Source of the DNA: Alphaproteobacteria bacterium
GTDB lineage: Bacteria; Pseudomonadota; Alphaproteobacteria; MPNO01
Direction of reading: 5' to 3'
NCBI GenBank assembly: GCA_964291675.2
Contig: OZ219865.1
Location: forward strand, 768,001-832,000
DNA: 64,000 bases
The translations under genes and the position numbers were made by a program. The notes under the pieces are model-generated. The model worked only from the letters and a program-made list of their open reading frames with translations. It did not search any database and had not been told where the DNA came from. Below are positions 1-64,000 of the stretch, one piece after another. The stretch's first letter is position 1; every line of letters starts with the position of its first letter.

Positions 1-59
1 TCGCGATGCCGGCTTCCCGGACCCAGGGGAGCCGGCGTGACGGGCGGGAACGGCGGCCG

Positions 60-632
60 ATGACCGTCCTGCGCACCGTCGACAGGATCTGGGCCGGCCT
101 GTTGTGGGCGCTGATGGCGCTGGCCGCGCTCTATATCGGCTTCATCATGCTGGCGATCGTCTATGTGACGATCTTCCGCAGCGCCGGCTGGGCCTACAAC
201 CAGTTCGTCTTCACGCTCATCGAGTACGGCTTCATCTACATCCTGTTCCTGGGCTCGCCCTGGCTCGTCAGGACCCGGGGGCATGTCTATATCGAGCTGC
301 TCACCGCCGCCGTGCCGGAACGCAGCCGGGCGGCGCTGTCCCGGGGCATCGCGGCGCTGTGCGCCGCCATCTGCCTGGTCTGGGCCTGGTACACGCTCGG
401 CATCTTCGTGGACCAGGCCGGGGACCCGCTCGCCTTCGACGAGCTGCGCGACGACCGGGGCATGCGTCTGTGGACGATCACCGTCTCCTACCCGGTCGGG
501 TTCCTGTTCATGGCGGTCGAGTTTTTCCGCTACATCTTCGGCCGCGAGATCATGCACAGCGGCGCCGCCGGCATCGCCAGCGAGCGGCTGGAGCTGGAGG
601 AGACCAAGCGCAGCCTGACGGAAGCCCGCTAG
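60..632 (+). CDS. dctQ: TRAP transporter small permease (DctQ)
   Basis: Four hydrophobic segments and a GHVYIE motif (DctQ 'HI.vd'); abuts DctM; ATG at 60 chosen. Confidence 0.85.
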   Translation: MTVLRTVDRIWAGLLWALMALAALYIGFIMLAIVYVTIFRSAGWAYNQFVFTLIEYGFIYILFLGSPWLVRTRGHVYIELLTAAVPERSRAALSRGIAALCAAICLVWAWYTLGIFVDQAGDPLAFDELRDDRGMRLWTITVSYPVGFLFMAVEFFRYIFGREIMHSGAAGIASERLELEETKRSLTEAR

Positions 633-2039
633 ATGGAGTGGTACTGGATCCTGCTCGCGCTGTTCGGCTCGATCCTGCTCCTGATGTTCGTCGGGCTGCC
701 GGTGGGAATCGCCTTCATCGCGGTCAACACGGTGGCCGCCTTCTTCATCTTCGGCCGGTTCGGCGATTTCGACACGCGGGTGCACTCGGCGATCGGCCAG
801 CATGTCGACAACGCCTTCGGCAACATGACGATTTTTGCCATCGTGCCGATCCCGATGTTCCTGCTGATGGGCGAGCTGTTCTTCCACACCGGCCTCGCCA
901 ACCGGATGTTCAACGCCGTGGAACGGCTGATGGGCCGCGTGCCGGCGCGCCTCTCCTACGTCACCGTCGCCGGCGGCACGGCGTTTGCCACGCTGTCGGG
1001 CTCGTCGATGGGCTCGACCGCCCTTTTGGGCACGCTGATGGTCCCGGAGATGACCCGGCGCGGCTACCGCAAGAGCATGTCGATCGGCCCCATCCTCGGC
1101 ACCGGCGGGCTCGCCATGCTGATCCCGCCATCCGCGCTCGCCGTGCTGCTCGGCACGCTGGCGGAGATCGACATCGGCCGGCTGCTGATCGCCGGCGTCG
1201 TGCCCGGGCTGCTGCTGGCAGTCTTCTACACCGTCCTGATCTTCGTCCGCGCGACCCTCGACCCGTCGGCCGCGCCCTCCTACGACGTCGAAATCGTGCC
1301 GCTCGGCCGGCGCGTGACGCTGTTCCTCCTCGATGTGGTGCCGATGGTCTCGATCATCGTCTTCGTCATCGCGCTGATCATGGGGGGCGTCGCGACGCCG
1401 TCCGAGGCGGCGGCCTACGGATCGGTCGGCGTGATCCTGCTGGCGGTCGCCTATCTGTTCCTGGTGCCGCTCGCGCGCGGCGAGTTCCGCCGGGCGCTCG
1501 CCTTCGGGCCGTTCTTCGCGGCGGCGATGTGGAAGTCGATGTGGGGTGCCGGGCGGGTCACCGTCATCGCGCTGATGATCCTGTTCGGCTCCTCGCTGTT
1601 CTCCAACGTGCTGGCGGCGTCGGGATCGAGCGCCGCGCTGATCGCCTGGATCACCGGCTTCGCGGTCTCGCCCTATGTCATGCTGCTGATGATGTTCGGC
1701 ATCCTGCTGCTGCTCGGCATGTTCATGGACCAGCTCGCCATGATGCTGCTGACGGTGCCGATCTTCTTCCCCGTCGTGCAGGGCCTCGAATTCGGGCTGG
1801 CGCTGGAGGTGAAGCTGATCTGGTTCGCCGTCATCATGCTGCTGGCGATGGAGATCAGCCTGACCACCCCGCCCTTCGGCCTGCTGCTGTTCGTCATGCA
1901 GGGCGTCGCGCCGCCCGGCACGCGGTTCGGCGAGATCTGCGTCGCCGCGCTGCCCTTCATGGGCTGCGCGCTGCTGCTCACCCTGCTGATCGTGATCTTC
2001 CCCGGACTCGCGATCTGGCTGCCCTGGCTCGGCGGGTAG
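633..2039 (+). CDS. dctM: TRAP transporter large permease (DctM)
   Basis: IPMFLLMGEL, SGSS, LIPPS, TPSEAAA and TPPFG motifs. Confidence 0.95.
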   Translation: MEWYWILLALFGSILLLMFVGLPVGIAFIAVNTVAAFFIFGRFGDFDTRVHSAIGQHVDNAFGNMTIFAIVPIPMFLLMGELFFHTGLANRMFNAVERLMGRVPARLSYVTVAGGTAFATLSGSSMGSTALLGTLMVPEMTRRGYRKSMSIGPILGTGGLAMLIPPSALAVLLGTLAEIDIGRLLIAGVVPGLLLAVFYTVLIFVRATLDPSAAPSYDVEIVPLGRRVTLFLLDVVPMVSIIVFVIALIMGGVATPSEAAAYGSVGVILLAVAYLFLVPLARGEFRRALAFGPFFAAAMWKSMWGAGRVTVIALMILFGSSLFSNVLAASGSSAALIAWITGFAVSPYVMLLMMFGILLLLGMFMDQLAMMLLTVPIFFPVVQGLEFGLALEVKLIWFAVIMLLAMEISLTTPPFGLLLFVMQGVAPPGTRFGEICVAALPFMGCALLLTLLIVIFPGLAIWLPWLGG

Positions 2040-2051
2040 CCGGGCGCCCGC
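1932..2051 (+). repeat. Direct repeat copy 1: 3' end of dctM plus downstream bases
   Basis: 120 bp, 7 mismatches to 3019-3138 by manual alignment. Confidence 0.95.
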
Positions 2052-2072
2052 CGGACGCAGGGAGAAACCGCG

Positions 2073-2927
2073 ATGGCTTCGCACGACACAGGCGATGGCG
2101 GCACCGTCAAGGCGCTGTGGCGCTACCCGGTCAAGTCCATGGCCGGCGGCAAGCTCGACGAGGCGCCGATAGCCGAGGGCGGCATTCTGGGCGACCGTGC
2201 CTACGCGGTGATCGACGCGGCCAGCGGCAAAGTGGGGAGCGCCAAGACACCGAAGAAATGGGACAAGCTGCTGGCGCTGGCCGCCGATTTCGTCACCCCG
2301 CCGCGCATCGGCGCACCGCTCCCGCCGGTACGCATCGTCTGGCCGGACGGAAGCGCGGTGTCCAGCGACGGCGGGGATGCGGATGCGCGCCTGTCGGCGA
2401 CCCTGGGCCGGGCGGTCAGGCTGACTTCGGAGCGGCCGGCGACCGTCAGCGTCGAACGTCTCGACCCGCTCGCGGAAGAAGAGACCGTCGTCGACATCGG
2501 TGGGCTGATGATGGCGGGACGGTTCTCCGACTATGCCGCGCTCCATCTCATGACCACGGCGACGATGGCGCGCCTTGCCGAGCTCCGCCCCGGGTCCAGC
2601 TTCGCCGCGCGGCGTTTCCGGCCCAATATTGCGCTCGCCGCGCCCGCGGGCGCGCGCGGCTTCGTCGAGAACGGCTGGGTGGGCCATGAGCTCGCCATCG
2701 GCGACGAGGTCAGGCTCCGCATCACCGACCCGACCCCGCGCTGCTCGATCCCGACGCTCGCCCAGAAGGACCTGGCCAAGGACCCGTCGGTCCTGCGCAC
2801 CATCGTCGAGCACAACAGCATCCCGGTCCCGGTGCTCGACAACGAGCCGCTCCCCTGCGCCGGCGTCTACGCCTTCGTCGTCCGGGGCGGCACGGTGAGG
2901 CGGGGCGACGCCGTGCGGGTGATGTAG
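2073..2927 (+). CDS. MOSC domain protein (mARC/YcbX-like)
   Basis: LWRYPVKSM N-terminus, GDRAYA, RRFRPNI, PRC, GVYA..V..G.V..GD. Confidence 0.92.
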   Translation: MASHDTGDGGTVKALWRYPVKSMAGGKLDEAPIAEGGILGDRAYAVIDAASGKVGSAKTPKKWDKLLALAADFVTPPRIGAPLPPVRIVWPDGSAVSSDGGDADARLSATLGRAVRLTSERPATVSVERLDPLAEEETVVDIGGLMMAGRFSDYAALHLMTTATMARLAELRPGSSFAARRFRPNIALAAPAGARGFVENGWVGHELAIGDEVRLRITDPTPRCSIPTLAQKDLAKDPSVLRTIVEHNSIPVPVLDNEPLPCAGVYAFVVRGGTVRRGDAVRVM

Positions 2928-3018
2928 AGCGGGTCGCGGCCTGGCCCGATCCAGGCCCTCGGGGAGCATCCGGCGGTCGCCGCGCATGTTGCCGGGGCCG
3001 GCCGGCGCAGGGTCCGGG

Positions 3019-3138
3019 GAGATCTGCCTCGCCGCGCTGCCCTTCATGGGCTGCGCGCTGCTGCTCACCCTCTTGATCGTAATCTTCCCCGGGCTCGCGA
3101 ACTGGCTGCCCTGGCTCGGCGGATAGCCGGGCGCCCGC
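3019..3138 (+). pseudogene. Direct repeat copy 2: orphan dctM 3' fragment
   Basis: Encodes EICLAALPFMGCALLLTLLIVIFPGLANWLPWLGG* with no upstream gene body. Confidence 0.9.
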
Positions 3139-3307
3139 TCCGATTTCCAGGCCGTCCGGGGCTTGCCAACGATCTCCCGGCGAGCGTCGAAGCTTGGGCC
3201 TTCGCACCCGCGAAGTTGTTGAATTGCAAAGTTAGGACCCGACTCCTTGGCAAAGGGCACCGGCCGTGGCACCATTCTGAACGTGAATGGGTAAGTGACT
3301 AGAGTGC

Positions 3308-3751
3308 ATGCGCAGGCTCTCCCGCTTTCTGTTCTCGACCGGGCCCCGATTCGGCGTGACGGTCGGCTGCCTCGGCGGCCTCGTTTCCCTGGCCGCCGCC
3401 GTCCAGCATCTTGCGGGCGGTCCGGGCAATCTCAGGCTCGGCGAAATCGGACTTGTTCTATTTCTCTGCGGCTTCGCATGGGCGATTCTGACCGCCTATG
3501 TCGGCCCCCGCTTGAACGGCGGGGGCATGGTATGCGCCGTCCTCTTCCTCCTCATCGTCCCTGCCGCCGACTCGGCGGAGATTGCTACGGTCCTGGCGAC
3601 GTGGAACTATCTGATCTGGGGCGTGGTGTGCTTGGCCATTCTCGTATGGTGGCTGGCTTCTGCATATCTCGACGAAAAGCGCCGCTCGATGGAGATGCGC
3701 ACGATCTACGACCGGGCACTGAAGCAAGCGGGGGTGGAGCCACCCACCTGA
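3308..3751 (+). CDS. Hypothetical membrane protein (about 4 TM) in a lower-GC islet
   Basis: 147-aa ORF with four hydrophobic stretches and a charged C-tail; atypical codon usage. Confidence 0.6.
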   Translation: MRRLSRFLFSTGPRFGVTVGCLGGLVSLAAAVQHLAGGPGNLRLGEIGLVLFLCGFAWAILTAYVGPRLNGGGMVCAVLFLLIVPAADSAEIATVLATWNYLIWGVVCLAILVWWLASAYLDEKRRSMEMRTIYDRALKQAGVEPPT

Positions 3752-4190
3752 CATTTGTGCGCGACCCGCGTGCCCGGCTGAGAGCGCGCGCCGTCTGGAT
3801 GCCGATCGGTGACCACCTGTCATAGGGGCCGTCCCGTGGCCCGACGAGATAGGCTATCCGGCGACGGACCGCGGCACCACTTCGGTTCCGGGTTTGTGCT
3901 TCATAGACCTCAGCTGGACGGTGAAGCGCAAGTCCGGCTTACTCTATGGCGTGGGCGACGATGCGCGCCACGTCGCCGCCCGTGTCGAGGATTATCCCGC
4001 CGGTCGTCGGCGACTGACGCCGGCCTTCCCGGCAAGCGCGCGCGGATGTAGCGCCGGAACCTGACTAACGTGGTTAGAGACCTGATTCAACGCCGGTCGG
4101 TTACAAACACGCCCGCCAAGACTCCGATGGCGACCGATCCCCAATCGTCGGGTGGATCTCTCGTGTCTTCAGACCTGGATTCGACCGCCA

Positions 4191-4421
4191 TCACGCATTC
4201 GCGCCGTTCAGGCCCGCGATGAGGATCGTCTCCATCGATCCGTCCTTCTTCCTGACGATCAGCTCGCCGCCGTCTTCGATCTTCTTCGTGATGCCCTCGG
4301 CGATGGCCAGCGCGGTGCTGACGGTCGAGGCCTTGTTTCTCGTGTTCAACCGAGCGGTGAGGATTTCGGTATTGGCGATGTCCCGCTCGGTCAGGTTCAT
4401 GGTGACCTTCTTCAGCGCCAT
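4191..4421 (-). CDS. Small ribbon-helix-helix-like DNA-binding protein
   Basis: MALKKVTMNLTERD beta-strand pattern followed by helices and a GGELIVRKKDG tail; 76 aa. Confidence 0.65.
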   Translation of the reverse strand: MALKKVTMNLTERDIANTEILTARLNTRNKASTVSTALAIAEGITKKIEDGGELIVRKKDGSMETILIAGLNGANA

Positions 4422-4457
4422 AGCCTTGCCCCTTTCGCCGGCACGCGCCAGCTCCCG

Positions 4458-4488
4458 GCCATACTTGATACATCTATTGTAAGACAAT
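4458..4488 (-). promoter_or_regulatory. Putative sigma70 promoter with TACA-N5-TGTA operator for the RHH gene
   Basis: Minus strand TTGTCT-18 nt-TATGGC; AT-rich patch with an inverted repeat at 4469-4481. Confidence 0.4.
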
Positions 4489-4584
4489 TGGCTGGCGACT
4501 CCAATATCCGACATATCGACGACGAGCCGAGAAATTGCGGGCGGGACATGGTGCCCACCCCCCGCACGGCTACCGGCCGAGACG

Positions 4585-6681
4585 CTAGAACAGGTTGAGC
4601 CAGACGCTGGAGCGGAGCGCCGGGAACATGTCGCCGAGGACGGTCTGCGGCCACGGCACGAGCAGGATCTTGTGGAACAGCCAGTAGGAGAAGATGCCCA
4701 TCGGCACCGCGATGGCGAGCGTCGTGGTCCAGCTCTCCTTGCCCTCGTAGCGCATGTAGCCGACCAGGAACAGGAACATGGCGGGCAGGATGCCGACCAG
4801 CGCGGCGGCGCCGAAGAAGAACAGGAGCCAGCCGAAATAGACCGCGGCGCGCAGATAGATCGTGCGGGGCGGCATGTCGCCGTAATCGGCCTGGATGTCG
4901 AAATGCACGTCGTCGGTGCCGGGTCCGCCCTCTTCGCCCGCCGGCGCGCCGGCCAGCAGCCCGGTCGCCTCGACCCGGACCGGGCGCACGAACATCGCGC
5001 CCAGGATGAGCCACACGGTAAACAGGAGGCCGGCCCAGCCGACCGACTGCGGCACCAGCTTGGCGCCGAACTCCCATTGGGAAGAGACCGCGAGGCAGGT
5101 GGCGAAGAACGCGAGCACCAGGATTCCGAAGCCGAGATCGGGGTTGAGGCTCTCCGGCCGGAAGCCGAGCTGCGCGCGCTGCCTCTCCCCTCCCCGCGGC
5201 CGCGCCAGGTACCCCTTCAGGATCGGCCGCAGGATTCCGTAGAGCGTGAGGGCGAAAACGATCATGACGACCGGGAAGGTCAGCCACTCGGCACCGTAGC
5301 GCTCGACCGAGATGAACAGGTAGCGCTCGATCAGATTGCCGAGCACGAAGCCGAGGATCAGCGGCGGGCGCGGCCATTTCATCCGCTTCATCACCCAGCC
5401 GAAGAAGCCGAAGATCAACAGCGCGTAGATGTCGCCCCACTGCCTGGAGCCCTGGAAGGCGCCGACGAACACCACCGCGAGCACGACCGGCGCCAGGATG
5501 CCGATTCGCACCAGCGCCACCTTGGCGAGCTGGTTGGCGAACAGGAAGCAGATCCCGGCGCCGATCACGTTGGCGAAGGCGACCGACCAGACCAGGGTGT
5601 AGGTGACGTCGAGATGCTTGCTCAGCATCTCGGGGCCCGGCGTGATGCCGTGGATCAGGAACGCCCCCAGGATCAGCGCCATCGACGCCGAGCCCGGCAC
5701 GCCGAAGGCGATGGTGGGCACCAGCGCCCCGCCTTCCTTGGCGTTGTTGGAGCTTTCGGACGCGATCACGCCGCGCACGTCGCCCTTGCCGAAGCTGGTG
5801 GCGGTGTCCTTCTCGCTCCTCAGCGCGTGGCCGTAGGCGATCCAGTCGATCACCGAGGCGCCGATGCCCGGCACCGCGCCGAGGCTCGAGCCGATGGTGG
5901 CGCAGCGCAGCAGCAGGAACCAGTTGCGGAACACGTCGCGGATGCCGGCGAGCTGGCTCATCTCCGACTTGACCTGGCCCTCGGCGGCGATCCTCTGGCG
6001 GGTGATCGCCATGTCGGCGATCTCGGGGATCGCGAACAGGCCGAGCGCCAGCGGCACCACCGGCAGCCCGTCCCAGAGATAGAGCGAATCGAAGGTCCAG
6101 CGCAGCGTCCCGGTCTGCGGGTCGTCGCCCGCGGTCGCCACCATCAGCCCGATACAGGCCGCCGCCAGCCCCTTCAGCGGCGTGCCGCCGCTCAGCACCG
6201 CGGCCAGAGAGAGCCCGAAGACGCAGAACGACAACAGCTCGGGCGAGCCGATCGCGAGCATCACCGGGCGCAGGATCGGCACGCTGATCGCCAGCAGGAA
6301 GGCGCCGTAGATGCCGCCGATCACCGAGGACGAGAACGCGGCCCCGAAGGCGCGCCCGGCCTCGCCCTTCCGCGCCATCGGGTAGCCGTCGAGAATGGTC
6401 GCCGCCGAGCCCACCGTCCCCGGCACCCCGAACAGCACCGCCGGTATGGTGTCCGAGGTCACCACCACCGCCTGCAGGCCCATCAGGAAGGCGAGCGCGG
6501 TATAGGCGTCCATGTCGAAGGTGAACGGCAGCAGCAGCGACAGCCCGACCAGCCCGCCCAGCCCCGGGATGACGCCGAGCACCAGCCCGATCAGAACGCC
6601 GAGGGCGAGAAAGCCGATCCGCTCGGGATCTGCCATGATGGTCGCGGCCTTGATGGCCATGCCGAGCATGTCGGCTTCCAT
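4585..6681 (-). CDS. tctA: Tripartite tricarboxylate transporter TctA with fused C-terminal TctB domain
   Basis: GVIPGLGG, GVPGT, DGYPMARKG, ESSNNA, FGVPGS motifs; extra ~190-aa TM tail ending LLVPWP. Confidence 0.9.
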   Translation of the reverse strand: MEADMLGMAIKAATIMADPERIGFLALGVLIGLVLGVIPGLGGLVGLSLLLPFTFDMDAYTALAFLMGLQAVVVTSDTIPAVLFGVPGTVGSAATILDGYPMARKGEAGRAFGAAFSSSVIGGIYGAFLLAISVPILRPVMLAIGSPELLSFCVFGLSLAAVLSGGTPLKGLAAACIGLMVATAGDDPQTGTLRWTFDSLYLWDGLPVVPLALGLFAIPEIADMAITRQRIAAEGQVKSEMSQLAGIRDVFRNWFLLLRCATIGSSLGAVPGIGASVIDWIAYGHALRSEKDTATSFGKGDVRGVIASESSNNAKEGGALVPTIAFGVPGSASMALILGAFLIHGITPGPEMLSKHLDVTYTLVWSVAFANVIGAGICFLFANQLAKVALVRIGILAPVVLAVVFVGAFQGSRQWGDIYALLIFGFFGWVMKRMKWPRPPLILGFVLGNLIERYLFISVERYGAEWLTFPVVMIVFALTLYGILRPILKGYLARPRGGERQRAQLGFRPESLNPDLGFGILVLAFFATCLAVSSQWEFGAKLVPQSVGWAGLLFTVWLILGAMFVRPVRVEATGLLAGAPAGEEGGPGTDDVHFDIQADYGDMPPRTIYLRAAVYFGWLLFFFGAAALVGILPAMFLFLVGYMRYEGKESWTTTLAIAVPMGIFSYWLFHKILLVPWPQTVLGDMFPALRSSVWLNLF

Positions 6682-6733
6682 GGACGCCCCTGTTCTCCCG
6701 GTCAGTGCCGCGGCCGTTTCCGGCCGGCGATGT

Positions 6734-7969
6734 CTATTCCGCCGCGATCCGTTCGGGGAAGCGCTCGCTCACGTCGAGCTTGAACACCTTCTGCGCGTTC
6801 TCGCCGAGGATCTTGCGCTTCGCCCTCTCGTCGAGGAACGGCAGGTCCCAGATCACGCTCGGCAGGTCCATGTCCCAGTGCGGGTAGTCGGTGGCGAACA
6901 GCAGCGAGTTCTCGGCATCCATCGCCTTGAAGGTCGCCTCCAGCAGCCAGTCCTCGTTGGGCCGCTCCATCGGCTGGGTGGTGAAGTACATCTCCTTCAT
7001 GTACTCGCTCGGCAGCCGCTTGAGCGAGGGGCATTCCGAGCTTCGCATGCGGTATTCGTTGTCGAGCCGCATCATCAGCCAGGGCACCCAGGCGATGCCC
7101 GACTCGATCCAGACCGTCTTGAGGTTGGGGAACCGCTCGGGCAGGCCGTTGACCACCCAGTTGGTGCAGTGGACGACGTTGTACCAGGTGAAGCCCAGCG
7201 CGTGGACGGCGATGAACCGGTTCGAGGTGCGGAACATCGGGTCGTCCCAGTTGAACCCCGAGTGGAAGCCGAGCGGCAGGCCGCGCTCCTCGACGGCGCG
7301 GTAGATCTTCATGTAGTCGTTGTCGTGCACCGGCTTGTGGCGCACCGAGGTGACCATGAAGCCGATCACGCCGGGACAGTCGGCGAAGTCCTCGACCATC
7401 TTCATCGCCGCTTCGTGGTCGTTGAACGGCAGATACAGCATCGACTTGATGCGCGACGAGCCGGGCAGCACGCGCTCGACCAGCCAGCGGTTATAGGCGC
7501 GCGCCAGGTGGTGCTCGACCTCGGGTTGCGGGTGCATGGCGAGCCCGAGCATCGGCGTCGGGAACATGCAGGAGTAGTCGACCCCCATCGCGTCCATCCA
7601 GCGATGGCCGAGATGGATGTCGCGGTGCACCCCGTCGGCCGGGGTCTGCTCCATGCGCCTCAGCGGGTAGCGCGTCACCCTGCCGCCGACATCCTGGTAG
7701 CCGACCCGGCCGAGGGCGAACATGCCGCCGCCGCGCTGGGCGACCTGGCCGCCGGAGCGGGCGAGCTGCTGGAGGACCGGATCCTCCATGTATTCCATGA
7801 TCTCGGCCATCGATTCGCTCTCGTAGTGGTGCGAATCGACATCGACGATCAGCACGTCCTGCAAGCCCCGCCGGTCGCGCTGCCTGGCCGCGTTGGCCAG
7901 CACCTTGTCGGTGTCGAACGAATCGACGCTCATGCGGAAGAACTGTTCGTTGCCGGTCGGGAGCTCCAT
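6734..7969 (-). CDS. Amidohydrolase_2 family protein (decarboxylase/hydrolase)
   Basis: DVDSHH, FHSG, IESG, FATDYPHWD, KILGENA. Confidence 0.9.
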   Translation of the reverse strand: MELPTGNEQFFRMSVDSFDTDKVLANAARQRDRRGLQDVLIVDVDSHHYESESMAEIMEYMEDPVLQQLARSGGQVAQRGGGMFALGRVGYQDVGGRVTRYPLRRMEQTPADGVHRDIHLGHRWMDAMGVDYSCMFPTPMLGLAMHPQPEVEHHLARAYNRWLVERVLPGSSRIKSMLYLPFNDHEAAMKMVEDFADCPGVIGFMVTSVRHKPVHDNDYMKIYRAVEERGLPLGFHSGFNWDDPMFRTSNRFIAVHALGFTWYNVVHCTNWVVNGLPERFPNLKTVWIESGIAWVPWLMMRLDNEYRMRSSECPSLKRLPSEYMKEMYFTTQPMERPNEDWLLEATFKAMDAENSLLFATDYPHWDMDLPSVIWDLPFLDERAKRKILGENAQKVFKLDVSERFPERIAAE

Positions 7970-8010
7970 TCAACCCTCCTCGGTCGGACCGCTGCCCTAG
8001 GTTGTGGCGA

Positions 8011-9321
8011 TTACAGCAGCCCGGGAAGCCATGTTGCAAGGGGCGGGAACGCGGCGATCACGATCATCCCCGCCAGGAAGATGCCGACGAACGGCCAGGT
8101 GGCGCGGAATATGTCGCTCAACGGCACATCGGGCGCCGATCCCTTGAAGGCGAACATGGTGTAGCCGAAGGGCGGCGTGATCCCGCCTACGGTGACGTTC
8201 AAGAGCATGATCAGCCAGAACCAGATCGGGTCGAAGCCGAGCGTCTGCAGCAGCGGCTGGTAGATCGGGATCACCACCAGCATGAGGGCGATCTGGTCGA
8301 TGAACATGCAGAGGATGAAGGGGATCAGCATCATGATGAACAGCATCACGTAAGGCTCGAAATCGAGCGTCACGATCAGCGTCGTCAGCTCCCGGGTCGA
8401 GCCGGTGAAGGCGAGCAGCTGGCTGAACATCTTGGAGCTCGCCATGATCACCAGGATCATCGAGGTGATGAAGGCCGCCGAGGCCACCGATTCGGAGACC
8501 ATCTTCCAGGAGAGCTTGCGGTAGTAGATCGCGGTCAGCAGCGCGCCGAGCACCCCGGTCGCGGCCGATTCCGACGGCGTCGCGATGCCGAGCAGGATGA
8601 AGCCCATCACGCAGAATATGATGACCGCGAACGGCAGCACGCGGAGCACCGCGACCACCATCTCCCAAGGGGTCACCTCGGGCGCGGTGTCGGAATCGCC
8701 GTAGGGTGCGAGCTCCGGGTTGGCCCGCACGCGGGCGAAGATGTAGATCAGGAACATCCCCGACAGCAGCAGACCCGGCACGATGCCGGCGATCAGCAGC
8801 CCGGCGATCGACACGTCGGCGAGCGTCCCGATGATGATCACCAGCACGCTCGGCGGGATGATCGGCGCCAGGCTGGCGCCGGCCAGAATCGCCCCGGTCG
8901 ACAGGCTGGAGTCGTATTTGCGCTCGATCATGCCGGGGTAGAGGGTGCGCGCCATCATCGCCGCCACCCCCATCGCCGCGCCGGAGAGCGCGCCGAAGAT
9001 GGTCGACAGCACGATGCACAGCACGTATTGCCGCCCGCGCACCTTGCCGACCAGCTTGTCGACCGAATCGAACAGGATGTCGATCGAGCCCGAGCGGAAC
9101 AGCAGCTCGCCCATCAGGATGAACAGCGGGATCGCCGAGAGCGCCGCGATGTTGGTGGTCTCGAAGATCGAGTTGGCGACCATGCCGAAGCCCGGCTGGC
9201 CGAGCACGATCAGCACGCCGGCGATGTTGATCACCAGGAAGGCGATGAAGATCGGCGCGCCGGTCATGAACGCGGCCAGCAGGACCGCGAGCCCGCCCGA
9301 CAATGTGCCCCACCAGACCAT
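8011..9321 (-). CDS. dctM: TRAP large permease DctM
   Basis: AIPLFILMGEL, IIPPS, TPSESAA, TPPFG; start at MVWWG. Confidence 0.93.
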   Translation of the reverse strand: MVWWGTLSGGLAVLLAAFMTGAPIFIAFLVINIAGVLIVLGQPGFGMVANSIFETTNIAALSAIPLFILMGELLFRSGSIDILFDSVDKLVGKVRGRQYVLCIVLSTIFGALSGAAMGVAAMMARTLYPGMIERKYDSSLSTGAILAGASLAPIIPPSVLVIIIGTLADVSIAGLLIAGIVPGLLLSGMFLIYIFARVRANPELAPYGDSDTAPEVTPWEMVVAVLRVLPFAVIIFCVMGFILLGIATPSESAATGVLGALLTAIYYRKLSWKMVSESVASAAFITSMILVIMASSKMFSQLLAFTGSTRELTTLIVTLDFEPYVMLFIMMLIPFILCMFIDQIALMLVVIPIYQPLLQTLGFDPIWFWLIMLLNVTVGGITPPFGYTMFAFKGSAPDVPLSDIFRATWPFVGIFLAGMIVIAAFPPLATWLPGLL

Positions 9322-9323
9322 GG

Positions 9324-9845
9324 TCAGCCGTGCATCCCGCTCGCCGGCTTCTCGACGCCGAGCGTCCGCGGGTCGAGCATGCGCAGGAAATAGATCGCCG
9401 AGGAGGCGAAGCCGTAGGTGATCCAGGCGGAGATGTAGATCTTGGGGATCGGCTTCACCTTCATCAAATGGACGTCCTTGACGATCTGGCGGATGTTCTC
9501 GTCGAGGCTGATCCAGGTCGCCGCGGCGCAGGCGAGGAAGCCGGCGAGATAGATGAACCAGTACAGGAAACGCGTCTTTTCCTGGGCGAACATGTCGAGG
9601 ATGACGGTCACCGCGACATGGCCCTTCTCCCTGGTGACATGGGGCATCATCAGGAAGGCGCCGATGCACAGCGAATACTGCACCGCCTCGCTCGACCACC
9701 AGGTCGGCGCGGCGAAGAAGTAGCGCGCGAACACCTCGTAGCAATAGGCGAAGACGATGATGCCGAGGCAGAGCTTGGAGAGGTGGAAGCCGACCTGCGT
9801 GACCCCGTCGTGCAGCCGCGCAAGCGCATTCAGCGCCTCACCCAT
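9324..9845 (-). CDS. dctQ: TRAP small permease DctQ
   Basis: EVFARYFF..PT.W, GHVAV; four TMs. Confidence 0.9.
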   Translation of the reverse strand: MGEALNALARLHDGVTQVGFHLSKLCLGIIVFAYCYEVFARYFFAAPTWWSSEAVQYSLCIGAFLMMPHVTREKGHVAVTVILDMFAQEKTRFLYWFIYLAGFLACAAATWISLDENIRQIVKDVHLMKVKPIPKIYISAWITYGFASSAIYFLRMLDPRTLGVEKPASGMHG

Positions 9846-9892
9846 CGCCCCGTCCCCGGCACCCCGTCATCGGTCGTACGCCCGCGGGAACG

Positions 9893-10879
9893 TCAGTCGG
9901 TCATGCCCGCGTCTTTGGCGAGCTTGTAGAGGGCGTCCGCCCCGTCGCCGCAGCAATCGCGCGTGGTCTTCCACAGGCTCGTGCTCCAGGCCTTCTTGAC
10001 CAGGGCGGCCTTCTCCGGCGACAGGTGGAGCGTCTTCACGCCGAACCCGTCGAGCTTGGCGGTCTCGTCGGCGAGGATCTGCCTGCCCACCCACGGCATC
10101 TCGAGCTCGGTCTCGCGCCCGGCCGCCAGCAACACGCCCTTCTCCTTGTCGTTGAGCTTGTTCCACGAATCGAGGTTGACCAGGACCGGCACGTTGGACG
10201 TGCCGAAGGTCGGGCGGACGCGGTACTTGGCGACCTCGAAATGCTTCATCGACAGCATCCCGGCCGCCGGCCAGCAAGCGCCGTCGACCACGCCCTTCTC
10301 CAGCGCGGAATAGATCTGCGACCCGGGCAGCACGACCGGCGAGCCGCCGAGCGCGCGGATCACGCCGTGATAGGAGAGCGTGCCCCTGATCTTGCGGCCC
10401 TTCACGTCGCCCTCGGAGCTGAGCGGCTCCTTGAGGAACATGTGGTAGCCCGAGAAGCTCGCCGCCGGAAGGGTGACCATCTTCAGGTTGTTGTGCTTCT
10501 GGTAGTACTTGTCGACGAAGTCCCAGATGCCCGCCTCGCGGCGCTTCAGGGGGTCTATGTCGATCGTATCGACCACCAGGGCGATGCCCTTCGACCCGGC
10601 GTGGTAGACGCCATGGGTAAACAGCATGTCGAACACGCCCGAGGCGACCGGCTGGAGCTGTTCGAAGGGAGGCACGACCTCGGGTCCCGATATGCTGATC
10701 TTGACGGTGTCGCCGCCGATCTCCTCCACATTGTCCAAGAACTGCTGGAGCACCGCGTAGGTCGGCCAGTTGTTCTTGTTCCAGCTGGTCAGCAGCTTGA
10801 GGCTCGCCGCCTCGACGGCGCCGGCCATGGCGACCGCAAGCGCCGCGCCGGCGAGCGGCGCGGTCCACATCCTCTTCAT
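9893..10879 (-). CDS. dctP: TRAP substrate-binding protein DctP
   Basis: Signal peptide; KGRKIRG; IYSALEKGVVDG. Confidence 0.92.
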   Translation of the reverse strand: MKRMWTAPLAGAALAVAMAGAVEAASLKLLTSWNKNNWPTYAVLQQFLDNVEEIGGDTVKISISGPEVVPPFEQLQPVASGVFDMLFTHGVYHAGSKGIALVVDTIDIDPLKRREAGIWDFVDKYYQKHNNLKMVTLPAASFSGYHMFLKEPLSSEGDVKGRKIRGTLSYHGVIRALGGSPVVLPGSQIYSALEKGVVDGACWPAAGMLSMKHFEVAKYRVRPTFGTSNVPVLVNLDSWNKLNDKEKGVLLAAGRETELEMPWVGRQILADETAKLDGFGVKTLHLSPEKAALVKKAWSTSLWKTTRDCCGDGADALYKLAKDAGMTD

Positions 10880-11027
10880 GTCGGGTTCCTCCCAATTGTT
10901 CTCCGGCCGGTGCCGGCGGCGCCATTTAATCAACCGGCCCATGGCGGGACAAGACCGGCCTGGCATGACAACGGCGGGCCGCGCTGCCACAGTGCCGCCG
11001 GACATCGAACGGGGAGACAGCGATCAC

Positions 11028-11786
11028 ATGACCGGCCCGACCACGCGCATCGGCAGCGCCACCTCGGACACCTCGCAATTCCGCATGCGCGGCAAGGACG
11101 TGCTGTCGGAGATCGTAGGCCATATGAGCTTCACCGAGGCCTTCTACTTCATCGTCACCGGCCGCGAGCTCACCCGGGAGCAGGGGCGCATCTTCGATGC
11201 CTGCGTGATCGTGCTGATGGACCACGGCATCACGCCGCAGGCCCTGGTCTCCCGGCTGGTGCACGACGCGGTGCCGACCGACCTCCAGGTCCCGGTCGCC
11301 TCCGGGCTGCTGATGGTGGGCAACAAGTTCGCCGGCACCATGGCCGGCTGCGGCCGGCTCCTGCAGGACTGCATGGCGCAGGACGGCGACCGCCGCGCCT
11401 GGCTCGCCGACACGGTCGCCTCGTTCCGCGCCCAGCGCCGCTTCGTCCCGGGCTTCGGCCACCCCTATTACAAGCCGGAGGACCCGCGCGCCGCCCGCCT
11501 GTTCGAGATCGCCGAGGCCAACGGCGCCAGGGGCGAGTACATCGCGCTGGTCAAGACGCTCGGCGAGGAGGTCGACCGGGCGACCGGCCGGCACCTGACG
11601 CTGAACGTCACCGGCGCGCTGGGCGCGGTGCTGAGCGAGATCGACTTCCCGGTCGAGGTCATGCGGGCGTGCTCGGTGGTCGGCCGCGCCGCCGGGCTGG
11701 TGGCGCACGTGCTGGAGGAGCAGTCCAGCCCGATCGTGCCCGACGTGGTCGATTTCGTGAACGCGATCCCCTACGTCGAGGAGTGA
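11028..11786 (+). CDS. Citryl-CoA lyase / citrate synthase-like protein
   Basis: LMDHG, VPGFGHPY, DPRA, LNVTGA, RAAGLVAH. Confidence 0.85.
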   Translation: MTGPTTRIGSATSDTSQFRMRGKDVLSEIVGHMSFTEAFYFIVTGRELTREQGRIFDACVIVLMDHGITPQALVSRLVHDAVPTDLQVPVASGLLMVGNKFAGTMAGCGRLLQDCMAQDGDRRAWLADTVASFRAQRRFVPGFGHPYYKPEDPRAARLFEIAEANGARGEYIALVKTLGEEVDRATGRHLTLNVTGALGAVLSEIDFPVEVMRACSVVGRAAGLVAHVLEEQSSPIVPDVVDFVNAIPYVEE

Positions 11787-11805
11787 GCGGGGCTGCGCCC
11801 CGTCC

Positions 11806-12171
11806 CTACCACAGCCAGCTCGCCGGGTCGGGGTAGGGCTCAGACCTGGCCAGGGATTTGAGGCCCTTCACGCTGCGCACGATCCACCACACCAGCCCCG
11901 CGAGCAGCACGACGTAGCCGACAAGGAAGAACGAGCCCACCGCGCCGACCACGCCGATGAGAAGGCCGATCCAGAAACTGCGGATCTGAAGCCGGTAGTG
12001 GCTGGCGACCCACTCGGCGGCGTCGCCCCGGTTCACATAGGACATGATCAGCCCGACGATGGCGAGCGGCCAGAAGACGATGGCGACGAGGTAGAGGATG
12101 TAGACGATGTTCGCGGTGCCGGCGCCCGCCGCCTCCTCAGCTCCGGCAGGCTGGATTTCGGTGTTCGGCAT
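11806..12171 (-). CDS. Small membrane protein (DUF4870-like)
   Basis: IVYILYL...SHYRLQIRSFW...PDPASW pattern. Confidence 0.8.
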   Translation of the reverse strand: MPNTEIQPAGAEEAAGAGTANIVYILYLVAIVFWPLAIVGLIMSYVNRGDAAEWVASHYRLQIRSFWIGLLIGVVGAVGSFFLVGYVVLLAGLVWWIVRSVKGLKSLARSEPYPDPASWLW

Positions 12172-12287
12172 CGGTTTCCCCCCGCTGTGGCAGCCATGCT
12201 GCCGACCGGCTCAGAAGCGATACCTTATACAATCCTGAGTTGTAGCAGGCCAGCGGGAAGCCCCGCCCGACCGCCCGGCGCCGCGTC

Positions 12288-13403
12288 TCAGGGCGCGTCG
12301 GCCGTGTCGATGTGGATGTGCACCGGCTCCGGGCCGTCCTCGATCTCGCGGCCGAGCACCCGGACCGCCTTCTCCGCCTCGGCGACCGGGTAGCTGTGGG
12401 TGCACAGCACCGCGAGCTCGCGCCAGCGCGATTTCAGGATGTCGATCGCCTTCACGGTGTCGATCCAGTCCGACGACAGCACGCCGAGCAGCGAGATCTC
12501 GCGGAACACCAGCTTGTCGGTGTAGAGGTCGTTCAGCGCGTTGTCGGTCTTGAGGCCGGCGACGACGACGTTGCCGCCCTTGCGCACCATGTCGACGGCC
12601 TGGAGCAGCGGCTCGGTCGCGTGCGCCGATACGTCGACCACCACGTCGGCGCCGTGCCCGCCGGTGAGCGCGCGCACGCGCTCGACCGGGTCTTCGACGC
12701 TCACGTCGATCGTCGCGTCGGCGCCGAGCGCGCGGGCGAGCTCCAGGCGCCTCGCATCCGCGCCGGTGCCGGTCACGATCACCTGCCCGGCGCCGAGCTC
12801 GCGCGCCACCACCACCGAGAGCAGCCCGCGCTGGCCGGGACCGGAGATCGCCACCGTGTCGCCGGCGCGGGTCCGCGGCCGTTCGCCGGCCCAGCGCACC
12901 GCGTTGGACAGCGGGTTGAACAGGCTGAGCGCGTCGGTCGGGATGTCGTCGGGCGCCCGGTGGAGCCGGGTCCGGGGGTGGAGGTAGAGGTGGCTCGCGT
13001 ATCCGCCCCAGAGATGGGGCGGCGTGTCGAACCCCATGCGCAGCCCGTACCCCATGTTGCTGTCGCAAAGGACGGTGCGGTTGTCCCGGCAGTAGCGGCA
13101 CTCGCCGCAGCCGATGGACGTCTCGACGATCACCCGGTCGCCTTCCTTCACCCCCCAGCGCCTGAGCGCGTCCGGACCCGCGCGGTCGATCCAGCCGAAG
13201 ATCTCGTGCCCCGGGACGATCGGGAACAGGCCGCGCCCCGACGCGCCGAGCCGCCCGTCGTATTGCTCGTAATCGGTGCCGCAGATCCCGGCCGCCTCCA
13301 CGCGGAGCACGCCGTCATCGGCGCCGATCCCGGGGATCGCCACCTCGCGGTAATCGAACGCGCGCGGCCCGGTCAGCACCGCCGCGAAGGCCGGGTCCGC
13401 CAC
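12288..13403 (-). CDS. Zinc-binding alcohol dehydrogenase (MDR family)
   Basis: GICGTD, PGHE, CGECRYC...C structural Zn site, GPGQRG. Confidence 0.92.
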   Translation of the reverse strand: MADPAFAAVLTGPRAFDYREVAIPGIGADDGVLRVEAAGICGTDYEQYDGRLGASGRGLFPIVPGHEIFGWIDRAGPDALRRWGVKEGDRVIVETSIGCGECRYCRDNRTVLCDSNMGYGLRMGFDTPPHLWGGYASHLYLHPRTRLHRAPDDIPTDALSLFNPLSNAVRWAGERPRTRAGDTVAISGPGQRGLLSVVVARELGAGQVIVTGTGADARRLELARALGADATIDVSVEDPVERVRALTGGHGADVVVDVSAHATEPLLQAVDMVRKGGNVVVAGLKTDNALNDLYTDKLVFREISLLGVLSSDWIDTVKAIDILKSRWRELAVLCTHSYPVAEAEKAVRVLGREIEDGPEPVHIHIDTADAP

Positions 13404-13501
13404 CGTCGCCCTCCCGCTTGATTCTTCGCCGCCGGCGGGAAATCATAGCAGCCGCCTGACCGGCCCGCGAGGCGGGCGCAATCGAACCCGGGAATATCCG
13501 C

Positions 13502-14668
13502 ATGACCGCATGCATGGTGGGCTGGTCCCACACCAAGTTCGGCAAGCACGAGGACCGCGACCTCGAATCGCTGATCGCCGAGGTGACGCTGGGCGCGCTG
13601 GAGGACGCGGGCGTGGCCCCGGCGGATATCGACGAGATCTATATCGGCCACTGCAATGGCGGCTTCGTGCGCCAGGAGTTCCCCTCCTCGCTGGTCCTCC
13701 AGGCGCATGACGATCTGCGCTTCACGCCGTCGACCCGGGTGGAGAACGCCTGCGCGACCGGATCGGCGGCGATCCACCAGGGGATGAACGCGATCGCCGC
13801 CCGCAAGGCACGCCGCGTGCTGGTGGTCGGCGTCGAGAAGATGACCGAGCTCGCCGGCGCGGCGATCGGCGAGGTGCTGGTCAAGGCGAGCTACGTCAAG
13901 GAGGAAGGCGGCGAGAACGGCAGCTTCGCCGCCATCTTCGGCCGCATCGCCGAGCGCTACTACCAGCAATACGGCGACCAAACGGACGTGCTGGCGAAGA
14001 TCGCCGCCAAGAACCACGCCAACGGCGCGGTCAACCCGCTCGCCCATTTCCAGAAGGATCTCGGCTTCGAGTTCTGCCGCACGCCCTCCGACAGGAACCC
14101 GATCGTCGCCGGACCGCTCAAGCGGACCGACTGCTCGCCGGTCACCGACGGCGCGGCGGCGCTGGTGCTGACCGATTTCGACACCGCGCTCTCCCACGAC
14201 AAGGCGGTGGTGTTCCGCGCCGCCCGCCACGTCAACGAGTTCCTGCCGATGAGCCGCCGCGACCCGACGCGTTTCGAAGGCGCCGAGCGGGTCTGGCGGC
14301 ACGCCTTCGAGGACTCGGGGCTCTTGCTCGACGATCTCGACCTGCTGGAGGTGCACGATTGCTTCACCATCGCCGAGCTGATGATCTACGAGGCGCTCGG
14401 CCTGACCGCGCGCGGCGAAGGCGCGATCGCGGTCGAGGAGGGCTGGACCGAGAAGACCGGCAGGCTGCCGATCAACCCGTCCGGCGGGCTCAAGTCCAAG
14501 GGCCACCCGATCGGCGCGACGGGCGTCTCGATGCACGTGATGGCGGCGATGCAGGTGCGCGGCGATGCCGGGCCGATCCAGGTGCCGGACGCCAGGCTCG
14601 CCGGCGTGTTCAACATGGGCGGCAGCGGCGTCGCCAACTACGCGAGCATCCTGGAGCCGCTCCGCTGA
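13502..14668 (+). CDS. Thiolase-like acetyl-CoA acetyltransferase (SCP2 type)
   Basis: VENACATG, EVHDCFT, GHPIGATG, FNMGG. Confidence 0.9.
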   Translation: MTACMVGWSHTKFGKHEDRDLESLIAEVTLGALEDAGVAPADIDEIYIGHCNGGFVRQEFPSSLVLQAHDDLRFTPSTRVENACATGSAAIHQGMNAIAARKARRVLVVGVEKMTELAGAAIGEVLVKASYVKEEGGENGSFAAIFGRIAERYYQQYGDQTDVLAKIAAKNHANGAVNPLAHFQKDLGFEFCRTPSDRNPIVAGPLKRTDCSPVTDGAAALVLTDFDTALSHDKAVVFRAARHVNEFLPMSRRDPTRFEGAERVWRHAFEDSGLLLDDLDLLEVHDCFTIAELMIYEALGLTARGEGAIAVEEGWTEKTGRLPINPSGGLKSKGHPIGATGVSMHVMAAMQVRGDAGPIQVPDARLAGVFNMGGSGVANYASILEPLR

Positions 14669-14693
14669 TCCGGTAGGGGGCGGAAACCCGGCG

Positions 14694-17054
14694 ATGGGCG
14701 AGTTCGCGCTCGGCCAGCCCGTGCCGCGGCTCGAGGACCCGGCGCTGCTGACCGGGCGCGGCCTGTTCGCCGACGACGCGGGGGTGGATTTTTCGGGCGC
14801 GCTGCACGGCTACGTGCTGCGCGCGCCGCACGCCAACGCCCGCTTCGGCCCGATCGACGCGTCCGCCGCCCGCGCGATGCCGGGCATCGCCGCCGTGCTG
14901 ACGGCGGACGACTACATCGCCGAGGGTCTCGGCCCGATCCCGCATATCGGACCGCCGGTGAAGCGCCGCGGCGGCGGGGAGCCGGCGAGCCCGCCCTACT
15001 ACCCGCTCGCCGCCGGCCATGCCCGCCATGTCGGCGAGGGCGTCGCCTTCGTGGTCGCCGACAGCATCGACCGCGCGAAGGACGCCGCCGAACGGATCGC
15101 CGTCGACTACGAGCCCCTGCCCACGGTCACCGAGACCGCGGCGCTGCTGGCGGACGGGGCGCCCGCGGTGTTCGAGGGCTGCCCGGACAACGAGTGCTTC
15201 CTGCACGAGGTGGGCGACCGCGCGGCGACGGACGCCGCCTTCGCGGCCGCCGACCGCGTGGTTCGCCGGCGCTTCGTGCTCAGCCGGGTGCTCGCCAACG
15301 CGCTGGAGCCGCGCGGCTGCGTGGCGGCCTACGACACCAGGGCCGGGCGGTTCTACCTGCGCGCGCCGGTGCAGCACCCCTTCGTCGTGCGCGGCGTGCT
15401 CGCCAACCGCATATTCGGCGTCGACGAGCGCGATTTCCATGTCGAGGTCGACGATGTCGGGGGCAGCTTCGGCAACAAGGCCAATGTCTATCCCGAATAT
15501 TTGCTGGCGCTGTGGGCGGCGCGCCGCCTCGGCTGCGCCATACGCTGGACCGGCGAACGCTCGGACGGGCATCTGAGCGACTATCACGGGCGCGACAACG
15601 TCACCGACGCCGAGCTCGCGCTGGACGCCGGGGGCCGCTTCACCGGGCTTCGCGTCAAGAGCACGGTCAATCTCGGCGCCTATCTCTCGCCGCTCGGCGC
15701 CGGCCCGGCGGTCAATAATCTGGGCTCGCTCGCCGGGGTCTATCGCACCCCCGCGGCCCATGTCGAGGTGCGCGGCGCGCTCGGCAACTGCCAGCCGACG
15801 GCGCCCTATCGCGGCGCCGGCCGGCCGGAAGCCGCCTTCGTCATCGAGCGGCTGATCGACGCCGCCGCGGACGATCTCGCCATCGACCGGATCGAGCTGC
15901 GCCGCCGCAACATGATCGGGCGCGGCGAGTTCCCCTTCGCCACCCCGCTCGGCTTCGTCTACGACTGCGGCGATTTCGAGACCGTGATGGACCGCGCGCT
16001 GGTGCTCGCCGGGGCCGGCGGCTTCGAGGACCGGCGGCGGGATGCGGCCCGCGACGGCAGGCTGCTCGGGCTCGGCGTCGCCAACGCCATCGAGCGCGCC
16101 GCGCCGCCCGGGCTGGAATACGCGGAGATCCGCTTCGCGCCGTCGGGGCGCGCCACCGTGCTGTGCGGCGCGACCGCCCAGGGCCAGGGCCACGCCACCG
16201 CCTTCGCCCAGCTCCTCGGCGACCGGCTCGGCCTCGCAGCCGAAGAGATCCGCTTCGTCCAGGGCGACACCGACCGCCTCGCCTTCGGCATGGGCGCCGG
16301 CGGGTCCCGGGTATCGGCGATGGGCTGCGCGGCGCTGCTGATCGCGGCCGACAAGGTGGTCGAGAAGGGCAGGCGAATCGCCGCGCATCTGCTGGAAGCC
16401 GCCGAGGACGACATCGAGTTCGCCGACGGGCGCTTCTCCATCGCCGGCACCGACCGGGGCGCGAGTCTCGGCGAGGTCGCGCAGGCCGCCTTCCAGCCGG
16501 CACGCCTCCCGCCCGACATCGAGCCCGGGCTGATCGAGAGCGGGACGTATCGCTCCAAGGTCGCGAGCTATCCCAACGGGTGCCATGTCTGCGAGGTCGA
16601 GATCGACCGCGAGACCGGCGTCGCCCGCATCCTCCGCTACGTGGTGGTCGACGATTTCGGCACCGTGATCAACCCGCTGCTGGTCAAGGGCCAGGTGCAT
16701 GGCGGCGTCGCCCAGGGGGCCGGCCAGGCGCTGATGGAACGCATGGTCTACGACCGGGACAGCGGGCAGATGATGGCGGGCTCGCTGATGGACTACGCGA
16801 TGCCGCGCAGCGACGATTTCTGCTCCTTCGAGGTCGAGAGCCACCCGGTGCCGACCTCCGTCAACCCGCTCGGCGTCAAGGGCGCCGGCGAGGCCGGCAC
16901 CGTCGGCGCCCTGCCGGCGGTGATCGGCGCGGTCAACGACGCCCTCGCCCCGCTCGGCATAGGCGACGTCGACATGCCGGCCACGCCGGAGCGGCTGTGG
17001 CGGGCGATAAGGCGGGCGTCCCTCGATACGGCGCTTCGCGCCTACTCGGGATGA
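14694..17054 (+). CDS. Xanthine dehydrogenase-family molybdopterin subunit (CoxL-like)
   Basis: PRLEDPALLTG, VGGSFG, YRGAGRPE, GQVHGG, KGAGEAG; last ~12 codons come from a REP-like repeat. Confidence 0.92.
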   Translation: MGEFALGQPVPRLEDPALLTGRGLFADDAGVDFSGALHGYVLRAPHANARFGPIDASAARAMPGIAAVLTADDYIAEGLGPIPHIGPPVKRRGGGEPASPPYYPLAAGHARHVGEGVAFVVADSIDRAKDAAERIAVDYEPLPTVTETAALLADGAPAVFEGCPDNECFLHEVGDRAATDAAFAAADRVVRRRFVLSRVLANALEPRGCVAAYDTRAGRFYLRAPVQHPFVVRGVLANRIFGVDERDFHVEVDDVGGSFGNKANVYPEYLLALWAARRLGCAIRWTGERSDGHLSDYHGRDNVTDAELALDAGGRFTGLRVKSTVNLGAYLSPLGAGPAVNNLGSLAGVYRTPAAHVEVRGALGNCQPTAPYRGAGRPEAAFVIERLIDAAADDLAIDRIELRRRNMIGRGEFPFATPLGFVYDCGDFETVMDRALVLAGAGGFEDRRRDAARDGRLLGLGVANAIERAAPPGLEYAEIRFAPSGRATVLCGATAQGQGHATAFAQLLGDRLGLAAEEIRFVQGDTDRLAFGMGAGGSRVSAMGCAALLIAADKVVEKGRRIAAHLLEAAEDDIEFADGRFSIAGTDRGASLGEVAQAAFQPARLPPDIEPGLIESGTYRSKVASYPNGCHVCEVEIDRETGVARILRYVVVDDFGTVINPLLVKGQVHGGVAQGAGQALMERMVYDRDSGQMMAGSLMDYAMPRSDDFCSFEVESHPVPTSVNPLGVKGAGEAGTVGALPAVIGAVNDALAPLGIGDVDMPATPERLWRAIRRASLDTALRAYSG

Positions 17055-17198
17055 GGGTGGAAAAAAGTCCTCATCCTGAGTAGCCCGCCGGAGGCGGGCG
17101 TATCGAAGGACGCGCCTACTCGGGACGAGGTTGGGGGGTTGGACGCTCATCCATCCCCTCATCCTGAGTAGCGGCGAAGCCGCGTATCGAAGAACGGC
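17018..17198. repeat. REP-like palindrome family B cluster (two doublets)
   Basis: TCCCTCGATACGGCGCTTCGCGCCTACTCGGGATGAGG with inverted partner CCTCATCCTGAGTAG...GTATCGAAGGA; recurs at 47.85, 49.34 and 63.25 kb. Confidence 0.9.
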
Positions 17199-17216
17199 AG
17201 GCGAAGCCCCGCCGGC

Positions 17217-17855
17217 TCAGTACAGCCTGGTCTCGTAGCTCTCTTTGATCCGCGCCTCGATCTCCTCCAGCGGGGTGTCGGTCTCGCGCTGGTCCCTGGT
17301 GATCTGGGCGAGCGTCGGAAACGCGCGGCGTTCGATGCGGGTATCGGGGTCCCACAGCCGGGCCCGCTTGAGCGCCTTGGCGCAGTGGAAGAACACCTCG
17401 TCGATCTCGACCAGGATGCCGAGCTCGGGCACCTTGCCGCGCACCGCCATGTCGGCCAGCGCAGCGGGGTCGTCGACCACCCGCGCGCGGCCCGAGGCGC
17501 GCAGCGTCTCCTCCACGCCGGGCAGAAGGAAGATCAGCGCGACCGAGTGCCCCGGATTCTCGACGATGTTGGACATCGTGTCGGCGCGCCGGTTGCCCGG
17601 GCGTTCGGGGATCAGGATGGTGCGGTCGTCGATCACCTTGACGAACCCGGCCGGATCGCCGCGCGGGCTGATATCGGCGCGCCCGTCGACGCCCACGGTC
17701 GAGATGAACAGGATCGGCGAGAGCGAGAGGAAGTGCCGCGCGTGCCTGTCGAGCAACGGCATCTCCTTCTCGGCGATCGAGGCGGTCGGCTCGCCGACTG
17801 CCTCGCGCAGCGCGTCATAGGCTTCGATCGAGCTCAGCCCGGCGTCATCCGTCAT
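17217..17855 (-). CDS. PPOX-class FMN-binding protein (MSMEG_1061-like)
   Basis: DISPRGDPAGFV, PERPGNRRADT..N, FHCAKA..RA.LW. Confidence 0.88.
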   Translation of the reverse strand: MTDDAGLSSIEAYDALREAVGEPTASIAEKEMPLLDRHARHFLSLSPILFISTVGVDGRADISPRGDPAGFVKVIDDRTILIPERPGNRRADTMSNIVENPGHSVALIFLLPGVEETLRASGRARVVDDPAALADMAVRGKVPELGILVEIDEVFFHCAKALKRARLWDPDTRIERRAFPTLAQITRDQRETDTPLEEIEARIKESYETRLY

Positions 17856-17948
17856 CGTCCCGCTCCCGAAATTTCCCGGACTGTCGCGCGGGCGGGGCGC
17901 CGATGCAAGAGCTTGACGATGCGCCGCGCGATGTGGGACGGAAACGCC

Positions 17949-19484
17949 ATGAACCTCGCGCAGCTCCTCGCCAGGTCCGCCCGCGCCTGGTCGGACCGCA
18001 TTGCGGTCGCCCTCGGCGGCGACCCGGTGCTGTCCTATCGCGCCCTCGCCGACAGGGCCGCGCGCATCGCCGCCGGCTTGCGCGACATCCACGGCCTCCG
18101 CCCGGGCGACCGGGTCGCGCTGGCGATGACCAACACGCCCGACTACCTGGAAGCGCTGTTCGCGGCCTGGCATGGCGGATTCGCGGCCGTGCCGATCAAC
18201 GCCAAGCTGCACCCGCGCGAGTTCGCCTACATCCTCGGCGATTCGGGCGCCAGGGTCTGCATCGCGACCGAGGACGTCGCCGAGGCGATCGCCGGCATCG
18301 CCGACGACCTGCCCGATCTCGGAGCGGCGATCGCGGCGGGCTCGCGGGATTACGCCCGGCTCCGCGCCGCCGAGCCCGGCCCGATGGCGGAAATTTCACC
18401 CGACGACCTCGCCTGGCTGTTCTACACCTCGGGCACCACGGGACGACCCAAGGGCGCGATGCTGAGCCACCGCAACCTGCTGGTCATGACCCTCAGCTAC
18501 TTCGCCGATGTCGACCAGGTGGGGGCGGACAGCGCCATCGTCCACGCCGCGCCGATGTCGCACGGCTCCGGCATGTACCTGCTGCCGCATATCGCCAAGG
18601 GCGGGTGCCAGGTAATCCCCGAGAGCCGGGGCTTTGGCGGCGACGAGTTTCTTGCCCTGCTCCCGTTCCACCGCAACGTCACGGCGTTCTTCGCGCCGAC
18701 CATGGTGACCCGGCTGGTCAACGCGCCGTCGCTCGGCGCGGCCGACCTCTCGAACCTGCGCACCATCGTCTATGGCGGCGGGCCGATGTACGCCGAGGAC
18801 TGCCTGCGCGCGCTCGATGCGCTGGGGCCGTGCCTGGTGCAGATCTACGGCCAGGGCGAATCGCCGATGACCATCACCGGGCTGTCGCGCGCCGCCCATC
18901 TCGACCGCGAGCATCCGCGCTACATGGAGCGCCTCGGCTCGGTCGGGATCGCGCGCACCGATGTCGAGGTCCGGGTGTGCGACGGCGACGACGCGGATGT
19001 GGCGCCGGGCGAGGTCGGCGAGGTGCTGGTGCGCGGCGACGTGGTGATGACCGGCTACTGGCGCAACCCGGAGGCCACCGCCGAGGCGCTGCGGGGCGGC
19101 TGGCTGCATACCGGCGACATGGGCGCGTTCGACGAGGACGGCTATCTGACGCTGAAGGACCGCTCCAAGGACCTGATCATCTCGGGCGGCTCCAACATCT
19201 ACCCGCGCGAGGTGGAAGAGGTTCTGCTCCGGCATCCCGGGGTGCTGGAGGTCTCGGTGATCGGCCGCCCGCATGACGACATGGGCGAGCAGGTGGTCGC
19301 CTATGTGGTCCCGCGCGCGGGCGCGGCGCCGGAGGCGGCGGCGCTCGATGCGCTCTGCATCGAGAACATGGCCCGCTTCAAGCGCCCGCGCGCCTACCGC
19401 TTCATCGACGCGCTGCCCAAGAACAACTACGGCAAGGTGCTCAAGACCGAGCTGCGCAAGACCGAGGCGGACGCCGAGACCTAG
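17949..19484 (+). CDS. AMP-dependent acyl-CoA synthetase
   Basis: YTSGTTGRPKG, YGQGE, WLHTGD, PKNNYGK. Confidence 0.95.
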   Translation: MNLAQLLARSARAWSDRIAVALGGDPVLSYRALADRAARIAAGLRDIHGLRPGDRVALAMTNTPDYLEALFAAWHGGFAAVPINAKLHPREFAYILGDSGARVCIATEDVAEAIAGIADDLPDLGAAIAAGSRDYARLRAAEPGPMAEISPDDLAWLFYTSGTTGRPKGAMLSHRNLLVMTLSYFADVDQVGADSAIVHAAPMSHGSGMYLLPHIAKGGCQVIPESRGFGGDEFLALLPFHRNVTAFFAPTMVTRLVNAPSLGAADLSNLRTIVYGGGPMYAEDCLRALDALGPCLVQIYGQGESPMTITGLSRAAHLDREHPRYMERLGSVGIARTDVEVRVCDGDDADVAPGEVGEVLVRGDVVMTGYWRNPEATAEALRGGWLHTGDMGAFDEDGYLTLKDRSKDLIISGGSNIYPREVEEVLLRHPGVLEVSVIGRPHDDMGEQVVAYVVPRAGAAPEAAALDALCIENMARFKRPRAYRFIDALPKNNYGKVLKTELRKTEADAET

Positions 19485-20407
19485 CCCCCCGCCCGCGCGC
19501 CGGCCGCAATGCCGGCCTCCGCCGCGTAGGCCCCGGCGGCGACCTTGCCGCCGCCCTCGGGACGCGCGCGGCCGACCGAGACGTGGCCGCCCCCGGCCGC
19601 GATGACCAGCCCGCCCTCGCCCGCCGCGACGATCTCGCCGGGCGCGCCGCCCGCCCCGTCGACGCGCCGCGACTCGAAGAGCTGGACGGTGGTGCCGCCG
19701 ATCGCGGTCCACGCGCCGGGGGCCGGGTCGGCGCCGCGGATCAGGTTGTGCACCTCCGCGGCCGGCTTCGTCCAGTCGATCTCCACGTCCGCCTTGCGGC
19801 ACCAGCTCTCATAGGTCGCCCGGCTCTCGTCCTGCACGATCCTGGGCGCGCTGCCGTCCCGCACCAGGTCGACGCTCTCGATCATCGCCTCGACGCCGAG
19901 CGGGAACAGCTTGTCGAAATAGACCGTCCCCAGCGTGTCGTTCTCCAGGATGTCGACCTCCTTCTGCATCAGGATCGGGCCGGTATCGAGGCCGTTGTCG
20001 GGCCAGAAGATGGAGAGCCCGGTCCGGGTCGCGCCCTGGATGATCGGCCAGTTGATCGAGCTCGGCCCGCGATGCAGGGGGAGCAGCGAGGGGTGGTACT
20101 GGATCGTGCCCTTGCCCGGGATGTGGAGGAAGTCCTCGGGCACGAACAGCGTCACGAAGGCCATCACCCCGAGATCGGGCTTCAGCGCCCGGTACGCGTC
20201 CCATACGGCGGGCTCCTTGTAGGAGGGCGGCTGCAACAGCTCGATCCCCTTCTCCAGCGCGGCTTCCTTCAGAGGGTCGGGGCGCCTTCCCTCCCGGTCG
20301 GGCGCGCAATAGACCGCGATCACCTCCTCGCCGCGTTCGAGCAGCGCCTCCAGCACCGCCTTCCCGAACGCCTGCTGTCCGATCAGGGCTATGCGCATAG
20401 CGGCCAT
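19481..20407 (-). CDS. Formyltransferase, Fmt / 10-formyl-THF dehydrogenase N-terminal type
   Basis: IGQQAFG, QYHPSLLP..RGPSSINW, GLDTGPIL. Confidence 0.88.
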   Translation of the reverse strand: MAAMRIALIGQQAFGKAVLEALLERGEEVIAVYCAPDREGRRPDPLKEAALEKGIELLQPPSYKEPAVWDAYRALKPDLGVMAFVTLFVPEDFLHIPGKGTIQYHPSLLPLHRGPSSINWPIIQGATRTGLSIFWPDNGLDTGPILMQKEVDILENDTLGTVYFDKLFPLGVEAMIESVDLVRDGSAPRIVQDESRATYESWCRKADVEIDWTKPAAEVHNLIRGADPAPGAWTAIGGTTVQLFESRRVDGAGGAPGEIVAAGEGGLVIAAGGGHVSVGRARPEGGGKVAAGAYAAEAGIAAGARAGG

Positions 20408-20530
20408 CCTTCTTCCGTCTCCGAGGCGGGCCAGACCATAGCCCGGGGCCCGCGCCCGTCCAACTCCGGGGGTCGCGCCGCACGTCGTTCTGACTTAGTG
20501 TGCGGCCGCCTCCATGAACGGGGAAAGTGG

Positions 20531-21808
<1,278 letters not shown>

Positions 21809-21835
21809 GCCGGCCGGGTCAAGGAAGGAGAACCG

Positions 21836-22834
21836 ATGAAGCTCGATGTCTTCAACCACGTCTTCCCCGAAATCTTCATCGAGACGCTGGAAGAGACCAT
21901 GCCCAGGCGCGCGGTCGCCCGCTGGCGCTCCATCGAGACGCTGTGGAACATGGACGCCAGGCTCAGGCTGCTCGACGAGTTCGGCGACTACCGGCAGATC
22001 GTCTCGATGTCGCAGCCGCCGATCGACGTGCTCGGCGGCCCCGACCGGACACCGGCGCTCGCGCGCATCGCCAATGACGGCATGGCGGCGATCTGCCGCG
22101 CCCATCCGGACCGCTTCCCGAGCTTCCTGCTGAGCCTGCCGATGAACAACCCCGACGCGGCGGTGAAGGAAGTCGACCGCGCGGTGACCGAGCTCGGCGC
22201 CTGCGCAGCCCAAATCCATTCCAACGTCAACGGGCGGGCGCTCGACGATCCCGCCTTCTTCCCGGTGTTCGAACGCCTGGAGCGGCTCGGCAAGCCGGTC
22301 TTCCTGCATCCCGCGCGGCCGATGTCGCACGCCGACTACGAGTCCGAGGAGGAGTCCAGATACGAGATCTTCTGGGGGCTCGGCTGGGCCTACGAGACCT
22401 CGGCGGCGATGGCGCGTATCGTGTTCTCCGGCATGTTCGACAAGCTCCCGAATCTCAAGGTGCTGGCGCATCACTGGGGCGCCTACATCCCCCACGCCGA
22501 AGGGCGTCTGCCGCACTGGGAGGGCCGGTCGTCGCAATCCGACCGGACCGATTACGGCCCGCTCAAGGACAGTTTGAAGCGCCCGGCGACCGAGTACTTC
22601 AAGATGTTCTACGCCGACACCGCGATGTTCGGCGCCCAGGCGGCGAGCCAGTGCGGGCTCGAATTCTTCGGCGCGGACCATTCGCTGTTCGCGTCCGACT
22701 GCCCGTTCGACGCGGAGGGCGGGCGCATCCTGATCCGCGACACCATCGCGGTAATGGACAGCCTGCGCTGCACCGAGCAAGAGCGCGAGGACATGTATCT
22801 CAACAACGCCCGCGCCTTTCTCGGGCTGGAATAG
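21836..22834 (+). CDS. Amidohydrolase_2 family protein (ACMSD-like)
   Basis: DVFNH, FLHP, GWAYET, HHWG, FASDCPF. Confidence 0.88.
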   Translation: MKLDVFNHVFPEIFIETLEETMPRRAVARWRSIETLWNMDARLRLLDEFGDYRQIVSMSQPPIDVLGGPDRTPALARIANDGMAAICRAHPDRFPSFLLSLPMNNPDAAVKEVDRAVTELGACAAQIHSNVNGRALDDPAFFPVFERLERLGKPVFLHPARPMSHADYESEEESRYEIFWGLGWAYETSAAMARIVFSGMFDKLPNLKVLAHHWGAYIPHAEGRLPHWEGRSSQSDRTDYGPLKDSLKRPATEYFKMFYADTAMFGAQAASQCGLEFFGADHSLFASDCPFDAEGGRILIRDTIAVMDSLRCTEQEREDMYLNNARAFLGLE

Positions 22835-22840
22835 CCCGCG

Positions 22841-24085
22841 GTGAGCCCGCCCCGCGACGTCATCGTCCTCGGCAGCGGCATCGTCGGGCTCTGCTCGGCG
22901 CTGTGCCTTCAGCGCGACGGGCACCGGGTGACCCTGATCGACCGGCTACCGCCGGGCGAGGGAACGTCCTACGGCAATGCCGGGCTGATCCAGGTCGACG
23001 CCGTCCTGCCGATCGCCACGCCCGGCATCCTGCGTCAGGTGCCGCGGATGCTGACCGACCCGGAGGGCCCGCTGGTGGTCCGCTGGCGCTACCTCCCGCG
23101 GCTCGCGCCCTGGCTGCTGCGTTTCGTCGCCGCGTCGCGGCCGGGCCGGGTAGAGTCGATCTCGGCCGCGCTCGCCGCCCTTCTCGCCCGCGCGCATGAG
23201 AGCTACCGCCCGCTGCTCGCGGCAGCCGACGCCGAGGATTTGTTCTCGCCGACCGGCGAGCTGTTCGTCTATCGCAACCCGGCGGCCTACGAAGCGGCGA
23301 AGCCCGACCACGACTACCGGCGCCGGTTCGGCATAACCCTGGAGGATCTGGGCCCCGCCGAGATGCGCCAGCTCGAACCGGCGCTCGGCCCCGACGTGCG
23401 GCACGGCGTGTTCTCGCCCGACTGCCTGCGCGTCGCCGACCCGCTGACCCTGTCGCAACGCCTGGCGGACGCCATCGCGCGCGGCGGCGGAACCATCCTG
23501 CGCGAGACCGTGACCGACATCGAGCGCGGGGCGGGCGGCCCGGCCGCGGTCGTCACCGACCGGGGCCGCCACGACGTGGACCGGCTGGTGATCGCCATGG
23601 GCGCGTTCTCGAAACGCTGGACGGCGAAGCTCGGCGTCCGCGTGCCGCTCGACACCGAGCGCGGCTACCACCTGATGCTGCCGAGGCCCGGTGTCGAGCT
23701 GCGCACCCCGTTGCTGGTCGGCGACCACCGCTTCGGGATCGTCCCGATGACCCACGGCGTCCGGCTCGCCGGCACCGCCGAGCTCGCGAGCCTCGATGCG
23801 CCGCCCGACTACCGGCGCTCGCGCATGCTGGGCCGGATGGCCCAAAAGATCGTCCCCGACCTCGTACTCGACGGCGCCGAGGAATGGATGGGCTACCGCC
23901 CCTCGATGCCGGACAGCCTGCCGGTGATCGGCCCGGCGCCGGGCTGCGACCGCGCTTTCCTGGCCTACGGCCACGGCCATCTCGGCCTGACGCTGGGCGC
24001 GGTCACCGGACGCCTTGTCGCCGACCTCGTCGCCGGCCGCGACGGCGGGATCGACCCCACCCCCTACCAGGCCGACCGGTTCTGA
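22841..24085 (+). CDS. FAD-dependent D-amino acid dehydrogenase family
   Basis: GSGIVG, GTSYGNAG, ERGYH, WMGYRP, GHGHLGLT. Confidence 0.9.
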   Translation: MSPPRDVIVLGSGIVGLCSALCLQRDGHRVTLIDRLPPGEGTSYGNAGLIQVDAVLPIATPGILRQVPRMLTDPEGPLVVRWRYLPRLAPWLLRFVAASRPGRVESISAALAALLARAHESYRPLLAAADAEDLFSPTGELFVYRNPAAYEAAKPDHDYRRRFGITLEDLGPAEMRQLEPALGPDVRHGVFSPDCLRVADPLTLSQRLADAIARGGGTILRETVTDIERGAGGPAAVVTDRGRHDVDRLVIAMGAFSKRWTAKLGVRVPLDTERGYHLMLPRPGVELRTPLLVGDHRFGIVPMTHGVRLAGTAELASLDAPPDYRRSRMLGRMAQKIVPDLVLDGAEEWMGYRPSMPDSLPVIGPAPGCDRAFLAYGHGHLGLTLGAVTGRLVADLVAGRDGGIDPTPYQADRF

Positions 24086-24095
24086 CCCGGAAAGC

Positions 24096-24842
24096 TCACG
24101 CGAAGCTGGCGCCGCCGTTGACGTTCATGATTTCGCCGGTGATGTAGCTCGCCCGGTCGGAGATCAGGAAGCGGGCGGCGTCGGCGATCTCCTCGGCCCG
24201 GCCCATCCGGCCGAGCGCGGCCGCGCTGCCGACATTGGCGCGGGCGTCCTCGGTATAGCCGGCCGTCATCGCGGTCTCCGTCGCGCCGGGGGCGATGGCG
24301 TTGACCCGGATCCCGTCGCCGCCGAGCGAGCGGGCGAGCGAGCGGGTGAGCGCGACGATCGCCGCCTTGGAGCTCGCATAGGCCGGCCCGCCCCTTCCGG
24401 CGCCGCCCACCCCGCCGATATGCACGATCCCCGACGTGGTGAGCACGATCGCCCCCCCGCCCCCGGCAATCATCGGCCTGGCGGCGGCCTGCGACATCAG
24501 GAACGAGCCGGTGACGTTGACCGCGAGCTCGCGGTTGAACTCATCGGCGTCGAGCTCGGACCAGGGCGTCGTCGAATGGATCGCGGCGAAGTGGACCATC
24601 GCGTCGAGCCCGCCGAACCGGTCGACGGCGGCGGCGACCGCTGCTTCGCAGTCCGCCGGCTGGGAGACATCGCCGGCGAAGGGGACGAGGGAATTTCCCG
24701 CCCCGGGATGCGCGGCCTCCAGCGCCTCGACGCCGAGATCGAGCGCCAGCACGAGATGCCCCTCGGCGGCGAGGTCGCGCGCGCAGGCCTGTCCGATACC
24801 GCTCGCGGCGCCGGTGACGATCACGTTCTTCGGTTCGCTCAT
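24096..24842 (-). CDS. Short-chain dehydrogenase/reductase
   Basis: TGAASGIG, YASSK, RVNAIAPG. Confidence 0.92.
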   Translation of the reverse strand: MSEPKNVIVTGAASGIGQACARDLAAEGHLVLALDLGVEALEAAHPGAGNSLVPFAGDVSQPADCEAAVAAAVDRFGGLDAMVHFAAIHSTTPWSELDADEFNRELAVNVTGSFLMSQAAARPMIAGGGGAIVLTTSGIVHIGGVGGAGRGGPAYASSKAAIVALTRSLARSLGGDGIRVNAIAPGATETAMTAGYTEDARANVGSAAALGRMGRAEEIADAARFLISDRASYITGEIMNVNGGASFA

Positions 24843-24853
24843 CGCGACCCTCC

Positions 24854-26242
24854 TTACTGAACCAGCGATGCGGCCCTGCGCTCGGCCGCCGCCGCGGCCT
24901 CGCCGTCGCCCAGGGCGGCGAGGACGCGTGCGTAGTGCCGCAGCGCGATCGGGCTGTTCGGCCTTTCCTCGCATCTCTCGGCGAGCAGCGAGCAGGCCAG
25001 CCGTTCGCGGCCCGCCCGTTCGGCGGCGTGGATCAGCATGCGGCGGAACATGTCGCGCTGCGCGTGGCTGCCGCCGACCGACCGGATTCCGCGGCGCCGC
25101 GGATAGAGCAGGTCGACCGCACCCCGCCAGTCGTCGGCCTTCGCCGCCGCCGCGGCGCGGCAGAGCGCGAGGCCGTGCTCTGCCATCACCCCCGACTGGC
25201 TCTGCTGGGCGTCCTGCGCGAACGCCTCGGCGGCCGCGATCAGCGCATCGAGCGCTTCGCTCCGCCCGGCCGCCGCGAAGGCCATCGCGTAGTGCGCGTC
25301 GGCGAAGACGAGCTGCAGGTCCGCCGCCCGCTCGGCCGCGGCATCGGCCACGCGCTCCCACCGCTCGCCCACATCGACGCCCTCCTCCTCGAGGCGCCAC
25401 AGCAGCGACACCGCATTGCAGATATCGAGATATTCGAAGGCGTCCTCGGGCACCACCTCGCGGTCGTAGAGTTCGAGCACGGCGTCGAACCGGCCGAGCT
25501 CGAAATGGAACAGCGCGCGATGCCACCAGAGATGGTTGACGACCGCGTTGCAGCCGGCGAAACCGTCCGCGCGGCCGTCGATCCAGGCGATCCCCTCGTC
25601 CTGCCGCCCGGTCATCTCCATGACATGCGCCACGGCGTGCGTGGCCCAGAGGTCGGCGCCGTCCAGCTCGACCGCGCGGCGACCGCGGCGCTCCGCCTCC
25701 CCGTAGGCGCCGCATTCCTCCAGCGCGAAGGCCGACATGCCGAGCACCTTGCCGCAATCCGGCACCGATTCGTCCCATTGGGGCGCGACGCGGGCCTGAA
25801 TCTCGCGCATGCCCCAACAGTCCCCGAGATAGAAGTTCCAGTATTCCGAGAGCTTGAGCGCGAGCACGTCGCGCGGCCACTCGGTCAGGATTTCGTCCCA
25901 CGCCGCCAGCGCTCGCCTCTGGTCGCCGGCGGACCAGGCCGCGAGGGCGTGGATGTGCATCTCCTCGCGCCGGTTGCAGCCGCCCTCGCCCGCCGCCGCG
26001 CGCGCGGCCTCCAGCGAGGATTGCGCGCGCCCGAGCAGCCTGCGGCTCGCGAACAGCAGCATGAAATAGCCGCGCAGCACATGCGCGAGAACGAAGCCCG
26101 GGTCGGCGTCCAGCGTCGCCTTCAAGTGGTCGCCGGTATCGGCTCTCAGGCCGAGATAGGCGCCGACCGTGCGGTCGAATCCCGCCACCGCCGCCTCGTT
26201 CGCGGCCGTGATGTCGAGCCCCCTGCAATCCGTCCTGCCCAC
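24854..26242 (-). CDS. TTC38-like tetratricopeptide repeat protein
   Basis: AFALEECG, DLWATHAVAHVMEM, HLWWH, GGSHAQRD; GTG start assumed. Confidence 0.85.
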   Translation of the reverse strand: MGRTDCRGLDITAANEAAVAGFDRTVGAYLGLRADTGDHLKATLDADPGFVLAHVLRGYFMLLFASRRLLGRAQSSLEAARAAAGEGGCNRREEMHIHALAAWSAGDQRRALAAWDEILTEWPRDVLALKLSEYWNFYLGDCWGMREIQARVAPQWDESVPDCGKVLGMSAFALEECGAYGEAERRGRRAVELDGADLWATHAVAHVMEMTGRQDEGIAWIDGRADGFAGCNAVVNHLWWHRALFHFELGRFDAVLELYDREVVPEDAFEYLDICNAVSLLWRLEEEGVDVGERWERVADAAAERAADLQLVFADAHYAMAFAAAGRSEALDALIAAAEAFAQDAQQSQSGVMAEHGLALCRAAAAAKADDWRGAVDLLYPRRRGIRSVGGSHAQRDMFRRMLIHAAERAGRERLACSLLAERCEERPNSPIALRHYARVLAALGDGEAAAAAERRAASLVQ

Positions 26243-26352
26243 CTCGCCCTCCCCTGCGCGGGCGCAGGCTATCACGGCGCGGGACGGACAGAAATGCGGC
26301 GGAGGTCCGTGGCATTCACTATGCTGACGGGAGCCAGGGAAAGGATCGAGCC

Positions 26353-27693
26353 ATGGACGGCGGGTTGAGCCCGGAACAGGTCGGCTTGCAGGCGCGCGCG
26401 CGGGCGCTGGCGGAAGGCCACGTCGCGGGCCGCGCGGCCGAGATCGACGAGACCCGCGACTACCCCTGGGACACGGTCGAGCGGCTGAAGCAGGCCGGCT
26501 TCATGGGGATGACGGTGCCGGAGCCGCTCGGCGGCCAGGGTCTCGGCTTCCTGGAGGCCTCGCTGGCGATCGAAGAATTCGCCAAAGTCTGCGCGGTGAC
26601 CGGGCGCATCGTCGTCGAGTCCAATATGGGCGCGATCTCCGCCGTCATGGCCTACGGAACCGAGGCGCAGAAGCGGCAATGGGCGGACGGCGTGCTCGGC
26701 GGCGACAAGCCGGCGATCTGCATCACCGAGCCCGAGGCCGGCAGCGCGGCGTCCGAGCTGACCACGCGCGCGGACCGACGGGGCGGCGAGTTCGTCGTCA
26801 ACGGCCGCAAGCACTGGATCACCGGCGGCGGCGTCTCGCGCCTGCACCTGGTCTTCGCCCGGGTGTTCGACGAGCGCGGCGAGGAAGAGGGAATCGCGGG
26901 GTTCGTCGCGACCCGCGACGAGACGCCCGGCCTGGTCGTCGGCGTGCGCGAACGCACGATGGGCCTGCGCGGCATTCCCGAGACCGAGATCCTGTTCGAG
27001 GACATGGTGGTGCCGCAGTCGGCCATGGTGGTCCCGCCGCGGGGCTTGCGCAAGGGATTCGCCGACCTGATGAACGCCTATAACAGCCAGCGCGTCGGCG
27101 CCGCGACGGTGGCGCTCGGCGTCGCCGCCGGGGCCTTCGACCACGCGCTGGACTACGCCAAGACGCGCGAGCAGTTCGGCCGGCCGATCTGCGAGTTCCA
27201 GGGCCTGCAATGGATGCTGGCCGACATGTCGATCGAGATCGAGGCGGCGCGGGCGATGATCCGCCGGGCCGCGCTGTCGGCGGGGGACGGCTTTCCCGAC
27301 ATGCTGATGGCCGCCCAGGCCAAGGTGCTGGCGAGCGAGATGGCGATCCGCGTGACCAACGACGCGCTGCAGGTCTTCGGCGCCGCCGGCTACTCCCAGT
27401 CGCGCCCGCTGGAGCGCATGGTCCGCGATGCGCGGATGTTCGCGATCGGCGGCGGCACCGCGCAGATCCTGAGAACCTTGGTCGCCGGCAGGCTGCTCGA
27501 ACGCAGGCTGCCGCAGACCCGCGACGGCTATGCCCGGACGGAGGCCGAGACCGGCGGCAAGACGGCAAAGCGACAGGCGCGGGAGGCCCAGGCGCTGCGC
27601 CAGAACCTCAAGCGGCGGAAGGCGCAGGGCCGGGCGCGCGACGCCGCCGACGCGGATCGCGGCGCCGGCGCAGGCGTCGTCGAAACGCCCTGA
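26353..27693 (+). CDS. acdA: 3-sulfinopropanoyl-CoA desulfinase (acyl-CoA dehydrogenase fold) with basic C-terminal extension
   Basis: GDKPAICITEP, WITGGGVS.LH, MNAYNSQRVGA and terminal LPQTRDGY typical of AcdA. Confidence 0.85.
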   Translation: MDGGLSPEQVGLQARARALAEGHVAGRAAEIDETRDYPWDTVERLKQAGFMGMTVPEPLGGQGLGFLEASLAIEEFAKVCAVTGRIVVESNMGAISAVMAYGTEAQKRQWADGVLGGDKPAICITEPEAGSAASELTTRADRRGGEFVVNGRKHWITGGGVSRLHLVFARVFDERGEEEGIAGFVATRDETPGLVVGVRERTMGLRGIPETEILFEDMVVPQSAMVVPPRGLRKGFADLMNAYNSQRVGAATVALGVAAGAFDHALDYAKTREQFGRPICEFQGLQWMLADMSIEIEAARAMIRRAALSAGDGFPDMLMAAQAKVLASEMAIRVTNDALQVFGAAGYSQSRPLERMVRDARMFAIGGGTAQILRTLVAGRLLERRLPQTRDGYARTEAETGGKTAKRQAREAQALRQNLKRRKAQGRARDAADADRGAGAGVVETP

Positions 27694-27778
27694 CAACCGG
27701 TTGTGGAAATCGGCATCGCGGGCGGCTATACATCCGCCCTGCATGCCCGGACCCTTACTCGTTCCCGTCCGATAGTCG

Positions 27779-29046
<1,268 letters not shown>

Positions 29047-29050
<4 letters not shown>

Positions 29051-29481
29051 CGCGCAAGCTCGCCCTCATCGCGCGCGACCCCGAAGACCTCGAAGTGGTC
29101 TCCTCGCTGCTCCAGGATGCGATCGTGCAGGTCGGCGAAATGACCTATGTCCGGGACGAGGGCCGGTTCGTGCTGATCGCGAGCCGCTTCCGCCGCGACC
29201 CGGAGACCGGCGAGGCCGCATCTCCGCCCGGCGTCTTCGAGAGGGTGAGCTGCGCGCTCCGCTTCGACCGGGTGAGCGCGGTGAAGCGGCGCAACCTGGA
29301 CCCCGCCCGGCTGTCCCGCGTGCTGTCCCTGCTCGCCATCCGCTGCGAGGAAGGGTATATCGACCTCGTCTTCTCCGGCGACCATGCGGTCCGGCTGGTC
29401 ACTGACGAGATCGCATGCCGGATCGACGACCTGGATTTGGGGTGGCCGACACGGTTGAAGCCGGATCACCCGGAGAGCTGA
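29047..29481 (+). CDS. DUF2948 family protein
   Basis: L.ARD.EDL.V.S.LLQDA, terminal W.T..KP.H; canonical position after murA. Confidence 0.85.
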
Positions 29482-29493
29482 GGCGGGGCTGAA

Positions 29494-30156
29494 GTGGATT
29501 CGAGCAAGGCACTGGTGCTGGCGCTGCCGCGCGGGCGCATTCTCGCCGAGGTGATGCCGCTGCTCTCGCGCGCCGGCATCGTGCCGGATGGCGGTTTCGA
29601 CGAGAAGGACGAGCGCGCCCTCCAGTTCCCCACCAATATCGAGAACTTCTCCATCATCCGGGTGCGCAGCTTCGACGTCGCCACCTTCGTCGCCTTCGGC
29701 GCGGCCCATCTCGGCATCGCCGGCAACGACGTGCTCATGGAGTTCGACTACCCGGAGATCTACGCGCCGCTCGACCTCGGGGTCGGCAGGTGCCGGATGG
29801 CGGTCGCCGCGACGCCGGAGCTGCTGGAGACCGAGAAGCCCGAACGCTGGAGCCACGTGCGCGTCGCCACCAAGTACCCCGCGATCACCAAGCGGCATTT
29901 CGCCGCGCGCAACGTTCAGGCGGAATGCATCAAGCTCAACGGCGCGCTGGAGCTCGCGCCCCGGCTCGGGCTGTGCCGCCGGGTGGTCGACCTGGTCTCG
30001 ACCGGCGCCACGCTTCGCGCCAACGGGCTGGTCGAGGTGGAGACCATCGCGCATATCACCTCGCGGCTCGCGGTCAACCGGGCGGCGCTGAAGACCCGGT
30101 CGGAAGAGATCAACCTCTGGATCGACCGTTTCCGGGACGCCCTCGATGCCGGCTAG
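29494..30156 (+). CDS. hisG: ATP phosphoribosyltransferase, short form
   Basis: ALPRGR, VRSFDV, VATKYP, KLNGALELAP, DLVSTGATLRANGL. Confidence 0.96.
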   Translation: MDSSKALVLALPRGRILAEVMPLLSRAGIVPDGGFDEKDERALQFPTNIENFSIIRVRSFDVATFVAFGAAHLGIAGNDVLMEFDYPEIYAPLDLGVGRCRMAVAATPELLETEKPERWSHVRVATKYPAITKRHFAARNVQAECIKLNGALELAPRLGLCRRVVDLVSTGATLRANGLVEVETIAHITSRLAVNRAALKTRSEEINLWIDRFRDALDAG

Positions 30157-30343
30157 CCCGCATTTCCCACCCCTGTCTTGGCCTGCGCGGCGCTGTCCGG
30201 CCGACAGGGCAGGAGAGGCGTGCGGCGCGATGCGGGGACATCGGGCAAGCGCGTCTGCGCACCCTGTCGGCCGGACAGCGCCGCCCGAAGGGTCGCGCCC
30301 GGGCGCGACGCAGGCCGTGACAGGGGTGAGAAATGCCGGCTAG
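30153..30343. mobile_element. MITE-like element between hisG and hisD
   Basis: Ends CTAGCCCGCATTTCCCACCCCTGTC and GACAGGGGTGAGAAATGCCGGCTAG are inverted repeats (23/25); internal IR GCGGCGCTGTCCGGCCGACAGGG / CCCTGTCGGCCGGACAGCGCCGC; CTAG at both ends. Confidence 0.8.
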
Positions 30344-31640
30344 GCTGGACAGCGCGCATCCCGGGTTCCGGGACGCCTTCGAGGCGCTGCTCGCGCGGCC
30401 CCCGGAGACCCAGGCGGAGGTGGCCCGGGAGGTCGCGCGCATCGTCGCCGAGATACGCGAGGAAGGCGATGGCGCGCTGCTGCGCCACACCGCCGCGCTG
30501 GACGGTTTTCAGGCGGACAGCGTCGCGGCGCTGCTGGTGCCGGAGGACGAGATCGCCGCGGCGCGCGGCGCCTGCGGGGCGGAACTGATCGGCGCCCTGG
30601 AAGCAGCCGAGGCGCGCATCGCCGCCTTCCACGCCCGCCAGATGCCGGAGCCGCTGTCCTATGTCGACGACGCCGGGGTGCGCCTCGGGCAGCGCTGGAC
30701 GCCGCTCGACGCGGTCGGGATCTACGTGCCGGGCGGCACCGCGTCCTACCCGAGCTCGGTGCTGATGAACGCCGTTCCGGCCCGCATCGCGGGCGTCGGG
30801 CGCATCGCGATGGCGGTCCCGGCGCCGGGCGGGTGCGTCGCGGCCCCGGTGCTGGCCGCCGCGGCGATCGCCGGGGTGAGCGAGATCTGGCGCATCGGCG
30901 GCGCGCAGGCCGTCGCCGCGCTCGCCTGGGGCACCGCGACCATCCGCCCGGTCGACAAGATCGCCGGGCCCGGCAATGCCTGGGTGGCGGAGGCCAAGCG
31001 CCAGGTGTTCGGCAAGGTGGGCATAGACCTGATCGCGGGGCCGTCGGAGATCCTCGTCGTCGCCGATGCCGCCAACGACCCGGCCTGGATCGCCGCCGAT
31101 CTGCTGTCGCAGGCGGAACACGACCCGGTGGCGCAGCCCGTACTGATCGCCGACGATGGCGGGTTCGCCGACCGGGTCGTCGCGGCGGCCGAGGCGCATC
31201 TCGCGGCACTGCCGCGCGCCGATATCGCGCGCGCGAGCTGGGAGGATCGCGGCGCGGTCATCGTCGTCGGCTCGCTCGACGAGGCGCCGGCGCTGATCGA
31301 CCGCATCGCGCCGGAACATCTGGAGCTCGCGATCGCCGATCCCGACCGCCTTGCCAGGCGGGTGCGCCATGCGGGCGCGATCTTCCTCGGACGCCACACC
31401 CCGGAGGCGATCGGCGACTACGTGGCGGGGCCCAACCACGTGCTCCCGACCGCCGGCAGCGCGCGCTTCGCCTCGGGGCTCGGCGTGCTCGACTTCATGA
31501 AGCGGACATCCATCGTGGGCTGCGACGAAGCCGCCTTCGCGGCGATCGCCCCGGCCGCGGTCTGCCTCGCCCGCGCCGAGGGGCTCGACGCGCATGCCCT
31601 GTCGCTGACCATCCGGACCAATTATCCGACAGATTGTTGA
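30333..31640 (+). CDS. hisD: Histidinol dehydrogenase
   Basis: [49 protein letters not shown]. Confidence 0.97.
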
Positions 31641-31643
31641 AAG

Positions 31644-32123
31644 ATGGCCCCCGCCCAGGAACGACGGCTGATCGATATCGTCCTCGACGACGGGCCGGTG
31701 ATTCGCCGCAGCGCCGAGGTCGAGCACGAGCGCCAGGTCGCGGTGTTCGACCTCCTCGAAGCCAACGACTTCGCCCTCGTCGACGGGCCGCCCGGCCCCT
31801 ACGCCCTGACCATCGGGATCGAGGAGAACCGACTGGTCTTCGACATCCGCGACGAGGCCGGCGTGCAGCTCGCCAGGATACGGCTGTCGCTGGCGCCGTT
31901 CCGCGGCGTCGTGCGCGACTACTTCACCCTGTGCGAGGCCTATTACGAGGCGATCAAGACGGCGAGCCTGGCGCGTATCGAGGCCATCGACATGGGACGG
32001 CGGGGGCTGCACGACGAGGGGGCGGAGCTGCTCCGGGAACGGCTCGCGGAATCGGTCGACATCGATGCCGACACCGCCCGCCGGCTGTTCACCCTGGTCT
32101 GCGTCCTGCATGTCAGGGGCTGA
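31644..32123 (+). CDS. UPF0262 family protein
   Basis: VEHERQVAVFDLLE.N.F, IEAIDMGRRGLH.EG, TARRLFTL. Confidence 0.92.
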   Translation: MAPAQERRLIDIVLDDGPVIRRSAEVEHERQVAVFDLLEANDFALVDGPPGPYALTIGIEENRLVFDIRDEAGVQLARIRLSLAPFRGVVRDYFTLCEAYYEAIKTASLARIEAIDMGRRGLHDEGAELLRERLAESVDIDADTARRLFTLVCVLHVRG

Positions 32124-32152
32124 GAGATGCGCCCGCGACCCGTCCCGGGACC

Positions 32153-32587
32153 ATGATCGGCAGCGTGCTGTTCGCGTGCAGCGAGAACGCGCTGCGCTCG
32201 CCCATGGCCGAGGCCATCGCAAAACATCATTTCGGCTCCCGGATCTACGTCGATTCGGTGGGCGTGCGCGAGGGCGAGATCGACCCCTTCGCGGTCGAGG
32301 TGCTGGCGGAGATCGGGATCGACGCCTCGCGCCATGTCGCCAAGCGCATGGACGACCTCCTGGACACCTCGTTCGACCTGATCGTCTCGCTGTCGCCCGA
32401 GGCGCATCACCGCTCCATCGAGCTCACCCGGACCTCGGCCGCCGAGGTTGAGTACTGGAACACCGTCGACCCCTCGCTGGTCGACGGCAACCGGGAGACG
32501 CGTCTGGACGCCTATCGCGCGCTCCGCGACTGGCTGACCCGACGGATCCGCGAACGGCTCGCGCGCGACGACGATCCGTTGCCCTGA
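32153..32587 (+). CDS. Low-molecular-weight phosphatase / ArsC-like protein
   Basis: VLFACSENALRSPMAE (CX5R); canonical synteny. Confidence 0.88.
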   Translation: MIGSVLFACSENALRSPMAEAIAKHHFGSRIYVDSVGVREGEIDPFAVEVLAEIGIDASRHVAKRMDDLLDTSFDLIVSLSPEAHHRSIELTRTSAAEVEYWNTVDPSLVDGNRETRLDAYRALRDWLTRRIRERLARDDDPLP

Positions 32588-32606
32588 CCGCGCACGGGCA
32601 TTTTGC

Positions 32607-32635
32607 TTGACCCCCGCACGGCCAGCCCGCATGAC
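32607..32635 (+). promoter_or_regulatory. Putative sigma70 promoter upstream of maf
   Basis: TTGACC-17 nt-CATGAC, ending 8 nt before the maf ATG. Confidence 0.35.
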
Positions 32636-32643
32636 GGTCGCCG

Positions 32644-33237
32644 ATGGCCGGCATCGAACCGAAGTTGATCCTCGCCTCCGCCTCGCCGCGGCGTCTCGCG
32701 CTTCTGCGCCAGGCGGGGTACGAGCCGGACTCGGTGCTGGCGGCCGAGATCGACGAGACGGCGCGGCCGGGCGAGCTGCCGCGCGCCCTGGCGGCGCGGC
32801 TGGCGGCGGAAAAGGCGCGCGCCGTGGCGCGGCGCCGCCCGGACGCATGGGTTCTCGCGGCCGACACCGTCGTCGCCTGCGGCCGCCGCATCCTGCCCAA
32901 GCCGGCGACCGAGGACGAATCCCGGGACTGCCTCGCCCTCCTGTCGGGGCGCCGCCACAAGGTGTTCGGCGGCGTCCACGTCATCGACCCGGCGGGGCGC
33001 GAGCGCACGCGGAGCGTCGTGACCACGGTCGCCTTCAAGCGCCTCGCGGCCGGCGAGATCGCGGCCTATGCGGCGGGCGGGGAGTGGCGGGACAAGGCCG
33101 GCGGCTATGCCATCCAGGGACGGGCCGGCGCCTTCGTGCGATCCCTGAACGGTTCCTATTTCAATGTCGTCGGCCTACCCTTGTACGAGACGGCGAGCCT
33201 GCTGGAAGGGCTCGGGCTGCGCCGTCCGGAGGGGTGA
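32644..33237 (+). CDS. maf: Maf nucleotide pyrophosphatase
   Basis: LILASASPRR, ADTVV, DKAGGYAIQG, NVVGLP. Confidence 0.95.
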   Translation: MAGIEPKLILASASPRRLALLRQAGYEPDSVLAAEIDETARPGELPRALAARLAAEKARAVARRRPDAWVLAADTVVACGRRILPKPATEDESRDCLALLSGRRHKVFGGVHVIDPAGRERTRSVVTTVAFKRLAAGEIAAYAAGGEWRDKAGGYAIQGRAGAFVRSLNGSYFNVVGLPLYETASLLEGLGLRRPEG

Positions 33238-33241
33238 CGCG

Positions 33242-34687
33242 TTGGGCGAGAGGCTGCTGATCGACGCGATGCCGGGCGAGATCCGCGCCGCCCTGGTGGC
33301 GGACGGGCGCGTCGTCGAGCTGTTCGTCGAACGGCGCGGCCGGGAGAGCCTGGTCGGCAACCTCTATCTTGGCCGGGTCGAGCGCATCCTCGACGGCATG
33401 GACGCCGCCTTCGTCGATATCGGGATCGGGCGGTCCGGCTTTCTCGGTCTCGACGGCGCGCGCACCGGCGAGCGCGGAGATGCGGACAGGATCGGCGACT
33501 TCCTGGTCGAGGGCGAAGCCATCGCGGTGCAGGTGGACCGCGACGCGGTCGGCCGCAAGGGGGTGCAGCTCAGCCGCCGGATCTCGCTCGCCGGGCGCTA
33601 CTTGGTGCACACGCCCGGCCGCTCCCGGATCGCGGTGTCGCGACAGATTGCCGACGAGGAGGAGCGCGCCCGCCTCGAAGCGCTCGCGGGCTCGGCCGCC
33701 GACGCAGGCGGCGGCTTCATCGTCCGCACCGCGGCGGACGGCGCGGGTGCGGAAGAGATCGGCGCCGACGCGGGCTATCTCCAGCGGCTGCGGTCGGATA
33801 TCGATGCCCGGCGGGCCGGCGCGTCGCCGCCGGCCCTGCTGCACGAGGAGCCGCCGCCCTTGCTCAGGCTGTTCCGCGACCGGGTGAGGGAGACGACCGA
33901 CGAGATCGTCATCGACTCGCCGGGCGGGTTCGCCGCGGCGCGCGACTACTGCAGGCGTTTTCTGCCGGCGCTGGAGGAGCGCCTCCGCCTCCAGGCCGGG
34001 CCGGAGCACGTGTTCGATGCGGACGAGGTGGACGCGGAGATCGAGCGCGCCCTCGCCCCCCGCTTCCCCCTGCCCTCGGGCGGCGAGCTGGTGATCGAGT
34101 CGACCGAGGCGCTGACCGCGATCGACGTCAACTCGGGACGCTTCACCGGCGGCGGGCGGCTGGAGGAGACGGCGTTCCGCACCAATCTGGAGGCCGCCGA
34201 AGAGGCGCCGCGCCAGCTCCGGCTGCGCAATATCGGCGGGCTGATCCTGATCGACTTCATCCACATGCGCGACGAGAGCCATTGGGGCCGCGTCCTCGAC
34301 GCGCTGGGCGGCGGCCTGGCCGGGGACCGCGCCAATGTGCGGCTGATCGGGCGCACCGGGGCGGGGCTGGTCGAGATCACCCGCCGGCGGCAGCGGGACT
34401 CGCTCGAACGCGCGCTCACCGGGCCCTGCGCCGAGTGCGGCGGCAACGGCAGGAGGGTAACCGCCGAGACCGCGGCGCTCCGCGTCATGCGCGCGCTCAA
34501 GCGCGAGGCGCGGAAGGCGGGGCCGGGCGTGCTCACGGTCGCCGCGCCGAGCGACGTGGTGGACGTCCTGCAAGACTCGGCCGCGCCGGCGATGTCCGAG
34601 CTCGCCGCCGTGCTGGGCCGGCGGATCGCGCTCGAGCGCCAACCGGCTTACGGGCGCGAGACCTTCGACATCGTGGCCGGCGGATGA
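33242..34687 (+). CDS. rng: Ribonuclease E/G family (RNase G)
   Basis: VGNLYLGRV, AAFVDIG, EALTAIDVNSG, QLRLRNIGG.I.IDFI, C..C.G.G; TTG start assumed. Confidence 0.92.
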   Translation: MGERLLIDAMPGEIRAALVADGRVVELFVERRGRESLVGNLYLGRVERILDGMDAAFVDIGIGRSGFLGLDGARTGERGDADRIGDFLVEGEAIAVQVDRDAVGRKGVQLSRRISLAGRYLVHTPGRSRIAVSRQIADEEERARLEALAGSAADAGGGFIVRTAADGAGAEEIGADAGYLQRLRSDIDARRAGASPPALLHEEPPPLLRLFRDRVRETTDEIVIDSPGGFAAARDYCRRFLPALEERLRLQAGPEHVFDADEVDAEIERALAPRFPLPSGGELVIESTEALTAIDVNSGRFTGGGRLEETAFRTNLEAAEEAPRQLRLRNIGGLILIDFIHMRDESHWGRVLDALGGGLAGDRANVRLIGRTGAGLVEITRRRQRDSLERALTGPCAECGGNGRRVTAETAALRVMRALKREARKAGPGVLTVAAPSDVVDVLQDSAAPAMSELAAVLGRRIALERQPAYGRETFDIVAGG

Positions 34688-34860
34688 CCGGCCGACCGGA
34701 CACCTGCCCGATCTGCGGCCGGCCCGGCGATGCCCGCCACCTTCCGTTCTGCTCGCCCCGCTGCCGGAAAATCGACCTCGGCCGCTGGTTCTCCGGCGCC
34801 TACGCGGTGCCCGCGGTCGAGCCGCCGGACGATTTCGACGAGGACGGGTTCGACGGCTGA
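34684..34860 (+). CDS. yacG: DNA gyrase inhibitor YacG
   Basis: CPICG...PFCSPRC..IDLGRW...Y. Confidence 0.93.
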   Translation: MTGRPDTCPICGRPGDARHLPFCSPRCRKIDLGRWFSGAYAVPAVEPPDDFDEDGFDG

Positions 34861-34868
34861 ACGCCGTC

Positions 34869-34898
34869 TGGACAGGCCGCTTCCTTCTCCTCTATAAG
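34869..34898 (+). promoter_or_regulatory. Putative tRNA promoter
   Basis: TGGACA-18 nt-TATAAG, ending 14 nt before the tRNA. Confidence 0.5.
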
Positions 34899-34912
34899 CG
34901 TGCCCCTCAGGT

Positions 34913-34988
34913 GCCCAGGTAGCTCAGTTGGTAGAGCACATGACTGAAAATCATGGTGTCGGTAGTTCGATTCTACCCCTGGGCACCA
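34913..34988 (+). tRNA. tRNA-Phe (GAA)
   Basis: GCCCAGG/CCTGGGC acceptor stem, AGCTCAGTTGGTAGAGC D arm, CTGAAAA anticodon loop, GTTCGATT T loop, encoded CCA; 76 nt. Confidence 0.98.
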
Positions 34989-35191
34989 TTCATCGTACCA
35001 ACCTGTCGAAACCGAAGGATTGCCCCTGGGCCTAGGGCGACGACCCTGCGCTCAATCCCGCCGTGTCCCGTGACGCCTCGGCGACGGCGAGGGCTCGCCC
35101 CGGCTCGGCTTTCCCGTCGCGCGTCGCGGCGAACAGGGTTGCTGCGCGCGCGCCGCAGGGACAAGCTCGGTCGACAAGACGGGAGATCGGC

Positions 35192-36646
35192 TTGGCGAAC
35201 CGCGAGAGCATTTTGGTCCGGGACGCGATGGTGCTGTCGCTCGACCGCGACGATGCCGTTCACGAGCGCGCCAACGTCGTCGTATCCGGCGGTGAAATCC
35301 TCGCGGTCGGCCCGGATGCCGGCGCCGGGGAAGAGCGCTTCGATCGCGTGATAGAAGGACGCGGACGCCTGCTCGCGCCCGGCTTCGTGAACGCGCACAC
35401 CCATTCCCCGGCCAATCTGATCCAGGGGACCGGCGACCGCCTCAGCCACCCCGCATTCATGTGGATGAACCAGGCCTACACCGCGCACCGGACGCCTCGC
35501 GAGGTGTATGTCAGCGCGATGCTCGGCTGCATCCAGATGCTGTCGAGCGGGACCACCGCCGTGCTCGATCACTTCCCGGGTCAGGCCTGCACGATGGCGG
35601 ACGTGGATGCGGCGATGGAGGCCTACCGCGACTCCGGCATGCGGGCGGTGCTGGGGCTGAGGTTCTACGATGCGGCCTTCGCGGACATCCTCCCCGAGGA
35701 CGGCGCGATACCGCGCGAGGTGGCGGCGGAGATCGACGCGCTGGACCCCCTGAAGCCGGTACCGCTCGAAGAGATGCGCGCGCTCACGGTCGAGGCGGTG
35801 CAACGCTGGCACGGCTTCGACGGCAGGCTTGCCGTGTTTCCCGCCCCGTCGAACCCGGAGCGCTGCTCCGATGCGGCGCTGGTCATGTGCGGAGAGCTGG
35901 CGCACCGCTACGATCTCGGGATCCACACCCACCTTCTGGAATCGCGTGTCCAGGCGGAGATCGCGCAGAGGAAATACGGATGCACGATGGTCGAGCACCT
36001 GGCCCGGCTCGGCCTGCTCGACCGCAGGCTCTCCCTCGCCCATTCGATCTGGCTGGACGATGACGACATCGGCCGTCTCGCGGATGGCGGGTCGGTGGTC
36101 GTGCACAACCCGGAGAGCAACCTGAAGATCGGGGCGGGAACGGCGCCGATCCCCGAGATGATGGCGCAAGGCGTGAAGATCGCGCTGGGCACCGACGGTG
36201 CGGGGACCAACGACAACCTGATCATGCACGAGGCGCTGCGCCTCGCGGCCGTCCTGCACCGCCCGGCGCTCGCCGAACGCGGGCGCTGGCCGGGGGCGAA
36301 GGATGTCCTGCGCATGGCGACCGAAGGGGGCGCGGCGGCGATCCTGCGATCGGGGACCATCGGCTCGATAGAAGTCGGCAGGCGGGCCGACCTCGTCCTC
36401 TACCGGCTGGACGCGCCGTGGTGGGTACCGGTCAACGACCCGTCGAGCCAGCTTGTGTTCGCCGAGAACGGGAGCTCCGTGGAAACCGTGCTGGTGGACG
36501 GGCGGGTGGTGGTGGAGGACGGCCGGATCGTCGCCTTCGATGCCGAATCCATCCTGCGCGAGGCCGCGCCGATGATGTCGCGGATCCTCGAGCGCAACCG
36601 CAGGCTTTACGCGCTGGCCAGCCGCATGGCCGAGCTGTTCCCCTGA
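35192..36646 (+). CDS. Metal-dependent amidohydrolase/deaminase (AtzB/MtaD-like)
   Basis: PGFVNAHTH, HTHLLE, AHSIW, HNPESN, LGTDG; TTG start assumed. Confidence 0.9.
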   Translation: MANRESILVRDAMVLSLDRDDAVHERANVVVSGGEILAVGPDAGAGEERFDRVIEGRGRLLAPGFVNAHTHSPANLIQGTGDRLSHPAFMWMNQAYTAHRTPREVYVSAMLGCIQMLSSGTTAVLDHFPGQACTMADVDAAMEAYRDSGMRAVLGLRFYDAAFADILPEDGAIPREVAAEIDALDPLKPVPLEEMRALTVEAVQRWHGFDGRLAVFPAPSNPERCSDAALVMCGELAHRYDLGIHTHLLESRVQAEIAQRKYGCTMVEHLARLGLLDRRLSLAHSIWLDDDDIGRLADGGSVVVHNPESNLKIGAGTAPIPEMMAQGVKIALGTDGAGTNDNLIMHEALRLAAVLHRPALAERGRWPGAKDVLRMATEGGAAAILRSGTIGSIEVGRRADLVLYRLDAPWWVPVNDPSSQLVFAENGSSVETVLVDGRVVVEDGRIVAFDAESILREAAPMMSRILERNRRLYALASRMAELFP

Positions 36647-36794
36647 GCCCGGTCGACCGGGCGAAGGGACTGCTCTACTATTCGCGCGATGCAATCGTGG
36701 CCGGCAGCCCGTCCCCACCGACCGTCGCGGCGGGCTGCCGATTTCGGCCGAGCGGGGTCGGACCGTCGATTTCCCCAGACAGGAGGGTGTGGCC

Positions 36795-37856
36795 ATGCGT
36801 AAGACACTCATCGCGCTGTCCGCAGCGCTTGCTCTCGCCATGGCGGCGGATGCGGCCGCCCAGGCCAAGTTTCAGTTCAAGATGACCAGCTTCGTGCCCG
36901 AGGGCACCGTTACCTGGAAGCTCTATCCGCAAGCCTTCGCCGAGAAGGTCAGGATCGCCACCGACGGCGCCGTCGCGGTCAAGCCGTACGGCGCCTTCGT
37001 TCTGGCCAGCATCTTCGAGGCGCACAGGGCGGTGAAGGACCGCCGGGCCGACATGGCCTATCATTACCCCGGTTTCGAGATCAACGAGCTGCCCGCCTCG
37101 GCGTTCATCGGCGACATTCCGGGCGGGATGGGGCCGCACGCCAAGCTGCTCTGGGTGCTGGGCGGCGGCGGCGAGCAATTGTGGACCGACTATCGCCACA
37201 GCCTCGGCTATCACGGGATGTTCTGCGGCATCATCGGCTCGGAGCTGTTCGCGAACTCCCACAAGAAGGTGCAGACTCTCGCCGACCTCAAGGGGTTCCG
37301 CTACCGCACCGCGGGGGCGAACACGTTCGTCATGCGCAAGCTGGGCGCCGCGCCGACGCTGGTGCCCGGGCCCGAGGTCTTCACCATGCTCGAACGCAAG
37401 GCCGTGGACGGCGCCGAATATCTCGATCCCTACGGAAACTACTCCCTCGGCTTTCAGAAGGTCGCCAAATACGTCATCTATCCCGGCATTCACGCGCCGG
37501 GCGGCCTTTACGAAGTCCTGATGCGAAAGGAGAGCTGGGATGCGCTGCCGAGGGATATCCAGGCCAAGATGCAGATGGTCTGCGATTCCGTGATGATCCG
37601 CTCCTATGCGACGCTCAACGTCAACAACGCCAGGGCGATGAGCGAGATGGATGCCTCGCCGGCCAACGAACTGGTCGAATTGTCGCCCGAGTTCATCGAC
37701 GCGGTACGCAAGGCCGGACGGGAATGGGCCGACGCCAAGGTCGAGGAGCAGAACGCCAAGGGAAATCCGTGGATGGAGAAGTTTGCCAAGAGCTTCTACG
37801 CCTTCCAGGAGTCCTGGTCGAAGAACTCCAAGTATCTCGTGATCGACCGGCAATAG
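36795..37856 (+). CDS. dctP: TRAP substrate-binding protein DctP
   Basis: AGGAGG RBS, signal peptide, DLKGFRYR, EVFTMLERKAVDG. Confidence 0.92.
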   Translation: MRKTLIALSAALALAMAADAAAQAKFQFKMTSFVPEGTVTWKLYPQAFAEKVRIATDGAVAVKPYGAFVLASIFEAHRAVKDRRADMAYHYPGFEINELPASAFIGDIPGGMGPHAKLLWVLGGGGEQLWTDYRHSLGYHGMFCGIIGSELFANSHKKVQTLADLKGFRYRTAGANTFVMRKLGAAPTLVPGPEVFTMLERKAVDGAEYLDPYGNYSLGFQKVAKYVIYPGIHAPGGLYEVLMRKESWDALPRDIQAKMQMVCDSVMIRSYATLNVNNARAMSEMDASPANELVELSPEFIDAVRKAGREWADAKVEEQNAKGNPWMEKFAKSFYAFQESWSKNSKYLVIDRQ

Positions 37857-37904
37857 CCGCCGGGCCGCGCTCGGGCGGGTGAGGCGCCGGCCCCGGTGCG
37901 ATCC

Positions 37905-38438
37905 ATGCGGGTTCTCCCTTCGCTCGACAGGTGGGCCGATGCCCCGGCGCGCCTCGTTTGCTATGCCGGGTTCGCTCTGTTCCCGGCGCTCATCCTCGTC
38001 GGGCTCTACGAGGTGGTCGCCCGCTACGCGTTCAATGCCCCCACGATCTGGGCCTTCGACATCACCTTCATGGTGCACGGGGCCCTGTTCATGCTGACCG
38101 GCGCCTACGGGCTGCTGAAGAACGTGCATGTCCGCATCGATGTGCTTTCGAGCCGCCTGCCGCTGGCGGTGCAGCACATCGCCAATATCCTGTCCTATGT
38201 CTTCCTGTTCATTCCGGCGATGTGGATCGTCGGCGACGCGGCGTTGCGGCGGAGCTATTCGGCGTTCGTCACCGACGAGGTGGAGCTGGTGAGCGCGTGG
38301 GCGCCGATCGTCTGGCCGTTCTATACCGCGCTTGCCGTCGGCCTGCTGGCGCTCTGGCTGCAGGCCTGCGTGGAGACCGTGCGGCACGGGGCCGGCGTCC
38401 TCGCGGCCCGCCGCGGCGCGACCGGCGGCGGGGCATAG
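37905..38438 (+). CDS. dctQ: TRAP small permease DctQ
   Basis: YEVVARYAFNAPTIWA, HVRID. Confidence 0.92.
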   Translation: MRVLPSLDRWADAPARLVCYAGFALFPALILVGLYEVVARYAFNAPTIWAFDITFMVHGALFMLTGAYGLLKNVHVRIDVLSSRLPLAVQHIANILSYVFLFIPAMWIVGDAALRRSYSAFVTDEVELVSAWAPIVWPFYTALAVGLLALWLQACVETVRHGAGVLAARRGATGGGA

Positions 38439-38458
38439 GGGCCGGCCCGGGCGCGGTC

Positions 38459-39778
38459 ATGCTGGAAATCCCCGCGATCTGGATGTTCCCGGCGCTTTTC
38501 GTCCTCGTGTTCATGGGCATACCGGTGGCGTTCGCCATGATCGGGCTGTCCTTCGCGTTCGGGTACTGGTTCTTCGGCGACACGCTGGGCCCGCAGATGT
38601 TCAGCCGGCTGAAGGACGTGTCGTCCAACTACGTGCTGACGGCGCTGCCCCTGTTCATCTTCATGGGCAGCGCGCTGGAGCGCTCGGGCATCGCCGACCG
38701 GCTGTTCCGGGCGATCCAGCTCTGGATCGGCAGGCTCCGCGGCGGGCTGGCGCTCACGTCGATTTCGATGTGCAGCATCTTCGCCGCCTGCTCCGGCGTC
38801 GTCGGCGCGGTCGAGACGGTCGTCGGCATGATGGCCATCCCGCCGATGGTCAAGCAGCGCTACAAGCACGACCTCATATCGGGGACGATCTGCGCCGGCG
38901 GCTCGCTCGGCACCATCATCCCGCCGACGGTCGTGGTGGTGGTCTACGGCTCGGTGGTGGAGGAATCGATCGGCGACCTGTTCGCCGGCGTGGTGGTTCC
39001 CGGCCTGCTGATGACCCTTCTGTTCATCGTCTATATCGCGCTGCGCTGCCATCTCAGGCCCGAGGACGGGCCGGCGCTCGAGGCCGACGAGATGCGCGTG
39101 CCGACGATCGAGAAGCTGCGCATCACCGCGGTCGCGCTGGTCCCCGCGATCGTCCTGATCGTTGCCGTCCTCGGATCCATTCTCGCCGGCATCGCCTCGC
39201 CCACCGAGGCCGCGGCCGTCGGAGCGTTCGGCGCGGTCGCGCTCATCGTCGCCTATGGGCGGATGTCCTGGGACATCGCCATGCAGGTCGTCGAGCGCGC
39301 CATCCGGGTGAACGTGATGGTCATGTTCACCGTGCTCGGGGGCGTGATGTTCTCCGCGATCTTCATGGTCAATGGCGGCAACGACCTCATCCGCGTGTTT
39401 CTCGATACCTTCGAGCCGGGCCCTGTCGAGCTGACGATCCTGATGCTCGCGGTGTTCTTCGTGCTGGGGTTCATTCTCGACTGGGTGTCGATCGTGCTGA
39501 TCTGCATGCCGATCTTCACGCCGCTGATCAGGAGCGTGGGCATCGACCCGATATGGTTCGGGATCATGGTCTGCATCGTCATCCAGACCTCTTACCTCAC
39601 GCCGCCGGTGGCGCCGTCCATCTACTATCTGCGGGCGATCGCGCCGCCGGAAATCACCTATGGGGAGATGTTCCGCGGGGTCGTGCCCTTCGTGATCTGC
39701 CAGCTCATCGTGCTCGCGGTCGTCGCGTTCTATCCGCCCACCGCGCTCTACTTGCCGTCGCTGCTGTTCGGCGGTTGA
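38459..39778 (+). CDS. dctM: TRAP large permease DctM
   Basis: PLFIFMG..LERSG, GSLGTIIPP, SPTEAAA, QTSYLTPP. Confidence 0.95.
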   Translation: MLEIPAIWMFPALFVLVFMGIPVAFAMIGLSFAFGYWFFGDTLGPQMFSRLKDVSSNYVLTALPLFIFMGSALERSGIADRLFRAIQLWIGRLRGGLALTSISMCSIFAACSGVVGAVETVVGMMAIPPMVKQRYKHDLISGTICAGGSLGTIIPPTVVVVVYGSVVEESIGDLFAGVVVPGLLMTLLFIVYIALRCHLRPEDGPALEADEMRVPTIEKLRITAVALVPAIVLIVAVLGSILAGIASPTEAAAVGAFGAVALIVAYGRMSWDIAMQVVERAIRVNVMVMFTVLGGVMFSAIFMVNGGNDLIRVFLDTFEPGPVELTILMLAVFFVLGFILDWVSIVLICMPIFTPLIRSVGIDPIWFGIMVCIVIQTSYLTPPVAPSIYYLRAIAPPEITYGEMFRGVVPFVICQLIVLAVVAFYPPTALYLPSLLFGG

Positions 39779-39794
39779 AGCGCCGGACCAGCCG

Positions 39795-40817
39795 TCAGTC
39801 GCCGAGCTCCTCGCGCAGGAAGTTGAACAGGCGAAGCACCTCGCGGTCGGTGTAGACGAACAGGCGGGCCACGTCGCTGGCGGCGACGTGCGAGATCCAG
39901 TTCCAGTGCGGCAGGGTGAAGACGTCGCGCTCCGCCCACTCGACGGTCTCCCCGCCGACGGTGGAGCGGCCCTCGCCTTCGACCACCGTCACGATGGCGT
40001 TGGCCGTGGTGCGCACCGGCCGGGTCTCACGACCCCTCGCGAGCTCCCAGGCGTAGCAGTCCATGCTGCGGATCACCGGCCCGCCGTCGACCGGGTTGGT
40101 GTAGCGGACCCGCCTCGCGCCGTCGGGCGCCGCCGGGGCCGCCTCCAGCGCCGCCAGGGTGCGGCTCCAGGGGTAGCGGAACATCGGCGAGTATGGCGTC
40201 GCGGGCGCGTCGGTGTCGGGCATGTACCCGGCGACGGCGAAGGCCCGGTCGGGAATGGCGGACAAGTCCGGTTCCCGCGCGTTCCCGCCGCCGTGCTCCA
40301 TGAACATCGGCCCGAGATTCTGCGCCAGCGGGATGTCGAGCGCATCCAGCCAGACCGACCGCCGGTCGGTCGGGTTGCTGTGCTCGTGCCACGCCCAGTT
40401 CGGCGTCAGGATCAGGTCGCCCGGCTCCATCGGGCAGGGCTCGCCGTTGACCGAGGTGATGCCGCCCCCCTCGATGACGAAGCGCATCGCGGACGGGGTG
40501 TGGCGATGCGAGACCGCGGACTCGCCGGGCTCGAGGATCTGGATGCCGGCGAACAAATTGGTCGTGGTGAAGCTCCTGCCGCCGAAATCGGGGTTGACCA
40601 GCATCAGCGCGCGGCGCTCGGCGTTCTCCATCGGCACCTCGCGGCCGGCGCGGTCGACGAAGGGGGCGAGGTCCTTCCAGCGCCAGATCCGCGCCGTGTC
40701 GGGCGCGCGCGGCTCGGACAGCATGACCTCGTCGCAGACCTCCCAGAACGGCCAGACCGCGGACTCGCGCAAAGTTCGGTGGAAGTCGGAAAGGGTATTT
40801 GTTGCCGCCTCGGCCAT
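39795..40817 (-). CDS. Gentisate 1,2-dioxygenase-like bicupin
   Basis: AERRAL.L.NP, QILEPGE...HRHT, LILTP.W.WHEH, WLDALD.P. Confidence 0.88.
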   Translation of the reverse strand: MAEAATNTLSDFHRTLRESAVWPFWEVCDEVMLSEPRAPDTARIWRWKDLAPFVDRAGREVPMENAERRALMLVNPDFGGRSFTTTNLFAGIQILEPGESAVSHRHTPSAMRFVIEGGGITSVNGEPCPMEPGDLILTPNWAWHEHSNPTDRRSVWLDALDIPLAQNLGPMFMEHGGGNAREPDLSAIPDRAFAVAGYMPDTDAPATPYSPMFRYPWSRTLAALEAAPAAPDGARRVRYTNPVDGGPVIRSMDCYAWELARGRETRPVRTTANAIVTVVEGEGRSTVGGETVEWAERDVFTLPHWNWISHVAASDVARLFVYTDREVLRLFNFLREELGD

Positions 40818-40891
40818 GCCCCATCTCCCCAATGTCCGGTAGGCCGCCGGCTCGGATGTTAGTCCATGCCCGGCCTATGCGCCAAACCGCG

Positions 40892-42517
40892 CTAGATCGG
40901 CTCCAGCCGGGGCGGGGCGGCGCGGGTGCCGGAGCCGCGCGTCGGCACCATCGGGACGGCGAAGCCCTGCTGGTGGCAGGCGCGGGTGATCACGGCGAAC
41001 TTCCACAGCGCGCCGCCGGCGACGGCAAGCACGCCGCCGAGCCCGATCGCCCAGGCCGATAGCGGGAAGGCGATCGCCAGCCCGACCAGGCAGAGAATGG
41101 CCGGGGCGGCATGGCCGAAGGCGGTCACGACGGGCGCCACGGCGTCGAGCTCGGCACGGGCGAGCGGCCCGATCCCCCGCGTCGCGGCGGTCCTGCGGTA
41201 AAGCTGCCAGAGCGCGCCGGTGGCGAGCGACAGCGCGACGATCGCCCAGGCTGCACCCGCGACCGCCCCTTCGCCCGTGACCTTCATCAGGAAGGCGAGC
41301 AGCCCGGCCCCTTCGAGCAGGCCGGAGAGCGCGATCAGCCAAGGGACCAGCGGCGCCCGCCAGGCGGGTATCCCCTTGCCGGCGAACAGGATCCGCGCCT
41401 GGCAGTAGAGGAAGGTTGCGCCGGCGAGCGCCACGGCGGCGTGGAGCGCGGGGTGCGGCCAGACCGCGTCGAGGGCGAGCGCCGGGTAGAGCACGGCCAC
41501 CGCATAGGTCTCGCGCGTCATCCACGAGCTCTGCGGGCGCTTGAGCACGTAGAGGAATCGCAGCTTGCGGCCGATCTCGAGAAAGACGAAGAACAGCCCC
41601 GCCGCCATCAGCGCGGCGGCGACGAGGTAGACTTTTAGCAGCGCCTCGGCCCCCAGCATGCCGAACAGCGCCGCGAGGCCGGCGACCGCCATGGCGCCGC
41701 CCGACAGCCCGCCAAGGACAAAGTTCATCGCCGCGCGCGCGTCCCAGAAGGTCTGGCGCTCGCCGACCAGCGGGTTTTCCGCATCGCTCATCGCCGCATC
41801 GCCGGTATCCGCTTCCTCGGCCGGCCGCCCCGGCGTCGCGTTGGGCACGTCGTAGAGGTAGCGGATCTGCGGGTCGGTGCCGAGCTCGGCATGCATCTGG
41901 AAGCTCGCATTGTCGCTGGCGAGCCGGGACACGTTGCTGTCGGGGTCGGCGAAATCGCCGAAATGGAGCGCCTGGGCGATGCAGGAGGCGGCGCAGGCCG
42001 GGGTGTATTCGAGATCGACGCCCGGGACGAGCCCGAGCGCCGCCGCCTCGTCCACCCGCTCGACGCAGAAGGTGCACTTGTTGGCCACGCCCACCCGCTC
42101 GTCATGCGCGACCCGCGCCTCCTGCGCCGTCGGCTCGCCGTAATACCAGCCCGCCTCGTGGGCGATGGTGCGTGCCTGGTAGGGGCAGGCGACCGCGCAG
42201 TAGCCGCAGCCGATGCAGGTGTCGTAGTCCATCGTCACCAGCCCGTCGGCGCGCTGGCGGGTCGCGCCGGTCGGGCAGACCGGGACGCAGGGCGGCTCGG
42301 CGCAATGCTGGCAGCCGGTGACCAGGAACAGCCGCTCGACATCGGGGTAGGTGCCGCGCTCGACATCGAGCACGCGGCGCCACTGCACCCCGGGCGGGGT
42401 GTCGTTGGCGTGCTTGCAGGCGATCGCGCAGGTCTGGCAGCCGACGCAGCGGTTGAGGTCGACCACCATGCCGTAGCGCGGCGGGGATTCGGTCACGGCG
42501 GCGCCCTCAGCCGGCAT
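40892..42517 (-). CDS. Fused 4Fe-4S ferredoxin plus DmsC-type membrane anchor (PadC-PadD-like)
   Basis: DLNRCVGCQTC, CQHCAEPPC, CIGCGYC..ACPY, KCTFC, then QTFWDARAAMNF and PQSSWMTRE membrane domain. Confidence 0.85.
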   Translation of the reverse strand: MPAEGAAVTESPPRYGMVVDLNRCVGCQTCAIACKHANDTPPGVQWRRVLDVERGTYPDVERLFLVTGCQHCAEPPCVPVCPTGATRQRADGLVTMDYDTCIGCGYCAVACPYQARTIAHEAGWYYGEPTAQEARVAHDERVGVANKCTFCVERVDEAAALGLVPGVDLEYTPACAASCIAQALHFGDFADPDSNVSRLASDNASFQMHAELGTDPQIRYLYDVPNATPGRPAEEADTGDAAMSDAENPLVGERQTFWDARAAMNFVLGGLSGGAMAVAGLAALFGMLGAEALLKVYLVAAALMAAGLFFVFLEIGRKLRFLYVLKRPQSSWMTRETYAVAVLYPALALDAVWPHPALHAAVALAGATFLYCQARILFAGKGIPAWRAPLVPWLIALSGLLEGAGLLAFLMKVTGEGAVAGAAWAIVALSLATGALWQLYRRTAATRGIGPLARAELDAVAPVVTAFGHAAPAILCLVGLAIAFPLSAWAIGLGGVLAVAGGALWKFAVITRACHQQGFAVPMVPTRGSGTRAAPPRLEPI

Positions 42518-45251
42518 CGCGGCTGAGCCTGACCCGGGCGAGGTCGGCGCCGCTCCCGGTCGCGTCGGTCAGGCTGAGCGAGAGCGCGGTCAGCGAATTC
42601 AGGCTGGCGAGCCCGAGATCCTTGGCGTAAGGCGTCGCCCAGTGGTCGAACTGGCCGATCATCAGCACGGTGTCCGGGCGGATGCCCTCGCGCAGCACGG
42701 CGCGGCCGCGAGTGACGCCGGTGGGCGATTCGATCGCCACGGGGTCGCCGTCCGCGATACCGAGCTTGCGAGCCGTGGCGCGGTTGACGATCACCCCCTT
42801 GTGGCCGGAGATGTTGCTGGCGACCTCGTTGATCAGCGGGATACCCACGTTGGCGCCCCAGGAATACTGCATCGAGCGCGCCGTCAGCGCCCAGAGCGGA
42901 AACGCCTCCGGGTCTTCCCCGACCTCTTTCGCGTGGTTCGCCCAGATATCGGGGAAGGGTTTGTAGCCCGGCAGCGGCTCGTATTCCTCGAGCTGGCGGT
43001 CCCACCAGTTGACGCCGATCTCGTGCAGCCGCTCGGCGAGCTCGGCGCCGTGGCGCATCAACCGCTCCTGGTAGGGCAGCTCGAAGCGCAGCCCCTGCTC
43101 CTTGAGCGTCGGGTACAGGTACCAGTCGAGCTGCGGGAAGGGGCGCAGCATGAAGCCGTTCTCGCGGAACCACTCGATGCCGTGCACTTCGGCGCCGCCG
43201 GAAAGATCGTGGCTCGCCGCCTTCGCCACCGCGTCCCAGATTTCTTCGACCGGGTGCGGTTCGCTCGGCTCCAGCGCGTAGTCGTAGCCCGCCTTCTGGT
43301 CGGCGAGCCTGGCGCCGGCGGCCCCCCGGTTGATCGCCGCGTTGTAGCCTTCGAGGATGCCGACCCGCCGGGCGAGCTCGGTGGCGATCCAGGTGATGTC
43401 CCGGCAGTCGACCACCGGGTCGGCGACCGGCTGGCGCACCGCCCAGCCCTGGTGCTTCCAGAACTGCTCGGTGAACTTGGTCGAGCCGATCTGGATCAGC
43501 TGCAGGCTCTCGAGATCGGTCGCCTCGGGCAACAGGATGTCGGCCATGTGGTTGGTCTCGTCCCGCGTGTAGGCGAAGGAGACGGTGAAGGGGAATTCGG
43601 CGATCCGCTCGGCGACCTCGGGCGCGTTCCAGGACGAGATCGCCGGGTTGGTGCGGTAGTTGATCCACATCTCGGGCTTGGCCTGCTCGGGCCAGGACTC
43701 GGGCAGCTTCTTCTGGAACAGCCAGGGCAGGTGTGCCGGGCCGAGCGCCGGCGACCAGGCCGAGTCGGCGGCGAGCGGCACCAGCGTCCGGTAGGCGTTG
43801 CGGATATGCGGCTTGGCGGACCAGTCCTCGCGCGTCGTCGGGTTGAACGGGTAGTCCATGATCCCGTCGCCCTGCGACCGCACCGTGAGGTGGCGGTTAT
43901 AGGCCGGCCGGTTGAGTTTGACCGCGGTCCCGAGCGTGCCGCCCGGCACTTCGAGCGCGCCCACCAGCGCCGCCAGCAGGGTGCGCGCCCAGCAGGTCTG
44001 GTAGCCGCCCCAGCCGTTGTTCACCCCCTTGCCCAGCATCACCGCGACCGGGCGGAAGGGGAGCGTCCGGCCCTCGATCTCGATGGTCTCGCCGACCAGG
44101 GCGTGCGCCAGGTACTCGTCGGCGACCAGGCGGATGCGCTCGGCCGGCACGTCGCACTCGGCTTCCGCCCATTCCGGGGTGAAGCCGCGCACATGGTCGA
44201 GCAGAAGCTGGAAGGCGGGCCTCGCCTCGGCGTCGTCATGCGTCCAGACGGTGCCGTCCGGGCCCCGCTCGATGCCCGACGCGCGATACGCGCCCTCCAG
44301 CGCGGGCTCGGCGATGTCGCCGTCGAAGGGTTTGTCGCGGCCGTCGGCGAGATCCCGGATCAGCGGCTTCCCGGTCCCGGGGTCGCGCAGATAGTACCCG
44401 TTGGGGCCGACGAGATAGGGCGACGTCGTGTCGTTCGAGATGAAGTCGAAATCGCACAGCTCGCGCCAGTCGCGCTCGATCAGGATGCGGTGGATCAGGG
44501 CGAACAGGAAGGCCGCGTCGGTCTTCGGCTTGATCGGCAGCCATTCCGCCGACAGCGCGCCGGTGATCGAGAGATGCGGCTCGACCTGGACCCGCTTGAG
44601 GCCGCGCACCCTCGCATCGGCCTGGCGCCACACCCCGGCCACCCCGCCGGAGGCCTCGACATTGTTGCCGCAGTTGATGACGTAGTTGGTATAGGGCGTG
44701 TCGGGCGAGACGATGAAGGCGCGGTGCCAGAGCTCGCCATAGAGATGCTCCGAGTGGTAGCACTTCACCCCCTGCCCGCCGCCGAAACCCTGGTCGATCG
44801 GCCCCCAGGCCGACATGAAGGCGGGAAACGTCCCCATGTACTGGGTCGGCGTGCCGCCGCCGCCGAAGCTCGTGGCGAGCCGGGGCAGCCCCTGCTCGTC
44901 GACCACGCCGCGGTCGCGGATCCCGCGCATCCTGGCGGCGACGATGTCGAGCGCCTCGTCCCAGGATATCGGCACGAAGCCCGGGTCCTCGCCCCGCCCC
45001 TTCTTCGGGTTGGTGCGCTTCATCGGCTGGGCGACGCGGTTCGGGTTGTAGGTCTTCTGGATCAGCCCGTAGGCCTTGACGCAGACCCGCCCGCCGCCGG
45101 GGTGGCGGTCGGCGATGTCGTAGTTCGACTCGATCCGCGTGGCGATGCCGTCCTCGACCTCGACCTTGAGCAGATCCGGCCCTGCCACGCATTGATAGCA
45201 ATAGACCGGGACCTTCTTCCGGTCCGCGATCTTCGGCGCCTTGCTCGCCAT
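42507..45251 (-). CDS. DMSO-reductase-family Mo-bisPGD oxidoreductase, phenylacetyl-CoA:acceptor oxidoreductase (PadB)-like
   Basis: YCYQCVAGPDLL...VC N-terminus, ISWDEALD, ADILLPE, GQFDHW; PadB similarity recalled from family knowledge. Confidence 0.8.
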   Translation of the reverse strand: MASKAPKIADRKKVPVYCYQCVAGPDLLKVEVEDGIATRIESNYDIADRHPGGGRVCVKAYGLIQKTYNPNRVAQPMKRTNPKKGRGEDPGFVPISWDEALDIVAARMRGIRDRGVVDEQGLPRLATSFGGGGTPTQYMGTFPAFMSAWGPIDQGFGGGQGVKCYHSEHLYGELWHRAFIVSPDTPYTNYVINCGNNVEASGGVAGVWRQADARVRGLKRVQVEPHLSITGALSAEWLPIKPKTDAAFLFALIHRILIERDWRELCDFDFISNDTTSPYLVGPNGYYLRDPGTGKPLIRDLADGRDKPFDGDIAEPALEGAYRASGIERGPDGTVWTHDDAEARPAFQLLLDHVRGFTPEWAEAECDVPAERIRLVADEYLAHALVGETIEIEGRTLPFRPVAVMLGKGVNNGWGGYQTCWARTLLAALVGALEVPGGTLGTAVKLNRPAYNRHLTVRSQGDGIMDYPFNPTTREDWSAKPHIRNAYRTLVPLAADSAWSPALGPAHLPWLFQKKLPESWPEQAKPEMWINYRTNPAISSWNAPEVAERIAEFPFTVSFAYTRDETNHMADILLPEATDLESLQLIQIGSTKFTEQFWKHQGWAVRQPVADPVVDCRDITWIATELARRVGILEGYNAAINRGAAGARLADQKAGYDYALEPSEPHPVEEIWDAVAKAASHDLSGGAEVHGIEWFRENGFMLRPFPQLDWYLYPTLKEQGLRFELPYQERLMRHGAELAERLHEIGVNWWDRQLEEYEPLPGYKPFPDIWANHAKEVGEDPEAFPLWALTARSMQYSWGANVGIPLINEVASNISGHKGVIVNRATARKLGIADGDPVAIESPTGVTRGRAVLREGIRPDTVLMIGQFDHWATPYAKDLGLASLNSLTALSLSLTDATGSGADLARVRLSRDAG

Positions 45252-45279
45252 CTCGTACTCCGTTGCGGGTTCCCGCGCC

Positions 45280-46095
45280 TCAGAGGAAGGTGAGCCCGCC
45301 GTCCGGCTGCAGGTTCTGGCCGGAGATGTAGCTCGCCTCCTCCGAGCACAGGAACAGCATCGCCTTGGCGAGGTCGTGGATCGTCCCCTGGCGCTTGATC
45401 GACTGGCGCTCGGTGTATTCCTTGAACCGCTCGCGCGGCACCGACGGGCGCTCGACCTCGGTCTGCATGACGCCGGGCCAGAAGGTGTTGACGGTGATGT
45501 TCCACGGCCCCAGCTCGCGCGCCATCGAGCGGGTCATGCCGACCACCGCCGACTTGGTGGTGATGTAGTGCAGGTAGTTGGGCAGCCCCATCACGAAGGT
45601 CGCGGACGACACGTTGACGATGCGCCCCCACTTCGCCTCCTGCATCGCCGGCACCACGGCGCGGGCGCAGAAGAACGAGCCGGTGACGTTGACGTCGACC
45701 GCGCTCTTCCACTCGTCGACCGGCAGCTCCCAGAACGGCGCCATGGTGATCCGCGAGAACACGGCTGCGTTGTTGATCAGGCAGTCGATGCGGCCGTACT
45801 CGGCCAGCGTCTTCTCGGCCATCTCGGTGGCCGAATCGAGATCGGCGACGTCGGTCTGGATGGCGAGCGCCCTGCCCTGCTTGGCGCGCACCTCGTCGGC
45901 CACCCGCTCGCCGGCCTCGCCGTTGAGCTCGGCGATGACCGGGATCGCGCCCTGGGCGGCGAAGTAATGCGCGTAGCCCCGGCCGATGCCCTGGCCGCCG
46001 CCGGTGACGATCACCACGCGGTCCTTGAGGCTGTCATAGGTCGCGCTCTTGTCGACCTCGATTTCGTCGTAGCTGACATGCCCGATCTCGGTCAT
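45280..46095 (-). CDS. Short-chain dehydrogenase/reductase
   Basis: TGGGQGIG, INNAA, YITTK. Confidence 0.92.
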   Translation of the reverse strand: MTEIGHVSYDEIEVDKSATYDSLKDRVVIVTGGGQGIGRGYAHYFAAQGAIPVIAELNGEAGERVADEVRAKQGRALAIQTDVADLDSATEMAEKTLAEYGRIDCLINNAAVFSRITMAPFWELPVDEWKSAVDVNVTGSFFCARAVVPAMQEAKWGRIVNVSSATFVMGLPNYLHYITTKSAVVGMTRSMARELGPWNITVNTFWPGVMQTEVERPSVPRERFKEYTERQSIKRQGTIHDLAKAMLFLCSEEASYISGQNLQPDGGLTFL

Positions 46096-46269
46096 CCGTC
46101 CCTCTCCTTGTGGCGCAGGCGACTATCGCGCAATGCGCCGCCTCGCGCCATGCCGTTTGCGCCGTCCTTCGATAGGGGCTTATCCAGATTACTTGACGAG
46201 CTGTCGGATGGCGCGGATCGACGAGGGGACCGCCGCCGGTCGTGGTCGACGCCCTACCTGCCCTCATGT

Positions 46270-46518
46270 CGTCATGCCCGGACTTGATCCGGGCATCCAT
46301 GGGCGGTGCATGGCGAGCCGGGTGCGGACCGCCCCATCGGCATCCTTCCAGCCGGACCGCCGTGCGCGCGGATGCCGCATGGATGGCCGGATCAAGTCCG
46401 GCCATGACGGGGTGGTGGCGGTGGAGGAGCAAGCAGAGCCGGGTGCGGCCCGCGTCGAAAATCCAGACCGGACAGCAGTGGATCACCCCCGGACTTGATC
46501 CGGGGGCCGGCCATGACG
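46270..46518. repeat. REP/BIME-like family A cluster
   Basis: GTCATGCCCGGACTTGATCCGGGCATCC with inverted GGATGGCCGGATCAAGTCCGGCCATGAC; includes ACCGGACAGCAGTGGATC at 46467. Confidence 0.9.
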
Positions 46519-46562
46519 TGGAGGGAGCGGTGGAAGGGGATGGGATTCTTGGATACGGCGCG

Positions 46563-47789
46563 CTAGCCGACAACGCCGGCGGCGCGCAGCTCCGCGATCT
46601 CGGCGTCGTCGCAGCCCAAGAGCTCGCTCAGCACCTCCTCGCTGTGCTCGCCGAGCAGCGGCGGCGGCAGGCGGATCCCGGCGGGCGTGGCCGACAGCCG
46701 GAGCGGGCTCGCGATCAGCCTGGCCGGCGCGCCGCCGGATGCCTTGTGCTCCACCTCGGCCACCATGCCGCGCGCCTGAACGTGCGGATCGTCGAACACC
46801 TGGTCGAGCCGGTTGATCGGCCCGCAGCCGATCCCCGCCTCCTCCAGCGCGGCCAGCCAGTCGGCGCTCGCCCTGGCGGCGAAGACCGGGCGCAGCTCGG
46901 CGATGCACGCCTCGCGGTTGCGCACCCTGGCGTCGTTGGTGGCGAAGCGCGCGTCGCCGGCGAGGTCCTCCCTGTCCACCATGCCGCAGAACCGGCGGAA
47001 CTGCCCGTCATTGCCGATCGCCACCACGATATAGCCATCGGCGGTGGCGAAGACCTGGTAGGGCACGATATTGGGATGCGCGTTGCCCAGCCGGCCGAGA
47101 TCGCCCGAATAGAGGTAGTTCATGCCGGCATTGACCAGCCAGGCGACCTGGGTGTCCAGCATGCCGATGTCGATGTACTGGCCCTCGCCGGTCAGCGCGG
47201 CGTGGCGCAGCGCGGCGTTCACGGCAACGGCGGCGAACATGCCCGACATGATGTCGGCGATCGGCACGCCCACCTTCTGCGGCTCGCCGTCGGGCTCGCC
47301 GGTGATCGACATGATTCCGCCCATCGCCTGGACCAGGAAATCGTAGCCCGGCCGCTCGGCATAGGGGCCGGTCTGCCCGAACCCGGTGATCGAGCAATAG
47401 ACCAGGCGCGGGTTGGCGTCCCGCAGGTCCTCGTAGCCGAGCCCGTAGCGCGCGAGATTGCCGGTCTTGAAGTTCTCGACCAGCGCGTCCGCCCCGGCGG
47501 CCAGCCGGCGCAGGATGGCCTGACCCTCGGGCTTCGAGACGTCGAGCGCCAGCGAGCGCTTGTTGCGGTTGGCGCTCATGAAATAGGCGCTCTCCGCGGT
47601 GTCGTGGCCGTCCGCGTCCTTCAGGAAGGGCGGCGCGAATTTGCGCGTGTCGTCGCCCGAGCCCGGGCGTTCGATCTTGATCACGTCCGCGCCCAGATCG
47701 CCGAGGATCTGCGTGCAATAGGGCCCGGCGAGCACGCGGGTGAGGTCGACCACCCGCACCCCGGCCAGCGGGCCTCCGTTCCGGCTCAT
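46563..47789 (-). CDS. CoA-transferase family III (CaiB/BaiF)
   Basis: [41 protein letters not shown]. Confidence 0.95.
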
Positions 47790-47847
47790 CGGCACCTCCC
47801 GAAGCTGGCGTCTATCTAGAGCATATGGGGTGCGGGCGGAACCGTCG

Positions 47848-48152
47848 GCCGTCCTTCGATACGCGCCCTGCGGGCGCTACTCAGGATGAGGGTGGGGGTG
47901 TGCACGGCCAACAACCCTCCTCATCCTGAGTAGGCGCGAAGCGCCGTATCGAAGGACGCCCCCTGCGGGCGCTGCTCAGGATGAGGGTGGGGGTGTGCAC
48001 GGCCAACAACCCTCCTCATCCTGAGTAGGCGCGAAGCGCCGTATCGAAGGACGCCCCCCTGCGGGCGCTACTCAGGATGAGGGTTGGCGGTGGGCAGCCC
48101 AAGACCTTCCCCTCATCCTGAGTAGCGGCGAAGCCGCGTATCGAGGGACGGC
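47848..48152. repeat. Tandem array of three family-B REP doublets (period about 95-96 bp)
   Basis: Units start near 47866, 47961 and 48057; first two nearly identical; outer ends GCCGTCCTTCGATAC / GTATCGAGGGACGGC are inverted. Confidence 0.93.
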
Positions 48153-49061
48153 TCAATCGCTGTCGAAATCGCTGGCGAAGGTGGCGGCGAGGCGGTCGGC
48201 GAAGCGGGCGGCGGCGACCGGGAGGACGCGGCCGCGCAGCTGGCCCATGAACAGCAGGCTGGGCGGGATGTCGCGCGGGTCGACCGGCGGGCTCGCGAGG
48301 TCGGGCCGCGCGGCCGCCCCGGGGATGCCGACCGGGATCTGGAACGAGACCATGTCACCCGAGGCGGCGTAGCCGAGCAGGAACTCGTAGCTGTCCGACT
48401 CGACCGCCGGCACGAGCTGGGCGCCGGTCGTCGAGGCGACGCTCTCCAGCAGGAAGCGCAGCCCGTCGGGCGCGGCCGGCAGGGCGAGCGGGTAGCTGAG
48501 GCATTCGCCGAGCCGGACGGTCTCGCGCTCTGCCAGCGGATGGTCCCGCGCCATCACGCAATGGACCGGCTGGCGGATCGTGGTGACGGTATGGAAGTCG
48601 GCGAGGCGCGGCGGCTCGAAGATCAGCGCGATGTCGGCGGCGTATTCGGCCAGCGCCCGTTCCGCCGATTCGCGGTCGCGCACCAGGGCGTTGAAGGTGA
48701 CCGCCGGATGCTCGGCGCGGTAGGCCTCGATCTCGCGCGGCAGGAAATGCGGCATCAGGGCCTGGGCACAGGCGATCGCGACATGGCCCCGCCGCACCCC
48801 GGAGATGTCGGCGATCTGCGAGCGCACCCGCGCCATGTCGGACATCTGGTTGCGGATGTGGTGCAGCAGGATCTCGCCGGCGGTGTTGAGCCGGACGCCG
48901 CGCGGCAGGCGTTCGAAGATCGGCACGCCGAGCTCGTCCTCCAGCGAGAGGATGCGGCGGTTGAGCGCCGAGGCGGTGATCGACAGCACGTCCGCGGCGC
49001 GGCGGATCGAGCCCGCCCTGGCGACTTCCTCGACATAGCGGAGCGGTGTCAGGTGTCGCAT
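48153..49061 (-). CDS. LysR-family transcriptional regulator
   Basis: GSIRRAA..L.I..SALNR.I..LE..LG..IFER HTH. Confidence 0.93.
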   Translation of the reverse strand: MRHLTPLRYVEEVARAGSIRRAADVLSITASALNRRILSLEDELGVPIFERLPRGVRLNTAGEILLHHIRNQMSDMARVRSQIADISGVRRGHVAIACAQALMPHFLPREIEAYRAEHPAVTFNALVRDRESAERALAEYAADIALIFEPPRLADFHTVTTIRQPVHCVMARDHPLAERETVRLGECLSYPLALPAAPDGLRFLLESVASTTGAQLVPAVESDSYEFLLGYAASGDMVSFQIPVGIPGAAARPDLASPPVDPRDIPPSLLFMGQLRGRVLPVAAARFADRLAATFASDFDSD

Positions 49062-49149
49062 CGTCGCATCCCCGAACGTTCGAATTATTGCACCGGTCTG
49101 TTGAGAAACTAGCAGCGGATCGCGACAGTTGGCAAAGCTAGATTGCGCT

Positions 49150-49233
49150 GGCGTCGGCCTGCGCATCGACGAGGAAGCGGAGAGTTTGGGGCTCGACCGG
49201 GTCGAGCTCGGCATCGCGGCCCAAGCCGAGCCC
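49150..49233 (+). pseudogene. Orphan fragment resembling the ammonium transporter (Amt) C-terminal tail
   Basis: GVGLRIDEEAESLGLDRVELGIAAQAE fits the Amt motif GLRV..E.E..GLD..EhG..AY. Confidence 0.5.
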
Positions 49234-49336
49234 GGACAGGGCTCGCAAACGATCCGAGAGATCCCGCGGGCACTCGGCCGTCCGGCCCCGCTGCCAGTCG
49301 TGCGGTGGCCGGGCGGCCTTTTTTTCGCGGGATCGC

Positions 49337-49428
49337 CGTCCCTCGATACGGCGCTTCGCGCCTACTCGGGATGGGATTTCTTCATTTTCCTCATCCTGAG
49401 TAGCGGCGAAGCCGCGTATCGAAGGACG
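49337..49428. repeat. Family-B REP doublet
   Basis: CGTCCCTCGATACGGCGCTTCGCGCCTACTCGGGATG...CCTCATCCTGAGTAGCGGCGAAGCCGCGTATCGAAGGACG directly after the pyrD stop. Confidence 0.9.
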
Positions 49429-49429
49429 C

Positions 49430-50308
49430 CTACGCCGCGGCGTCGAGGAAGCCGGCCGCGATGTCCTGGAACACGCCACAGCCGTAGGCGTAGCAGGCGG
49501 TGCCGACCTGGACCCCGGCGGCGCCGGCGGCGAGGTAGTCGGTCACGTCCGCGCCGGCGAACACGCCGCCCACCCCGACCACCGAGACGCAAGACGGGAG
49601 CAGGGAGCGAAGCTGCACCACATGGCCGAGCGCCACCGGCTTCAGGGGACGCCCGCCCAGCCCGGCGAGCCCGTTGCCGCCCATCGCCTGTCGCCCGCCC
49701 TCCCAGGCGAAGGCATTGGGAAGCGTGTTGACCGCGACCACCTCGCCGATCCGCCCGTTCGCGGCGACGATCCCGGCGAGGCGCTTGAGCAGCAGCGGGT
49801 CGGACGGCGCGAGCTTGACCGAGAGCGCGATACGCGCTGGCGCGAGCTCTCCGGCGATCCGGCAGATCGTCTCCGTCAGCTCGGGATCGAGCGCGAAGAC
49901 CGGCTTCTGGTCGGCCCCGTCCCAGACATTGGGGCAGCTCAGATTGATCTCGATGCAGTCGATGTCGAACTCGGCGAGTCCGGCGACGAGCGCGCGGTAG
50001 TCGTCGACCGAGAACCCGGCGACGCTGACCCGGAGCCGCTTGCCGGAGGCGTGCACGCGCTCGGCGATCCCCTTCATCTGCGCGCGGTACCAGGCGAGCC
50101 CCGCGTTGGGCAGGCCCAGCGCGTTGAGCGAGGCGCCGCTCGCATCGTCGATCCAGAACGTGGTGCCGGAATTGCCTTCGCGCCGCAGCGCCGTGACGGA
50201 GCCGAGATTGACCTCGGTGACGGGCGCGGCGCGGAACCGCTCGACATCGTCGAGCGTCTTGCACATCCCGGCCGCGTTCATGAATGTCAGCTCGTCCACG
50301 GCGGACAC
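49430..50308 (-). CDS. pyrD: Dihydroorotate dehydrogenase, class 1 (1A-like)
   Basis: MNAAG.CK, GNSG, NALGLPN.G, EINLSCPN, NTLPN, GLGG..LKPVALG; no membrane N-terminus. Confidence 0.88.
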   Translation of the reverse strand: MSAVDELTFMNAAGMCKTLDDVERFRAAPVTEVNLGSVTALRREGNSGTTFWIDDASGASLNALGLPNAGLAWYRAQMKGIAERVHASGKRLRVSVAGFSVDDYRALVAGLAEFDIDCIEINLSCPNVWDGADQKPVFALDPELTETICRIAGELAPARIALSVKLAPSDPLLLKRLAGIVAANGRIGEVVAVNTLPNAFAWEGGRQAMGGNGLAGLGGRPLKPVALGHVVQLRSLLPSCVSVVGVGGVFAGADVTDYLAAGAAGVQVGTACYAYGCGVFQDIAAGFLDAAA

Positions 50309-51316
50309 TCAGGCATAGGCGCGCTCCCGGCTGCGCAGCCCCGGGGCGACGATGGGCTCGAGCACGCCGAACACCCAGAGCAGGATCGCCATGCGGACGA
50401 ACAGCCCGTTGCGCGCCTGCTCGAAGTAGCGCGCCTGGGGCAGCCGGTCGATCGCCTCGGGAAGCTCCCGGTTGCGCGGCAGCGGGTGCAGCACGACGGC
50501 ATCGCCGCGGAGCGAGGCGGCCAGCCGTTCGGTGAGCGCGTAGGCTTCGCCGCCGCAAGCGACCTCGTGGCGTTCGCTCTGGGTGCGGGTCATGTAGATC
50601 ACGTCGGAGGCGGCGACCAGCGCCGGCGTCAGCGCGTCGTGCATCGCCACCGGCAGCCCGCAATCGCGCACCAGCCCTTCGATCGGGCGGGGGATCTGCA
50701 TCGCGTCGGGGGCGACGAAGTCGACCGCGCCGGCAAACCCCGCCGGGCTGCCCTCCAGCATCGCCGCCAGATAGGCCAGCGAATGCACCGTCCGCCCCTT
50801 GAGCAGGTCGCCGACGAAGGTGACGCGGAGGTCGCGCCGTCCGGGGAACCGTTCGGCGATGGTGAACAGGTCGAGCAGCGCCTGGGTCGGGTGCTCACCG
50901 TCGCCGTCGCCGGCGTTGATCACCGGCACGTCGCTCACCGCCGCGGCGCGCGCCGCCGCCCCCTTCTCCTTGTGGCGCAGCACGATCACGTCGCCGTAGC
51001 CGCTCTCGATGCGGATCGTGTCTTCCAGCGACTCGCCCTTGATCGCCGACGAGAACTCGGCCGCGTTTTCCGTAGTGATCACCTTGCCGCCGAGCCGCGC
51101 CATCGCCGCCTCGAAGGAATGCCGCGTGCGGGTCGAGGCCTCGTAGAACAGCGAGACCATCACATGGTCGCGCAACGCGTTCCAGTGCGGCGACCAGCGT
51201 ACCCTCGCGCCCCGGCCGCGGCCGGCATGCTGGCGTTTGGAAGCGGCGGCGGATTGGAATACGGATTCGAGAAAGCCCGGGGTGAAGTCGCGTACGGTGA
51301 CGACGTGGCGCAGCAT
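50309..51316 (-). CDS. pyrB: Aspartate carbamoyltransferase catalytic subunit
   Basis: FYEASTRT, KGESLEDT, NAGDG.GEHPTQALLD, GRTVHS, HPLPR. Confidence 0.95.
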   Translation of the reverse strand: MLRHVVTVRDFTPGFLESVFQSAAASKRQHAGRGRGARVRWSPHWNALRDHVMVSLFYEASTRTRHSFEAAMARLGGKVITTENAAEFSSAIKGESLEDTIRIESGYGDVIVLRHKEKGAAARAAAVSDVPVINAGDGDGEHPTQALLDLFTIAERFPGRRDLRVTFVGDLLKGRTVHSLAYLAAMLEGSPAGFAGAVDFVAPDAMQIPRPIEGLVRDCGLPVAMHDALTPALVAASDVIYMTRTQSERHEVACGGEAYALTERLAASLRGDAVVLHPLPRNRELPEAIDRLPQARYFEQARNGLFVRMAILLWVFGVLEPIVAPGLRSRERAYA

Positions 51317-51489
51317 CTCGATCCGGTGCGATCCGTCGGTTTGCGCCCTAGAATGTAGGATCGGCTGGCCGAATCGCCAAGATTTAGTGGGGAGTATACC
51401 GGCTGCCACAACATGCCGAGTCGACGAAGGAGGCAAACCGGGCGCGCGTTTCTGCTAACCTCTCCGCAGCTTCGCCTTGGAGGAAACCC

Positions 51490-53637
51490 ATGCCGGTTCC
51501 GACCACCTGCTGGGAGTGCAGCACGCGCTGCGGCGCGCTGGTCACGCTGGAGGGCGGCGCGGTCGCCAAGGTCGGGCCAAACGCCGACCACCCGGGCTCG
51601 AAGGGCGCGTTCTGCGTCAAGGGCATCCGCGGCATGCGCGAGCTGACCGACCACCCGGACCGGCTGGTCCGCCCGATGCGGCGGCGCGGGGAGCGCGGCG
51701 CCGGCGAGTGGGAGGAGATCGGCTGGGACACGGCGCTGGAGACCGTCGCCGACCGGCTGCTCGCGGTGCGCGCGGAGCACGGGCCGCTCGCGCTGATCGG
51801 CGCGGTGTCGTCGGCCTTCTTCAGCCGGGGCGCCATGGTGGCGCTGCTGATGCGCGCGCTGGGCTCGCCCAACTGGATGATGAACCAGGATCTGTGCGGC
51901 GGCTGCCGGGCGTTGAGCGACAAGCTGACCGGTCTCGCCGCGATCGGCGGCGAGGACATCGAGAACACGCGCTGCGCGCTGATCGTCGGGCGCAACCCGT
52001 CGGCCGCAGATGCCGCGCAGTGGCAGGCGCTCAAGCGGGCCAAGGCGAACGGCGCGCGGACGGTGGTGATCGACCCCGCGCGCACCCCGGCTGCGAAGGG
52101 CGCCGATCTCTGGCTCCGCCCCCGCCCCGGCACCGACGCGGCGGTCGCGCTCGGCATGATCAACGCGACCATCGCCCGGAAACTGTACGACGCCGAATTC
52201 GTCGAGCGCTGGTGCCACGGCTTCGACGCGCTGAAGGCGCGCGCCGCGCGCTACACGCCGGACGAGGCGGCGAGGCTCTCCGGCGTCCCGGCGGACGACA
52301 TCGTGAGCGCCGCCCGCCTCTACGCCGACGGGCCGTCCACCTTCGTCAGCGGGCACGGCATCGACGCCTTCTCCGGCGGCGTCCAGACCTTCCGCGCCTT
52401 CCACGCGCTGGTCGCGATCAGCGGCAATCTCGACCGGCGGGGCGGCAATATCCGGGTCAAGCGGCCGGCCGGGTTCCGCAACTATATCGAGCTCTTGCAC
52501 GACCCCGCCTTCCGCCTGCCGCCCGAGGTGGAGGCCGAGACCATCGGGCGCGAACGGTTCCCGCTCTGGGCCGGGCCGGAGGGCTGGCAGACCGCCTGCC
52601 ACAACCCGACGGCGATCGAGGCGATGCTGACCGGCCAACCCTACCCGGTGCGCGCGATGTATCTCAGCGGCGTCAACATCGCCGTCACCTACCCCGATAC
52701 GCGAAGGACCGTCGAGGCGCTGCGCTCGCTCGACTTCCTCTGCGTCGTCAGCCACTCGATGACCCCGACGGCGGCGCTCGCCGACATCGTGCTGCCCAAG
52801 ACCACCGGGCTGGAGGAGGAGGAGATCTCGCTCGACATGTCGGGGCCCTGCGTGAGCTACACGAGGCCGGTGACGCCGGCGCGCGGCGAGGCGCGGTCGG
52901 ATTTCGAGATCGCCACGGCGCTCGCCGACCTTCTGGAGGCGCGCGGCATCGCGGCGCGCAAATTCCTGCCCTGGCAGAGCAAGCGCGCGTTCAACGCCTT
53001 CCTGCTGGGCGACAACGGCATCTCCTTCGAGGAGCTGGAACGGAAGGGTTTTGCGCATTTCCCCCATGAGCTGGGGAATTTCGAGCAGGCCGGGTTCCGC
53101 ACGCCGACCGGCAGGATCGAGCTTTTCTCCGAGACGCTGGCCCGGCTCGGCCTCGACCCGCTGCCCGATTTCGTGCCGCCGAGGGCGGAGCGCGTCGCCC
53201 CGGCGGTGCGCGCGGACTACCCGCTGATCCTGCTCACCGGCGCGCGCGAAAAGGCCTACCACCACTCGCGCTACCGCGACCATGCGTGGGCGCGCAAGGT
53301 CTCGCCCTACCCGCGGCTGCAGATCCACCCCGACACCGCTGCGGCGCTGGCGCTGGCGGCCGACGACTGGGTCGAGGTGGAGACGCCGGACGCCGGCGGC
53401 GCGTGCGCCCTCCGCGTCTCGGTGACCGAGGACACCGCGCCCGGCGTGGTGCGCACCGGCATGGGCTGGTGGCTGCCGGAGGCGCCGGGGCCGGATTTCG
53501 GCGCGTTCTCGGTCAACATCAACGCCGCCATGTCCTATGGCGGGCCGTGGGACCCGGTGACCGGCTCGGCGGATACGCGCGGCCTGCTCTGCCGCATCCG
53601 CCCGCTGCCCGACGGCGCGGCGCCGCCGATCGCATGA
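51490..53637 (+). CDS. Mo/W-bisPGD oxidoreductase, acetylene-hydratase-like subfamily
   Basis: CWECSTRCG...FCVKG 4Fe-4S site, PGTDAA.ALGM, ADIVLP, GWWLPE, DPVTG; no Tat signal. Confidence 0.8.
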   Translation: MPVPTTCWECSTRCGALVTLEGGAVAKVGPNADHPGSKGAFCVKGIRGMRELTDHPDRLVRPMRRRGERGAGEWEEIGWDTALETVADRLLAVRAEHGPLALIGAVSSAFFSRGAMVALLMRALGSPNWMMNQDLCGGCRALSDKLTGLAAIGGEDIENTRCALIVGRNPSAADAAQWQALKRAKANGARTVVIDPARTPAAKGADLWLRPRPGTDAAVALGMINATIARKLYDAEFVERWCHGFDALKARAARYTPDEAARLSGVPADDIVSAARLYADGPSTFVSGHGIDAFSGGVQTFRAFHALVAISGNLDRRGGNIRVKRPAGFRNYIELLHDPAFRLPPEVEAETIGRERFPLWAGPEGWQTACHNPTAIEAMLTGQPYPVRAMYLSGVNIAVTYPDTRRTVEALRSLDFLCVVSHSMTPTAALADIVLPKTTGLEEEEISLDMSGPCVSYTRPVTPARGEARSDFEIATALADLLEARGIAARKFLPWQSKRAFNAFLLGDNGISFEELERKGFAHFPHELGNFEQAGFRTPTGRIELFSETLARLGLDPLPDFVPPRAERVAPAVRADYPLILLTGAREKAYHHSRYRDHAWARKVSPYPRLQIHPDTAAALALAADDWVEVETPDAGGACALRVSVTEDTAPGVVRTGMGWWLPEAPGPDFGAFSVNINAAMSYGGPWDPVTGSADTRGLLCRIRPLPDGAAPPIA

Positions 53638-54095
53638 CCGGGCGCATCGAGGCGCGGCTCGCCGAGCTCGGACTCGACCTGCCCGAGCCCTTCGCCTACC
53701 CGTCCGCCAACCGCACCGGCTGCGTCGAGGCGGGCAGTCTGCTGTTCGTCTCCGGCCACCCGCCGCCGGCCAGCCTCGGCGCGGCGATGCGCGGCAAGGT
53801 GGACGCCGAAATCTCCGAGGCGGAGGCCTACGACGCGGCGAAGAAGACGGCGCTCAACATCCTCGCCTCGGTCGCGCGCCATCTCGGCTCGCTCGACCGG
53901 GTCCGCCGGGTGGTCAAGCTCAACGGCTACGTCAACTCGTCCGCCGGCTTCGAGCGCCAGTTCGCGGTGATCGACGGCGCGTCGGACCTGCTCTACGCCC
54001 TGTTCCCCGAGCCGCATGCGCGCACCGCAATCGGCGTCGCCGAGCTGCCGCGCGGCTTCCCCATCGAGATCGAGGCGGTGTTCGAGATCGCGTAG
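53634..54095 (+). CDS. RidA/YjgF family protein
   Basis: LFVSGH, VVKLNGYVNS, GASDLL, HARTAIGV..LP. Confidence 0.9.
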   Translation: MTGRIEARLAELGLDLPEPFAYPSANRTGCVEAGSLLFVSGHPPPASLGAAMRGKVDAEISEAEAYDAAKKTALNILASVARHLGSLDRVRRVVKLNGYVNSSAGFERQFAVIDGASDLLYALFPEPHARTAIGVAELPRGFPIEIEAVFEIA

Positions 54096-54163
54096 CCGGC
54101 CGGGCGGTTTCCGGCCCGCGCGGTTCCGACTATTCTGCGGCGCGGCATCGGGGGAGGATCGCG

Positions 54164-55633
54164 GTGGCCGAGGGCAATCTGCGCGAGCTCAGGAATTTCG
54201 TCGGCGGCGCGTTCGTCGCGTCGGGCAGCACGTTCGAGAACGTCACCCCGGTCGACAACACGCTGATCGCGCTGGTGCACGAGGCCGACCGGGCGATCGT
54301 CGACCGCGCCGTCGACGCCGCGCGGGACGCCTATTACGGCGCATGGGGCGGGCTGACGACGGAACAGCGCTGCAACCTGCTCTATGCTGTGGCAGACGGG
54401 ATCGAGTCCCGCTTCGACGAGTTCGTCGACGCCGAGTGCGCCGACACGGGCAAGCCCAAATCCCTCGCCAGCCATCTCGACATCCCGCGCGGGGCGGCCA
54501 ATTTCCGCATCTTCGCCGACCTCATCAAGTCGGTCGGCACCGAGGCCTATATGCAGGAGACGCCGGACGGGCGGGGCGCGGTGAACTACTCGGTGCGCCA
54601 GCCGCACGGGGTGGTGGGCGTCATCTCGCCCTGGAACCTGCCGCTGCTCTTGTCGACCTGGAAGCTGGCGCCTGCGATGGCGTCGGGCAACGCGGTCATC
54701 CTGAAGCCGTCCGAGGAGACGCCGACGACCGCGACGCTGCTGGCCGAGGTGATGCAGCAGGCGGGGATTCCCAACGGCGCGTTCAACGTCGTGCACGGCT
54801 TCGGTCCCGATTCGGCGGGCGAGCTGATCACCCGGCATCCGGGCATCCACGCCATCACCTTCACCGGCGAGACCGCGACCGGGCGCGAGATCATGAAAGC
54901 CGCATCCGGCAACATCAAGGCGCTCTCCTTCGAGCTCGGCGGCAAGAACCCGGCCATCGTGTTCGCCGACGCCGATTTCGACGCGGCGATCGACGGCACC
55001 GCGCGCTCGGTATTCGCCAATACCGGCCAGGTCTGCCTGAGCTCCGAGCGGGTCTATGTCGAACGGCCGATCTACGACCGCTTCGTCGATGCGCTGAAGG
55101 CGCGCGGCGAGGCCATGGTCATCGGCCGGCCGGAGGACCCGGCGACCCAGATGGGCTCGCTGATCTCCCGCGAGCATCGCGACAAGGTGACGTCCTACTA
55201 CGCGCTGGCCCAAGACCTCGGCGCGGAAACGGTGACCGGCGGCGGCATCCCCACTTTCGGCGACGAGCGCGACGCCGGCGCCTTCGTCCAGCCCACCATC
55301 TTCACCGGGCTCGCCGAGGACTCGCGGGTGCAGAAGGAGGAGATCTTCGGTCCGGTCTGCCACGTCACGCCGTTCGACGACGAGGACGAGGCCGTCGCCA
55401 TGGCGAACGACACCGAGTACGGGCTCGCCTCGGTGGTCTGGACCACCGACCTGTCGCGCGGCCACCGGGTGAGCCAGGCGATGGAGGCTGGGATCAACTG
55501 GGTCAATTGCTGGTTCCTGCGCGACCTGCGCACGCCGTTCGGCGGCATGGGGCTGAGCGGCATCGGCCGCGAGGGCGGCCAGCACGCGCTCAACTTCTAC
55601 TCCGAGCAGAAGAACATCTGCGTCAAGCTGTAG
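54164..55633 (+). CDS. dmpC: 2-hydroxymuconic (or 2-aminomuconic) semialdehyde dehydrogenase
   Basis: DIPRGAANF, SPWNLP, FTGETATG, FELGGKN, GQVCL, WFLRDLRTPFGG, NICVKL. Confidence 0.92.
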   Translation: MAEGNLRELRNFVGGAFVASGSTFENVTPVDNTLIALVHEADRAIVDRAVDAARDAYYGAWGGLTTEQRCNLLYAVADGIESRFDEFVDAECADTGKPKSLASHLDIPRGAANFRIFADLIKSVGTEAYMQETPDGRGAVNYSVRQPHGVVGVISPWNLPLLLSTWKLAPAMASGNAVILKPSEETPTTATLLAEVMQQAGIPNGAFNVVHGFGPDSAGELITRHPGIHAITFTGETATGREIMKAASGNIKALSFELGGKNPAIVFADADFDAAIDGTARSVFANTGQVCLSSERVYVERPIYDRFVDALKARGEAMVIGRPEDPATQMGSLISREHRDKVTSYYALAQDLGAETVTGGGIPTFGDERDAGAFVQPTIFTGLAEDSRVQKEEIFGPVCHVTPFDDEDEAVAMANDTEYGLASVVWTTDLSRGHRVSQAMEAGINWVNCWFLRDLRTPFGGMGLSGIGREGGQHALNFYSEQKNICVKL

Positions 55634-55637
55634 GGGG
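55609..55637 (+). repeat. Direct repeat copy 1 (dmpC 3' end)
   Basis: GAAGAACATCTGCGTCAAGCTGTAGGGGG; 27/29 identical to 57030-57058. Confidence 0.9.
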
Positions 55638-55756
55638 AGGCGGGCGCCTGAGGCGTCCAACCGCTTCACCGAGCGGGAGCGGCCGTTTGCGAGGTGCGGC
55701 AAGCCGTCCGATCGCCATGGCGCAGGCGGGGCGCGGCAATGACAGTCCGCATTCCG

Positions 55757-56038
55757 TCAGGGATTGGCAAGAACCCTGTCGTGATCCCCAACGTTGCGCA
55801 GAATGCAGGTTCCGTCATCCGTGACTTCAAATGTCATCCGAATGGCCTCGGTAACGCGAATGGCCCAAACCTTCTTCTGTGCCTGGACTCTCTTGGGATT
55901 ACGGCTGGCAGGAAGAGTCCCGGTGTTCGTCAGTTGACGGAGGGCGTCATCGACTGCGGTCCGATGTCGGTGGGATAGCTTTCGATAGGCTTTCCTGAAA
56001 CGCGCAAGGCGCTTGAACCTCTTGATACCCAGAGCCAC
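55757..56038 (-). CDS. RelE/ParE-superfamily toxin-like protein
   Basis: Basic 93 aa; RFRKAYRKL, WAIRV..AIRMTF, LRNVGDHD. Confidence 0.8.
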   Translation of the reverse strand: MALGIKRFKRLARFRKAYRKLSHRHRTAVDDALRQLTNTGTLPASRNPKRVQAQKKVWAIRVTEAIRMTFEVTDDGTCILRNVGDHDRVLANP

Positions 56039-56041
56039 GCC

Positions 56042-56554
56042 CTAGTTGCTCTTCAGGTCGGCAATCAAGTCCTCGACGTCCTCGAATACCCTGTTCTCCG
56101 GCTGTTCAAGGTCCGCGTCATGCTCCATGACGGCCCAGCGTAGATCCACCATTGCGTCGTGCAGTTTCTGGAACGCATGGATGGCGGCTTCGCTGCTGCC
56201 ACACATTGCCTCGACATGGTCATCGGCAATGGCGGGCGTTTTCAACGTCTCGACGATTTCATGCAGAGTAGAGATCGAGTGCTTTACGACACCTTCGGCG
56301 GAGCCGGCTCGTGACGCAAGGTCGCCCGTCGGATCGATTGGCTCCTCGAATCCGTCATTCTCGGATAGCCAAGCCAGAACTTGCCTGATTGCCAGCTCCG
56401 CGGTCTCCGCGTTGTTGCGCATATTGGTAGATACATCGACGAAGGCGTCCACCACGCGCAGTATCCGCAAATAGTGAATTGAGAACCGCGAGTCGGCTAC
56501 CACCTTTTCATAAATGATGTCCAGGCGAGGGATAGAACGCTGAATGCCGGGCAT
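56042..56554 (-). CDS. Acidic hypothetical protein, probable antitoxin
   Basis: Ends 3 nt before the toxin start; acidic tail ADLEQPENRVFEDVEDLIADLK; start uncertain (56554 or 56422). Confidence 0.6.
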   Translation of the reverse strand: MPGIQRSIPRLDIIYEKVVADSRFSIHYLRILRVVDAFVDVSTNMRNNAETAELAIRQVLAWLSENDGFEEPIDPTGDLASRAGSAEGVVKHSISTLHEIVETLKTPAIADDHVEAMCGSSEAAIHAFQKLHDAMVDLRWAVMEHDADLEQPENRVFEDVEDLIADLKSN

Positions 56555-57029
56555 GAGATTGTCCAACTTATGGTCTCGCCATTCTATGGTTCGGCTGCGT
56601 CGTGCGGTGGCCGCCCCTCCCTGCCATCGCAGGCGGCGATCCGCGCCAAGGGCTCGGGCGTGGTGTCGATGCTCAACATCGCCTGAGACATCGCGTCCCC
56701 TTTGGGCAGGCGGAAGCATCGCCGATCGCGCCTGCCCGTGCAACCACGGAGCGATACCGTGTCGCATGGGCAGGCACGGCCACACGCACAAGTCTCGCCA
56801 CGCGTCCAACTCTTCCGTTGCTTGCTCCAGGCAGGGATCGCTGCGACCGGATCTGGCCCGGAAACCGGAACCTCCCCATCCCCTGTTGTGCTGTTCCGCC
56901 GGACCCTATACAGAGGGTGCGGCAGTTACCGCGCGAAATCGCGGGTGGCAACATGCGGGAAACAGCCCGAGGCGGATGGGGAATGCCGAGTAAAATCAAG
57001 AGGCTAGCGCCTGTCTGCCGATCAAGGCG

Positions 57030-57058
57030 GAAGAACGTCGGCGTCAAGCTGTAGGGGG
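57030..57058 (+). repeat. Direct repeat copy 2 (orphan dmpC 3' end)
   Basis: GAAGAACGTCGGCGTCAAGCTGTAGGGGG, 6 nt before the hydratase ATG. Confidence 0.9.
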
Positions 57059-57064
57059 CGGGGC

Positions 57065-57850
57065 ATGAGCGAAGAGGCGATCACCAGGGCGGCCGCCGAC
57101 ATCCGCAGGGCGTGGGAGGACGGGGCGCCCATCGAGCCGGTGCGCGACGCGCTGCCCGACGGCGACGTGGACGCCGCCTATCGGGTGCAGCAGACCAATA
57201 CCGGGCATTGGGTGAAGCAGGGAAGGCGCATCGTCGGGCGCAAGATCGGGCTCACCGCCAAGGCGGTGCAGCTTCAGCTCGGCGTCGACCAGCCGGATTA
57301 CGGCATGCTGTTCGCCGACATGTGCATCGTCGACGGCGAGGAGATCGAACCCGGCCGCGTGCTCCAGCCGCGCTGCGAGGCAGAGGTGGCGCTCATTCTG
57401 CATTCGGCGCTCGACCGCGAGCAGCTTACGCTCGTCGATGTGATCGACTCGGTGGCCTACGCGCTGCCGGCGATCGAGGTGGTGGGCTCGCGCATCGCCG
57501 GCTGGAACATAAACATCGTCGACACCGTCGCCGACAACGCCTCGTCGGGCCTGTTCGTGCTCGGCACCCGGCCGGTCATGCTCGACGACCTCGATTTGCG
57601 CGAGTGCGGCATGGTGATGGAGAACAAGGGCGACCAGGTCTCGATCGGCGCCGGCGTCGCCTGCCTCGGCAACCCGCTGAACGCCGCGCTCTGGCTCGCC
57701 CGCAAGATGGTCGAGGTGGGCACGCCGCTCCAGGTGGGCGACGTGATCATGACCGGCGCGCTCGGGCCCATGGCGCCGGTCGCGGCGGGCGACGTGATGG
57801 AGGCCAGGATCGAGGGGCTGGGCTCGGTCAGGGCCGCCTTCGCCGGCTGA
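57065..57850 (+). CDS. mhpD: 2-keto-4-pentenoate hydratase
   Basis: [42 protein letters not shown]. Confidence 0.93.
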
Positions 57851-57861
57851 GGAGAGGGAGC

Positions 57862-58785
57862 ATGAAGACAAGGGTTGCGATCGTCGGTTCCGGCAATATC
57901 GGCACCGATCTGATGATCAAGATCCTCGAGACCTCGGACGCCCTGGAGATGGGCGCGCTGGTCGGCATCGACCCCGACTCGGACGGCCTCGCCCGCGCCC
58001 GCTCGAAGGGCGTCGCCACCACCCACGAGGGGCTGGAAGGGCTAACGCGGATGGCCGAATGGGCCGGTATCGAGATCGTCTTCGATGCCACCTCGGCGGG
58101 CGCGCACGCGGCCAACGCGAAGATCTGCCTGGAGCACGGCAAGACCGTAATCGACCTCACCCCCGCCGCCATCGGCCCCTATGTCGTGCCGGTGGTCAAC
58201 ATGGACGAGCATCTCGATGCGCCCAACATCAACATGGTCTCCTGCGGCGGCCAGGCGACCATCCCCATCGTGCACGCGGTCGACCGCGTGGCCCGGGTGC
58301 ATTACGGCGAGATCGTGGCCTCCATCGCCTCCAAATCGGCCGGGCCCGGCACGCGCGCCAATATCGACGAGTTCACCGAGACCACGTCGAAGGGGATCGA
58401 GGCGGTGGGCGGCGCCGAGCGCGGCAAGGCGATCATCGTGCTCAACCCGGCCGAGCCGCCGCTGCTGATGCGCGACACCATCTACATCCTGAGCGAGGAC
58501 GGCGACACCGACGCAATCGTGAAATCGATCGGGGACATGGTGGCCGAGGTGCAGGCCTATGTGCCGGGCTACCGGCTCAAGCAGGACGTGCAGTTCGAGC
58601 GCTTCGGCTCCAACAACCCGCTGCGCATCCCCGGGCTCGGCGAGTTCACCGGCATCAAGTCCTCGGTGTTCCTCGAGGTCGAGGGCGCCGGCCACTATCT
58701 GCCGACCTATGCCGGCAATCTCGACATCATGACCTCGGCCGCGCTCAAGACCGCCGAACGGCTGGTCGAGCGCCGCGCGGGCTGA
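57862..58785 (+). CDS. mhpF: Acetaldehyde dehydrogenase (acylating)
   Basis: [43 protein letters not shown]. Confidence 0.97.
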
Positions 58786-58802
58786 TGTCCCGGTTGCGCA
58801 GC

Positions 58803-58930
58803 GTGGATGCCCGGATCACCCCCGGACTCGTTCCGGGGGCCAGCCATGACGGAGAGGAGACGTCGGTGTGGAAAGGCCCGCCCTCGCTCCCCTCCCTCGT
58901 CATGCCCGGACTTGATCCGGGCACCCATGC
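58803..58930. repeat. Family-A REP pair between mhpF and dmpG
   Basis: GGATGCCCGGATCACCCCCGGACTCGTTCCGGGGGCCAGCCATGAC ... GTCATGCCCGGACTTGATCCGGGCACCC. Confidence 0.88.
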
Positions 58931-59021
58931 AGCCTCCGCCCGCACGACCGCCGGACGGGAGAGGTGGCGGCGCCAGTGGGTGCACGCCGAACTCTGAAAC
59001 ACGACGCTGAGGAGACCCGCC

Positions 59022-60065
59022 ATGGCCCTCGACCCGGAGAAGAAGATCTACATCCAGGACGTGACGCTGCGCGACGGCATGCACGCGATCCGCCACCAAT
59101 ACGGCCTGCACCACGTGACGGCGATCTGCAAGGCGCTCGACGACGCCAGGGTCGACGCCATCGAGGTGAGCCACGGCGACGGGCTCGCCGGGATGTCGTT
59201 CAACTACGGCTTCGCCGCCCATTCCGACATCGAGTATATCGAGGTCGCCGCCGATGCCGTCGAGCACGCGAAGATCGCGACGCTCCTGATCCCCGGCATC
59301 GGCACCGTCACCGACCTCAAGGACGCCTTCGATGCCGGCGCGCGGTCGGTCCGCATCGCCACCCACTGCACGGAGGCCGACATCGCCAGGCAGCACATCG
59401 AGTACGCCCGCGAAATCGGCATGGACGTGGCCGGCTTCCTGATGATGGCGCACATGATCCCGGCCGGCGAGCTGGTCGAGCAGGCGAAGCTGATGGAGGC
59501 CTATGGCGCGCACTGCGTCTACGTCACCGATTCGGGCGGCGCGCTGCTGATGGGCGACACCGCCGACCGCTTCGCCGCCTTCCGCGACGGGCTCAGGCCC
59601 GAGACCCAGCTCGGCATCCACGCCCACCACAATCTCAGCCTCGGCGTCGCCAACACCATCATCGCGCTGGAATACGGCGTGACCCGGGTCGACGCCTCGC
59701 TCGCCGGCATGGGGGCGGGCGCCGGCAACACCCCGCTCGAGGTCTTCATCGCCGTCGCCGACCGCGCCGGGCTCAACCACGGCTGCGATCTGTGGGCGCT
59801 GATGGACGCGGCGGAAGAGCTGGTCCGCCCGCTGCAGGACCGCCCGGTCCGGGTCGACCGCGAGACGCTGGCGCTCGGCTATACCGGCTCCTATTCGAGC
59901 TTCCTGCGCCACGCCGAGACCGCGTCGCAGACCTACGGCATCGACACGAGAGACATCCTGGTCGAGCTTGGCCGGAGGCGCATGGTGGGCGGCCAGGAGG
60001 ACATGATCGTCGACGTGGCGCTCGACCTCGCCAACGCCCGCGACGCCGCCCGCAAGGAGGCCTGA
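59022..60065 (+). CDS. dmpG: 4-hydroxy-2-oxovalerate aldolase
   Basis: [36 protein letters not shown]. Confidence 0.97.
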
Positions 60066-60068
60066 GCC

Positions 60069-60842
60069 ATGACCGATGTGGCAATCGCGCCGCTCGCCGA
60101 AGCCGTCGACACCGCCGCGATGAACGCCGAGGCGATCCCGCAGATCTCCGAGACCGTCGAGATCACGCCCGAGCAGGGCTACGACATCCAGGCCGCCTCG
60201 ATCCTGCGCCGCGTCGAGCGCGGGGAGCGGCGCATCGGCGTCAAGATGGGCTTCACCAGCCGCGCCAAGATGGTCCAGATGGGCATCTCGGACATGATCT
60301 GGGGCCGGCTGACGAACGGGATGATCGTGGAGGACGGCGATTCGATCTCGATGGCGGATTACGTCCACCCCAGGGCCGAGCCCGAGATCGCCTTCCTGCT
60401 GAACCGGCCGCTCGAAGCCCCGGTCACCGCGGCCGAGGCGATGGCCGCCGTCGAGGCGGTGGCGCCGGCGATCGAGATCATCGATTCGCGCTACCGCGAC
60501 TTCAAGTTCTCGCTCGCCGACGTGGTGGCCGACAACTGCTCGTCGTCCGGCATCGTGGTCGGCGCCTGGCAGTCGGTCGACGCCGACCTCACCAATCTCG
60601 GCATGATCCTGGAGATCGACGGCAGGCCGCGCCAGATCGGCTCGTCCGCCGCCATCCTGGGCAACCCGGCACGCTCGCTGGTCGCCGCCGCGCGCCTGTC
60701 CACCGCCGCCGGCGAGCCCCTGGAGCCCGGCTGGATCGTCATGGCCGGCGGCGCCACCGCCGCCGAGGCGCTGTCGGTCGGCGACTACGTGCGCAACACC
60801 GTGCAGCGGCTGGGCGCGGTCGGGTTCTCCGTCACCGCGTGA
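60069..60842 (+). CDS. dmpH: 4-oxalocrotonate decarboxylase
   Basis: GVKMGFTSRAKM.QMG, HPRAEPE, IIDSRY.DFKFSL.DV.ADN. Confidence 0.9.
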   Translation: MTDVAIAPLAEAVDTAAMNAEAIPQISETVEITPEQGYDIQAASILRRVERGERRIGVKMGFTSRAKMVQMGISDMIWGRLTNGMIVEDGDSISMADYVHPRAEPEIAFLLNRPLEAPVTAAEAMAAVEAVAPAIEIIDSRYRDFKFSLADVVADNCSSSGIVVGAWQSVDADLTNLGMILEIDGRPRQIGSSAAILGNPARSLVAAARLSTAAGEPLEPGWIVMAGGATAAEALSVGDYVRNTVQRLGAVGFSVTA

Positions 60843-60876
60843 GGGGCGCGATTCCGCCTTTCCGCCACGCCCTCCC

Positions 60877-61110
60877 CCGTCATGGCCCGGCCCCCGGATC
60901 AAGTCCGGGGGTGATCCGGGCATCCACTGGCGCCGCCGCTCCTTCCGACGGGGCGTTGTACCGGTGGCGCCAGTGGTTGCGCGGATCAAGTCCGCGCATG
61001 GGTGGCCGGATCAAGTCCGGCCATGACGAGGTGGTGGTCGCGGTGGAGGAGTACGGGAGCCGGGTGCGGCCCGCCCTGCCCGTGGGTGCCCGGAACGAGG
61101 CCGGGGTGAC
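60877..61110. repeat. Family-A REP/BIME cluster, left of the IS110
   Basis: 60877-61073 is an inverted counterpart of 63043-63222, including spacer sequence. Confidence 0.88.
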
Positions 61111-61328
61111 AACGGAGGGGCAGGGACGGCAAGTGCGGGCGTGCGGCGATCCGTGTCCCGATCCGGCGGATGCGCCGATATCCCGCCCGGAACAAGGCTT
61201 TGCGCCCCGTCCAGCGCATCTAAACCGTCATGGTCTCGGCGGTGCTGAGCCACCCCGTGGCATGAAACTCGGGGCGTTCGGCTGAGGGTTTGCCGATCGT
61301 CGCGCGGGTCTGCCGTGGCAGGATGGGA

Positions 61329-61552
61329 ATGGTGGAGGCGGCGACGCGTGAGCGTTCCGTTTATCGGTGATGTGGTTCCCGAGATATAAACTGCTTCCGG
61401 CGGTCGGCTCCGCACCCCGTACTGTGCCCGGCCCGCGGCCGTGGACGCGCGGCAAATCGAACCGCACCCGCTCGACGGGTGCGTGTCCTTCCGACCGCTG
61501 TCCCCGCCTCCACCGTGGCGATGCCACGGCGCGATCCTACGCCGCCGTGGCG
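61329..61552 (+). ncRNA. Candidate bridge/seek RNA in the IS110 left non-coding end
   Basis: Nested stems GGTGGAGGCGG(61331)/CCGCCTCCACC(61504), GCGGTCGG(61400)/CCGACCGC(61491) and CACCCG/CGGGTG(61465-61481); position upstream of an IS110 ORF; ends not determined. Confidence 0.6.
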
Positions 61553-61575
61553 AGAGCGCAACGAGGAGGACAGCG

Positions 61576-62826
61576 ATGAAGACGGAAGGCTTGCACGTCG
61601 TGCGGCCGCGCGCGGCGGGTCTGGACGTGCACAAGATGGAGATCACCGCGACGGTTCGCCTGTGCGAGGGCGAGGGCGAGCCGGTGGTGGAGACGCGCTG
61701 CTTCAGCTCGCTTCCGAGCGGTCTGGCGGAGATGGTCGCCTGGCTGACCGGTCGCCGCGTCGAGGCCGCTGTCATGGAAGGGACCGGGATCTACTGGCAG
61801 GCGCCCTTCGCGGCGGTGGAGGCGGCGGGGATCGAAGCGATCCTGGTGCACGCGCGTCAGGTCAAGCAGTTGAAGGGGCGCAAGACCGATGTCGCCGACA
61901 GCGTGTGGCTGGCCTGCGTGTGCCAGTTCGGGCTCTGCACGCCTTCCCATGTTCCCCCCGAGCCGTTCCGGGAGCTGCGCTCGCTGAGCCGCCAGCGGCG
62001 TACCCTGGTCAGGCAGCGCTCGACCGTGCGCAACCGGGTGCAGAAGATCGTCGACCGCGCCGGCCTGCGCATCGGCGGCATCCTCTCCGACGTCTTCGGC
62101 GTCAACGGCCGCAAGATCCTCGACGGGCTGGCGCAAGCCACGCCGCGCGCGGTCATCCTCGCCTCGCTCACCGGCCACGTCGCCAACAAGCTGGAGGGGC
62201 TCGGCGAGGCGCTCTCCCTGAGCCTGGGCGACAACGACCGCTTCATGCTCGGCGATCTGCTGGACGAGCATGACGCGCTCGAGGCGCGCATCGCGTCCTA
62301 CGGCGAGAAGATCGACCGGCAGATGACGCCGTGGCAGGAACAGCTCCGCCTGCTGACCACCATCCCCGGCATCGACCGCATCGCCGCCTCGACCATCCTG
62401 ATCGAGATCGGCCCGGATATCGAGGCGTTCGCCTCCAAGCAGCACTTCGCCGCCTGGGCCGGGCTCTGCCCCGGCAACAACGAAAGCGGCGGAAAGCGCC
62501 GCAACGCGCGCACCCGAAGGGGCTCCAAGACGCTGCGCGCCAGCCTCGTCGAATGTGCCCACGGCGCGGCCCGAACCAAGGGGTGCCAGTTCGAGGCCCA
62601 CCACCGCGCGCTCGCCGCCCGGCGCGGATACAAGCGCGCCATCGTGGCCAGCGCACACAAGATGCTGCGCATCGTTTATGTCGTGCTCAAGACCGGCAGG
62701 CCCTACTACGACCGCACCGCCGACTACGACGCGCTGATGGTCAAGCGCAACGCCCCGCGCTGGATCCGAATGCTCCGCCGCTACGGCTACATCCAACCCC
62801 GGCGCGCCGAACCCAAGGCCACCTGA
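61576..62826 (+). CDS. IS110-family transposase/recombinase (DEDD RuvC plus Tnp domain)
   Basis: GLDVHK, VMEGTG.YW, GRKTDVADS, TIPGI, AWAGLCPGNNESGGK (catalytic Ser), KRAIVA.AHK; GAGGAGG RBS. Confidence 0.97.
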   Translation: MKTEGLHVVRPRAAGLDVHKMEITATVRLCEGEGEPVVETRCFSSLPSGLAEMVAWLTGRRVEAAVMEGTGIYWQAPFAAVEAAGIEAILVHARQVKQLKGRKTDVADSVWLACVCQFGLCTPSHVPPEPFRELRSLSRQRRTLVRQRSTVRNRVQKIVDRAGLRIGGILSDVFGVNGRKILDGLAQATPRAVILASLTGHVANKLEGLGEALSLSLGDNDRFMLGDLLDEHDALEARIASYGEKIDRQMTPWQEQLRLLTTIPGIDRIAASTILIEIGPDIEAFASKQHFAAWAGLCPGNNESGGKRRNARTRRGSKTLRASLVECAHGAARTKGCQFEAHHRALAARRGYKRAIVASAHKMLRIVYVVLKTGRPYYDRTADYDALMVKRNAPRWIRMLRRYGYIQPRRAEPKAT

Positions 62827-62996
62827 CCGGCCCGCATAACGCCGGACCGCCGCGCGGGACCGCTTCGGGCCACATCGGGGAAGTCCACCGCTCGTCTCGC
62901 CGCCCCCTTCCGGCGATCTCAGCCAACTCCCTCCCGGCGTTGGATGGGGCCCTCGCGCGCCCCCACCGAAACTGTTTCACGGCAACCGGACAGCAG

Positions 62997-63222
62997 TGGA
63001 TCGAGTCCGGGCATGACGATGGGGGGAGGCATGGCGCTGGGGCGGGCCGCGCCCGGCTCTCCATGCTCCTGCTCCTCCACCGCCACCACCACCCCGTCAT
63101 GGCCGGACTTGATCCGGCCATCCATGCGGCGTCTTCGCCTGCGAGGCGGCCGGGCGGGAGGGGCGGCGCCAGTGGGTGCCCGGATCACCCCCGGACTTGA
63201 TCCGGGGGCCGGGGCATGACGG
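62997..63222. repeat. Family-A REP/BIME cluster, right of the IS110
   Basis: GATCGAGTCCGGGCATGAC, GTCATGGCCGGACTTGATCCGGCCATCC and a nested-hairpin copy at 63174-63220. Confidence 0.88.
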
Positions 63223-63243
63223 TATGGTGGGCTGGCCGAAGCC

Positions 63244-63347
63244 CGTCCCTCCATACGGCCCTTCGGGCCTGCTCGGGATGAGGTGTTTTCGTGAAGGGCG
63301 CTCAACTCCTCCTGGGTAGCGCCCACAGGGCGCGTATCGAAGGACGC
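63244..63347. repeat. Degenerate family-B REP doublet
   Basis: CGTCCCTCCATACGGCCCTTCGGGCCTGCTCGGGATGAGG ... GCGTATCGAAGGACG. Confidence 0.8.
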
Positions 63348-63414
63348 CGCGCTTCCATCCCGAACCGACACGCCCTAGACTCCGCCGCCCGAGCGACATC
63401 CCGGAGGCGGAGCC

Positions 63415-64000
63415 ATGACGTCGCATGTGCTGGGCGGTGCGTTCGTTCCCCATGCGCCGCAGTTCTTCACCATGCCGGAGACCGAGGACCCCGACACGGT
63501 GGCGCGGGTGCGCGAGGTCGCCGGGCGGATCGGCGCGGCGCTGGCAGCGCTCAGGCCGGATGTCTGGATCGTGATCGCCAACGACCACGTCAACCAGTTC
63601 TTCCTGCACTGCACGCCGGCCTTCGCGCTGCACACCGGCGCCGAGGTCAGGGGCTCGTTCGCCGGGCGCGAGTTCCGCTACGAGGTGGCGAGCGCCACCG
63701 CGCACGGGCTGATCCGCCACCTCCAGTCCGAGGGGTTCGACCCCGCCTTCACCTCGACCGCCGAGATCGACTACGCCTTCGGCATCCCGCTCGCCCATCT
63801 CGGCGTCGACGCGCCGATCGTGCCGCTCTACGTCAACGCCTATGTGCCGCCGCAGCCCTCGATGGAGCGCTGCTACGGCTTCGGCCAGGCGCTGGCCCGG
63901 GCGCTGGCGGCGATCGACGTGCGCGCGGTGGTGATCGCGAGCGGCGGCATGTCGCATTTCCCGGGCACCGAGCGCTACTCCGAGCCCGACCTCGAATTCG
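63415..64000 (+). CDS. LigB-type (class III) extradiol ring-cleavage dioxygenase, runs off the window end
   Basis: Manual translation: PHAPQF, RPDVWIVIANDH, PIVPLYVN, PQPSMERCY.FG, ASGGMSHFPG; not in the ORF track because no stop lies in the window. Confidence 0.88.
   Translation, partial: MTSHVLGGAFVPHAPQFFTMPETEDPDTVARVREVAGRIGAALAALRPDVWIVIANDHVNQFFLHCTPAFALHTGAEVRGSFAGREFRYEVASATAHGLIRHLQSEGFDPAFTSTAEIDYAFGIPLAHLGVDAPIVPLYVNAYVPPQPSMERCYGFGQALARALAAIDVRAVVIASGGMSHFPGTERYSEPDLEF

Follow-up and report, generated by a model that had tools for sequence, protein, structure and literature searches.

A probable bridge RNA with corrected guide coordinates in the left end of an alphaproteobacterial IS110-family insertion sequence

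Introduction

To our knowledge, no guides other than bridge RNAs are known to specify both of the DNA partners that recombine. In an alphaproteobacterial genome, a structured non-coding stretch at positions 61329-61516 of the window (the whole 64,000-nucleotide piece of DNA that was analysed) raises the question of whether it encodes such an RNA and, if so, which of its bases would read the target and which the donor. A preliminary description of the same DNA had proposed a bridge-RNA-like structured RNA in the left end of an IS110-family element, with loops matching target and donor. This general reading is borne out by the protein family, the fold and the covariation, and an IS110-family insertion sequence very probably has its bridge RNA (seekRNA) encoded here. 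The guides, in turn, are placed elsewhere in the RNA than had been suggested, and the evidence for their positions comes from the comparison of many related elements with the sites into which they are inserted.

Sequences and comparisons

The family sample comprised 79 loci from genome contigs and 15 from metagenome contigs, those of the latter with usable ends being used. Loci L004 and L069 were dropped because they lack an anchor, and 400 genomes sampled from the same class added only three distant relatives, which were left out. The 39 unique RNA segments were reduced to 34 distinct trimmed sequences, of which 27 were folded together; the proteins of the elements that carry these 27 are 57-99% identical to that of the window. 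Guides were sought by comparing the RNA of each element with its own flanks, left guides being read in the sense of the top strand and right guides as complementary to it. This is also the rule of IS621, as set out in the available parts of the two reports on that element (PMC11208160; PMC11208158).

The element and its insertion sites

The stretch is part of the non-coding left end of an IS110-family insertion sequence of about 1.76 kb, which occupies about 61222-62985 on the + strand (Table 1). The product of ORF 61576-62826 scores 266.6 bits against the NCBIfam model NF033542, "IS110 family RNA-guided transposase" (cut-off 140); the recombinases in the IS621 and ISCro4 structures are distant relatives of this protein (E ~1e-14), and its best plasmid-borne relative is 43% identical. 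The non-coding ends measure about 350 nt on the left and about 160 nt on the right, and the structured region lies in the longer of the two, beside the DEDD recombinase gene. The organism's own genome (4.8 Mb in two contigs) holds eight copies of the element with 99-100% identity, all of them inserted at one identical point of one repeat family, and no RNA-only (orphan) copy without the transposase gene was found there. As genome annotation, the seating is ordinary: a multi-copy insertion sequence within a repeat. The ORFs on both sides presumably belong to one aromatic meta-cleavage set, with acetaldehyde dehydrogenase-like, 4-hydroxy-2-oxovalerate aldolase-like and hydratase/decarboxylase-like ORFs at 57112-60842 and an extradiol-dioxygenase-like ORF downstream of the element at 63415-64000.

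The ends of the element are ambiguous within AAACCG (left 61222-27; right AA 62984-85), because donor and target both carry an AAACCG run. In the own genome, the left junctions read ...CAT(A/C)T-AAA-CCG-TCATGG and the right junctions ...TTTCACGGC-AA(A)-CCGGACAGCAGTGG; the left half of the target ends in ...CATCT-AAA in the window copy and in CATAT-AAA in five of the eight copies. Among the relatives, the right junction is always GCAA plus any base, and the left junction is an A-run followed by C-N-N-NCATGG. Since the junctions of copies and relatives share the A-run at this place, the crossover is put within it, and AA is the likely core of strand exchange, in an exact register that the sequence leaves ambiguous. 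In all parsed loci, AA lies within the A-run at both junctions (with one-base register shifts in three elements), the cores of donor and target are identical, and no target bases are duplicated beyond the core.

The repeat that serves as target is about 140 nt long. Its empty sites in the own genome number 122 when N7+AAACCGGACAGC is matched with at most one mismatch (130 site hits minus the eight right junctions of the element itself). In the 61 empty sites that contain the exact 12-mer, the four bases before AAA include GGCT (28 sites), ATCT (13), ATCC (12) and ACAT (4). GC-rich palindromic repeats of the GGCCGGATCAAGTCCGGCC type lie around the target repeat, at 60860-61030 and 63080-63210.

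The DNA of the element's ends has features of its own. The stem of the subterminal hairpin at the left end appears in relatives, by eye, as GGCCGGAC/GCCGGCC, GGTCG/CGACC and GGTGGG/CCCACC. The subterminal inverted repeat of 7-9 bp is asymmetric, with its right arm 4 nt from the end and its left arm about 37 nt inside the element, beyond the hairpin. In 19 of 19 element types, the base beside TTTC/GAAA in this repeat (G, A or C) agrees with that of the other arm, and such covariation suggests, rather than a fixed protein site, base pairing between RNA and DNA or in a hairpin that spans the circle junction. The motif CACCCCGU occurs twice, once in the DNA of the left end, some 27 nt inward (61252-61257), and once in the 5' strand of the donor multi-loop (61415-61420); all relatives keep its CCCCG unchanged at the two positions, and in most the base that follows is identical or wobble-compatible.

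Some copies are irregular. At C2:1939758-1939926 of the own genome (locus L006/L009), a copy has a further, incomplete right end behind it (bases 1689-1876 of the copy-search query), and near C1:1046197 (locus L008) a copy carries a 15-nt duplication (AAACTGTTTCACGGC) at its right end. Both are traces of repeated or aberrant right-end recombination. A relative with 91% protein identity (loci L044, L049, L050, L054, L055, L058 and L097) has at least 37 copies in one genome, and its insertion sites share only (G/A)ACAA-AA, with a next base that is mostly A. Several of these copies stand head to tail, the right end GGCAA(A)A running into the left end CAGTCATGG, as if the element's own right end had served as target.

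Table 1. Features of the insertion sequence, its predicted bridge RNA and its target repeat (window positions)
Feature	Position	Strand	Basis or remark
Left half of target repeat	61150-61224	+	Query bases 1-78 match dozens of genome places; flanks read
IS110-family insertion sequence, ~1.76 kb	61222-62985	+	8 copies with 99-100% identity in own genome; junction reading
Right donor (RD), CCG + TCATGG; family pattern C-N-N-NCATGG	61225-61233	+	Junction comparison
Subterminal hairpin of left end (GGTCTCGG...CTGAGCC)	61232-61251	+	Stem kept with other letters in relatives, by eye
Left arm of subterminal inverted repeat, CATGAAAC	61261-61268	+	Partner 62974-62981
Predicted bridge RNA core: P1 closing a three-way junction of target domain and donor domain	61329-61516	+	Consensus and MFE folds
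P1 (outer stem)	61332-44 with 61501-15	+	7/10 pairs changed on both sides
Basal stem of target domain, GAGCG with UGCUU	61350-54 with 61392-96	+	GC/AU/UA/CG exchanges
Putative right target guide (RTG), UCCGUUU, complementary to top strand AA(A)C-GGA of right flank	61356-61362	+	
Apical stem-loop of target domain	61365-61381; stem 61365-70 with 61377-81	+	Columns 39-44/57-61 pair in 100% of cells
Putative left target guide (LTG), AUAU+AAA, in sense of left-flank top strand	61384-61390	+	7 bases before conserved CUG
P2, basal stem of donor domain	61398-407 with 61491-500	+	4/9 pairs changed on both sides
P2a hairpin in donor multi-loop	61423-61447; stem 61423-32 with 61438-47	+	Consensus helix 5
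Putative left donor guide (LDG), CGCGGCAAA, in same sense as right end CACGGCAA(A)	61448-61456	+	Covariation with right ends
P3 hairpin	61463-61483; stem 61463-69 with 61477-83	+	4/7 pairs changed on both sides
3' strand of donor multi-loop, UGUCCUU	61484-61490	+	Contains TGTCC
Variable leader of transposase gene, GAGGAGG at 61563-69	61517-61575	+	Alignment; short or absent in distant relatives
Transposase/recombinase gene, 416 aa	61576-62826	+	PF01548 (DEDD_Tnp_IS110) + PF02371 (Transposase_20)
Right end: inverted-repeat arm GTTTCACG (62974-81) overlapping left donor CACGGC + core AA (62978-85)	62974-62985	+	
Right half of target repeat (CCGGACAGCAGTGG...)	62986-63050	+	Copy search, junction reading

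Fold and transcription of the left-end region

Folded as a single sequence, 61329-61518 has a minimum-free-energy (MFE) structure with a z-score of -3.0, and none of 200 shuffles folds as well. This structure consists of an outer stem, a GUGA hairpin, a hairpin at 61359-61391, an inner domain and a hairpin at 61465-81, which are the helices named in the preliminary description. The outer stem, the inner domain and the hairpin 61465-81 correspond to P1, P2 and P3 and show compensatory changes, whereas the GUGA hairpin and the long hairpin 61359-61391 are not kept in the family. The basal and apical stems of the target domain are found instead, and both are also present in the centroid fold of the window sequence alone.

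The consensus structure of the 27 relatives has 45 pairs, which can form in 96.2% of cells as compared with 86.2% in shuffles and 40-49% when the partners are slid. None of 500 shuffles pairs as highly, and 21 of the 45 pairs have changed on both sides in a compensatory manner. In the basal stem of the target domain, for example, columns 23/75 hold GC in 13 sequences and AU in 10, and columns 24/74 hold UA in 12, GC in 11, AU in 3 and CG in 1. It is this covariation that shows the predicted three-way junction of P1, target domain and donor domain. The suggestion that the enclosing multi-branch fold differs from that of IS621 has held, in the form of a junction closed by P1 and a donor domain built as a multi-loop. 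Many of the pairs are G-U pairs that can form on the + strand only (columns 26/72 are GU in 25 of 27 sequences and columns 106/135 UG in 21 of 27), and these favour an RNA with the same orientation as the gene. A pairing of GUUUAU (61359-64) with AUAAAC (61386-91) inside the RNA was considered and is not conserved in the relatives. An Rfam scan of 60800-63400, with E up to 10, returned chance-level matches only, all far below the gathering scores.

A search for sigma-70-like promoters found none, either in the left end or across the point at which, in a relative, a right end and a left end are naturally joined in tandem. Two metatranscriptome libraries contain contigs that span parts of 61221-61536 in relatives, one of them continuous with the gene. 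They are a weak hint of transcription, as such contigs reveal nothing of strand or ends, the libraries may also contain DNA, and stretches without coverage carry no information.

Target guides

The two putative target guides face each other in the target domain. On the 3' side, the LTG is identical to the left flank at 4.32 of 7 positions, compared with 2.57 ± 0.18 after permutation (21 guide types, 75 sites), and 0 of 5000 permutations score as high; here and below, such counts overstate the significance because the relatives share kinship and are not independent. When L087, L110 and L118, in which the register is shifted by one, are left out of the count by position, the four bases 5' of AAA reach identities of 0.96, 0.92, 0.92 and 0.72 as compared with 0.27-0.43 in permutations. 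The variable part of the LTG is four bases only.

Single elements illustrate the same correspondence. The closest relative (99% protein identity) has the LTG AUCUAAA, and two of its three copies stand behind CATCTAAA. One genome carries two elements with the LTGs CACCAAA and ACGCAAA and a second genome two elements with CCUAAAA and CACGAAA, and each of the four stands behind a matching flank. In the own genome, five ATAT-AAA sites are occupied and three are empty, all three of the latter having a broken A-run, whereas three of the other repeat members are occupied and 119 are empty (Fisher p = 1e-5). At the metagenome locus L110, the left junction reads AAT and not AAA, and the LTG reads ...AAU. 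Because the junction matches the guide in this way, the guide base after AA follows the first base of the donor and not that of the target at this locus, a pattern that recalls, in a single case, the handshake positions of IS621.

On the 5' side, the putative RTG is the variable stretch that lies between two conserved motifs, GUGAGCGU/GUGGUCGU and (U)AUCGG/(U)AAUGG. In a fixed register, it pairs with the right flank at 2.53 of 6 positions against 1.87 ± 0.18 after permutation (0 of 5000; 24 RNA types, 68 sites). With A/U runs collapsed, the first three positions pair at frequencies of 0.67, 0.42 and 0.62, as opposed to 0.34, 0.25 and 0.30 in permutations. Clear cases of guide and flank are CCGCAU with ATGCGG, GAAGGU with ACCTTC and GCGGU with ACCGC, and in the window the RTG can be paired to AA(A)CCGGA if one mismatch or bulge is allowed. 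The signal of this guide, modest and weaker than that of the LTG, would correspond to about 3 nt plus the U-run.

Other candidates were set aside. The CUG and UCG by which the LTG and LDG could be extended past the A-run are, by eye, either constant or vary without following the right donor or the right target. GCUGUCC (61498-504), considered as a right target guide, is conserved in relatives with other targets and is part of P1.

Donor recognition

The LDG agrees with the right end at 4.75 of 6 positions, compared with 4.18 ± 0.18 after permutation (2 of 5000; 12 distinct guide/end pairs). At the G/A position (CGGCAA versus CAGCAA), guide and right end agree in 12 of 12 element types, and elements with the right end CAGCAA carry CAGCAAA in the RNA.

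No right donor guide was found in five RNA regions that were compared with the core plus the first five donor bases, as 299-950 of 1000 permutations score as high. The strand 61484-61490 covaries with neither the right target nor the right donor. GCCGUGG (61438-44), the 3' strand of P2a, can pair with the invariant TCATGG of the right donor by means of G-T wobbles, and 20 of 27 sequences have such a stretch, of at least six pairs, in identical columns. Both partners are invariant and hence give no covariation signal, and GCCGUGG could be the right donor guide as a candidate only. In a single case, that of one distant element, the right donor has TCT in place of C-N-N and the RNA has AGAU in place of AGUU after P3. 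A[CUA][UC]GU (61419-25) was rejected as a right donor guide, with no compensation at the variable donor positions either by eye or in the permutation test, and a column-by-position scan of the RNA against the right donor yielded phylogenetic and composition signal only.

These results revise the guide positions of the preliminary description. The letters of its motifs stand where it had placed them (AAATCGAACCG at 61454-61464, TGTCC at 61484-61488 and GTGATGTGGTT at 61367-61377), and the target matches of AACCG and TGTCC exist, but the columns concerned are constant in relatives with other targets, and covariation of 61454-61464 and 61484-61488 with the targets of homologs was not seen. AAATCGAACCG, which had been taken for the left target guide, begins with the AAA that ends the LDG, and its ACCG is the invariant start of P3. 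The strand 61484-90 with TGTCC, proposed as the right target guide, scores 3.59 against the right flanks and 3.70 when permuted (1589 of 2000 permutations as high). The supposed target loop at 61454-61488 is the donor loop, and the target guides lie about 70-100 nt upstream of it. The supposed donor loop at 61367-77 caps the target domain as its apical loop. It does not covary with the donor, and distant relatives have a base-paired hairpin there.

Proposed mechanism

By analogy with IS621 and ISEc21, an RNA made from the left end would bind the DEDD recombinase of the element. As covariation shows, the target domain is an internal loop whose 5' strand UCCGUUU complements the top strand immediately to the right of the insertion point. 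The 3' strand AUAUAAA has the top-strand sense of the bases just left of that point and would accordingly pair with the bottom strand. Covariation likewise shows that CGCGGCAAA, in the donor domain, is in the sense of the right end CACGGCAA(A). The junctions place strand exchange inside the shared A-run, with AA as the likely core. In a repeat family that has about 120 empty copies, the guide bases AUAU would select the members with ATAT-AAA-CCGG.

Comparison with known systems and alternative explanations

The known systems are described here as they appear in the available parts of the cited texts. Like the bridge RNA of IS621 (PMC11208160; PMC11208158), the RNA is specified by the left end, ahead of the gene for a DEDD recombinase that carries PF01548 and PF02371, has a length of about 180-190 nt and combines one target domain with one donor domain. 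As in IS621, left guides are in the top-strand sense and include the core, the right guide is complementary to the top strand, and insertion takes place into a repeated extragenic sequence. There are differences as well. The recombinase is a distant relative only (E ~1e-14 to the IS621 structure, with residues 254-377 of the window's protein as the best-scoring stretch) and has 416 aa, compared with 328 in the IS621 chain, and the core lies in an A-run instead of CT. The RTG (61356-62) is 5' of the LTG (61384-90), while in IS621 the LTG (50-58) precedes the RTG (77-80). The outer stem P1 encloses both domains in a three-way junction where IS621 has two successive stem-loops, and the donor guide lies in a multi-loop between two hairpins, not in a simple internal loop. 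A right donor guide was not found in the five RNA regions tested. The IS621-type architecture of successive stem-loops, simple internal loops and a left guide 5' of the right guide is therefore not the one found here.

The reversed order of the target guides recalls the seekRNAs of the IS1111 family (ISEc11, ISPa11 and ISKpn4; Siddiquee et al., 2024, PMC11187229), in which the top-strand match is also 5' of the bottom-strand match. Alternatively, the element could belong to the IS1111 group, with a non-coding region that lies upstream by chance, and this would explain the guide order, the multi-loop donor domain and the inverted repeat together. Subterminal inverted repeats are present in the IS1111 family (PMC11187229), a covarying repeat of 7-9 bp is present here, Durrant et al. 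(PMC11208160) note a donor guide in a multi-loop for many IS1111 orthologues, and for a few members of the IS1111 group a non-coding region ahead of the gene has been recorded. In the published descriptions (PMC11187229; PMC11208160), however, the non-coding region lies downstream of a gene for 330-350 aa and the inverted repeats measure 7-17 bp; the element has an upstream region, a protein of 416 aa and a repeat that is asymmetric, 4 nt from the right end as opposed to about 37 nt from the left. The protein length fits the subgroup around IS110 itself (395-455 aa), a placement made by length only. Membership in the IS1111 group is accordingly improbable.

Two further systems share single traits with the element. 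ISEc21, whose seekRNA is of the IS110 type (PMC11187229), likewise has its non-coding region upstream, although its top-strand match is 3' of the bottom-strand match, the reverse of the order seen here. ISPpu9 and ISPpu10 of Pseudomonas putida (PMC12288879; 10.64898/2026.03.19.712850) are also multi-copy IS110-family elements, all inserted in one repeated intergenic sequence; they belong to another host and another sequence family, and the likeness noted here concerns copy number and insertion habit. According to the available part of a 2026 preprint (10.64898/2026.10.21.760802), many bridge-RNA covariance models deviate from the IS621 fold, so variant architectures as such are to be expected. 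A literature search returned no report of the RTG-before-LTG order combined with an upstream RNA, and S12 of the same preprint may already show the architecture.

It is very unlikely that the structure works without guides, either as a leader of the transposase mRNA that controls translation or stability or as a DNA recombination site, with the flank matches reflecting a site bias of the protein. Although the region lies directly upstream of the ribosome-binding site, the promoter search was negative and guide function itself rests on sequence comparison, a preference of the protein alone would not couple RNA columns to flanks across at least 20 element types. The leader at 61517-75 is dispensable in relatives whereas 61329-61516 is kept, the G-U pairs specific to the + strand fit an RNA, and the protein family is the RNA-guided one (NF033542).

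Hardly credible is the original layout, with target guides AAAUCGAACCG and UGUCC around the hairpin 61465-81 and a donor-reading loop at 61367-77. In its favour, 5-nt matches exist, GCUGUCC (61498-504) offers a further complement to the right flank GGACAGC, and UGA..GGUU in 61367-77 can pair with the donor AACC.TCA in the window. Against it, the columns of 61457-64 and 61484-90 are constant where targets differ, GUCCCC (61500-505) forms the 3' side of P1, where the closest relative shows a compensating change, 61448-56 follows the right end of the donor, and a donor change of C to A in close relatives is met in the loop by G to A and not by U.

The bridge RNA thus remains the best explanation. 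As far as they were tested by such comparisons, the RNA appears to have the defining features of an IS110-family bridge RNA or seekRNA, except for the right donor guide.

Implications

The RNA is very probably a real bridge RNA of a known kind, a modest architectural variant for which the guide coordinates are now corrected. Natural variants of bridge RNAs show which parts of the scaffold tolerate rearrangement. The clade described here reads a short target of 4 + 3 + about 3 nt, its target guides stand in the opposite order to those of IS621 and ISEc21 despite the upstream position of the RNA, and no right donor guide is evident. If that holds, it bears on the relation between the IS110 and IS1111 layouts and on the share of donor recognition that has to be based on RNA.

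It is possible, if rather doubtful, that these elements represent a clade of IS110-type recombinases of about 410 aa with an upstream bridge RNA whose plan differs from that of previously studied upstream RNAs, and in which an IS1111-like guide order is combined with a three-way junction closed by a long-range stem and with a donor domain that has no base-pairing right donor guide. If this were true, the right donor would be read by the protein together with the covarying asymmetric inverted repeat (61261-68 with 62974-81), and the clade would be a link between the IS110 and IS1111 designs. For the element itself, the corrected coordinates tell which bases to change for retargeting.
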